NCBI RefSeq assembly: GCF_022539665.2
Contig: NC_081333.1
Span: 7,440,001 to 7,504,000 of the forward strand
Direction: 5' to 3'
Length of the DNA: 64,000 bases
Origin: Daphnia carinata
Lineage: Eukaryota
Shown: positions 1-64,000 of the stretch, piece by piece
Layout of the letters: each line of letters starts with the position of its first letter
How positions within the stretch are numbered: position 1 is the first letter of the stretch
Notes under the pieces: generated by a model
The model's input: only the letters and a program-made list of their open reading frames with translations
The model's database searches: none
Told to the model about the DNA's origin: nothing
Made by a program: the position numbers and the translations under genes

Positions 1-3000
1 TGTTCTTCTCCTTTAGATGTTCTTCACGCGAGCGATGATGTCATCTTCGATCATCGCACGGGAGCAGCACGAGTTGGCATCGTAAAATCCATTTGTTTCG
101 ACAAATGTGTCAACTAATACGGTGGCTCTTTGCCGACATTTCAAATTGCATGAAGTTCCCCGATGACCTCCCCCCGCCGGCAGCCTTCCTGACCCGCACC
201 TGGCATCCATGAACCTACAGGCCGAACGCAGTTAAGAAACCATTTAAGGTCGAAATGCTTATTACGTGATTGATGATAGAAATTCTACATTTTTCGTTTT
301 CAGACAAAAATACTTCACGCTGCGCTTTACTGTTAAAATGGGAAACTACCGGAAATGCAATAGGACGATGTACGTGCATTTGTACTGACCCGCCTGCAAA
401 CGCTTGTGGAAAAGGTAAAACTAGTTTGATTTACTTACACTTTCAGTGGCTTTTCTTGTCCGAGTTCTTTTTTTTTTAAATTTAACTAATTGAACATCCA
501 TGAGTAATGGATCTTCCTTGGACTCCTGGTTTTGAGGTGGCATTCTAATTCATTTCGGTTAAATGCAAGGAATTTTATTTTTAGCTTTCTTTGATTGGAA
601 GGAGGTATGAAACATTTTTTCCAATGCCATGATTGAACGCTCGCCGATTCCTTGTGCTTTTTTTTATTCGTGGAATAGTAAAATGCAAAGTTAAAGTCTT
701 CGTAGCGTGACACACCGTGCCCTTAACGTTTTCGGTTTCACCGCTGGACGCCGACATTCGGGTGTGATAGCTAGGACCAGTATTTCTTTTCTAATGAAAT
801 TTGGTTCATTTGATCTAACGTTGTATATGTTTCCCTGCTATCAAATCACTCGACATCTTATTAGATTCCTAAATCGGAAAAATCTCATTTAAGTTGGGAA
901 ACTTCTTTTTGGCAAACCGCTCGTTTACTCTTCTCGAAAGCCGTGTAGATGGCTCTTCTAAGAAATGAAATTAAAACGTCACTTTCCTTTCTCACATCGT
1001 CAGCTTTGACGAGATTTTACTGTTGTAACTCGGGATGTTGTTGTTATGATTCTCATCTCTCTGTTTCAACCGGTCAAATGAAAGGAACTTCAAAGTTATG
1101 CCAATAAAAATAGCTTGCATCCCAACTGCTAAGGAAGACATCCTTCCAGTTTTCAAAGTCATGGTTTCCGCAGTCATGAATTTCAATTTCGCTGCGATCT
1201 TTCTCACTTCATACTCACGACGAGCATTCGACCGACTAAACGCAAACAGAAACACGGGGAAAGGTTAAAAAAAAAAAAATCACAAACCATTCGAAAAAAA
1301 CCAATTGACTTCAACTGTGGATTTTTATTAGAACTCGAGGGACCAATTTGCTACGATTTACGATTAGGAAAATAGTGAACTGGCCAGCTGCTGTCCTTTT
1401 TTTTTTTTTTATCTTTTATTTTCGTTGTTGTTTCCTTCATTTCTTTTTTTCCCCTTCCGTTTGAAATATAGTCTCTGAGCTGCTGGATGCGCTGCAAAAA
1501 CTTCGAGGAACGTATGTGTGTTCGTGTATGTGTAACGTGTGCAGATGAGGCGCGCTGTATATATAGAAGAAAGAAGAAGAAGTAAAAAAAAAAAAAAGGA
1601 GGGTTTGTTATGCTGTTGCTCCAGCCATCCAGCCTTCAAGCATCTCCGGGTGGCTTCGGCTACCTATAATTCCGTCAACACCCGCGCGTGCGCCGCTGAA
1701 ATTCAGTACCAAGTGACGAATGATGAGGACGGAATGCCGATCCGAGGGGCGCGGCTTCACTCATACCGACGCCCGGGCGGAGCCTATCGGACGAAACAAA
1801 GTCGGACCGTTCACTCGTCCGTGGTCATTCCAATCCTCACCGCTAGCCAATTCCGCCATCATTCGATTAACGGATTACTAATCCATCAAATGCCACGTTT
1901 TACTCCTCCCACGGCGCTCTTTTTTTATTTCGTTTGCTCGCAATCCTTATCGTGTAAACCACGATATTGGCAACGGCAATTGCCAACTTTTAGATTCATT
2001 TCGAATTCATTCCGTTTGTTTGTCTAGTCTTCAATCTTTTTTTTTCTTTCTTAGTTTTAACTAATGCAAAGTTTCATTTATCTTTTTTTTTCGCTTTTTT
2101 TCGAAATCAAGTCTCAGGTAAACAAGCGGCGGGATATGTCTATCTTTAGATACCCAGATCCTGGCCAGAAGCTGTCGGGAATCGGGTAGAGACAGGGCCA
2201 GGAGCCGTAGCGGTTTTCTCTGTGTATACAAGGGACCGTTTTAAAAATAGGGTCGAGGTAAATAAAAACAAAAACACAGGCAACATTGAAGAAAAATATA
2301 TTTATCTGTATACTGCGTGTGTATATAAAAGAAGGAGAGCGGGAGTTATCTCCCTCCGCTGCCGCCGCCATGTCGGAAGAGGGGACGTGAAGTTTTATAC
2401 GATTCGATGATGTACAAATGACTTTCAGACTTGGCATACTTCACAATCCCCAGCTCCTCTAATGAGGAGCCCTAGCTGTCCCGGCGGCTGCAGATTTGTG
2501 GCCGAAACTCTTGTAGGAGCTGCTACGGTCATACAGTGTGTGTGTGTGTGAACGCTCTTCAGCATCTCCTGCGCATCCGGAGGGGGGGCTAAAATATCTA
2601 CTACCATCACTATGCCACTATTATAGGTACTATGCTATTGTAGCTGCTTTTCTTTTTGGGTGCTTTTTTTTATTGAGTTCTATTTATTCCCTTCTTTTTT
2701 GTTTAGGAAAATAAAATGATGCAACAACTGGACTGATTTAGTGAGACAACTTGGATCATTGTCTCACAAATGAAACGTCATCCAACTTTGGCACGTCAAG
2801 AGGTAGCAGTTTAGATCCCCACTTCCTCGACGGTGCGCAATATGTTCATCCGCACCTACGTCATTTTTAATAGATCGACCCTGCGTGTTCAAGTTACTTT
2901 CGTTGGATGACGAAAGCGAAATCCCTTCGCTCGTAGTGTTACAGGTAAAGCGGTCGTTGCTCTGTTACATCCGGCTTACTTGACTGATGGTGGATTCCTT

Positions 3001-4297
3001 GACCAGATGATAGTTTTACATCACGACTTACTAAACGAGTCTCCCCTTTATTGCACTCGTCATATCCGTAGTATACACACTAGTGTCTGTCAGTTCTTCT
3101 TTAGTGCGTCATCAACACCATACGAAATCCAGAAGCGTTGACCTCTATATCGAAAGAGATCGAACTCGCTGACCTCTCATATGTGGCTAATCTAATAAGA
3201 CCATGTTTAAACCACTAAAACGACTTGAAAAAAAAAGTGCTCGATGTGTGCAAACCGAGGTTGAGTCGTGTCGCTGTCCTTAAAAAAATATACATATATA
3301 AAGCTATTACTGCAACAACGACTTCCGATACTATGTCGGACGTGTTAGCGAGCAGTGAGGAAAAAAAACTTGACCAAGAGGGGTGTAAGCCGAGCTGTCA
3401 GAACATTTGTGAATGTGGCGGACAAACAATCCATCTTGACTCCAACACCCACCCACCCCGTTTTCTTCTCTACTTCGAGTGTGTCTATGTGTATGTTACA
3501 AGTCCAGTGATGGTCAATCGGCCACTCCTTGTGACGGAGAACTCGGATCGCATGTCAACTTCGCACCAACGACTGGCAACTGGAAGAGGTCGTACGTTGT
3601 TCTTTTGACCCACCCGTCTCATAACAGTTTTATTGTCGCACATTGATGTCCAGTTTTTTTTTTTTGTTTCTCTTGCTATTTTAGGGGACTCTCGTGTACA
3701 GTGTGTACAAGACAAATCCGCTGCTTCGCGCCCGCGCTAACACACATGCTTTTCTCCAAAATAAAGACACCCAACACTTGGTGTTCGCCAGTTTTTCCAA
3801 CAGTCACAATTCCGCTGGAAATAGGGTGACTCCCCGATTCTAAAGGTTGCTCTACTGGTTTGAAACAGAAGGAATTCTCAGACAAATGGGGGATTCCTGA
3901 TGGTGTAAGAGTAGCCGTCGGAGGGGGGAGACCGCACGCTGGGTTAGTGATGGTTTCCGTGAAATTCTCCCTTACACAAACGTTTGTCCACGGCACGGTG
4001 ATCCCCCGGCAGCAGCCGGTTTTGGCAGTTAAGAGGATGTTTCTCCAACTCGAAACTGGCGAAAGATTAGTTCTTCCTTTACGTCCTCATGTTCTTTCGC
4101 AGAAGATCACATACAACCGATCGCCAACGGGCGAGAACTCTTTTACACCAAGTTGAGATTTCTCTCTCAAAGCCTCTTCCCATTCATAAGATGAGCCGTG
4201 GGAGTAAAAAACGAAACTATTTAACTGTTAGGGATATTTTGGTATTGTGTACTTATATCGGGTATCACAGGATACAGCGTAATATGAGTATCAACAA

Positions 4298-5508
4298 TTA
4301 GATATGAGGCGAAATCGATTTGCATTCATTTTTCATGTCAACTCGACTTCTAAAAAAGTAACAAAAACAACAGTTGGGCCCTGGATCAGGGCTATAAATA
4401 TTTTTCACGACAGTGAGTTGAAATTCGTCTTTGTTCAGGTGTTTGCTGTGTAATCTCAGGTTAGGGACACTGCACCAATAGCGTCCAAGGAAAGGAGTTG
4501 GAGTCGATGCTGTTCCTTTGGCAGGTCCCCTTGAAACATGGTTGACGGTCAGCACGACACACTGATGTACTACAGCTAGCCGTTTCAAATCGCTGGCCAC
4601 TTTGTTAAGTAAGCTGATGGCTTTGATAAAGAAACACAAAGTATAATTAACTCTTAAGCGCGTTATTCAAATGATGTTTTACGACGTTTGCAACGTTTGA
4701 GTTCATGAAAGAGACGTTTTTGTCGCGTACCATCATTGAACGAGTCACCGCGAATTGGTAAGAATAAGGTGGCTAAACTATCAATGACGACAAGCTTGTA
4801 CTCCCTCATTCCTGGAGCCCATAACATTTCCATCAGGTGATAAACATCATTCACATAACAGAAGTGGATCCTTTCTAAACTTTTCATATGGTCCCCATCC
4901 TGAAATCCATTAACGAAAGTGTTTTACGATATGATACAGAATTGGGTAAAATTAAAGATTGCTCTACTGACTTCTTGTAAACTATGCATGATTTCCAGTG
5001 TTCTTTCAGCATTTGCATCAGAGGTTGTGAGATAGCAAACCATATGTTGCTGTTTAAGTGCAGTGTTTGCTGTCAATTGTAATGCCAGCTGTGTCTTTCC
5101 AGATCCAGGTTCCCCAAATACCTCAACTAGTCTTCCACTTGGAATGCCTCCATCCAACATTTTGTCAACTCTATCTTAGTTTATTTTAATTTGAATCCAT
5201 TAAGATCTATTTCATCATACAAACCAATTTTTATTACGTTATTACTTACCAATTCCACTCGTGATGATGGTCATTCTTTTTAAGAGCATTTCATACAATT
5301 TATCCCCTCTTAATGGTTTGCTGTTGTTAGCTGCTAGAATCTGATCTTTTATTTTTATGATTTCACTAACATTTTGCCCGATCAAATTAGCAATTTTGTC
5401 ATTATTGTACTGCACAAAGTCAAGTGAAGTCAAAACTTTATGGGCTTTAAGTAATTCTAGTTTATCTAAAGTAAGTAGGGGACTAATGCTTTCGGAAAGG
5501 AGATTCAT
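4298..5508 (-). CDS. RAD51D: DNA repair protein RAD51 homolog 4 (RAD51D-like), 4 exons
   Basis: ATG at 5508 (MNLLSESISPLL). Splicing 5250 to 5174 gives TSGIDRVDKMLDGG. Walker A GEPGSGKT, Walker B LVVIDS, and a C-terminal VVLTVNHV...PFLGRYWCSVPNLRL typical of RAD51D. Stop TAA at 4300-4298. Confidence 0.88.
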
Positions 5509-5935
5509 TTTTACAAAATCGCAGAAAATAAAAACAAAGCAATACCATATTAAACATTGAATAACGTTCTGTTTTGGTTTCCAGAGTTTGAAATGACAAA
5601 GATTCAAAGGTTGCCAAAGTTGTAACATTAATCGCTGATAAATATGTTTTATGAAGGAAAACTCTTCATAGTCAAAATCAGCTATTTTAATTATTTCATG
5701 AGATTCTTCATTAGAGAATGAATAAAAAACAAAAAATACAATTATATATTAAACTATTAATTTTCAGCTTGGTGTTTTGCTTGTCTATCAGGCAGCATTG
5801 TAGAGGAAAAAAGTGGCAGCGCTGTGCTAAGCATCCCTAGGAGAGTTTAGACATTTTTACCAAAGCGTTACAACCGGAACCCGGGCTGGGCATTTTCTGA
5901 AGCAACCATCTCGTTCTGACGTTAGTGAATCAATC

Positions 5936-8900
5936 ATGGGAGATAATCGTAAGTTGAATTTAATAAAAGTAATTTCTAAAAGTAGAAGTAGACTGGCTTG
6001 TTTGTCAAAAATGTGTATACCAAACATCTATATTTCTGTCTTTTAGTCTATTTAAGCTAAAATATGTTGAAATAACCTTGAAAATTTGTGAAATCCCGAA
6101 CAAGTTTGCTGCTTGTGCCTATGATTCATTAGTAGTTTATTTAAATTTTGCAGAGTATGGATATTCTGGAGGGGGTGGAGGTGGTTATGGTGGCTACAGC
6201 AGTTATGATCAGACAGCGCCTGCATATGGAGGTCCTCCGGCTGGAGCTGCTGCAAGCAGTGGATGGGGAAGCCAAGGTCAAAGCGCAGCACCATACTCTG
6301 GCTATTCAGGAGGTGATGGCTCAGCAGGAGGATATAGTACCCAGCAAGGTGGTGCTGGTGGTGCTCCATCTACTGCCTATCCTTCAGGTTTTTAAAACTT
6401 TTGTTTCTGTATATTAACATGAATCAAACATATTTTGTCACTTTAGGAAGCAGCAGTGCTGGCTACAGTGCTTATGGAGAACAAGCCCCTTATGGTGGTG
6501 GTGGAGCTGGCTATGACAATGCTGGATCATATGGTGGATCTGCTTCTTATGGAGGTAATTACAATCCTTAAATGTATGTGATCGGCCTTTTCCTTCATGA
6601 TTGCTATTGTGTCATAGGCGGCGGCAGTGGTGGAGGAGGTTACGGCGGCGGCGATAGAGGTGATCGAAGTGCTGGAGGGGGAGGTTTCAGGTGAGTTTTG
6701 TTTTGAACTATCTGTTGAAATTGTTTTAAAAACTAAGTAGCTAATTTAGGGTGTGTAATCTTATATCAGTAACTGAAAAAGCTTTGGGTGAGTGTATCAA
6801 CATACACTTTCAGTGTCATTGTAAAATTTCGTGGTGATGTGTTTAAAAAAATTGGCTATGCTCCAATCAATCTGGTTTAACAGATGGGTATTCCCTATTA
6901 TGGAAAACAATGGTTACGCAAAGAAGTGCGTTGGGAATTATGGGACATGTGACAGTATTCAATTTTTCGATTAAATTTTTTTTTTATTAACTTTTTTTTT
7001 TTTTTAAGTAATTGGTAATGAATACTTTTGTATACGTTTACATCAACATAGTTTTGGTAATGTGATGACTCTTCGTTCGTAAAAGTTCGGGTTGGATTCC
7101 ATTGTGCCGAGTGCATACTTCAAAAAGAACTCAAAGTTGGTCATTCTGGGAAACAATTTTTATTTTCGCAACTGAAAGCTGTAGCGTGTTTAAAACGAGG
7201 GTGTAATGTTTCTTTTATGATTTAATTTTAACTTGGATTACGACGTAGTAAAATAGCTTCATTGTTCATTAAATTTTATCATATATTGTGTTCCATAATA
7301 ACTTTGAAAGCAAGATGGCAAATGCCTCTTGGTGTCAATTTGGTGTTAAAGACAGGGTATAGCAAATGTATCTTTCTGGCTATTGCAGTCATAACGCTGG
7401 AAGCAGAGACGGGTTTCCCAAAGGTAATTCAAAAGGTTCATCTAACGATGCCTTCCTTACTGTGTCTACTTCTGGTACGGTATATCACGTTCTTGCCATT
7501 GTGATGAAAATCTTCGACTTCCAAATCACATTCCTGTTGGTGCAAGTATCAAGCCAAATACTCTATCTCCATCTTTATTCTTATTACATCTCCTGGTGTG
7601 TATTTACGATATATGCGGCACAGAACTTCTCTGCTCTTGTTGTAAGAGTATCAGACTTTCTGCGTGTAAAGTGAATTACCTGGAGTATGTTTTACCTTTT
7701 TATTTGCTACGGTATTTCAGTCAATTGTCAGCCACTTTCCATGATTTAAAATCCCAAAATAGGCCGAATGAGTACTAGCCTTTAAGCGGTGTGTGTGTGT
7801 GTATGGTAAAAACAAAATTCCATCAAGCAGCATGGTTTGTTCCGAAAACTTCCAAAAGGTTGTTGTGTGTAAAAATAATTCAACAGAAAAATAATGGTAC
7901 GGTGTGTCAAAGCAAACAAACCAATTCAGAACAACCATCGGTTGTTTGTAACATAGACAGTTGATTTAAACTGGTCTATAAAGGGTAAGACAAAATGAAA
8001 CAAACACGGTAAAACAGATCGGCAAAAGGTTAAATTTACTCATGGAAAGTTTGGTGAACGGTCCGACTAAAGTAATTAGTACATCCTGTAACCCTACTGT
8101 GGGACTTGTTTATGCCGTCGTTTATTTTAAATTTGAAGCTCATTTAATATTGTATGGACATCTTGCTTTTAAGGAGGAGCTGGCCCACCCGTTGGAGATG
8201 ATCGAATAGTCATGGATGACAGTGTATTCGTATCTGGGCTTCCAGAAAACGTAACAGAGGCTGAGATTGAAAATTTGTTTGGATCGATTGGCGTTATCAA
8301 AGTATGTAACAGCCTTTTCTCTAAATCAATTTTTTTTAGTGCTTGATATTTGCTGTTTTTGTTCTGTGATAGATTGACAAAAAAACAGGCAAACCGAAAA
8401 TCTGGTTATTCAAAGATCGTGACACAGGCGCTCCTAAAGGAGAGGCAACAATTACTTACGATGATCCTAACGCTGCATCCGCCGCAATCCAGTGGTTCAA
8501 CGGTTTGTAATTTTTAGTTCTAATTCATTTTGTCGTAAAAAAAAAAAGTTATCTCTAAATAACTGAAATTCATATTCCAGGACAACCATTTAATAACGGA
8601 CCAACGCTGAAAATCTCTTTTGCCACGAGGAAGAATAACTTCCCAGGTGGATTTCGTGGTGGACGCGGCGGAGCACGTGGAGGAGGATTTGGTGGCGGAG
8701 GAGGATTTGGTGGAGGCGGTCGCGATAGTAACGGCGGAGGCTTCGGTGGCAGGGGTGGTGGCCGAGGAGGTGGTGATCGCGGTGGCAGTAGTGATCGCGG
8801 TGGTCGTGGTGGAGGTGGACCACCATCAGGCGGTAGGGAAAGCAAACTGATTAGTTGCTGCCCGTTTGCGATTTTTAATTTTCTTGCATTCACATTTTGG

Positions 8901-9768
8901 TAGGTCCTGGCCGAGAAGGCGACTGGCGCTGTGCGGAACCATCCTGTGGAAACACCAACTTTGCATGGCGCTCTGAATGCAACCGCTGCAAAGCCCCTCG
9001 TTCTGATTTGGCTGGCGGAGGCGGACCTCAAGGTGGCGGAGGAGCTTCTAGTGGTTATATTTAATTCCAATCAAACTTTCTTAATGAGTGAACTGAAAAC
9101 GCTACTGACTGATTCTGGAAATTCAAGTACCTAACGTTTGGAGTTGTTCCAAATCCGGTACCTAATGGACAGAATACGCCGGAAGCGCGTAAAAAGCATG
9201 ATTGGGATTCATCATTAGATCCAACTTTTTGTATCAATTCCAATACCTATTGTCACGTTTCAAATTACAGATGATGATGATCGTGGAAGCCGCGGTGGTG
9301 GCTTCGGACGTGGAGGAAGCCGTGGTGGTCGTGGCGGAGACAGTTCATCAAGAGGTGGATTCCGCGGTGGTAGGGGAGACGATGGTAAGAAGATTTTTTT
9401 TTTTAATAAATATTTTCTTTGCCGTTTAAAGTTATTATGGTGTTTCTTTAGATGGAGGATTTAATCGTGGAGGTGGACGAGGTGGTGGATATGGAGATCG
9501 TGGCGGGTTTGGTGACCGTGGTGGACGCGGTGGTGACCGTGGAGGCTACGGTGGTGGTCGCGGCGGATACGGAGATCGCGGTGGCTTCCGCGGAGGAAGA
9601 GGTAGCGATAGAGGAGGCTATGGTGACCGCGGTGGAAGAGGTGGCGGCGGAGGCCCAAGTTTCGGGTATGACTAGATTTTAGAGTTTATTTTGAAGAAAG
9701 GGTTATTCATTTTTCTTAATAATAAACATTGCAGTGACCGCGGACGTGATCGATCAAGGCCGTATTAG
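5936..9768 (+). CDS. caz: FET-family RNA-binding protein (cabeza/FUS/EWS/TAF15 homolog)
   Basis: Exons approximately 5936-5948, 6154-6387, 6447-6554, 6618-6690, 7389-7423, 8174-8301, 8373-8502, 8581-8832, 8904-9053, 9271-9384, 9452-9665, 9735-9768. They encode an SYGQ-rich low-complexity N-terminus, an RRM (DSVFVSGLP...[36 protein letters not shown]), RGG boxes, a RanBP2 zinc finger ([24 protein letters not shown]) and a C-terminal PY-NLS (DRSRPY*). Confidence 0.95.
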
Positions 9769-10037
9769 ATTGGGTGCAAGTAACCGTCATTTTTTAAATG
9801 CTGTATCTATTATGTTCTAAGTTTTTTTTTGGTCTCGTGCGACAGTTGGCTGGAAAAGAAGAGAAAAGGTTCCATTTTTCTCTTCCTACTAGCCACCTTG
9901 AAACCGTAATAATACAACAACTTTTCAACTTAATACTTTTTATTTACTTCAACTAAATGTTATTGTTTGCGTGGATTATGGAACGAGGAGGGAGTATAAA
10001 TTAGGAAAGAAAAATATGATACGAAAGGTTGTAGCGT

Positions 10038-11818
10038 CTAGTTAAACATGTTCATTAAACTACTGAAGAAGCCCCCTCCGCTTGTTGGTGCGGGAGGTGG
10101 TCGCTGGAACTGCTGTTGTTGAAAGGTGCTTGGCTGAGGCTGCGTCGCTGGTCTACGGTGAGGTGGTATTGGAGGCAGTTGCTGTTGATTGAAACTGGAT
10201 GAACCCAAAGAAGACTGGAAGGGAATTTGTTGACCCTTGAGGTAAAATTTTAACAGCACACATTATTTCATGTTAATAGAAAACTGCTCAATGATTCGCT
10301 TACCATAGGTGTACCTATTGGAAAGCTAGGTTGAAATTGGGTGTGAATTGGCTGGCCCAGTTGAGGATGATTTAGTGCTCCGGGATTCGGTGGCCGGAAA
10401 ATAGGACTTGGTCGAATTGGAAGTTGCTGAAGTGGAAGGCCATTTGGCGGTTGATTTTGAATTGGTTGCTGGAATTGTGGCCCTGGAGCATTGTTCATCG
10501 GATTTTGATTCACCGAAAACTTGTTTAAGGTAGGGTTTCTAATTGGAAAATTTGGTTGGCGGCTAGGAGTTCCAAATTGCTGGTTTGTTTGCTGTTGAGT
10601 TGGGGCTAAAGGCCTGGTTGGCTGAAACTGTTGAGCGGCTGACGGCGGTAAATTTTGTTGTTCTTCTTGTTGACCCTGATTATTTTCTTGTTCCTAAGTA
10701 GAAAGAGTATATTAAGTGCAGTGAATAATTTAAAGTGCCCCTGAGCATTCTTAATTCTACCTTCTCCGTAGTTGTTAGAACAGAATCTTCCACAGAAATG
10801 TTTCCGGATATCACAGGAGTAGCATTCTATCAGACGAAGAAAATGGAAAAAAAACAACAAACATGATTAATTATTCTGATTATGTAGGATACATAGAAAA
10901 AAATTCTTTAATATGCGTACCTCAGTTGGCTCAAGTTCTTGATCAGAAGGCCGAGGTTCTTGTTCCGATATTCTCTAAGATAGGATTAACAAGTTAATTA
11001 GGGACCAAAATCGCTTAATTGCGGATCCTATCAAACATGGTTTTCGATTCTTACCTCATCCGCAGGTTGCGGCATCTTTAGGAAAGGTAATTGGACTGGA
11101 CGGAAGCCATTGCCTCCGAGAACATGTGCTTCTGGGCTGACTTCGGTTTTATGGTTTTCAATTTTTGTTCCTGTTTCACAGCAACGAACAAAGCCGGTGC
11201 TGCAACTCGTTTCGGATTTCCTGTCAACGGACTGTTCGTCGCAGTCTTTGCGTAGTTTGCATCTACACGACTTCTTGGGCCATTTAAGCGTTGAAGACGG
11301 AGTCACCACCATTGGCTTGCTGGGCGTTGTTTCTTTGATGAGAACAGTTTCTAATGGTCGACAACAACGTACAGTTCCGTATTCGCAGCTGACTGCGAAT
11401 CGGAAATCCATCAGTTCGATAGGACAAGAGTCGATGGGTTCACATTTGCAGCCATCATTGCTGTCGCTTGCCGGTTGCTGACTTTGAAGAGGTGCCGGAG
11501 TGGTCAATTGTGAAACTGGGCGGATAATCACTTTGGACGTTCCGAGCGAATGAGTGAGGAATTCTTCACGCTCGTTTGGGTCGGTGCTAGGTAAATGATA
11601 AAATTATTAAACCTTCCGTAAAAATTAAAAACTATGCAATAAAATGCATAATATATACTTTACCTCGGTTTGGAAGTTTCTTGCTGAAAAATTGGCTGAG
11701 GCCTTTTTCCTTGAAAGTTGATTGGAGAATGCGGTTGATCGTGAGGGGCAGTTGAAGATAATGCAGCCACTGCTGCGGCCAACAGGCATACTGTGGTGAG
11801 TTGCTTCAGACGAATCAT
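10038..11818 (-). CDS. Secreted protein with two six-cysteine clip-like modules and a long Pro/Gln-rich tail; no protease domain seen
   Basis: ATG at 11818 with signal peptide MIRLKQLTTVCLLAAAVAALSS. ORF 11031-11531 has CKCEPIDSC...SCEYGTVRCC and CRCKLRKDC...SCSTGFVRCC. P/Q-rich exons at ~10302-10690 and 10038-10235, stop at 10038. Internal exon junctions are approximate. Confidence 0.7.
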
Positions 11819-12633
11819 CTCGGGTCGAATTTCTGATGGTGACTGCGAGTCCAAACGCCACAATCTCACCGTTTTCTATTCAGGTAAAGTTACTTCCTGT
11901 TCCTTAAACTTGGACCCCCCTTTCATTTGTCTCATGGTTTTTGTTGCTTATACGAACAGGTCAGTCTGGAAGTGGATCAAAGGTCGTCTTCAAGGAAGAC
12001 CCAAAACTAACGGTCGACGGTCAATAACCTCCATAGGCTGTAGTGACCCTCTTTTCTTATCTAGGACATGATCTAAAAGCCATGATTTCAAATCCTCTTC
12101 CTTTGAGAATTGTACAGTTAAACGTTTCCTTTGTAATCCCAAAATAATCTGCGCCCAGTTCCAGGTATATAACCAACAAACCATTGCACCGTCACATTTT
12201 GATCCTCTAAAGTTTTTAAATAAGGTTTTACGATATTTAATCGTCTGCTACAATGCTTAACCACCATTCCTGTTCCCATCAACGTTTCTTTTGTAAAGAA
12301 GAGACAATACATTGATTTTACAATCTATTTGTTATTACTTCGATTTTGTTTCTAGTCATTTGGCTTTCATTTCCATCTGAAGATAGGTCCTGTAATGCTG
12401 CCTTTTTCTCGGAATCGACGTATGTCTGCAAAGATAATGAACGCTAATGCCAAAAACAACGGATGTGTATTTAGAAGATTACTTGCTTGTCTAGCTCGGA
12501 GCTAGCGTCTCACAAACATACACACACACAAATTAGTCAAAAAATCCCAGACGAAGAACGAAATAAATAAAAAAAAATTTAATAATAAAAAAGGTTACAA
12601 CGAAAGATGTAAATGTTTGAATATCGATTTGGT

Positions 12634-12645
12634 GATATCGATATC
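12634..12645. promoter_or_regulatory. DRE (DREF-type) element TATCGATA inside the palindrome GATATCGATATC
   Basis: Lies ~140 bp upstream of the UBE3B ATG, with extra ATCGAT cores near 12623 and 12755. DRE is the established arthropod housekeeping promoter motif. Confidence 0.55.
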
Positions 12646-12780
12646 TTCTTGTAGACGATAATTTTATAGTCGACTCAAAGAAAAAGTTGTATTTACGTTT
12701 TATTTTTATTCATTTGATAGGTTAGACAGGAGTTCTTCAAGGTTTCGCGTAGAAATCGATCGGTTTTTTGTTAAAACAGA

Positions 12781-15700
12781 ATGTTTGCAGGTGTCGCACC
12801 TTCGAAAGATACTTTCCTGAATCAAGCTAGAACTGCCAGAGAAATACGACAGAATGCGAAATCACAGAACGAATCAGCTGTCAAGATTCAGCGAATGGTT
12901 CGTGGATGGCTTTGCCGCATCAAAATATGGAGAGAAGCTAGGTATTATGGAACTTTGGCGAACGTAGTTCCAATTTTAAATGTTGTGCCCATCTAGATTA
13001 CAATTTGATGCCACGTTTTTGGAATCGGGGAAACCTCTCTCCATAGATGCTTTTAAAATCAGTAGAAGAGTGATACAGACTTTCAACCATACAAAAGACA
13101 AAGAACGATTTGAAATATATTGCAGGTATATTTAATCCATCTATTAAAGTTTGTTTTGAATTTCATTTTTATTTAAAATGTTCAACGTAGATATCTAATT
13201 GCAAGTCTTGAACAAGAATCTCCTAAATTAAGCTGCATAGGGGTGGCACTAAATAAAGATCATGCAATTCCTTGGATTAACCACTTGAAAAAAGTATTGG
13301 AGATAGCGCTGTGCATGATGGAGCAACTAAAACCTGAATCACCCCATGATTCAAAACAGTTAACAGTATACCTCCACTTGTTGGTAATACAACATAAATT
13401 GATGTAAAATCTGTCATATAAATTGCTGATTTAATTTTATTAAATAGATAAGTTTCACATCAATAACAAATTGGAAAATTTTGAATAGTGGAAAACTACC
13501 AGAATCATTGAAGAATGGTATGCAACAGTTGTGCAATAATGTAATGGGCTGTCTTGTATCACTCACCTATTATCCTGTGCTTAAGGTATGATTGTTTAAA
13601 CTTAAAAAAAGATCGTTTTTTTTCTTTATAAGCATGTAAAACGGTTTATTCATAGACATTGTTACTGCGTGGATTATGTGGACAGCGACGATACCTCAAG
13701 CACGCAGCCGTATCTGCGATCATGACCCTAAGCTTAAGACCACTAATAGCTTCAGAATTTTCCAGTCGGCTACTAACGTTGTACATACTTAATATATTTA
13801 GCGTTCCTGGATTTATTCTTCACCTGCATGCAATTACTCCCGAGGTTTTCACGTTTCAGCATACGTTTGAATTCTGTTCTTAAACTTTTTTCTTCATTTC
13901 TAGTCAGTGGTGCAGTTTAAGTCAAATGAACTTTTAACTCGCATTTTGGATTTTCTTAGTACCGAACAAAACACGCGTATTGTATTCCACACGCTTGAGG
14001 CAACGTTTTCTATTTGTTTGCTGGGAAATATTATTCATTTGACTCAAATGGAAGAAGAAAACTCGCTGAAAAATTTGATTTTTCCGAATTTTGTCGTAAG
14101 TTCCCGTTAAAGGTGTATATTGCGAACTGAACTAATCAAGCGTCTTCTTTTCCAGTGTTTGGTCTGCAGGTTGTTGGAACATTGCCAGAGATATGTGCAA
14201 GCGAAGCAATCGAATCTGACCCAGTGGCATCCAATCCTAGGTTGGTTTTCCAGTGATGAAAAGTCCACCTCAATGCTGGACGTTCAAGAGACGACCCCTC
14301 TTATTAAGCAACAGCTTAGTTTCCTATGGACTTCTCCATTAGTTCAACAGCTGACAGCTTGCTTGCCTGTCGCCGAACGCCAAGGCCTTAACATTCCAGA
14401 TCCTCGCAGGGAGACACCTGATGACAAGAATCTAGTCACAGCTTTCAAAAAAGCGCTAGGAAATAACAAAACCAGTAGAGGCACTCAAGTCGTCCATACA
14501 CTCCGTAGGCTAGGTAGTCCCGAGGTTACCCAAGTTGCCCTTGTCGCATCGATGTTCCAAACAGCCTTATCTACCCTCACGCAGATGCGAATGGACATTC
14601 TTACTGGTAATTTTTAATTCTTTTTGACTATTGCTTTTCTAGCATATCATTCAAAACGCGTCGTTTTTGTCTTTAAAGCACTGAGCTGCAGAGAAAACTT
14701 TTTGCCGAATCTTTGGCATTTTATCAGTTCGCTTGGACCGAATCATGGATTAAAAACCTATCTCGATTTACTGTCAGTCGATTCTAAGCGCCTGTCACCA
14801 GAATGCCAGATGCTTCATCTTTTCTGCGAAGGAACTACGCACTTTGTCACGTAAGCTTGCCGCTCGCACCGATGCATGATTCCCTATTTTCAGTTAATTG
14901 CTTTCTTTTATAGTGTTTTAGACGACATAGAGATGTATGAAGAGCAAAAACCTTTCACGCTATTAGAGTTTTGCAATATTTCATCATTTCTCAATCACTT
15001 CATGTTTAAAGCTATTTGGAGTGGGTTAGCCGGTAAGCCTTACTTCTATTTGGGGCTCATTTTAAAAATTTGATTTCTGATATATTTTATTTACAATTCT
15101 TTCATGGATGTTCAGATGCAACATCGTTTCATTCCCTTGGATCATCGACGCCGAATTACAATCTATTTCACGCAGCCCATACGTTACTAATGGTAATTTA
15201 TCGCCGCGACTGCCGGCGTCCATTTGCCCCCAAGGACCACTGGCTTGTCAAGGACGTTAAGAGCTCGCTTCTCGTTGCCGAACTAGAACGTGGGAGACAA
15301 TCTGTTCAGGTAAAGCGAAACGTCGTATGTTTTCTGATTTAAAGAAATAGTTCACCAAACTCTTTTGATAATTTTCCGCTTTCCAGCTGCTACTTCAAAA
15401 GATGCCACACGTTATTCCATTAGAAGATCGGGTTTTGCTTTTTCGCAAGTACATAGCCAATGAAAAAAACGCTTTGGGTTTGACGGAAACCGCTTCGGCG
15501 TCGCCACAATCCATCCTTATAACAGTCCACAGGTTTTGCTCTTTTCATTCTTATCATCATTGTAGTTTTGATAAAGGTACGACGTCAATGGTTTCTGGGT
15601 TTTTCCTGGATTTCATAGGATGCGTATGGTGGAAGACTCTTTCCGGCAGTTGGCAGATTTGCCGGTGCAGCTATGGAAAGGCATCATTCGCGTTAAGTTT

Positions 15701-18042
15701 ATAAATTACCAAGGCTTGGAAGAAGCAGGCATAGATCAAGATGGAGTTTTTAAAGGTAAATAGCTATAGAATATGTTTTTACACTCTTGTAGAAAGAAAT
15801 CACGTGCGTTTTCCTAATGTTATGCTTCAGAATTTCTGGAAGAAACTGTTCGTAGACTATTTGATCCTTCACTCAACTTATTCCGTTCAACAAAAGATCA
15901 ACGTCTTTATCCGTCTCCCACTTCCTATATGACGGACAATCACCTGCATTTATTTGAGTTTGCTGGTAAATTGCTCGGAAAAGCCGTCTATGAGGTATAT
16001 CTCTGTCTTACTTGCTTAAGCATAGCAATTAACGCTTTTTTCTTGTTTTTTTTATACAGGGGTCTACGGTTGAGGTTCCATTAGCTTTATTCTTCTTGAG
16101 CCAAGTCTTGGGTCAAACGCACAGCGTGTTATATTCAGCACTTGATGAACTGCCTTCTCTCGATCCGGAATTATATCGTAGCTTGACTTATATCAAACGC
16201 TATGAAGGTAAAAACACAATGGTTAAAATTGAAACAGAATAGACTTTTTTATTGACCATACCATTTCCCGTTCTTAGGTGACGTTTCCGATTTATCGCTG
16301 ACGTTTTCCGTGGATGATGATTTCATGGGAAAATTAATAACACAAGAATTACGGCCCGGAGGCAAGGCAATTCCCGTTACCAATGAGAACAAGTAATTTT
16401 TACATTTATATGTTGAGAAATGATTATTCGTTCTTCAGCTAATCTAGAAATGGAAAGCATTAAATTCTTTTTTTTTTTGGTGATTCAGAATTTCCTACAT
16501 CCATCAAATGGCTCATTTCCGCATGCACACGCAAATCCGAGACCAGACTTCGGCTTTCTTGAGAGGATTCCGCACTCTTGTCAACCCTGAATGGCTTTCC
16601 CTGTTCTCCACCCCTGAGGTTCCGCGTTTAGTTTTATATCTAGTTTTGTTCATTCTGCAACGCATTTTCGTGCTGGTTGACTAGGTACAAAGACTCATCG
16701 CAGACGACAAGGGGCCGATTAACTTCAAAGACTTGCGCAAGCACACGCAATATTACGGGGGTTTTCACGACAATCACCGTGTTATCTCATGGTTGTGGGA
16801 CATTCTTGACAATGACCTCAGTGAAGAAGAAAAGCGTCTCTTCCTAAAAGTACGTCTTTTACCTATGGCTTTGTTTTGTGGATTCATGGAAGTGACGTAT
16901 TTGACATCATGCAAATTACTCTGTTCAGTTCGTGACGAGTTGTTCTAAGCCGCCACTTTTGGGCTTTGCTCACCTGCAACCACCTTTCTCGATTCGTTGC
17001 GTCGAAGTCAATGAGGACGAAGATAATGGAGACACGATAGGTGAGGACGAATTTTGAAATAAAATCTTTTAGGGCGTTTCAAACGAGATTTCTAAGAAAA
17101 ATGCCGTTCTTCCATTGCATGGAAGTCACGCTGCTCAATTGTTTCTTTACCATCTACATCTAATTAATACGCAATGACATGCATTGGAACAGTACCGCTG
17201 AGCCTTTAGGCTACGCCCTTGGTTGTCTCGCTATCGCACGCTTGATTTCCGGCCAAGTTTATCTCAATACTTCGGTTCCGTCGCCCCAGTTGATTTTTCA
17301 TTGTCCATAACCTTTTTCCCTTTGTGGCTTATCTTCAAGCACGCTCAACCAAGCGTGACCGAGCCTCTTTTTTCCTTGGTTTTTCTTTTCTTTCTTTACG
17401 TCAACATTGAGCAAGAAAGCCATAGTACATTTTAATCCGTGTCGAGTCATGCCGCTTATGGGGCGTAAAGTATTGAATTTTTAGTGGCGTAGACAGTTTT
17501 TGCCGTCCTATAGTAACCATGAAATTACCTTCGTATATATTTTTCTTTTCATGGCCACTGACCTAGTTCGGTAGCTGACCACTATCAGGTGAAAACAATC
17601 CTATCGTTGAGAAGATTTGCATTGCTTTCTTAATTCCACAACTTCTTTCCGGTACCACGTACACGTTACCACCTAGATTCAATAATCCTGTTAAAAAATT
17701 TGACTGGCACGATGAGAATATCCAATGGTAACGGTAAAACCTCTCGCTATGACACACCAACTGTTCAATTTCTTTGTTAGACACCACTTCCTCCCTTATT
17801 ACGACTAGCAATTTTTTTTTTGTTTAAGTCCATCTGTTTTTTTTTTCTTTTGTTTTTTTTTTTTTTTAGGAAGCGTCATTAGAGGATTTTTCACTATTCG
17901 AAAGCGTGATCCGATTAACCGACTGCCCACGTCTTCTACATGCTTCAATTTACTGAAATTGCCTAACTATCAGCGCAGAAGCACACTTAAGGAAAAGCTT
18001 CGTTATGCCATCACAAGCAATACCGGATTCGAACTGTCCTGA
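12781..18042 (+). CDS. UBE3B: HECT E3 ubiquitin ligase UBE3B (N-terminal IQ motif), many exons
   Basis: Start [25 protein letters not shown] motif [52 protein letters not shown]; last exon 17870-18042 [17 protein letters not shown]...TGFELS* containing the catalytic Cys. Confidence 0.95.
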
Positions 18043-18161
18043 ATTGTCTTTGCCCATACAAACAGAACAAAGATTACGAGTCATTTTGAATAGGTAAGGC
18101 CACTGCGGACACCAAAAAATTGTATATTTTTCTTTTTAACATAAGTTATCGTGGAAATGTA

Positions 18162-19325
18162 TTATTCTACCATTTCTTCTCCTTCTGTTACTTCCTTTAA
18201 GTTAAGGAGATCCATGTGTCCTTGACCTCTCGTTTCGGATCTGACCAGATCGTCAATTTCGCGAAAATTACCCGGATCAATCAGACATACCTGTAATTTT
18301 AAAATAAGAACACATACCATTGAACGTATTTTGTTGTTTTGTTTGAAGAAAAAGTAGAAATTTAAATAATTGCTTAATTTTAATGCAACTTGATCTGTTC
18401 AGCAGATGTGAACTTTTAAGGGTGCGCTTTCTGCCTATGCCGTTCTCATTTATGACGAAAAATTAAATAAATAAAAGAAATTTGTACAATATTTCAACTC
18501 ATGACTAATAATAATACAATAAATAAGAACAGTTTCTGTTCTTTAACTGTCAAGTGTAAACTGAAACCTGCAAGCCTACCATAATAAGTGTACTGTCTTC
18601 CCATTCTTCAGATTCAATACTGGTACACAACTTCACCAGTTTTTCTTTCAGCTTCCTACCCTCTTTCGAAGCAGTTATTTTCAACCTCATGTGTGCCCTT
18701 TCAATAGGCATTTGAGTTTTCAGCATTTTTATAACCTCAAGGGCCTATAGACAAAATGTAATGATTATAAAAGAAAATAAGCAGGGTTCATTATATACCT
18801 GTTGTTTACAATTTCTGTTAGGCTTGACAGAAAAATGAACATCCTTCATGGCTTTCTCAATCATGGATACAGGATATGGCCTTTTTGTTTCAGGGTTAAC
18901 ACACTTGTCAGCCACCATCGTGGCAATTTCCTTTAACATAGAATCTTGTTGCACATGTCGTTCTTTCTCTGACACCTGAAGCTCTCCTTTAGCAAGAATT
19001 TCTTGACAAATGACAGTTTGATCATCGGTGCCAAAACTTGCAACCAGATCTTCCTTTTTCGCTACTTGTCCTTTCGAAACGTTAGTGAATACCGTTCTAG
19101 CTTGAAGAACCTCGTCCAGATCCGTTTCACTACAGATAAGCGGCTTGAAATCATCACTGAACAACCTTCATTTTACAATTTAAAAAAAACTTACACTTTG
19201 TTTCTCCATGAGACGACTTTATTTTTATAGCAGGCTATCTCGAAACGTTTGCCACCTTTCTTCATTCGTACAACAGCTACATTTGTTAACCGGATTTGAT
19301 TTGTTGGGGTAAATATTTTCGACAT
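18162..19325 (-). CDS. SBDS: Ribosome maturation protein SBDS
   Basis: [44 protein letters not shown]...[34 protein letters not shown]; last exon [15 protein letters not shown]...[11 protein letters not shown], stop at 18164-18162. Confidence 0.97.
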
Positions 19326-19681
19326 TTTTGTATGTGCGACCAGCGTGGTCGTGCAGTATAGAGAAAGGAGGGTGAGAAAAAGTGCAGACGACACAACAAA
19401 GATTCTTGGATTGTGAAGCATGGTTCATAGCAGACTTTCAAAATTCCAATTTTCTAAGGAAGTTCTCAGAGAAAAATCCGCATACAATAGCTTTGCAGGT
19501 CTTAAGGCATTTGTTCTTTGACAATACAAAGCAAAGCTACCTTGTGCGGACTTTTTTTCTGGCAGAATTTAGAATTTAGATCGAGAAATAGTCGAAGTTC
19601 TGAAAGTTCGAAAAACGTTCGAAAATGTCTGCCTCCCTCGTGTATGTATTAAATTATTGGTAATGAATTCAGGTCGAAAGC

Positions 19682-21400
19682 ATGGCAGTAAATTTTTGTC
19701 ACGAACGTCTGGGCACTCGAATATTGTGTAACCAAGTCTCGACTGACAATTATGGTGTAGAAAACCTTATTTCCGAAGACCTCGTATCGAAAAATCGGGG
19801 TTTCCTTGCGGACTCTTTTGTGCGCCCACCCGTCGATATAATCGTGCAATTTCCATGTCCTATAAAAATATGCTGTGTTTTTGTGAATACCAAGGTTGGT
19901 TCTCAACAATCTACTGGATGCGAAATCTTCATTCAAAGTGAAGAATCAGGTAAGAGAAATAGCCCAAAAATTTTACATTTCAGTATGAATGGGTATTGTA
20001 AGTGTTTCTGCAAATTTAGACCTTGGACATTATAATGACAAGGATGTAGAACTTGGCCTTCAGCTGATTTGACCACATCAGATAACATGTAAATAGGACT
20101 AAGAAATCTTATAATGATGCAATACATATCCATGCTGTGATGGAATGTTACAAATTGTTACTAGGAAGTGTGTCAAACAAATCAAATACAGTTATTCCCA
20201 TGCCGCTGTGACCATCCATGTCAAGGAAGATTTTTACGTTTTCTATTAACAGGTGGATATGATGCATTCAACTATGGTACCTTCATCCATGTGGGGAAGT
20301 ATTACTTGGATTGTGACAAAAAAGGAATTGTCTTTTCCAGTGCTCTACATTCTCCATCATGCAAATCATCCCAAACTGAAAACTTTGCTAGGCAGGAGAT
20401 AAGTGGACGAATGACCAAGATCTTGTCCTCAGTTTGGAGTTTGCGAATTAGAATTTTAAAAACATCTGGCTCTTCAATTCCAGCAATTGGAGGCCTGGCA
20501 GTGTGGGGCTATGTGGACCATTTGTGTCCAGCTCCACTGGCTAGAACTGTCCTACACAAGTGGCACAACGTGAACCAGTCAACAACTGCGCCGCCTTCTA
20601 ACACGCTTAAAGTGATTGACGACCGCAAAATTAGTCCCAACACCGAAGCAATTCAAATTGCAAGTGCCATGCCTGAAGATGATTTCGAAATACCCGAAGA
20701 ATTTCTTGATGGGTTGACGTGCGATATAATGGCCATGCCGGTCCGTTTGCCATCTGGTAACGTTATAGACGAGAGGACACTGGAGCGTTTCGCCAAACAA
20801 GAAGCGGCTTGGGGCAGACCGCCAAGCGATCCGTTCACCGCACAGCCGATCTCCGCCAGTCATCGTCCCGTCTACGATACAGCTCTCAAAGCTCGCATCG
20901 ATTCATTTCTATTGAAAGAATCTCACCGACCGTGCCTCAAAAACGTCCCGCGAACAACGGGTCCGATCCAGACTAGGTCGTCGGACACGCTTCTCCAGCT
21001 GGGTGACGAATCAAAAGCCACAGACAAACAAGCCAGCACATCTGCGTACCCACCCGTTGCCGCACCTCCACAACCAACAGTCATCGATCCGTCGAGAAGG
21101 TGGCTTTCCAGCGTGGCTTCCAGCTTGCAACATTTAACCGGAAGACGTACTACCACCGTGCGATCCAAAGCTCCGAACAGCTCACCTGTTACGCGTCCTT
21201 CTGGCGTCTTACCAAAAAGCAACACTTCGGCCTGCCTTTGCGGCTTTCAAGACGTTCGGCCCGTCTACTCTCTGCCATGTAAACATCGTATCTGCCGGTC
21301 GTGTTTACTCAACGTGAAGGCCAATGACGCTCTGTCCTGCCGCGAGTGTCAGTTACCCTTTGGCCTGCACGAACCCGTCTTACAACATCACCATCTATAG
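19682..21400 (+). CDS. UBOX5: U-box and RING finger protein UBOX5/RNF37, 2 exons (19682-19949, 20253-21400)
   Basis: N-terminal MAVNFCH...GFLADSFVRPPVDI; U-box IPEEFLDGLTCDIMAMPVRLPSGNVIDERTLERF...PSDPFT; C-terminal RING LPCKHRICRSC...CREC. Confidence 0.92.
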
Positions 21401-21499
21401 GAAATAGTGTGTCCTCGATCGTTGGCCGATTGTACGACAAAGACCGGGGGTGCCAAAAAACGCATGGCATTGCGGAATGTGTGGGCGCATTATGCACAA

Positions 21500-24400
21500 A
21501 CGGCTTGCCACCGCTCGTGCGCGCGTCTCACTCGGCTCACGTTTTCTTCCTGCTTCTTCATGCGGCTTTTGTAAGTTTAGAAATTTGTTTGTTTTTTTTA
21601 TTTCTTGTTTCTTTCGTGCTGGATGCAATAAAACATCATCTGCCAGCTGCGTCCCTATGTGTGCTTGTTCTCGCGTGGACTGCATATAGAAGGCTCACAT
21701 TAACAGAACGATGAGAAAAAAAAAAATAAAAGTAATAATAAAACAAGGGGGTATATAATGTTTCGATTGTGCAGAGAAGGTTTCTCCTAGTAGAATGATA
21801 CCAGAGGCGGGAAAAAAAAATTATATCGTGACTTGCCATCGGAAAACGTGATGGCGTTTCAGCGCCACTGCCCCTGTGCTGATGACCATGTACATCTCGT
21901 GCTATGGCGGTTGATGATTATCTTGCCGTCATTTTGAGTCATTTTCTTCACTTTGTTTTCATTGTGTTTGACTCGTTTCTTTTTTGTTCGTTTAGGTGGT
22001 GAATAGCTAAGCAGTCGGTACCGTGCAGTCATCGTTCGCTTGATGGAAACGCAGAAAGAAAAGGTTTTCCTTAACAATTATACATGGATTTTAAATAGCT
22101 TGCATTGTTCAACCCAAGATTCATTCCTCCAGAGATACAGCGTGTCCGTCTTTCGATTTTCATTCTTACCTCGCGAACGGAGCAACAGTGGGCGCGCGTG
22201 CAACAGAAACAGAACCGAGCCTGAAGTTCTCGACGACCTCTTTGTACTTCATGGGAGAAAAGAAAATGAAAACAAAAAAAAAGGGTTTTGCCACGCCAGA
22301 AACGTGAACGATTCGCCCCCACATCGGTTCTTTATTGCCCAGGTGAGAATCAAAATTTTTTTTCCTCTCCTTTTCTTGCTTCGACATTTGTTTTTTAGGA
22401 TTATATGTATTTTTTAAGGTCTTTTTTTTTTTTTGTGTGTGTGTGTCAAAAACGAAGAGGGTCGAATCGTTTTTTTACCTTTTTAGTTCCGACCGATCGT
22501 GATGTTTTCAAGGCAAAGGATTTTGGATTTTTTTTTGTCCATATTTTTATTTTATTTCGTTTTTGTTTTCTTTTGGGTGGTGTCTTTGATTTATGACGAT
22601 GATCAAGACGTAAAAGGAGGGTGGGGGTTGAGGGTAGGTGGGGTGTAACGTAAGGGACGAGGCCAGAGGAGGAAAGGAATAAAAGAAAAAACGAATGCCG
22701 TCAGCGCTGTATAATCTTGACTTTTCAAAGGTATTAATAATAAAAAGGAACTAGTCAGAGACTCTCAGGAACAGAGAAAAAGAAATGAACAATCAAGAAA
22801 ACTGGTGAAGAAGGAGAGCACGGAATGTTTTTGAGGGAGAAAAAAGACAAAAGGAACGTCGATGATCGTTCCTAAGGCCATGAAATTCATTCGGTGAATG
22901 TCCTCTCTGGACAAAACAAAAATTAGAGAAAAGGAAAAGGACGGAAAAAGGATAGATAGCCATAGATAATAAAAAACAAAATGTACGTAACTACTAGTAT
23001 TGCGTTGTGTTTTCGTTCGTGTCTCCATACAATATGTACACAGTGCATTCGATCTCTTATAACGAGTCCCCAGAAGTAGAAAGCCGGTTTAATCTTCAAC
23101 CACTCGGGGAACACGAATTGATCTGACGAAATATTTTCTTTCCTTTAAGTAATTCAAGTTCACATTTTTGTTTGTTTTTTTTTGTTTCGTCATTTTTTGC
23201 TTCGTTTCTTTTCATCCTGTCAGGAACATAACGGCACAAAAAGCACGGGGTACTACTATCTGTACGCACCATATTGAGTTCAACAGAAATATTGGGTTGT
23301 TACGTAAAAAATAAAAGGGGATAAGGTAGTAGCTTTTTAAAAAAAGTTCAACAGTCCACCGGAATTAACACACTCGAATTGTACGGTAACTGTAATAACG
23401 TATCGGTAACATTAGTGTCTTTTCCGGTACTTTGGCTTTTTTAGTGTGTGCGGACATGTGGAGGCGTAGGGTCTTTTTTTTTTTTTTTTTTTGGCGTTAT
23501 GTATTTCATTCGTTGCTTTTGTAACGGAACTCTCGCGTACACATTGGAGTCGTTATTGTTGTGGCTGAGGATATAAATTTTTTTCATTTTTCATTTTTTT
23601 TTTTTGAAGAAAAACCGTAATGATGAGGGAACGCAATGTCGATTTGGTCACTTCATTTCCCATCGCTGCGTATTGGGATGAACGCGAACGACGAATGTTT
23701 TTACGTCGAACACGACGGCCCGCCGTGCGGGATTCCGTTCGCCCTTTCTCGTATGTCGGCGTGAAATTTGATGACCAAAGAATGTTTCGATTGCATCTTT
23801 TTTTTTTGTTATTTTTTCGGGGTTTCGAGACATGCGCCCTTTGTTTGTTTGGTTTTTTTTTTTCCTTAGTGGGTGTGCGACTGTATCTCACTCCGGTATG
23901 CGACCACTGTGTCCAAAAAAATTCAGGTTTTTTTTTTAATATTTGCCACCCAATCGAAGCATCAAAATTCAAAAGGTGAAGCTCGGTCAGAGTCCGATTG
24001 AATAACCCGCAAACCGAAGGGGTGGGAATAGAAAACAAAAAATGAATGATAATAATTATTTTGTTTTTCTTTTCCTTGTGAGGTTTAGTTTTCGTTTTCC
24101 AGCGCAGTAACGGTAGAAGTTCAACCAGGTCATTCGGTAAACAAATAAAAATCACCATGACGAATGGTTTGAGGTGTGTCGTGTTGGGTGATAATTAACA
24201 CTGCCTGTATCCATTACGCGAATGGGGACAAATGTAGCCTCTGTATTTTTGTGTGTGTGCCTCTTTTTCCTCTCCTCCTCCTTTTTTTTTTTATGTTCTC
24301 CTAGAAAATGAACTACAATTTCCAAGTACTTTTTTTTTTTACGATTTTTTCTCGTGCAATCTTGCACAGATGGTCTGCGGTCAAGTTCTCTCTGTCATCT

Positions 24401-24753
24401 TATTACCCTCTTTCATTGGCATGCTACAAGAATGCTCTCGTTCCGTAGCAATGCAACCACCATCAGTTGTTTTCTTTTTCCCTATTCGTAAGAACGAACT
24501 CTTTTTTTTTTTTGTAATTTTTTCGTTCTTTATTATTTGGCGCTCTTTGCCAACAAGAAAAATGTGATGGTCGGCTGGATATAACAAGTCATTCGCCGGA
24601 CCGACACAAACTTTTTTTTTTTTTGTCCTCTCTTCTTTCCGTTTCTCACTATTTCCCAGCCATTAGTAAAGTGTTGTTTTATTTATTTTCTTTTTCTTTC
24701 TTCCGTCCTTCGAGGAAGATAAGAAGAAAACATTGTGAGTCGTTTTTTTTTTT

Positions 24754-24784
<31 letters not shown>

Positions 24785-27700
24785 CAAAGCCGATGGCCTT
24801 CGTCCGTTTCGTCGGTGAAAGTGTTTTCGAATCGGCCGAGCGTATCACCGATCGACTTTGAGTGTCGTCAATATTCAGTTTTTAACAGTGCCGTCCGTCC
24901 GCCCGCTGTTCAGTTGGTTGAACGCACGGTATGTCATTGCGTTGCGAGCAGCGTAGAAATTTCAATCGGGATTACCAGAAGTGACAAGCAAATTATTTCA
25001 AAGGCGCGCTGTTGTTTTATTTTCTTTTTCTTTTTCTTTCAAAAAAAAAAAAAAAAAAAAAAAGAAAAATAAACCTATGCATATAAAGGAATTGCCCTCT
25101 GGTCTCGGCTCCACGGTTCTCTGCCCTCCTGTATTCCTCCCCTCCCGCCGACCACCTGACTGACGACAGAGGGGGGAAAAAAAACCATGAACGCCAACGG
25201 GCACGAATGCTCACCGCGGCAGGGAGCAGCAGCGGGACCGTGTAAGCCCTCCCCTTTCTTCTTTGATAGAGCTCCCTCTCTCTTTGCCGAAAGCTCATGC
25301 TTGAGCCCAAGTTCCGATCAGTCGACTGCCGACCTCTCGTTCGGCGTGGTTGTTGTGTGTCACCTTTGTTGTTTTGCGTTTTTCTCTCCTTTCAAGAACC
25401 TTTATTTCGCGGTTCCCTCCCTTTTTATTTGTTTTCATCGCCATTGTGTGTTGTTTCGAAACGCATGACCGGAAAAATTTAATCAAAGCGGACGATCGTG
25501 CATCTTCGGCGAACCGTGATCGTTTTTTTTAAAAAACTCGTTTTGTGCGTCACACGTTTGAAAAAACAAAAAAAAAACTTTGTTTGAAATTCGTCATCTT
25601 CGTTTGTAGTCCCGTATTGTTTTCAGCTAGAAATCAAACATCTCGTCAAAGAGTCGCAACAGGTATACATTTTGCAAGAGACACGTTTCATTATAGCTCG
25701 GATAAAAAAAAAAAAAAAAAAAAAGAACTGGTACAACGGTAGTAGTTGCAGGTAATACTGTAGACCTTTTTTTTTTTTTTTTTTTTTGCAGCAATCCTGT
25801 TCGATAAAAGCCGTTTGATAGAGATTGAAGAGATTGTTCTACTCCCAAAACGTCTATTGCGATGACAACGACCTGTTCTAGCAAATTGTTATTATTATTT
25901 TTTTTTCTTTTTTTCCCTTTTGTTGTTTTCAAGTCGTGATGACGACCTCTTGAACTGGATTCTTCCTCCTTCTCCCGACTGGGAAACACAATTGAGCGCA
26001 CCGCAACGATGTTTTTTTGATAATATGTTAGCGACGATTTTTTTTTTTTTTTTTTCTTTTTTCAATGAAGGTGGGGGGGGGGGGGGCTTTGCAAGTAAAG
26101 GCGGCTGAGACCTATCATTGGCAAAAAAAGACGCGGGAGAGATGTTTCTTTTTTGCTGCGGGATAGCAAACTCAAACGTTTTTCTCATTTTATTATGTGG
26201 AATATTTAAGGAGCTCCGTTTTCGGATGACCATGAAAGGCACCCTTTCTCTCAATAGCTTCCAGCTTTGATTTATCCTCTTTAAAAGTTTATTTTATTGC
26301 AAAAAATGATAATTTATGCTATCTGTACATCGTAAACCTAGAAGAAGAAGAAGAAGAAAAAAAAAAGGACGGAGAGGAAAGACGACAAAGAGATGGAAAA
26401 GAGTCGCTCTATGTCTGTGTGCTAAAATCAGATAAACGAGCCCGCGCGCGCGCAATAGATATGCAGATTGTTCCGTCCCTCGTTTGGCCTTAAATGGACG
26501 AACGCAACCTTATTTCTGTGCGTTCTACTTGGCCGTACCGTACCGTCCTGCCTATTTGACGGGTCTCGTTTGTTATTGTGTGTCACGTAACACATGCTAT
26601 GTTTAGATAATCAACCGACCAACGGGATCGCTACGTTATTTTTATTTTTTTTTGTTTTCGTTACTATTCGCTTGATCAAATCACTTTGAAAGTGATTCAT
26701 TTGCAGGCAGTAGACTATGCCCTGTGAGCGGGACAGGCCGTATGTCTTTTTTTTTTTTTTTTTGAGATTATTTTTTTCTTCGTTTCCTCAAAGTAACAGA
26801 AGTTGTCGTTGAATAGTCATCGCTCATCCTTCCGTTGCCTCTTGATTTCTCCTAGTAGAGAGAGAGAGAGAAAAAGACACGAAGAAATCTCATTAACGTC
26901 GCCTTTTTCCTGTTCATTTTTGGGAAAAAGAAGGGGGGAAAGGAACAAAAAAAAAAAAGAACCACCGCGAGAACTAACTCTCCGGGAGGGTCTCTGTCCG
27001 TTATTTTTTTCAAAAATTGTTATCCATCTTTTTTTTTTTTTTTTTTTTTTTTTCTTTTGTTCCCTTTCATTTTATTTAGTCATGATGATATTCCCCTTTT
27101 TTTTTTTCAGAAAGTTTAGAATTTTCAATCAGTAACCACACCCTGTTACCTGGTTCTGGCGATTGTACATGTCATCTGAGTACTTGGTTGAAAGCGTACA
27201 CGAAAAAGAAAAAGGGAATTGTTTTTTTCTTTTATGCAAATTTCTATTTAGAACACTAAATGGGAAAATGCTACCCCTCCCTCCCCCCTCCTAAAACGTG
27301 AACAAGAGTGCTCTTAGCAAAACTCGGTTGTTGAGCAATTGACATGCGCATTACATTTTGCTGAGCCGATAGCTGCGTTAGGTAAACGAACCGTTCCGTT
27401 TTTTTACCGGCTATTTTTACTTTTATTAGATTTTTTTTTTATTTTTTTTTTTTTGCCATGTGTGTGTGTGTGGGTTGTTTCGTTGTGTGACAGGAGAAAC
27501 AAAACAGAAAAAAAAAAATGTTTCTCGTACAATGTGAAACCGCGTGCACTGGAAAACGTTTTTTGCGTTTTTTACGAGCGGAAGTCGACCATCGAACGAA
27601 ACAAGTCTCGAGCTTCCGCCCTCGGGATACACACACACACACACACGAAAACTAAAGAATTTTTGCTTTAAAAAAAAAAAAAAACGAATGAACTGGTCTG

Positions 27701-28882
27701 CTTGTTTGTGTTTGTTCTATCCGTGCTTTTTATGTCGTTCGCTTCCAATTTCAAGAAGCCAAAGACATGGAGAACGAGAGAGAGAGGGAAAAAAACAAAT
27801 ATGGATGTTACAACCAGAGAAAACGAAATTTCGAGTACGGAAATGGACAGATTGTGCAGTACATTGTACTTGAAAAAAAAAAAAAAAAACCCTGGCAAAA
27901 AGGCGAATCATACGTCCAAATGGTTTGAACTTTGTCAGAGCTCATTTTCTAAAGCAAATCAATTTGAAAAGAAAAATGAAGGGAGAAATAGGCCGGAATG
28001 CGTGTCCCTTTTCACATCGGTTAGAAAATGGTTTGACCGATTTTAGAAAGAAAAAAAATTCTCTTTAGAATTTGGCCTCTTTTTACTCCAAACCTTTATT
28101 TTTGTTGTCCATGTGTGTGTGTGTGTGTGTGTATCTACCGAGTCGAGAATAAGAACACGTAGGATTATCCCGTTAGGTTGACGTGTGCTGAAATTCTGAA
28201 AACGTAGGCTACAGGTATGTGAGAATAACGTTAGAATTCATCTTCCATTCTTTCCATCCACTATGTAGTCTTTCCACTCGTAGAGTTAACAGTTTGACGG
28301 ACAGCCTACATTAGATATGGCTGATGATTGATGCTCGCTAGATGCTCGGCACACCCCCTCAAAGATGTCTCCGGGATGCAAATGTTTCTTTGAGAAGATG
28401 AGGTGGGGGGGGGGGGGTATAAAAAGGGAAAGAAAGCTGTCTGACATCTGCTACAAAACGCCTACTTTGCCGAGTGATTTTCTAATTATTATTTCGAATT
28501 ATTCTTTTTGAGAACATTTTGCGTGAAAATATCGTTTGCGTTTCGTGAAAAACACGCAGAGACAAAGAAACACTTGTGTCCCATTTCTTTCCCGTATACA
28601 AATGGGAGATTTTTATTTTTTTGGCTCTTGTATTTTGTCCAGCTGTTTGATTTTTATTTTTATTTTTTTTTTTTTTTTTGAGAAGCCCTCGAGAGAATCA
28701 ATGCCAATTAAGGTATTGAATGGACGCCAACCCCTTGCAGCTTTCATTATGGCGTTTGCTTTTAATGACCACCCGCGGGATCCGGTTCGTGTGCTATTAC
28801 ATGCAATTGCAGTCGACTAGGCGACCCAACTTATCGCCCCGAGATTCAGAAAAAGTACTGTAAGCATCGAGCAAACGCGTTT

Positions 28883-28914
<32 letters not shown>

Positions 28915-31900
28915 CATTTTCAATTTGCTGGAACAGCACAAAATGGAGACGGGAGCTCGGACGTGTTTGACTATTTACGTCTTGAACGCTGATATGGGCA
29001 AATGCCAAAATAGGAAGAATTTTGGCGATGATGACGTTACTGGATTAAAGGACAACTGGATTTAAATAAAAAAAAAGGGCTACAGAAACGGTTCCGCAAG
29101 TTTCTCTATCTGTTGAGTCATGAGTTACAATCGGGCATCACAATATAAGCAGTTTTTACAAGACTTTTCCTTCCAGCTATCGGGAAGGTTAACTGAAACG
29201 ATAGTCTTAACTAAAACTGCGCGCACACCCAACTGGTGTGTCTGTGGAAATGTTTGGGAGAAAGGAGATCAATATCTGATCTTAACCTTTTTTTTTTCTT
29301 TCTTTTTTTTTTTTTTTTTTTTTTTCTTGTATTTTACTCAACATTTCTCTTTTAATTTAGTTTTTTTTTTTTTTTCGTCTATTCTACTTTTACTTATTTT
29401 GGTCTTTTGTTTTTTTATTTGTTGCAGCGCCAAGTCGAAATCATTACCCTCTTAACAAATGTTGTGTAATATGTATTCGTGCGGTTTTTGCGTTTGGCCT
29501 TCAGCTGGGCAGTGCATGAGAAAATGTTTCCCATTTTTTTTTTTTTTTTTTTTTTTTGTGTAGTAAACAGCAAATCTCCGCCCAAAATGGAAATTACGTG
29601 CAGATTCCCTTTCAGGAACTCTCCCCGAAGCGTTTTTTTTTTTTTGTTTGTATTTTTTTTTTTTTTCCGTACTCTCCGGCTGACTTGTTTTTTTTGTTTT
29701 TTTTATTATTATTATTTGAGTTTAGTTCTACTTTTTCCGTCTGATTCCCAGTTCTGGGAAACTACCGAAAGCCACTTGCGAAAAAGAAACAAAAAATAGA
29801 AACAAAAAGGGAAAACTTTTAGAAGGATTTCTAAAGAAGCAAAGAAGAAAGAGAGAAATAGTAGGTAGTTTGTACAAGTCTTTTAGCGAAGCAGCACAGA
29901 TATTTTTTGAAATGTACGCTATAAGTAAAAAAAAAAAAAACAGAAGGAGGCTAAAAAAAAAAAGAAAAAAGAACACGAGTTGATAGGTGTTCAATAAAAA
30001 GCTGTAAAGCTCTCCATAAATTGCTAGTTGCATGTTGTTCGTGTTCTTTTCACTCCTTTCTTGTGCAATATCAAGGTCGAAATCAAGGCGTTCCATATGA
30101 GGGCATCTTCCGCCCTGCCGCCATCTACGGTGACGTGTCGGATTAAGTAGCGCATTTATACACGAAATTCTGACAGAAAAGACTGTTCTTAGCTCGTCTT
30201 TCAAATCAAACAACTTTCATTTTTTTTTTTTTCGTATTTTGACGGCCACTAGACACGTTCCATCTTCGCCCACCGCTGCCCATTCCCGTGAAACACTTCA
30301 ACAACTCGACAATGTAGCGACACTATTCGCATCACATCATCTATTTATTTTTAATATCAAATGGGAGAAAGTTTCATTTTTTTTTTTTTTTATTGAAGTG
30401 TTGGCTTGTTGACTGTCGTTGCGGGCTCGTTCATCAAGATGCGCACCACCGCTTCATAGTTTTTTTGTTTGGTGGTTATTTCTAGTGTGAACTGGCCGTC
30501 CGATCTAACTGCTTTCGGACGTCATTTCTGGTTTGAAAGTGTTGTGCCATCAAATATTCTAAGCTTGGTTTCCCCTCCGCATTGTCGGTAAAAAAAAAAA
30601 AATAGCACCTATTTAAACCGCAAGATGTGTGAAAGCTTTTTGACTATTTTTTTATGATAATTTTCCAAGTCAATTTCCTTTTTTTTTTTTTTTTTTTTTC
30701 CTAACCGATTGGAAAATGCTGATGTATTCCAAATTTGAGGTTTTCATGGCTCTCTCTAATGATGCATAGCTCGTCTTTCCACCCTGAAGACAATCAATTT
30801 CCTTTTTCCAAGAAAAAAAAAACAAAAACAAAAAACAAAAATTGACAGTGAACTTTGAAGGAGCAGATTGGCATCGGTCACGATCTTCTAGGCGACTCCC
30901 GGGGTTGTTAAAGGAAAAGTGTTTTTTTTTTGTCTGCGAGTATCTCGTGTCCGTGCTCGCACGGGTTACGGAACAGGAGCGTTGTGAGGTTAGTCGATGC
31001 GTGGCAAAGTAGGACACACACACAAAAACTATACGCCTCACTTGTTGTAGAAAGTGACTTGTCTTTTTCTTTTTTCCTTTTTATTTTGTTCAATTTTGGA
31101 GGTTTTTGTTTGACGTTGTTGTTTTGCAACTCTCCTTTTTTTTTTTTTTTTTTTTTTTTGTTTCTGTCTTTCTTTTCCTTTCGTATGTATTTTTGCGTGT
31201 GTGGTTTGCTTGGCGATGGTGGTCCTGCGCCTGTCATTATTGTATGCGTAGGCTACTGCCGCTTGAAAGACGGGCTGCACCCATCAGCATATTGTAATGC
31301 CGGGCGTCTCCACACATTTTTTTTTTTTCTGTGCCTTTAAAGATTCTTCCACTCACCTCAATCTCAGCTCATTCTCAACGCAAGTTCTTTTTTTTTTTTT
31401 TTTTTGTTAAGATGAGAAAAAAAAAAAAAAAAAAAAAAAAAGGTAGTCAAACTTTCACTTGGCAGTTGGTGGCGGGATAGGCCATTTGAAAATTCCTTTG
31501 GTGTTTCATCATTTAAAAGAAATCATTGTGCGTGGCACAAAAATTTCTCTCTGCCACCACACAGTCATAAGTTGAATTTCGTTGTTCATTATTGGGAGGG
31601 CCGTATATATACGATCCGCTGTGTTCACCTTAGCTCACCTCGAAACGCGGTATTGGTGTGTGCGCTCGGTTTTTATTCATTAAGCTCGAAACCACTGCCG
31701 CAGAGTGGCTGTTCTTTTCTTTTTGTCTTCCTTTTCGTGTAAAGAAAACGGAAAAAAATTCAGTTTTTCTTTTTCCGTTTTGTCGACGACATCCACGACC
31801 TCTTTGGCTGCATACATTTTTTTTGTGTGTGTGTGTGTGTTTTTTCTTCCTGCTGTGTGTAAGATGCCGGATGCCCAATGGTGTATAAGATAATGCTGCA

Positions 31901-34900
31901 GCCAGTCGCACTGTGTGGGAAATAAAAGGGGCACAGGGAATGGAACGTCCTGGTGAGCTCACATCCATGGCGGATAAAGAGAAATTAAAAAGAATTTTCG
32001 TGTGTACTCTTTTTTTTTTTTTTTTTGTTTGGAAAAAAAAAAAAAAAAATCTATTCGTTCCTTTTAATGTACATGTGGATGTCGTAATTGCGGGAACTGA
32101 AGAAGAAGAAGACAAAAAGAAGTTTGCTTAAGAATTAAAATGTCGAGTCCCACGTTTCTTCATTTGTTATTGTTGCTCTTGATGTTTTGACTTTTTTTTT
32201 TCTTTATTGTTATATTCAGTTGGATTTGAATGTGTTTTTTTTGTTTTTTTTTTTTCTCGTTTTCCCGACGTGAATTTAGGAGCTTTAACGTCATGAGCGA
32301 CATGAAGAGGCTGTTCTACGTGTGGTTCCTCGGCGCCAAAGAATGCCGCGGACTGCGAGGCGATGAATTCGTTCGGCCCATCGTCCGGTACGTCCATTTT
32401 TGTTTTCATTCTATCCTAGCGCGCGTGTGTTTATTTAAATTTTTTGGCGCTTCTAATTACTACCTGACCCCTCTCCGACACACCCGTCGTAGTCCTTCTA
32501 AGGCTCCCTCCGTCTTTTAATTCGATTTTTTTTTTTTTTTTTTTTAAATTACACTCACGAAAGAGAAACAAAAAGAAAAATAGCAAAACAAACGACCAAT
32601 CACCTTTTGTTTTTCTATTTTGGCTGCGTCGTGAGGCCCGTGGGACGCATTTTATTCTGTAAATTGTAAAAAATGAAAGGTGGAAGAGGGGACGTTGAAA
32701 TTGAAAACTTCCGCGTCTTATTCTCCCCTACCTTATGGCTAGACTTAACGATTCATTTGTTGCAGGAAAGCCGCCAGAGCTCCAGTGAAATGAGAAGAAA
32801 AACGAAAAAAAAAAAATAAAAATAAAAATGGGAATGAACTGAATAATGTAACGAAACGAGAAAAGTCAGTGTGGGTTTTTTCTTTCTTCAGGGTGTGTAT
32901 GTACACACACGCGAGTTAGTTACAATCTACGTGGCATAATCGAAATATGTGTTCAAATATTATCATTTGAGAAGAAAAAAAAAAGAATAGAGAAACAAAA
33001 CAAATCCGACAGCGTATTTGATACCTCGGGATTTTCACGGGGGTTTCGGGAGGTCGTTGGCTAAACACCTATTGGGCACATCATAAAAACATAAGATTAT
33101 CATTTTTGTTTGCATTTTGTTTTACCGCGAGGGGCTAAAAATCGCGGCGACAACAAAGTGTCTACAGGTAATAGACGCTCGTCTAAATATTGGGTGTGTG
33201 TATATACACGGAGAAACACTTGACTCGTCATCGATAGCCGAAAGGAACGACGGGGACGTGCAAGTCTTCAGGGGGGAGATCATAGAAAGAACAAAAAATT
33301 AAAAATCCCAACCCAAAGTTCGATGCCCCTGAACGTGAAGACTCCGGTCTTCTTATCTCTTTCTTTCTTTTTTTTTTTTTTTTCTTCTTCGTGTGTTTTT
33401 TTCTATTTTCTTGGACAATTTATTTATATCGAGTCTTTTATCTTCTTTTACCTTCCCAGTTTTTGGTCGTGGTTGAATTTGTTGTCTCATTTGATGTGGA
33501 CATATTTACGACCCTGAGTTGAGAAGAGGGAAAAGAAAAAAAGTACGACGAAAGTGTTTGTTGCTGTCCAGGGCGACCAGGGATAAGTGTTACGTACGCA
33601 TCATCCTACAAACATATCACCTGTTATCTGTTAGGCTTTGCGACTCTCCAATAAGCTTCGTGTTTCGTTTCTCTCTTGCCATATAAAGTCTGTGAAAAGA
33701 GAGAGAAAGATTTAAAAAAAAAAAAAAAAAAAAATCTAACTTGTTTATGCAACGTGCGATTTGAACATTTTTGCTTCCTGGTCGACGTTTGCCAGGGTCG
33801 TCAAGTATTTTCTCAGCCGAAAAGCTAAATGTATGCCTGTAAAAAAAAATGACATCTATAGCTCACAAGTCAGTGGTGGCACGATAAAAAGAAGCAAAAG
33901 GAAACTTCGTCAAATAAGAAAGAGAGAAATGTAGACCTCCATTTCTACAAGTCCCGAACGGTCGTGATTATGCGGTGCGACATGATCCTCCTCTTCTCAT
34001 TTTCTCTTACAACAGACAGTGAGAAGACGGTTGCTAATCATAGCCGCCGTTGTGTATTTCTTTGTCTTCTTTCTTTCTTTCTTTTTTTTCGGATATTTTC
34101 GTCTTTTTTTTTTTCTTTTTAACGGCCAAGAGAGATATAGGTCTTCCGCTTGTTTCGTTTTGCGTTCCGTCACGGAATTGATGATCACGGCGAACGTACG
34201 ACCAGGCAAAAGATGGCCTTGCATTGTTTCCAGTTATACACACGCATTCCGTCTTCTTCTCACTCGCTTCCAGCAGCAGCTGGAAGAATTTTTTTTTCTT
34301 CAAGGCTATAATCACCTACCTCAATAGCCAAAAAAAGAATAAATGTGTTCTTTCGGCAAAAAAAAAAATAAAAATAAAAATAAAGGAAAATCTTCAGTTA
34401 AATGTCTGCATTTCCTTATCTGTTGCGGAAAAAAAAAAAAAAAATAGGATGTACGAAAACAAGAAAAAGAAGGTCGGGCCTTGAGTCAAGTTTGCTTTTC
34501 ACCTTTTTGGTAAACCTTGTACGGCCCAGCGATGCAGCCAAGCCAATCACGCATAATTGTTTTTGGCATCTTCAATCATAGAGCGGGAGATTTTCAAATA
34601 TTGCGCGTGCAAGCGTGTGATGCAGTTTCGTCTGGCGCGCACGATCGTTTCTCCTCTTCGCACAGTTATTGGGCTTGAATCATCTCTCTGTCTCACGTCA
34701 TTCATTCGACGAGGCCAATCAAAATTGTAGACGATCCGCATCGATGATGTTGCCGCATCCCACCGGCTTTGTTTTCATTTCAACAATTGAAGCGTGTACT
34801 GTAACTTTCTTCGCTGTCAATTGTTTTTATTGCGTGTTTTCTAGTATTCTTTTATTTTATTTTATTTTTTTTAATTCCGTGTGTAAAACACCTGGTGCTC

Positions 34901-35700
34901 GTTCGATCAGAGTCGTCCCAACAAGTGTTGTTCACTGTCTTGGAAAAAGAAATATGAGGGATCGACACACACACACACACACACACAGATCGTTCACTTT
35001 TTTTTTTTTTTTTTTTGTTGAGGTTCCGTGACAATGACATGTTTGACAGCTGGGCAGAATTGATTCCTATTGACAGACTTGAACAAGTTATGCAGGAAAT
35101 ACGGAACAATTTATTTATTTATTTATTTTTTTGGGTTTTTTTTTTTTTTTTTCCCTAAGCTGTTTTTTCAATTGACATCACGATTTTGGAATGAAATTTG
35201 AGTGGGTCGAACGGTCAGTTTAAAAAAAAAAAAAAAAAAAAAACTGGAATGGATGGCCGACAAAAATGCATAGACACTAGAAATGAGAACGCACGTTAAA
35301 AAATAAGTGTCGAGCGGATGGAAGCCGGTCTCTTCTTTATTTTTTATTTTTTTTCCTATCTTATCTCGGATCAATGACCGAACTTGAATCCGGGTACACG
35401 CGTACGCCATCGTTCTCCATACTGTGGAAGAGCTGACCGACGAAAAGCCTCCCCCTTCTCGTAGTTTTTTTTTTTTTCTTTTGCTTGTGTGAGAACGGGA
35501 TATCTGCGGTTGTATGAAGCAATTGCAATGATGAGAAGTAACAATGGCGATAATCTCGGTACATTTCTCCCTTTAATTGCCTTTCAACTGTCATTGTCAA
35601 CAATGATGCGCTCTGTCAATTTCGTTTTTCTCATACGCCTGTTTTTGTTTTCAAGTGTTTTGAGCTTTCGTAATACCCAAAAATTTCGAACATGTTTTGC
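21500..35700. repeat. Low-complexity intergenic/intronic region rich in poly(A)/poly(T), (CA)n and (GA)n tracts
   Basis: Dozens of homopolymer runs of 10-25 nt and dinucleotide microsatellites. The ORFs here translate to poly-F/poly-K artefacts. Confidence 0.8.
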
Positions 35701-37513
35701 TGTTTATTGGCATTATTATCTGCTTTAAAAAGTGTGACTGAATTTGTTCATCTTTGCGTGCAATTCAAACAGGTACTTCCAACGCAAGGAGGAAGAATGC
35801 GAGCCATCGAAAGTGACGTTGCAAATCTCTTCGAAAGGGATTAAATTGGTAGCCGAATCCCTGCGTCATTTCGTTCCCAGTCACGCCGTCACTTACGTCA
35901 GTCAGGGCGCTCCACCTGACGATGACATCGTCTCGGTCATTCTGCTTCTTTACAATCCGATAACCAAATGCCCCGTTCACCTGCACGCCTACAGGTGCGA
36001 CTCGGTCGAGACGGCTGATTTGCTGTCTGAACAGTTCCAGTTGCTCGTCGATTTGCCCGAGAACCAACGTAAAATTCGCGATCTCGAGCAACGGTTGCAG
36101 TCACAGGGACTCTACCCGAGCGCTGGACAGAGCCAGTCGAGGATGCTCATCAAATCGTGCGATACGGGACTGGGTGGTTCCAGCGGAGACCTACTGACTG
36201 GCCACAGCGATTCGTCCAGCGACGACGTCGCTACGAACGACGTCTGCAAATCGTCGATGGATTGTCAACGCCCCCTGCCACTTCAGTCTGATGTTGGCGT
36301 TTCGAAAAGCGACCAGGAACGTATTGCCCGTCTATACGATTCTCTGGCAGCCGAATTGCGTGACAAACTGGGCGGTGCCATGTCCGGCAAAGCAGCTCCT
36401 CTCCTTCTGCCTCCGAAGGATTACGAGATGCAAGAGCCGGAAAGTGGCCGTCCGATGGCCAAAAATGCAGCTGTTCAATCGAATAACAATCGGACCGGTC
36501 GTCCAGCCATCCGCGGCAATAAGCAGACGGACAACGGTTCGTCGAGTGGACTGTCTAGCGGAATCGGATCCGATCTAGATGATCCGGTAGCCGATCGTTC
36601 CAGAAATCGCGAATGGATGCGTTCCACCGCCGTGAACAGCCAACAACAACCGGACAATAGGCAACAGCAACAACTTCAACAGGCCCGTCAGCGTTACAGT
36701 TATCACGATTCGAGCAGCAGCAACAATAACATCATGCATCAGCAGCAACATCAATACCAACAGCAACAACAACAAGAAGTCCGTCGTCGTGAACCTGTGA
36801 TGCGCCAAATGTCGGAACGGCGGGACACGTCGACTCTATTGAACAGGCGTTCCATGTCCGACTTGCGACGTCAGGAAGAGTCAGCCGTGATGATCCGCCG
36901 GAGAGAAGAGAGTTGCCGTGACATTCGCGCCAGCAACGCCGAACTGAACCGTAGCCGGGCCGATTTCCAGCAGCTTCTATTGGCCGATGGGAATCGGAGT
37001 CGGGTCAAAGAAGCTCTCTCCAAATTCGAGAGTCGAGATCATCAGCAAAACGAACATGTCAAGGCCGTTCACGCCAGTTCACGTAGCCGCTCTTTCCGCG
37101 ACGACCAGCCGTCTCAAGGCTGGAACGCAGGCTTCAAGTACCGCCGCCAGCCGTCTGCTGTCGTCGATGGCTATCAAGAGCTGGACCAACGAGAGCGCTT
37201 CCCTGGTATGGCCAGTCGAAATTGAAAAGGCTCTTGTGAAACCGACAAGGTCTTTATCTAACATTTTTTTTTACCTTTTTGCTTATTTAATTGCAAAGGT
37301 CTCGATCGTGAAACTGCCCGCGTCCTCGAGCCGCTCCACGGACAGATGTCGCATCAGCAGCAACAGCAGCAACGTCATTTGCAACGTCACAAGTCATCGG
37401 AATTCGTGTCGATGATCAAACGCGGACCCAATGACTCTGGGAGCGTCGTCGTCGTCGAACCTACTCAAAAAGTAGGTAATAGACATTTCCGTGCCGTCCG
37501 CCAACCTAATTGA
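32293..37513 (+). CDS. Uncharacterised arthropod protein with N-terminal PTB/PID-like domain and a long disordered Q/S/R-rich tail
   Basis: Exon 32293-32387 (MSDMKRLFYVWFLGAKECRGLRGDEFVRPIVR) splices in frame to 35773-37205 (KVTLQISSKGIKL...HFVPSHAVTYV...LHAYRCDSVETA), then to 37299-37513 (junction ERFPGLDRE). The FLG, vtL.IS..GI and H.y.C motifs fit a PTB fold. The 3' end is uncertain because of a possible further splice at ~37472. Confidence 0.8.
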
Positions 37514-38387
37514 CGGTGATTGTGATCCCCATTTCCCTTTCTTTTTTCGTTTCCTTAAAGGGGTTGCTTTTCAATTTTAAATTCTCCCTTTTTACGAAAA
37601 AAAAAAAAAAAAAAGAAAATTCTATTTCTGTTTCTTGAGTAATCAAACGGAATGACCGTCAAATCGGCTGCGAATGGCCTTCACATGTCTCACTATGACT
37701 AAGCGAAAAAGTTTCTAAAGAAAAATAGGTAGAAAAAAGAAAAGTTTATCGAAAATTGCGTTTTTATTTGTTAATGCTGCAGATAGACTAGAGTTCTGCA
37801 GACGTTCCGGCGTTGTTTTCATGCCGACGTTTAAGTAGTGTGGCATATTTCGTCTGATGATTTGCATTTTGATTTCCAAACCGAAAAGGGGAGAGATAGA
37901 AAAAAAGAAAACTAGATAATAGTAATGAAATAATAAGGGGACGAGGTATGCGTGCATGGGCAGTAGGAGAACCAGGAAGAGAATTTTCGGAGAGTACGCG
38001 CAACAATTTTATAATCACTTTTTGGCTTTAGCTTTTGTGTTTCTTCTGGTTACCCTCCCTGAAAAATATTTCTTCTTCTGTTTTTTTTTTTTTGTTTTGT
38101 TTTTGTTTAATTTCTTTTGTTCTTCCCACATCCAGCGAAGCAAAGAACCTGGTACGAAAGTAAACAACAGAGTGTGCAAAGTAGTAAAACTTTCAGATGT
38201 TGTTTTGTGTGTGTCTTTGTGTGCGTGTGTAAGTGTGTGTTCTCTCTCGCTCTTTCTCCCCAAGCCTCTTTAGCTCCCCCCTCTCTTATCGCGTAACGGC
38301 AATTGCTCGTGACTGATGCGAATGTGACCTCTTGAATATATATATATATACGTATATACAGTGAATATTTGTTCCTTTTTATTACTG

Positions 38388-38418
<31 letters not shown>

Positions 38419-39718
38419 ATTGTCGGCCGGGCATCAGGAAAAAAAGATTGTCTAATAAAACTTTCATTCCGTAAAATTACGCAACTGGTACGTACTTTTT
38501 TGTTTCATCCTTCAAGCCTTGCGGCTTAATGACGTTAAAGCCACGTCATAAAGTCATTGCCTTTATTATGTATTGTGCATACACATCTAGCTAGCTGTTT
38601 AAATACTGAACACAAAAAAAAAACGAAGGATGCAATGCAGCTAGCTCTCCGGCTGCCGGAGCACGACCCCACAATGCCGCAGGGTGCTATGCGGAATCGT
38701 GTTTTCTTTTCAAAGGGGGCTGGTGGGATCTTCCTTTGCATCATCCAGCCTCACGATGAGCCGCTCACGACAGAGAAACGAATGCGACAGCCCCGATGCG
38801 GGATGATTATTTCTTTTTCTCCGTACAACATTGATTTTCTGTCAGAACGAAGATTAGAAAGGCTTGTTGTCGTTTCATGGTACTGCATATCAGCAAATAG
38901 GTACTGACTTCATCTGTTCTTTCTCTCGAATAAAAATTCAAATTTTTTTTGCCTATTCACGTTCACTTACTTATTTAGTCGTCACTCCCTAAATTCGATT
39001 AGATTGCCGACAATGATGTATCAGACATCTTAAAAAATTGAACGCAATCTCGTCTTGCCAAAATTTACTTTCTCTCGTTTCTGAATGTAAAAAAGTAACA
39101 CCTACGCCTTTTCTTAATCCTTTCATTTCTGTGAACTTAACGTAGCCTACTTTGTTCTGTGCAACAAAACGGAATACAGCTTGCGTTTATTGAGCTAACT
39201 TAGAGTTAGCTGCTGTTGGGAAATGTTCAGAGAAAATTGTTACCCTCAAGCATTGCCACTGTAGTGCATGTAATTGAATTTGTTATTCAAACTGAAAGAG
39301 GTACCAAAGTGTTACTGGTGTTGAATATATGGTTTTTGAAAGGCTGTTGCATCTTCAAAAATGCTATGTTTGTAAACAAAAAACAATTGGGGATCTGAAA
39401 AAAAAAGAGTTGCAATACTGTAACATAAAATCAACAGTCTTTCTCTTAACTTTTCCTAATTGAAATCTGTCAACGTGTTCAGTCAAGAGTTTACAATGAA
39501 GCCGGTTGCAACGCTTCGAGTAGGCAGTGTTATATAAAATTCCATCGAAGAAACACGCGTTTATATGGACTTCACTATCGTATTTCTTGGGCAGACGTCT
39601 CTGTCAACATCTTGAAGTAGCATACTGAACTAGATTTGTAATTATGGTAAAGTTAGAGCTGATTTTTCTCTAAGGTAATTTATTCTGTGTACATCTGTAT
39701 TGTAAGCAACCATTCGAA

Positions 39719-41592
39719 TTAGTATATTGCATTTTCGGGTATAGTACCTTCTTCTTTAGCTTTTTTAACGGCTTGATAGAAGCTGCTGAAATCCACGTAC
39801 GGTGCAATTCGCCCGTCATCATCCAGGAACATACTGGAAGATGGATTTGATTTCATTTGTTCTGAACTGTCTGAAGATGTAATGGATGCTTCAGTAAACA
39901 TTTCAGTTAGTGTGCCATTAATGCTACTTGAAGGTAACACTTCTATTTGGGAGTCAAATTTCAATCCTATTGCAAAGGGATCACTACTGTTTGTGTTGGG
40001 TGATGGATGATAGCTACGCAGTGTGCTACTTGCACTTGCTGGAGATGAAAGCTGAAAGTTGAAGTTTCTGATTAATAAGGTGATGTCGTCATGTTGACAA
40101 CATGTAAGATGACTAGGATCCTATTCAGTAGAACAAAAGAGATGATTAAAATTACGCCGTAAGTACAAGTATATATAAATAATTCCCTACTTTCATATAG
40201 TGATCGTGATGAATCCGTACTATTCGATCGACAACGCCTTGCGCGACGCCTGCTAATGTGGTTTGACTACCAAATTGTTCTACAACAATCTGTGCAATTT
40301 CTTTATTGGCCTGTTCACTTTGTGTTGCCTCTTCCAACGCGCCGTAGAGTCCTTGAGTCATTAGAAGTAGAAACCTTACGTCAAAGGAAAATATGATTGT
40401 TGACGAGTATGACTATTACATTTGCAGGTTAACGTGAACCTTTGTATGTATGCAAAAGCTTCTTACCTGCAAGAATCATCCAAGGCAATAGGACCCATAA
40501 TTTCAGCTTCAGCGATAACCGGTTCTCTTGTAGCTGCATTAAAGAGATCGAAATCTTTGTAGCCCCCTTTAACGTTGTAATTGCCGAGGCAGCGGGTTGC
40601 TAAGTGACTGCCTTTTTCTGGTGAATTGTACAGCAAAGATTCATCGAAATGATAGCCAGCTATCGTTTCTAAACTTCCAGGAAATAATCTATTAGTTACT
40701 CTGAAGTTTTTCCACGTCGATTCCGATATGAGACAGACGGAGAAGTTCGTCCTCGTTGGTTAAATCATGATCTACAGTCAACTGCATAACTCTAAGCACT
40801 CCCTCTGCATCTATTTTGCACAGCAATGCTCGACAATCTCCAACATTGGCAACATAAAGATGACCTAAATGACAAATTTTTTACCGATTACAGAAAAGTA
40901 TAGTTAAGTAGTTAAAATATTAATTCCATGGCAGGAGTTAGTAATCACCTTTGAATATCAGAGCAATGGCAACTGAAGCACCTGCAGACAACCGGGCATT
41001 GGCAGCTCTTAATCGATTCACAATATCAGGAAACTGTTGGTATGCATCATATGATTTAAATCCTAGTTACATCATAGCAAGAAGTTAAAATATTTTTTTT
41101 TTTTTTTATTTTTCAGTAAAGGCCATCACCCATACCATCAGGCAATTCACAAAGAAGGTTTGCTCTTTCGGCAAGTAAGTCATCTACAGATTCAAAATAG
41201 CTGCGTTCTACTGCCAGGAAGGCTTCTCTCAAAACATCTTTAATTGCTTCTGGGCTGTCTTTATCACTTAACTGACCAAGAAGGATTTCGGCTGGCATCC
41301 TTTGTGCAGCAAAATCTGCCATGGAACTACCATCTTTCCCATTAAATACTCCATACAGGAAAGTATGGTCATCAATTTTGAAGTGGAAACTTCTGTCTTC
41401 ACACTCATGAGCTTCTCTTCGATACCCATCTTCCTTATAAATCTGATTTTTCAATAGTCCCACACCTGGGGAGAGTTAAATATGTTGGAAGTGGCTTGAA
41501 TAGGAATTATTTTTTATGATTTCAAGACCTGTGTAGAAGCAAACAGGAAGATCGTCTGTCCAACTTTTAGCTTCGGAAACTTCTACCGACAT
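39719..41592 (-). CDS. TAB1: TAK1-binding protein 1 (PP2C-like pseudophosphatase)
   Basis: MSVEVSEAKSWTDDLPVC; LYGVFNGKDG...AQRMPAEILLGQL; LYVANVGDCRALLC; TRCLGNYNVKGGYKDFDL; C-terminal TAK1-binding motif DGRIAPYVDFSSFY; stop at 39721-39719. Confidence 0.93.
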
Positions 41593-41732
41593 TTTAGGAT
41601 AATGGTTCAACAGTGTGATCACAACTTAAAACCTTATAGACAAGAGGATACTTCTAAACTTCCCTCAATAAAAAAAACTGATAAACTAAACCATTAGTTA
41701 AAGCCAAGGCATTTCCCAGGTTCTATGCATTG

Positions 41733-41748
41733 TCTGGGAATTCCCAGA
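41733..41748. promoter_or_regulatory. Palindromic kappa-B-like site GGGAATTCCC within the 16-bp palindrome TCTGGGAATTCCCAGA
   Basis: About 145 bp upstream of the TAB1 ATG; matches the Rel/NF-kB consensus GGGRNWYYCC. Confidence 0.45.
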
Positions 41749-42113
41749 GAAAAATCCAGATTGCGCGGAAATTTCTTAGGAAAATCGTGTTCCCGATTCC
41801 TAGCAGAAGACATAACTTAACGGCGTTTGCCATTGGTTGTTTAAGGTTTTCTTTTTCTGTTTGTTTCTTTGATTAAAAATAAGTTAATTTAATTTTTTTT
41901 TACCGCAAAAAAAGTGTAAAGGCTATAGCGTTACTACTTTTTCATTTTTTCACTTTTTCACAACGAATTTTTTGCCTAAAATTCGAGATATAACAATTTA
42001 AATACACGATTTACATTCTAAATTAAACGGGGAATATGTTTTTCGTTTTTCCGTGGACTTGAACTTTTTGAAATAACGTTAAAAAAATGTTTTTCAAAGT
42101 TGGAGCGCTGGTA

Positions 42114-45100
42114 CGCTATAGCTGGAGTGCCACAGTTAATTATTCTGAATATTTCAATAAATAATAATTTGATGATAAAACGAACTAGATTTTCGAAATC
42201 AGCATTAAATTTAGAGTATAATGTGTGATTTTGAACGATTTCCAAGAGATTTCGTATTTCGGTCGATTTTGACAAAAGTGGGAAGGCTATAGCCTTCCTA
42301 CTTTTTCATTTTTCACAGAATTCTAGATTTGGTTAAAAATACATGATTCCGATTCAAAATCAAATAAGAATCACGAAAATTGACTTTATTTTTACCTGAG
42401 ACCTATAGTTTTTAAATTATTGAAGTTCAAAGTGGTCGCGCTCAAAATCGCTATAGCGCTGGAGTGCCACTGTTAATTATTCTGAATATTTCAAAAAAAT
42501 TTAATTTGATGAGAAAACGAACTAGATTTTCAAAATCAGCATTAAATTTAGAGAATAATGTGTGATTTTGAACGATTTCCAAGAGATTTCGTATTTCGGT
42601 CGATTTTGACAAAAGTGGAAAGGCTATAGCCTTCCTACTTTTTCATTTTTCACAAAATTCTAGATTTGGTTAAAAATACATGATTCCGATTCAAAATCAA
42701 ATGAGAATCACGAAAATCGACTTTACTTTTACCTGAGACCTATAGTTTTTAACTTATCAAAGTTCAAAGTGGTTGCGCTCAAAATCGCTATAGCGCTGGA
42801 GTGCCACAGTTAATTATTCAGAATATTTCAAAAAAATGTAATTTGATGAGAAAACGAACTAGATTTTCAAAATCAGCATTAAATTTAGAGTATAATATGT
42901 GATTTTGAACGATTTCCAAGATTTCGTATTTCGGTCGATTTTGACAAAAGTGGGAAGGCTATAGCCTTCCTACTTTTTCATTTTTCACAGAATTCTAGAT
43001 TTGGTTAAAAATACATGATTCCGATTCAAACTCAAATAAGAATCACGAAAATTGACTTTATTTTTACCTGAGACCTATAGTTTTTAACTTATCAAAGTTC
43101 AAAGTGGTTGCGCTCAAAATCGCTATAGCGCTGGAGTGCCACAGTTAATTATTCAGAATATTTCAAAAAAATGTAATTTGATGAGAAAACGAACTAGATT
43201 TTCAAAATCAGCATTAAATTTAGAGTATAATGTGTGATTTTGAACGATTTCCAAGAGATTTCGTATTTCGGTCGATTTTGACAAAAGTGGGAAGGCTATA
43301 GCCTTCCTACTTTTTCATTTTTCACAAAATTCTAGATTTGGTTAAAAATACATGATTCCGATTCAAACTCAAATAAGAATCACGAAAATCGCCTTTATTT
43401 TTACCTGAGACCTATAGTTTTTAAATTATTGAAGTTCAAAGTGGTCGCGCTCAAAATCGCTTTAGCGCTGGAGTGCCACAGTTAATTATTCTGAGTATTT
43501 CAAAAAAATGTAATTTGATGAGAAAACGAACTAGATTTTCAAAATCAGCATTAAATTTAGAGTATAATGTGTGATTTTGAACGATTTCCGAGAGATTTCG
43601 TATTTCGGTCGATTTTGACAAAAGTGGGAAGGCTATAGCCTTCCTACTTTTTCATTTTTCACAAAATTCTAGATTTGGTTAAAAATACATGATTCCGATT
43701 CAAAATCAAATGAGAATCACGAAAGTTGACTTTATTTTTACCTGAGACCTATAGTTTTTAACTTATCAAAGTTCAAAGTGGTTGCGCTCAAAATCGCTAT
43801 AGCGCTGGAGTGCCACAGTTAATTATTCAGAATATTTCAAAAAAATGTAATTTGATGAGAAAACGAACTAGATTTTCAAAATCAGCATTAAATTTAGAGT
43901 ATAATATGTGATTTTGAACGATTTCCAAGAGATTTCGTATTTCGGTCGATTTTGACAAAAGTGGGAAGGCTATAGCCTTCCTACTTTTTCATTTTTCACA
44001 GAATTCTAGATTTGGTTAAAAATACATGATTCCGATTCAAACTCAAATAAGAATCACGAAAATTGACTTTATTTTTACCTGAGACCTATAGTTTTTAACT
44101 TATCAAAGTTCAAAGTGGTTGCGCTCAAAATCGCTATAGCGCTGGAGTGCCACAGTTAATTATTCAGAATATTTCAAAAAAATGTAATTTGATGAGAAAA
44201 CGAACTAGATTTTCAAAATCAGCATTAAATTTAGAGTATAATGTGTGATTTTGAACGATTTCCAAGAGATTTCGTATTTCGGTCGATTTTGACAAAAGTG
44301 GGAAGGCTATAGCCTTCCTACTTTTTCATTTTTCACAAAATTCTAGATTTGGTTAAAAATACATGATTCCGATTCAAACTCAAATAAGAATCACGAAAAT
44401 CGCCTTTATTTTTACCTGAGACCTATAGTTTTTAAATTATTGAAGTTCAAAGTGGTCGCGCTCAAAATCGCTTTAGCGCTGGAGTGCCACAGTTAATTAT
44501 TCTAAGTATTTCAAAAAAATGTAATTTGATGAGAAAACGAACTAGATTTTCAAAATCAGCATTAAATTTAGAGTATAATGTGTGATTTTGAACGATTTCC
44601 AAGAGATTTCGTATTTCGGTCGATTTTGACAAAAGTGGGAAGGCTATAGCCTTCCTACTTTTTCATTTTTCACAAAATTCTAGATTTGGTTAAAAATACA
44701 TGATTCCGATTCAAAATCAAATGAGAATCACGAAAATTGACTTTATTTTTACCTGAGACCTATAGTTTTTATCTTATCAAAGTTCAAAGTGGTTGCGCTC
44801 AAAATCGCTATAGCGCTGGAGTGCCACAGTTAATTATTCTGAATATTTCAAAAAAATATAATTTGATGAGAAAATGAACTAGATTTTCAAAATCAGCATT
44901 AAATTTAGAGTATAATGTGTGATTTTGAACGATTTCCGAGAGATTTCGTATTTCGGTCGATTTTGACAAAAGTGGGAAGGCTATAGCCTTCCTACTTTTT
45001 CATTTTTCACAAAATTCTAGATTTGGTTAAAAATACATGATTCCGATTCAAAATCAAATGAGAATCACGAAAGTTGACTTTATTTTTACCTGAGACCTAT

Positions 45101-45130
45101 AGTTTTTAACTTATCAAAGTTCAAAGTGGT
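42114..45130. repeat. Tandem array (satellite-like) of a 337-bp unit, ~9 near-identical copies, plus a degenerate part-copy at ~41915-42113
   Basis: The anchor GCTGGAGTGCC recurs at 42121, 42458, 42795, 43130, 43467, 43804, 44141, 44478 and 44815. Spacing is 337, with one 335 caused by a 2-bp deletion. Confidence 0.97.
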
Positions 45131-45565
45131 TCCGATTTTTTCCTAGGGCTTATAGTTTTTGAATAAATCGTAAAAGATAACAAACCCAAATTTGTGCGCT
45201 ACCAACATTTCGTTTCTTCATTTTAAAATAAGCAGTTGGTTTGACAAGAAAACAAACCACTTTATCGAAACCAGCGTATAATTTGGGGTTGTGCAGTGTG
45301 ATTTTTCTCGGATCAGTAAATGAAGTATCTTCAACTTTTATATTACCTGTAGAAGATTTTTCAGTTACTTCAGTTAAACCATAGCTGAGATAGAAAACTA
45401 ATAGATTGGCATGTTTATTTGGGGGTCCAAATTCTTTTATTTGTTCATAACAACATTTTAGTTTCGTATTCCATATCAGTATGCCGTGCACTTTTCCGCA
45501 GACATATACCCGCTTTTTAAATCGAAATGGAGATTGGTGGATTGCTTCACTTTTTGGGGGTATGT

Positions 45566-47016
45566 TTAATGCCAGGGTACTTGGTTTGGGTTGCTAATGG
45601 CACCAAGTTTAAAGTACCGTGCTGTACCACCAGAACCAATAGTTTTATCACGATCAGTTCCATCTTCTGGAGTAACCCCCGATCCATCACCCTTCAAAAC
45701 AGCAATGCATTTCCAACTTTGCAAATAATTGGCTGTAAAAAAAAGGATAGAAATAAAAAATAAAATAATTCATCGCTAGAAGCAAAAGTAGCCTATCCAC
45801 AAACATGACTTGCCTTTCCACATTCTTAGACACCCATCGTCCCCTGAAGAGGCTAAAATAGTTCCAGTGATATTCCACGAAATTCTCCAAACCGTAGAGT
45901 GGTGGTCGTCAAACTGTGCTGCCTGCAGTACCTCTAATTGAGATGTCGGACATGCGGCAAATGCATCTTTCCTTCATTTGCAAAATGGGAGTTTTAGGCT
46001 TAATTTTTAACAGATTCAATCTGAACACGTACTGTGGTGGTCGAAGAATAACAATTCTAACATCCTTGCTTGCAATACCCAAAATATGATAACTTCTTCC
46101 GAGGTTTGGTGCGAAAGCTATGTCATGTACAGGATCGACAATTGTGTTGATTGTTTCGGCTTTAGACCAACGATGAGAACTTTCACTATATTCAAACAAA
46201 AAGACTTTTCCACCAGATGCAACATTTGTGTCATCACTGCCAACTGCCAGCATAGGTGGATGAAGACGAGAAAATGAAGGGTTCCATGACAAACAAGAAG
46301 CTGGCATTTTCAGGGTTATTTCCTGTTGCAAACTCCATTGGCTTAGATTCATGATGTCGGGAGCTTCATATATCCTAACCTGTAATTGAAATTTAACAGC
46401 ACTTTCATTTTATTTTTTGTTAACTTTAAATACTAGATTATTAATTTTTATTTAAAAAATCAATTGAATAACTTACACCACCATCAGCTGAGCACATGGC
46501 CAACAAAAGCCCCATGTGTTTTGGTGCAAATTTAATGTCTGTCACATTAGTTCGTGAATCTACTAAGCTTGTCCGTTTAACCCAGTGGCTTTGATTTTTA
46601 CTTTGTGTTGAATTTCCAGATTCACCAACTACATAAAAAAGCCAGTTACAAGAGGGTAAAACAATATCAATTATTTTCACCAACCAATTTCTTCCCATAT
46701 TGCAGCTGTTCTGTCAAAAGAGCAAGTGGCTAGAATTTGACCAAATTCTGGATGGGCCCAATTAACTTTCCAAACTGAACCAGCATGAGTCTTCCAGTCT
46801 GCTGTACATCTCCATTCATCATTCTCATCTAAATCAAAAACCTAAACGAGGCAGCAGTACACCATTATAATACAGAGCGCTGGTCTTCATAATCTCGAAA
46901 CTTACTTTTACGCTCTGGTCCGAGGAACAAGTTGCCAATCGGCGGCCGTAAAAATCATATGCCACATCGTGGATAAGGTCTTTGTGTTCTGCATTAATAG
47001 TTCTTGCTTGAAACAT
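45566..47016 (-). CDS. SEH1: Nucleoporin SEH1 (WD40; also GATOR2 subunit)
   Basis: [115 protein letters not shown]; ends PNQVPWH* with stop at 45568-45566. Confidence 0.97.
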
Positions 47017-47671
47017 GTTTACAAAATATTAGCTATTAAGTAAAAGAAAATTTCCTCTTTAAATATTTGAAAAATAACGACTGAAATACAAGCAGCCGAC
47101 AAACTTCCAGACAGCGACAATTTCCCCAGATGACAACGGATTCATGTGGCATAGTTTTTCCCAAAAAGATGGTGAGCGTATAAAATAGATGGCGTAAGGC
47201 GCATCCGTCATTCCGGTTCCTTCTCCTACCAACCAAGCTTACCTGTCGCTTCGGCACGGTACGGTATCTTGCACATTCAGTCATTCTAAGCCCAACTTTT
47301 TGCACAAAAAAGTTAAATTACCATGTAATTGAATTGTAAATGCTCAAGGCACAATAATTATATAAAACAAAGTTATCACTCACTGTCTAACATTGTACAT
47401 TTTTCTGTTTACGTCCATTGTACATTTATGTCCATGATATTGGGATACACTCTAAAAAATTGACGAAATAGGTACACCACTTGGAATTCAATAATAAATA
47501 ATATACTTTACTAAAAACTGAACGCTGATTTCAGGGAAGTTGTTAGTTTTCTCGAACATGCAGTTGTTTTTAAAATATATTGAATATTGGGCTGTAGCAT
47601 GATTACGCTGTGCCATGGACTTGAATATCCATTCAGGAAAGGACTACATTGCAACCAAGTTTTTCATGCGT

Positions 47672-47684
47672 GTTGCTAGGTAAC
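47672..47684 (+). promoter_or_regulatory. RFX X-box GTTGCTAGGTAAC
   Basis: Near-consensus X-box (GTTRCY-N-RGYAAC) 35 bp upstream of the ATG of a ciliary transition-zone gene; X-boxes are the established regulators of ciliary genes. Confidence 0.7.
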
Positions 47685-47718
47685 GAGTGTTTTTCAAAGC
47701 CAAACATTGAAAGCAACG

Positions 47719-50700
47719 ATGATCGTCTTAGTCGTGACTCACGTGTTATTTTTGATCTTTGTCAAAGTGGAATCTTATGACGTCATTTCATCTCTGTCAC
47801 CCAAAAATTGTAATGATTCTTCTTACTTTGATTCACTCTCGCATAAATGCAAGAGTTGCGGGATCTTTCAAACTGCTTCTCGTGACCATTTGAGCTGTAA
47901 ATGTGACATTGGCCGTTACCCCGAATACAGTGAAAAGACGAAATCAATTGAGTGCGTTTCATGCGTACAATCATTTCAGTCGGATACGTGTTTAAAAGAC
48001 AATCTCACCTGCGAATTGTATGACATAAAAGGTAGGAATCGTTCCTTTTTTTCTTTCATTTTCCTTTTTTTTGTTGGATTTGATTATTGTGTCTTCTACG
48101 ATGGAGCCAAACGGTTAACTTGAAAATATTTTTTAGTCTTGCAAGTTACTGGAAATTCTACCATTGCAAGATGTCTCAGATGTCCATTATGGCAACAGCC
48201 TGACGCTGGTAGATCATCGTGTGTACCTTGTTCTGACATGTGCCATTGTCCTGATGACTATGAAGACGTCAATGGAACATGCGTCAAGGATTATTTTGCA
48301 TTTCCCGATACGCCAAGCATCTCTACCTTCAATTTGGATGGACGTACGTACATATCTAATTATTTGCGAGAGTGGGTTCGGCCGGCTGCTGCGAAGTGCA
48401 AGGTACCATACCACTGTTTAGAAATTCTAGAAACTAGAATGATCAAATTTCGATTTCAAAAAGGCCGAAGGCGGGGGAAAACATTGTGAGCATTTGACCA
48501 ATATCTGCGTTCTAACGGATTACAACTATGATTCGCAGTCAGCGTGCGCTTTCTATCGACAGTTATCTACTGGCTTTAGCCACTCCATCTACTACGACGA
48601 TAGTCAAGGCGATTACCTATTAAATTCAGCAAGAATAAATATACTCAAAGATCAAGTAGAAATCATCTCAAATATTAAAAATTTTAACTTTGAATTAAAC
48701 ATTTCCTTCCCCCCTTCCAGACGATGGAGTTTGTGGTGAAGCAATACGGGTTGGATGGTACCTATCAACTCATTCAGCCTCTCCGTTCGGTTTTTACATC
48801 ATTGTGCTGCACAGGCATTTGGAAACCAATTCAAAGAAACGGCAATATTTATAAAAGCTGCTCGCTTCATCTCAAAACTGCAAGCGTAGCAGATATGCGT
48901 TTTTATGAACTATATTTTGTTGATCAAGCGGTTAATCAGTCAAGGTTGATAAACGTTCCAGTGAAAGTGCTAAATTTTCTCCGTGGCGGGGTTCAACGTA
49001 ATAGGGTAAGTCAGTGTGCACTATCTTATTTCAAACCATCGAACTAATCTTAAAGGAGAACTGATACGTATTTAACAAATCAGGAAAATGATATTTCTCG
49101 TTGGCAACTCACCAAGAGGTTCTTCAACTTTGATGTCGCGATTGGTAGTAACCAAGAAGGGAACATCGATTTCATCCGTTATCTATCTTCCTTTACTATT
49201 AGGTGACTTTTTTTCATTAAGTTATCTGTGGAAGGTAAAAAAATAATTAAAACAATAACCATTTTTAGATTCTCTGTGGTACAAGGCGAAAAATCACTCG
49301 GCTTACGCTCACTTTATGCAACAATAAACTATGAAACTGTGGGCAACCTTGAAAATCGAAAACCACCTTTGGTTTATTTTGCGGTAAAAAATGTCGTCAG
49401 CATGGACGAAGCTATGAAATCTCTAGAGGTAGAATGTGCGATTATTTTTCATTGTTCAATTTTGGAAGACGGAATTTGCAAAAAAAAAATTGGCGAATCA
49501 ACAGGTTGCGCTGAGTGTGCTCAGCTCCTTTGGGGCTCTTTACGCGTTAATAAGGATTGTTGTATGGTTTGTGATATAGTTACATTCTGCTGGTTATTCT
49601 TTGAATTTTATCCATCTTATATGATATAGGTACATACGTTCCGACAAGGCAACAATTGATCTTTTGACTCTGATCCGTTTGTTATTCTACGGAGCAGACA
49701 TTTTGGGGAATGTAATTCTAATAGTGGTGTTTTTCTTTACCTTCTACTGGTTTATAACCTTCCGGCAACAAGAGGAAGTGGCAATAAGCCTTCCTTCAGC
49801 ACAAGAAGAACAATTCATCAAAGATCTCGTTATCAGTGCTTTCACTTTAAAAGTATTAACTAATCAAATATTAGCATTTTACAGTATGTACGTAAGCAAC
49901 GATTATGTTTCTTTCTACCATGACGACACGTTACCTTTAGGCTATCAGTGTACTATGGATGATCGGTGAGCAGTGTACCGTCGATATCTTTTTGATCGAT
50001 TGGGAGAGTCCAAAACCAACGAAAACTGAGGTTGTTAGCGTTTGGAGGATGTTCTTCGTAGCCAACGAATGGAACGAACTCCAAGTGGCGCGTAAGAGTT
50101 CCACGTCTCTCCAGGTTATCCTAGTTCTATTGGCTCTCAAGGTAGTAACTTATTGATAGAAACAATACTTATCTTGAGGAGATGCTCAACTTTGTCATAA
50201 TTTTATAGGTTTTTCAGTTTGAGCGCTTTGCTTTAGAAATCCCATCTACATACTTTGTGATGGAATCGTTGTTAAATTACAGTACAGTATTACGTCTGGC
50301 ACTTGGATTGTTCACCTATCTTATCGTCGTCCTGATGCAAAATGTCTTGAATGCTGTCATCTTCGAGCGTTATTTCGAGAATAAAGTACAGCGGTTTACT
50401 GATGTCTGCACACTTTCAAATATTTCCGTTTGGGTCCGAGTACATACTCGCTACGGCTTCTACGTTCACGGAAGGTATGCAACCTTTGAAGTAACTATTA
50501 GATTTGTCATAATTTTTGGCTACCACACATAGATCACCGCACGGTTTTGCCGACATAGATATGCCAACTATGTGTCAACAGTTGCAGCGTGAAGAAGAAA
50601 ATTTATGTGCCCAACGCGGTCTTGTCCAAGGACAAGACATTCAAACATTTTCCATTTTTTTCCACCATGCTCTTTTGGACAAATGGCGGAAACTTCACAC

Positions 50701-51373
50701 CAGTCAGGTAAGTTGCTCACATTATGTTTTGTAAATGTGTTTTTCGTTGGCACGCCTTTTTATAATCTCCTTTTGACTCAGCCTAGCGGTACCTACCCTA
50801 CCTTTGACGCGCGAAACCAGTTTCTAACATCTTTCCTAGACCACGTATGTTTCTCAAATTTCATTAAATTGCCTATTCAGTGCTAAATGTCAAATATTTT
50901 AACAGGCTATAAGAGACGTTGACTACGAAGTGCGTGATAGGCATTTTTTAGAAACCATACTCGATATGGAAATGTGGTGGAATATGACGTTTAACGAGCG
51001 TACTGTATTTTACAACGGTATATCAGTAATATCATTTTATTAGTAAAAAGTAAACCAACCTCGTCTTTGGTTTTTCTAGATGGAAAAAATTGTTTTGATT
51101 CGGTGTTGTTCTACGGCAATGAAACAACTTTGGTGATTTTCGAACTTGCTCTTTTCGCCTTGGTAGACATTTTTTGTCATTGCTACCTCACTGCCGCTGT
51201 TACCGTATTTATAGTCTATAAGGTAATCACGAATTGGGGTAAAATTTTATGCCCATTCGAATCGCTAAAAAGCAACTTTTCTTCAACTACAGGCACTTCA
51301 ATTTCTCCGGTATCGTTTTGGAAGGCAGAACTTAGCGAAGAAAACCATGATCGATCCACGTTTCTTATTTTAA
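47719..51373 (+). CDS. TMEM67: Meckelin (TMEM67/MKS3), ciliary transition-zone protein
   Basis: Signal peptide, Cys-rich ectodomain, LTNICVL, WQLTKRFF, VDIFLIDWESPK...VSVWRMFFVANEWNELQ, GFYVHGRSPHGFADIDM, FDSVLFYGNE; C-terminus QNLAKKTMIDPRFLF* with stop at 51371-51373. Confidence 0.95.
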
Positions 51374-51646
51374 TATTTATAAAATATTCTTCTTTTTTTT
51401 TCTTTTGCGCCTTGTTAGTTGGCTCTCGCTGGATTCTTTTCAAAACAAAAATTCTTGACCTGCCGTAAGCTTGCTTCAATAAAATCTCTTTACAATAAAA
51501 TGCACATGCATTTTCTTGAAATAAAAAAAAAGAACTCAATTATTTTACAATGTGTTTCTCAAGGGCGGAGAAACCCTAGCTTTTAATTTTGATTTCAGGA
51601 TGACTGTTAATACGGTTACTGTTAATAAGAAAACTATTAATACGAT

Positions 51647-51956
51647 AAAAGTTGAGTTGGCGGTTGCACCTTACCACCAACCCAACCAATTACTAATAAC
51701 TAACCTACTTATACTAGTACCTAACTTATGCATGAGTTTGTTTCCATTTTGCCATGTGATGTGCACTGTCCCACTACGTTTTTGCTGGACAACCCTGATT
51801 GCCGGCTAATCAGGGTTCCGTATTGGCGTAGGTAGTGGAACGTCACGATGACAGAAGAGGGAAATTCAACTCAAGGGAGACGTGACGGTCACGTGATCCA
51901 ACTATGAACCGCGAATTCACAACTAGATCACAAGACGGTTAGGTCACCACGTCTCC
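51647..51956 (-). ncRNA. Structured ~310-nt putative RNA polymerase III transcript; candidate telomerase RNA
   Basis: TATAAAA at -31 to -25 (51987-51981), G start at 51956, no T4 run for ~306 nt, then a 14-bp hairpin (51686-51651) and TTTT (51650-51647). Several helices contain G-U pairs that work only on the minus strand. ACCUAACC lies at 51944-51937. Confidence is for a ncRNA gene; the telomerase identity is less certain. Confidence 0.75.
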
Positions 51957-51980
51957 AATAGAGTGCGGCACACACAAGTC

Positions 51981-52025
51981 TTTTATACTTGTTTTTTTGC
52001 ACGAAAACTGCGTTTGTAAGAAGTT
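51981..52025 (-). promoter_or_regulatory. Type-3 (U6-like) promoter: TATA box plus candidate PSE position
   Basis: Minus strand reads ...CTTCTTACAAACGCAGTTTTCGTGCAAAAAAACAAGTATAAAAG-N23-GGAGAC. TATA spacing matches U6-type genes. The PSE sequence cannot be verified by eye. Confidence 0.55.
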
Positions 52026-52672
52026 GCGGGAGTCTGCTGCGACCTATTAAATTTAGTCTACCTATTGGGTTTAGCTGTTAGAACTTGCAAATCTTAAAGC
52101 GCTAGATCCGACAAGAAAGCAGTTAGACCGTTATAACGTTGATCAAGTCGCAAATAATATCTCGCATTAATACAACCTGTTTAACTGTCTTTATCATTGA
52201 ATTTCCCAATGCCCTGATGATTTTACTGATACAAAAAAAAATAAGATAAAGTTCGTTTTGTTTTAAAAAAGAGTGATTAATTGCCAAATATTTTCATGAA
52301 AATATTTAGCGCAAAAATGTTTAAATTGAGAATTAACTCTCTTTCGAAAAAAAAATTTCAGTAAACTTTTACTTTCACGCGAAGGGGTTTTAGTGAAGTG
52401 AAGGAAACGGTACACTTGGCATTAGAAAAAAATTCCAAAAAATAAAAAAGTCGTCATTTCTATGAGCTTTATGCGGGAGAATATTTGTAGTAAAAAGTGT
52501 TTTGATCGAAATCTGAAATCCCAAGTTTGTTCCAGCTGTCTGGACGAGGCAAAAAATGTTTTCCAACGTTGCCGTCTAACTTGGTACTTTCTGTCATTCT
52601 CAGTCTGCAATGGCGTGCATACAATCGTGTACGAATCGCGTCGGTTGGCCGAAAACTGAAATTAAAACAGAA

Positions 52673-53702
<1,030 letters not shown>

Positions 53703-54499
53703 GGAACGAGTCACAATTCGAGATTCCGACACAGTCCAAAGGCGGAGGTTCTGCAAAACGGTCTCAAAATGTTCGTGTTTTTATTTGTTGCAGTGACTTT
53801 GACGCTTATCTAAATCTGAGTATCAGAAAGAAGGTTCATTAAATTCAAAAAAATCATCCAATATGTAATTGAATTTCATCAATTTAAAAAATGCACAGAA
53901 ATGGAATCCCGTTGTTTTCAAAACAACTTAACCACATTACTCAGGTAATTTTAGAGTTAGAGACTGCATAAGGTGCAGTAGATACATTCAGAGTGTATCT
54001 AGAGTAACATTCCATGATGACCCTCTCACACCAAAATGAAAAATCGAAATACTTGACAGCACGTTCTCTGAAGAAGCAGGACAGGTCAAGCAGTAACGAG
54101 AATAGACAGGAAAAATCAACTAATCTTCGTGGACGTGGATTATCTAATAATCCTTCGACCATAATGAAGAACGTGACCGGTGCTTCGAACCATGGGAAAG
54201 AGCAGCGTGGGGGCAGGCAAAGAGGAGGAGAGAATACGAAATTTAACTCTGGTCGCTGGTAATTACATCACAACGTGACTCGTTACCCTCTCGATCCTTC
54301 ACGTCGCCCTAGCGGACTTAAAGTGGGCGGCTGGAAGGAGGGGAAGAAAATCGAATGTAACGGGAAGAAGTTAGTGAAAGGGTGATGACGAAAAGATGAA
54401 TAAAGAATCTGCCAAACCGGGAATTTCAACAAGGTAAGTGATTTTGTTTCGCTGTTGTGCCCAGTCGTGACAACTGAGGCGAACTTTATTTAAATATTC

Positions 54500-56589
54500 T
54501 CACCGGAAACAAGATATTTTTTTCCCCCTCTTTCCATCTTCTTTTCCGCTCCCAAATGGACTTTTCTATTCACAAATCCCATTTGATTTACTTTTATTCT
54601 TATTCATTTCATGGCTATTACGCAGTCTCATTTTCAACAGCCATAGCCCGTGTTTTCCCGTCCAGTCTTATGCGATTGCCGATAACAAAGGAGCCCGATT
54701 TTCTTTCCCGTGTATCGGGTAGGTCCGAAGCGACAACAGAAGCACTAGATTGGCTTTATGCTAATGTTGTTCCAGCTTTAAAATGCGTCGCGAAGAGCGC
54801 TAGATGCTGTGAGCAAGATACCAAAAAAGCCGCATAGGATCTGCACGAGCGGCGGAAGAAGCGCAACTACTGAAGCGCTGCAGCGTGCACTCACGATCAG
54901 GAGCGAGAAGAAGAATAAGAAAAGAAAAAGGGGAAAAAAAAAATGAAAGGGTGGGCGACTGAACGAAAAAAGAGAGAGCCGGTGTTCTCACGGCATTACC
55001 CTATGAATGAGTTTCCTTAATGCCTTCCTTACTTGTCCGAAACGATGGGAGCTGTTGGTCTTGACTCCTTTTTCTTATTTGATATTATTCCTTTTCTTTC
55101 CTAGCGTTTTCAAGTTGTTCTCGTCTCTACAACGACCATTGATATGGAGAGGAGATGTCGCTTAACGGCTTTTACACACATTGGCAAAGGCATGGGATAG
55201 AGGTCGGAGGCCAGGTGTCCGTTATGCCCCAATGGGGAAAAAAATGAAAGCCGATTTAGACGCCAAGCTTCGCAAGAAAGAAAAAAAAACAAAAAGAAAA
55301 ACGCTTTCACGGAAAGAACAGAGTAATATATAGATATATATATATATATAGGCTGGCGGCTGGTTCTTTTTTTTCTTTCTTGTTTATCAAAGGTTACATA
55401 CAGGGAGATTGGATTTTGTTGAATCTACCTCGTTTGGCCGTCGTCTTCTTTTGATAAAGGCTGCGATTGTTGTTGAGATGCAAAACCTGGTCGTGATCGA
55501 AAGGTTTTCATACGAACTCGACAAGAGGTAATAAGGTCTCGTTTCACCGTCCAAATATATGGAAAAGAGATTCGAAAGGCTGCAAAAAGCTGGAGAAGAA
55601 AGAAAAGAAACACAATTTCGTTTCACTGGGCTTGCCCTCTAGATTGGTAAAATGGAAATGGTGATTCGTTTTTTTCATACTCGCCTAGCTCTCTCGATCT
55701 TTACATCTATACCTGTTGCCCCCCGTTTCTACAGATCTTTTGAACTGGTCCCGCTAGCGTTCGATTTTCGTTCAACCTGTTGTAAAGCACGGCCGAACTT
55801 CTAAACGCGAAAAAAAAAAAAAAAGAGAGATATGATAAAGAATAAAAGGGAGGAAGAGAATACGATTTCAAAGTAGGACGAGAAACTTTATATCGTTGCT
55901 CTTGCCGAAAGTGGCAAATAGAGACAAAGAGACACACACGCGGAAGAACCCATTTTCAGATGAAAAGCAAAAGAAAAATAGACAAGAAACTAACTGGGCA
56001 GGAACCGCGTAGTTGTCGCACAGTTGAAGCAAAGTTTGAGGTAAGGAGTTGCGTAGGGGAGAGAGAGAGAGAGAGTAAAGACAAAGAGACAAGCCGAGAA
56101 GACTCGCTCCTGTCCAACTTTCCCTTTTGGCCACCATCATCTCTAGATGGCCGACTTTAGGCTCGTGTCCCCTCTCCCCTCCCACTCCCTCATCGTCGTG
56201 CAAACTTGAACTCTTGGCTGATGCCTAATTGCTTTGCAGCAGGTCGAGGACTGCCGCGATTTCTACGTGGTACTACTGTGTATAGAATATGTGTCTCAAT
56301 ACAGCACCCCCCAATTTTCTGTTTCATTCTCTTCTTCCATCCCTCAGTTCCCTCCCCACTCCATATCTCGGTCCATCCGCCTGACTTGGCAATCACAAAG
56401 AGAGCACGAGCGAAGTGGACGAACCTGTTCTTCCTAGCTCCTGTTGGGGTTTGGTTTCATCGTAAGATGAAATCTAACCGAATCGAGCGTGTACGCTAAT
56501 CGAACCGCACGTGATATAGCTCCCTCTTCTTAAATTCCATCTCTTTTCCCAAATTCTCTGGGAGGTCAACACACGCATCTTCTTTCTTC

Positions 56590-56621
<32 letters not shown>

Positions 56622-59600
56622 AAAAAAAAAAAAGGGAATGTCCTTATACTAGTTAAAGATTTTTACTTTTCTTTCTGCATCATCGACATATTTTTTTTCC
56701 CCCCTCCTTCTACCTTGCTTCCAAGCTCTCGGGCTATTCGCTCCCCAAAGTTTGTTCCATATATTTTCTGTTGGCTGCTGCCCTTAAGGTGGAATATATG
56801 GTGTATATGGGGCGGCGGCGGTTAGGGCAAAGGCGGCGGCGGCGACGGATGAGAGGGATTGTTAGTCTCATCCCCGGAGCGATTGAACCGCCTTCGTGCG
56901 TAATTATATTTCGCCCCAGCATGCAGACGTCAATGTCGAATACGTACGTCGATGTTACGGTAATGTGTGTAAGCTATCCGGCTAGCGTGGCAACAACGGA
57001 AAGACGCTGGCGGAAGAGGAGGTAGAAAAAAAAATATTTCGTGTTGTTGCTGTATATATACTGTATACACTGCGCCTTTTTATAGAGTGGTACACATTCA
57101 TGTGTGATGGATGTCGTCGATCTACGCCCCAAGTCGGATTCAATTGCCTTTTATTCCGATCGATGCCAATAGAGTTCCACATTTTCTTTCTTTTTTTTTT
57201 TTTTTTTTTTTTAACTTGGGCGTTCTCAAAGTTTTCAACGATCTACAACCAAGGCATTTTCCACCGCTCTCGTAGCAAAATACATAGGATGACGGCATTA
57301 GGCTTTTCGCGTGCGTGCAAGCTTAGAGTCGCGAAAAAGCATTGGAAGTATTATCTGTATATGTAATGATGAAACATCATCATCTGTCGCTCGGTCGACT
57401 TTACGTATGTGCGCAAAAGATCGGCTGTTGGATCGAAGCCGAAAATCGAGATTCCTGATTCGCGCGATCCTTCTTCTTCTTCTTCTTCTTTTTTTTTTTT
57501 TTTTTTTTTTTTCTTCTTCCGCTTTTTCTTTATGGATGAGAAGCGCAACGAAGCGCGTTGTTGGACGCTGATGAGCCGACCGGCTATCAAGGCCGAAAAA
57601 CTCGCCCAATCGTAAGAGATTCTCAGGGTAGCAAGAGTTCTGCCTGTCCCGCGTCTATATGGTAGCGCATAGACACAGAGAGAAGGATCATTAGGGCCGT
57701 TGTCTGCCAACAATCTGATTAGGTGTGTGTCGTGTGGGTTGTGGCCAAAGAAAAAAAAAGGGGGGAGGGGGGAAGCCCACCCAAACCCTATCGCTCTCTA
57801 TTCGTGCACGCCAGATGCTGCACAACAGTTCGCTCTTCTCTTTTCTCACTTGCTTCACTGAACGCAGTCAAAGACAAAGCAGATAAGACCCTCCTCCGCT
57901 TCCCTATCTGTTGGTAACAAAACAAAAAGCAACGTAGAAGAAATAAGATCATAAAGAAACTGAAAAAAAAAAGGAGGGGAGAAAGAAAGTAATCAGAATC
58001 GATAGTGGCGGCAAAATCAAATTCTGTGCTGGCGTGGCTGATGCTCGCATGCCAGCCAGGCGCGATTTAAAGTGGACGACGATGCGCGTTCTCTATCATA
58101 CAGAACAAGATCGCTTAGATATGCATCTTTTCTCTTTCTGCCGGTTGGCTCGAAAATTCGCTGCCATCAGAATGGGCCTGTTCAACTCAGCGTCACATCA
58201 AAACATCAAAGTCAGCGTTATATTTGGAGAGAAGATTGCCGCGACGCCAGCACAAAAAAAAAGAAAGAAAGAAAGAATACGAACGCAACGCACAACAAGG
58301 CGCAACGGGTCCACTTCCCGTTCTGTTGGAGTTCTCTCTGTCGCTGCTGAATCATCGCTACGGTATTGAATAGAGTGACGCCGGAAACCGATCATCGAGG
58401 TGTCGTCCAATTAAATTCAAACGGCAGACTCCACCAACTCTTTGGATGATCGCGTGAGGCGCTCGTTTGCGACGCACGCAACTCATTTTCGGCTGAAATT
58501 TTGCCGACTGTCGCAAAACGTGAACGAATTTGCCACAAAACTCGTGGCGCTCGTTAAATTAAAGGAGAGACATCGACATGTTACAAGCCTGCTGAAGAAA
58601 AAGTGTTACCCAAATAACTGGGAAATTTCGAAATGATTAACAGTCAACTATGACGCCTCACGCACGACGTAAAGCCTCAAGTTATCGAATGTTAATTCTT
58701 AAATTTTTTTTGTTTATCCCAAGTTGAAATAAATTGAAACTTTCATGCCTTTGTAGGTACATGGAAATTTCAATCTTTTTCATGCGGCAATCGCAGCAAA
58801 ATCAGAATTTTTTACGATAGAGCGCTGGTCATGCATTATTTGGCGATGGGCCAAGCCACTCTCTTTCATATCTTTTTTTTTTTTTTTCTTCCCCGTCCCA
58901 GTGGCATCAGTGCGCAGAGATGCGCGACAACACGTCTCTCTCCTAGTATAAAGGAAGCGCCTGACCATACAGAAAAAAGAGCGTCCAGCTTGTTGTGACA
59001 GGACAAGTTTTATCAGATATGGTCACGGCTTGCTCCGGCAAAACGCCTATACAGATAGACGCGTACAAAGAGAGATTGACTGACCCCCCCCCCCCCCCCG
59101 CTCTATCTGAACTCTAAAATGTAAATTTTACATTTGCACATCCCCCGCTTTTTAAAATTGGGATGAAGTTTTTGAGAAACAAGACGAAGAATCAATAAAG
59201 CTCATTCGATATCGATTGGGATGCCTCGTTTGAAATGGTTCCCTCGACAACAGGTTACCCTATATGTTCGTTCTCTCAATTATTCGTTACGTTTGTGGTG
59301 CGTACGATGAGAAAATCGAACAGGCAGCCGGTGGACTATGAGGGGTGGATGTGGAATGAAAAAGAATATTATCTAGGAAGAAAAAAAAAAAGAAAACTCG
59401 TTTGCTTCCTCCTCCCCCCTCCCTTTCAGATTTCGTTGTGCCAAAAAAGAGCTGTCGAATCGGCATTTCAATCACATACGCAATTTGCAGCCGACGTACG
59501 GTAGACTGGTAGGCGTCTAGGCTAGCACTCTAAAGGAATATGGAAGCAGAGTAACAAGTTGGAGATGGGAAGAGAAGGTTATATAGTGTGTCCTACGTAT

Positions 59601-62600
59601 AGTCTGGAGGCTGTTTGGCCAGAGAGGTCACGAAATTGATTGATAATGAGCGCGCGCCTGGAAAACATTTCGATGATGGGCAAGTGATGGGGAATCATCA
59701 ACGACGCCCGACTGCGAAAATGCTTGTGCACCTCCGCGTCCTTAGCAACCATGGGGTAATGACGCCCCATCTTTCTTCTCCCCCTTCTTCTTGGGGCTCT
59801 TCGTTCAGTTCTAGATTGGCGAGTTGATCCGTTTATAAATGAGATGCGGTGATGGCGGCGGCAGAGGCGGGAGCACGACTCCCCTTGGTTCCCTACCACT
59901 CTTTTTTCTCCTTCCGCCAAGTCGAACCGACGACCGGCTGAGAACGGACTGGTTGTACACCAAACGGCAGTCGGGGCGCCCAGCGGATGAGCTATAGTGG
60001 CTTCCTGCATCCCCATTCCATTTCGCCAGGTTCTTGGCGCGCTTGGCGGAACGAGACGATAATTGATGATTGAACTGCTGCTGCTGCTGTTGCTGCTATA
60101 AATGTTGGCCTACTACTACACCCTCCCGCTCCCCTTCTTCTTCTTCTTTATCCCTAACTTTGCTTTTCTATGTATATATCTACTAGGGCTGTGGCTGATG
60201 GAATCGACGGGTGGATGGGCGGTGACGACGTTGGATCGTCCGGAGAAAAAAAAAAAAAAAAAAAAGAGCTGGCCTTTTTTAACATAACACAGCGCAGCAA
60301 TGGGAAGCTAGTAAACATGTTTTCTCCTCGTTTCTCCCCTTATCTTTTACTCGTTCTCCTACCCCTCCTACCCCCAGCTCTTTTCCCTTTTATAGCGCGG
60401 TACCATGTATGGCCCCCCTACCCTCGTGCAAATGCTGATGTAGAAGACGTATGCGATATTCAAGCTGCGGCTAGAGAGATAAAAATAAATATCAGAGTCA
60501 AAAACAAATCTAAAAAGCTAAGCAAAAAAAAAAAAAAAAAAAAAAAAATTCACTTCGGCATGTTTCGCTCGAGAATATCATCGTTTGTTATCAGTTGCGG
60601 TTTCCTTCCCTTTCACGACCTTCTTCCTCCATCTTCCTCTCCCTTCTGTTCAATTTTCTTTTCTTTTTTTTTTTTTCCTGTCATCCTTTTTTTTTTGTTT
60701 GTTGTTGTTGTTGTGAAATATAGAAAGAAAAAGGGTGGAGTTCGTTTTCTTTTCGTTTCCTTTTCTATCCATCTATCTTTTCTTATTCTCTCTCTCTCTC
60801 TCTCTCTATTATTGTTTTTTTTCCCTTTCTGTCTATGTCTCCCCAGTTCACCATTTTCTTGATTTCTATTTTTTTTTTTTTTTTTTTTTTTCCACCCCAT
60901 CCATCGGTCTCCGTTCGTTCTTAGCTGTTTTCCCAGCTTGCGTATGTATTCACTTGTTGACAGAGGCCGCTGAACATTATCGCCTAGCTCTCAGTAATGT
61001 CTTGGATGCCGTCTGGTTGTCTTTCCTCTCTCTGCACAACAATATAAAAGAGCGACACACACACACACACACACACACGTACTTCCAAGTAAAAAAAAAA
61101 AAAAAAAAAGAAAAAGAGTAGGATGATTCTTATAATATAAGGACTGCTGTTTGTCTTGACAGAAATGTTTATGCCGGATGAGCAACGGTATACTATAAAG
61201 CTGACGCGATGACGTCGCTAACGTCCGGCCGATGGGCTGGGAATCTGTGTGTGTAGTAGCGATCGTCTTCCAACGCTATCAGTCCTTTCCAGTCCATCGA
61301 CCACCTCACCCTCCCACTGAAACTCCTTTATTTTTCCCCTTTCGTTTTCGCCTTTTTCTTTAATATCAATAGAAATCAATGCGCTGTGTGCACTCAGACG
61401 TATGCAAACACACACAAACGCACACACAAGGGGGATTCAAAAAGTCCTGTCGAGTATAGTCTAAAAGAAGGGGAAAAAAAAGGAATGGGACGCTGTAGTA
61501 GCACTGCCTGTTACTGCTACTACGACTACTATTATGCAAGCAGCAAAATAAAGAAACAAGGTTCGTTGCGTTGATGGGTCACGTTCGACTGCCCTATTTC
61601 TTTCTATTCGAGAAGGGCGAAGCCGACCGACAGCGCTTCTGTCAAAATGGGAAATCCTCTTACCTCACACAGCGGAAGAAGAATGTCGAGGAAACAGGAC
61701 ATCAAAAATTGAGGGACGTTTTATATTTTAAGAGGTGTGATGGAAGACGAGAGCGTCGGCAGATGACGGCCACGCTTCCCCTTCAAGTTTCGGGCTAGGC
61801 CTACAATGTGCGAGAGTGCAACACGCCCATCATCTGCGATCTGTTGAGTGCTCCCCCTTATTTTTTTTTTTTTTTTTTTTTTTTTACATAGAAAGATTGC
61901 TCGACAAAAACGATATTCCCAGTTTTGATGGGCGTGTATGTATACAGATATAGGCCAGCAAAACAAGTCTCTTTGCGAAAGGAAAAGTGATGTAACATAT
62001 CCAGAAGTATATAGCGATTGTTGTGTAAGAGAGCCTAAGTGGAACGGGCGCTAGTTGACGTGCGTCACTTGCAAAGAAAATCGAAAGGGACGCTGTTAGC
62101 GCTGTGTGGTGGCCATCAGCTAAAACCAACTAGGATGATTAATCGACCCACGGTAGGGAAAATAGAAAAAATAAAAATGCAAGTTACATCATCAGTGCAT
62201 AACGCGCTGAGCGCAGCGCAGAAAGGGTAAAAATCGAGTGGGGTGTTGGCAGAGCCTGTCGTAAGCCAATGTAAACACTAAAATAAATGGACGTAATACA
62301 AGCGCAGACGGACGGAATGATTTGTTCGAAATGGGACGTGCCAAAAATCTGTAGAAGAAGGGAGAGGTCAAGACCGGACTAAAAGCCATTGATATGCTGC
62401 GTGATAAAAAAAAAAAGATGATTTCTGAATCCATTATCCTGTGAGCCTTCCAGTATTTTTTTTTTTTTCTTTAACTCCCTCCCATTTGATTTTTGCAGAC
62501 AGAAGGACAAGACTGAAAGTGTGCGTCAGCAAAAAGAAAGAGCTACAATAGGATATATTTGTCATTAATGTCCGACGCAGCTGAAGGGACAAGGAAAGAC

Positions 62601-64000
62601 TTGGATGAAAAAAAAAAAAAAAAAAACTGAGGGACAGAGGATCTAACAGGATAGGGCGGGGTGTACTAACTTTCGACGCCATTTTTCTCCCATCGACGCT
62701 TATTGTCACAACGCAGCTCGACGACCTTCTATTCCCTCGTCTCTTTCTGTTTACAGGGGGTAAAAAAAAAATGATGATAAAAAAGGAAGGAAAAAAAAAA
62801 CAGAACATACAAAAAGAACGGGTGAGCGCATGCTAAAAGAGAGGAATACAAAGAAATAGAGAGACCGTTGCCAAATCGACACCCAACAGGCATTTTGGCA
62901 ACTCTTAGACGGGCCCTTATTCAACAATCTTTCCAAGTCCGTCTCAATTTTTATTCCTATCCCTTTTTCCTCTTTTTTCTTTTTTTTTTTTATTGACGTC
63001 ATCACGTACTTTCCAATTGAATTCGGTTTACTCCACAGGCTTATAAACAGCTCGAGACGCATCGACAAAGGCTTTTGCTGCGCTGGCAATACCACGAATT
63101 TTCATAGTAAGCATCTTCCGTATTTCCATCGACAATTATTTGGCAAATTCTTTTTTTTTTTTTTTTTTTTTTGTTTTTTTTTTCAAGAAGCGTTTCCTCT
63201 CCGAGAAGTTACTTTAAACGTTCCTTAAATGTTTATTTTCAAAACGATAAAAATTCTCTTGAGTTTCTCTTGGAAATAACGAACAGAAATAAGGCGGATG
63301 TAATACATGGGAAGGCTCCTATATCAATTGATTCCGCGTTTATTATTACTCTGTCGTAATGGAATAACAAGAACGAAGAAAGGGGACACCGTAGTATAAC
63401 ACTTTCAGCGATGAGAGTGTCTTCCGTGCGCACTCCGCAAAAAGACATTCCATAGATCCAGAAAAATACGAGGCATTAACACACACACACAAAAAAAAAA
63501 AAAAAGAGGAACAAGAAAACAAGGCAGAGAGCCGGATACTCTATCTGCTTAGCAAGTGGGCGAGCGTGGCGATAAGAGTCAAACAAACCGATGGTGCTAA
63601 GCGCAACGGGAGGGCACATTTTTTTTCCGATCTACCAAACTCGAGTCGGGGGTGTCGCGCAAGACTTTAAGGACTGCGTTAGTCTGATCACCGCGTTGGC
63701 TGAAAACTGTAGCTATCACCCACTTTCTTTGCTCCCCTGCTGAGGTCCTATCCTATTCATCTTATTCTTCCTCAAGTTGCTTCCGCTTCCTTCCATAGAG
63801 CTCTCGGAATCCAGCAAGAGTACAACAGATACATATTGCTTAGTGTAGTCTTTTATTGTACATGTTTTTCTTTTTTTTTTTTCTTTTTTTTATCTATAGC
63901 TTCATAACACGTAGACGTACACATGTTTCTTTATCCTATTGTCCGTGTCTGACTCTTTGATGCTCTTCCAAAAGTGCACAGCACAGCATGGGAGGAGAGA
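54500..64000. repeat. Low-complexity non-coding region (homopolymers, microsatellites), probably intronic/regulatory DNA of a large neighbouring gene
   Basis: No convincing coding exon. A strong donor CAAG|GTAAGT at 54433/54434 suggests a 5' exon followed by a long intron. Confidence 0.55.

Follow-up and report, generated by a model that had tools for sequence, protein, structure and literature searches.

What is encoded by a short stretch of DNA that lies between two protein-coding genes of Daphnia carinata and folds into a long, hairpin-rich RNA? The window, a 64,000-nt stretch of contig NC_081333.1, had been annotated from its letters as holding, at this position, a structured RNA gene of RNA polymerase III type with a template for the TTAGG telomere repeat, as a candidate for the telomerase RNA of this lineage. 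In our analysis the feature is real, and it is stranger than that description because of a repeat tail and extra copies. The locus is likely an RNA polymerase III gene of which a Daphnia species carries several copies. Our leading reading of its product, held at less than even odds, is a telomerase RNA or a descendant or paralogue of one. The features of the locus are listed below; nt numbers count along the RNA, B is a further copy of the element and L003 is a stretch from another cladoceran.

51079..51373, plus strand: last exons and stop codon of TMEM67 (meckelin), the tail-to-tail neighbour, recognised by Pfam PF09773, matches to Daphnia meckelin and a spliced contig
51504..51646, minus strand: downstream flank, loosely common to copy B, with 8 substitutions and several indels
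51647..51687, minus strand: terminal hairpin of 14-15 bp and then TTTT, the predicted Pol III terminator; its 5′ arm overlaps the TTAGG-like array
51647..51956, minus strand: predicted 310-nt RNA with G51956 as nt 1; its ends are predicted from the TATA spacing and the first TTTT
51668..51728, minus strand: nt 229-289, a decayed array of (TTAGG)n that runs along the template's own strand
51733..51873, minus strand: central stem, long and interrupted, formed by nt 84-224 and topped by a 10-bp apical helix
51876..51956, minus strand: 5′ domain, a single 81-nt hairpin in which nt 1-12/70-81 form helix P1 (first 9 pairs with a probability of at least 0.9, last 3 about 0.5)
51893..51931, minus strand: 16-bp hairpin with GAUC (nt 28-31) paired to GAUC (nt 59-62), without a flanking single-stranded U bulge
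51937..51944, minus strand: candidate template ACCUAACC, nt 13-20, an 8-nt bulge with 1.6 copies of the complement of TTAGG
51981..51987, minus strand: TATA box TATAAAA, beginning 31 nt before the predicted start; no substitution is listed within it for copy B
51988..52034, minus strand: upstream block in the zone expected for a PSE; similarity to copy B starts at 52034 (-78), and there are 4 substitutions in 51957-52034
52610..52728, plus strand: first exon of the head-to-head neighbour, with its ATG at 52610; the same gene is found in L003 at 69% DNA identity

The TATA box and the T-run terminator give the locus the layout of a type-3 Pol III gene, evidence that is partly circular since the start was itself placed by its spacing from the TATA box. 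As the initial annotation had it, TATAAAA is found 31 nt upstream of G51956 (51987-51981, minus strand) and the terminal hairpin lies directly 5′ of TTTT (51650-51647). The motif TATAAAA occurs 25 times in the 64-kb window. A stretch of ∼306 nt free of TTTT, which had been considered telling, is indeed present but is not unusual: of 645 gaps on the minus strand, 44 reach 306 nt or more. The G-U pairs had been taken to fix the orientation; they favour the minus strand (15 of 100 pairs, compared with 8 of 96 on the plus strand) but do not fix it, since the plus strand also folds with a z of -5.1 (-102.2 kcal/mol). The TATA box and the terminator are better evidence for the strand. Just behind the terminator, three imperfect direct repeats with 15-bp spacing occupy window positions 51603-51653, and a small 7-bp hairpin lies at 51554-51574 in the flank that copy B loosely shares.

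The 310-nt RNA has a predicted folding energy of -113.1 kcal/mol (z -5.5), which none of 100 shuffles equalled, and it folds better than any other of the window's 29 units bounded by a TATA-like motif and the first TTTT after it (z -4.7; runner-up -2.9). The folding energy of the DNA is likewise non-random (z -4.2). The arms of the P1 closing helix, the 16-bp hairpin and the long interrupted stem were all recovered on the minus strand where they had first been drawn. Within the 5′ domain, P1 (12 bp) is followed by the 8-nt bulge, a 3-bp helix and the 16-bp helix with its GAUC:GAUC pairing. Three features had been overlooked: the paired GAUC/GAUC, the closure of the template bulge by helices on both sides and the TTAGG-like array at 51728-51668. 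The motif CACGU occurs twice in the 5′ hairpin (within window 51952-51880; nt 62-66 and 73-77), and either copy could pair with nt 5-9; in the model, a register switch in the hairpin is possible. The comparison with Rfam that had been proposed earlier yielded no family that accounts for the RNA, RNase MRP/P, SRP, U6-type and 7SK included: there were no matches at gathering level over the 64 kb, and locally at the RNA only weak, unrelated ones (E 1.7-6.7). A tRNA identity was considered and none was found, and no snRNA was found in the 64-kb window.

The telomerase reading began with the candidate template. ACCTAACC is present at 51944-51937 on the minus strand and is the sole copy in the 64 kb on both strands. 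A template should be single-stranded and span the telomere repeat 1.5 times or more; the bulge ACCUAACC holds 1.6 copies and is predicted to be mostly unpaired (probability 0.59-1.0), beginning 12 nt from the predicted 5′ end. By chance, a (CCTAA)n 8-mer appeared somewhere in the RNA in 101 of 5000 dinucleotide shuffles, and 2.8 of every 1000 60-nt stretches are expected to hold such an 8-mer. The template is clamped, with helices adjoining it on both sides (the 3′ helix has a pairing probability of at least 0.97), and freeing nt 13-25 costs 6.3 kcal/mol. At the template boundary there is no P1.1 hairpin; instead, P1 adjoins the template through its three weakest pairs (probability ∼0.5). The repeat that such a template would specify, TTAGG, had been assumed for this lineage, and Daphnia data bear this out: in the available part of the report, TTAGG is the Daphnia telomere repeat and is made by telomerase, as shown for D. 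pulex/pulicaria rather than D. carinata (PMC4427308).

The 3′ tail carries a second telomere-like feature. Four 8-mers in the tail, at 51726, 51705, 51687 and 51675, are one mismatch away from GGUUAGGU, which is the exact complement of the bulge ACCUAACC; 0.013 such near-matches are expected per 62 nt, and four were seen in 5 of 5000 shuffles. Scored against (TTAGG)n, the array reaches 55, a value attained by none of 3654 background windows (maximum 43), by none of 2000 mononucleotide shuffles and by 3 of 5000 dinucleotide shuffles; the stretch was picked after inspection, and the background spans the whole window. TTAGG ranked first for the tail among 1272 repeat units of 2-7 nt, ahead of (TAGGTA)n, which scored 53, and of the second-best 5-mer, which scored 42. 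For the linker by itself (nt 225-269) the score was 36, which 1 of 5816 background windows reached. All four near-matches share the register of the bulge complement, while the other four registers yield one or two each, which argues that bulge and tail are linked, either through pairing or through a templated origin. Since template and tail are complementary to each other, they count as one telomere signal and not two. Nucleotides 13-19 are perfectly complementary to nt 232-238, nt 11-21 are able to pair with nt 269-279, and the template complements that the RNA itself carries would form duplexes of -8.8 to -14 kcal/mol; in the model, these internal complements could block the template. Nested folds in which bulge-tail pairing was forced cost 10 and 23 kcal/mol, so that this pairing is possible only as a kissing contact.

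The element is not confined to this locus. The expectation of a single-copy gene fails, because one sequencing run (X1) contained at least two further versions, copies B and C; there is no second copy within the 64-kb window, and neither a terminal inverted repeat nor a target duplication is evident around the element. Both copies are contigs of one run, which may hold more than one species. X1 was the one run listed as containing the sequence (share 0.33), with no RNA run among those listed, a blank that says nothing on expression; a second run, X2, gave no contigs. Among the pieces listed, X1 has a spliced contig of TMEM67 that agrees fully with the window, and none that reproduces the window's own copy exactly over the length of the RNA. 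Because of its spliced TMEM67 contigs, the run looks RNA-derived.

Copy B matches window positions 51504-52034, including the TATA region and the downstream flank, and the loosely shared flank points to duplication at the DNA level. Its changes are unevenly placed, with 1 in nt 1-190, 10 in nt 191-310 and 12 across 221 nt of flank; Fisher tests gave p 0.004, for core against flanks, and 0.0004. This pattern suggests that the template domain and the apical stem are the conserved part and that the 3′ end is free to vary; the loop of the 3′ hairpin and one of its pairs are altered. The near-identical core of copy B may be an assembly merge with the window's copy. Copy C aligns over nt 9-190, where 13 substitutions and 2 indels are listed. 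It diverges past about nt 207, and the tail may be absent from what it shares. Nucleotides 1-8 are missing, so P1 as drawn is not common to copy C. Upstream of window position 51948, copy C has TAAAG ∼29 nt before GGUGAC, echoing the spacing of TATA to GGAGAC (30 letters are visible), and judged from these letters its own start might be nt 9, in which case it would not be a truncated copy.

Both copies keep the template letter for letter, for copy C an outcome that chance gives half the time (p 0.50); the longer stretch of nt 9-41 is also unchanged in copy C (p 0.04). Pair-breaking changes are below random in each copy (3 of 13 in copy C, p 0.16; 3 of 11 in copy B, p 0.09), a deficit that is not significant alone and that was counted over pairs inside the aligned range, outside which lie the partners of nt 102 and 112 of copy C. 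By eye, the changes of copy C at nt 100, 102 and 112 find Watson-Crick partners in its loose 3′ end (GUCC/GGAC, GCGA/UCGC), complementary changes which suggest that the long stem has been kept in a different sequence. The second GAUC reads GAUA in copy C.

In other cladocerans we looked for the interval between the two flanking genes. The head-to-head neighbour is presumably NUDT21. When metagenome contigs were scanned for the TMEM67 exon, 5 stretches out of 111 were confirmed (L001-L005), of which L001 and L002 end too early and L004 and L005 are distant, so that only L003 spans the interval. L003 comes from another cladoceran whose TMEM67 has ∼69% DNA identity, and gene order is kept. A template conserved between the same two genes in a relative had been predicted, and this failed in L003, where neither blastn nor nhmmer found a homologue of the element in the orthologous interval, and where there is no CCTAACC and no TTAGG-like array (score 19). 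From stop to start the interval measures 920 nt in L003 compared with 1236 in the window, 316 nt shorter, which is about the length of the element. The element was thus either gained at the window's locus or lost in L003. About where the window has the RNA, L003 has a perfect 9-bp hairpin (within 3815-4035). This folded stretch was rejected as a counterpart, since it is not homologous, belongs to no Rfam family and, at 221 nt, does not fold significantly (z -1.3, -1.9).

A 20-base pattern centred on the template matched no metagenome contig, a weak result given that only 3 cladoceran-like TMEM67 contigs were found there, and pattern scans of viral contigs and prokaryote genomes also gave no matches. 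With a looser pattern 92 viral loci were retrieved, none of which resembles the RNA beyond the pattern itself, and none of 50 stretches in viral contigs was confirmed as TMEM67. Elsewhere in the window, a tandem array at 42114-45131 consists of nine 337-bp units that are ∼95% alike. Within each there is a 32-bp palindrome; a single 40-bp piece of the array stands apart at 41910-41949. A nearby SEH1 exon is 99% identical to a cluster of proteins from Daphnia magna, sinensis, carinata and galeata, with D. carinata the closest among 13.

How well does a telomerase RNA account for these data? In support, the organism is a Daphnia, the lineage has TTAGG telomeres, the gene is Pol III-like and a second repeat feature is present; against it stand the missing orthologous homologue, the copy number and the lack of a supported pseudoknot. 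The initial annotation had itself conceded that no convincing canonical pseudoknot could be drawn, and our H-type scan 3′ of the template, which was limited in loop length and made without a wide alignment, likewise gave only weak candidates and no P2/P3. The best of these, nt 70-76/110-116 with nt 101-106/136-141, was rejected, since it requires P1 to melt and is broken by changes in copy C. There is also no box H/ACA 3′ domain, as no ACA lies near the 3′ end (the last is at nt 216). Because no supported pseudoknot was found, we class the RNA as a candidate variant and not as a member of the telomerase RNA family.

Known telomerase RNAs offer partial likenesses, which we draw from the available parts of the cited papers. 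The insect telomerase RNAs described there all retain a pseudoknot and a boundary hairpin (PMC9841428, PMC11892584, PMC13023368), and those of Hymenoptera are Pol III transcripts from type-3 promoters (PMC9841428). With the hymenopteran RNAs the Daphnia RNA has in common a TATA-type layout, short length, a closing helix around the template domain, a stem-loop 3′ of it and a template matching the repeat; it differs in that no pseudoknot or P1.1 was found, and in having a template in a bulge and a G-strand array in its 3′ third. Lepidopteran and beetle telomerase RNAs share the TTAGG-type template and the existence of paralogues, of which Tribolium has two (PMC13023368), but they are described as Pol II transcripts with P1.1, P2, P2.1 and P3; compared with the moth RNA (135 nt), the Daphnia RNA is longer, has the TATA and T-run layout and lacks P2/P3 (PMC11892584, PMC13023368). 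The telomerase RNA core of trypanosomes is also reported to lack a pseudoknot, and in Trypanosoma brucei it combines an enclosing helix, a template, a hairpin 3′ of the template and a separate distal stem-loop, as here; the Daphnia RNA differs in lacking the template-adjacent helix II and in its far shorter linkers (PMC5175330). Such a likeness would be convergent. In rodent TERC-ITS loci, too, sense RNA-gene sequence has G-strand telomeric repeats behind it on one strand, but those loci hold 31-118 nt pieces of the 3′ domain that lack a promoter, whereas the Daphnia repeats are decayed and lie inside an apparently whole gene (PMC2246262).

The paired GAUC raises the main rival reading, which we consider rather unlikely, a divergent Daphnia 7SK in which the GAUC hairpin would bind HEXIM and hold P-TEFb and the 3′ hairpin with UUUU would bind LARP7. 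The GAUC pairing is itself rare, arising in 571 of 20000 pair-shuffles of the hairpin. 7SK begins with GGA, and the size, paired 5′ end and three-hairpin layout of the Daphnia RNA resemble the linear 7SK model as far as the available part of its description goes. On the account available to us, the key 7SK feature is a Pol III gene with a poly-T end and two GAUC motifs spaced for a hairpin, and this working definition describes the Daphnia RNA, in which GAUC at nt 28-31 pairs with nt 59-62 in a Pol III layout (PMC5389472). More broadly, the accessible portions of three papers place ∼300 nt, the Pol III layout, the 5′ GAUC/GAUC hairpin, the central stem, the 3′ hairpin and the U-run on the side of likeness, and the absence of the GAUC-side U bulge, of M1 and of an Rfam score, together with an unbulged and variable 3′ hairpin, on the side of difference (PMC5389472, PMC10083321, PMC8406779). 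One U bulge framing GAUC is said always to be present, arthropods included, in what is available of the source (PMC5389472); here U27 and G58 are paired with probability 1.0, and the sole free U, U24, is three pairs off. No helix of at least 4 bp begins at nt 1-5 to form M1, in which the 5′ end pairs with the linker ahead of the 3′ hairpin, the only ones being G-U-rich and starting from nt 6 onward, and no 7SK family matched in Rfam at E of up to 10. The 5′ and 3′ hairpins are described, again in partial sources, as the most conserved parts of 7SK and the 3′ hairpin as bulged, whereas here the 3′ hairpin is unbulged, its loop and one pair change in copy B, and the second GAUC is lost to GAUA in copy C. 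The fixed 5′ two-thirds and free 3′ third of copy B fit a telomerase RNA better than 7SK. The tail could also be read in 7SK terms, as a UAGG/UAGU-rich linker that binds hnRNP A/B, with ACCUAACC looking telomeric only as the complement of the linker. The available literature gives UAGG, UAGU and UAGGGA/U as hnRNP A1 motifs and reports that hnRNP A1 binds 7SK, and the tail suits them, with 5 UAG in nt 225-310 and a score for (TAGGTA)n of 53 against 55 for TTAGG. Were the RNA a 7SK, it would fill a smaller gap; we found no paper on a Daphnia 7SK in the open-access literature.

Bulge and tail could instead belong to a new Pol III RNA that is tied to telomere repeats and does not template them, with bulge and tail forming a conformational switch and the tail serving as a mimic or decoy for repeat-binding proteins or telomerase. 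The single register of the four tail 8-mers that match the bulge complement, the perfect pairing of nt 13-19 with 232-238 and the possible pairing of nt 11-21 with 269-279 fit this idea, as do the key marks of telomerase RNA and of 7SK that the RNA lacks, and the absence of an Rfam match. We think it unlikely, however, given the cost of the forced nested pairings (10 and 23 kcal/mol), the divergence of copy C after about nt 207, by which the tail may not be common, and the absence of any such class from the literature we met, in which no search was aimed at one. Less probable still, the locus may be a dispersed lineage-specific element (SINE-like or segmental) or a small-RNA gene copy in decay, and its array an old interstitial telomeric insertion without a present role. 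Three versions with differing ends (window, B and C) fit such an element, the site in L003 is empty and its interval shorter by about the element's length, and Daphnia pulex carries ten RNase P RNA-like copies according to the part of the report available (PMC4287351). Yet copy B includes the upstream TATA region, which retroposition would leave behind, and its core is far more conserved than its flanks; copy C has complementary stem changes, and neither terminal inverted repeats or a target duplication nor a second copy in the window was seen. A Helitron or MITE was rejected as no terminal structure was seen; the DNA fold (z -4.2), by contrast, does not speak against one. Finally, the window is rich in TATAAAA and in long runs free of TTTT, and the transcript ends are inferred rather than mapped, so a chance set of TATA, hairpins and TTTT in a head-to-head intergenic region that is not a transcribed gene has to be weighed; the z of -5.5, the rank as best of 29 units, the core conserved in other copies and the significant array make this highly improbable.

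If the RNA is a telomerase RNA, Pol III would begin transcription 31 nt past the TATA box, at G51956, and end it at the TTTT behind the 3′ hairpin, which together would probably form a La/LARP7-type binding site. P1 would close the 5′ domain and set the template boundary at nt 12, and TERT, on binding, would open the short helix that lies 3′ of the template. Alignment with ...GGT would then fall to C20-C19-A18 and the templating of TAGGT to A17-A13, which predicts products that pause after ...GGT. The central stem would act as a template-distal TERT-binding domain, and the 3′ TTAGG-like array would be either a relic of telomerase-added repeats or a latch that pairs with the template. In its most specific form this reading is a long shot: the first crustacean telomerase RNA, transcribed by Pol III, free of a pseudoknot, multi-copy and with a decayed telomere array as an internal template latch.

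We found no crustacean telomerase RNA in the open-access literature. In the parts available, searches for arthropod telomerase RNAs are reported to have failed in 2020 (PMC8480181), and a 2025 review calls for work on other arthropod lineages (PMC12133305). An RNA that carries both the complement of a telomere repeat and four near-copies of that repeat has no counterpart in the literature we examined. If the telomerase reading is true, the switch to Pol III would be independent of that in Hymenoptera. Daphnia is an ageing model in which, in the available part of the report, telomerase activity has been assayed (PMC4427308), and the locus offers it one concrete candidate with a sharp prediction: a TTAGG ladder that pauses after GGT.
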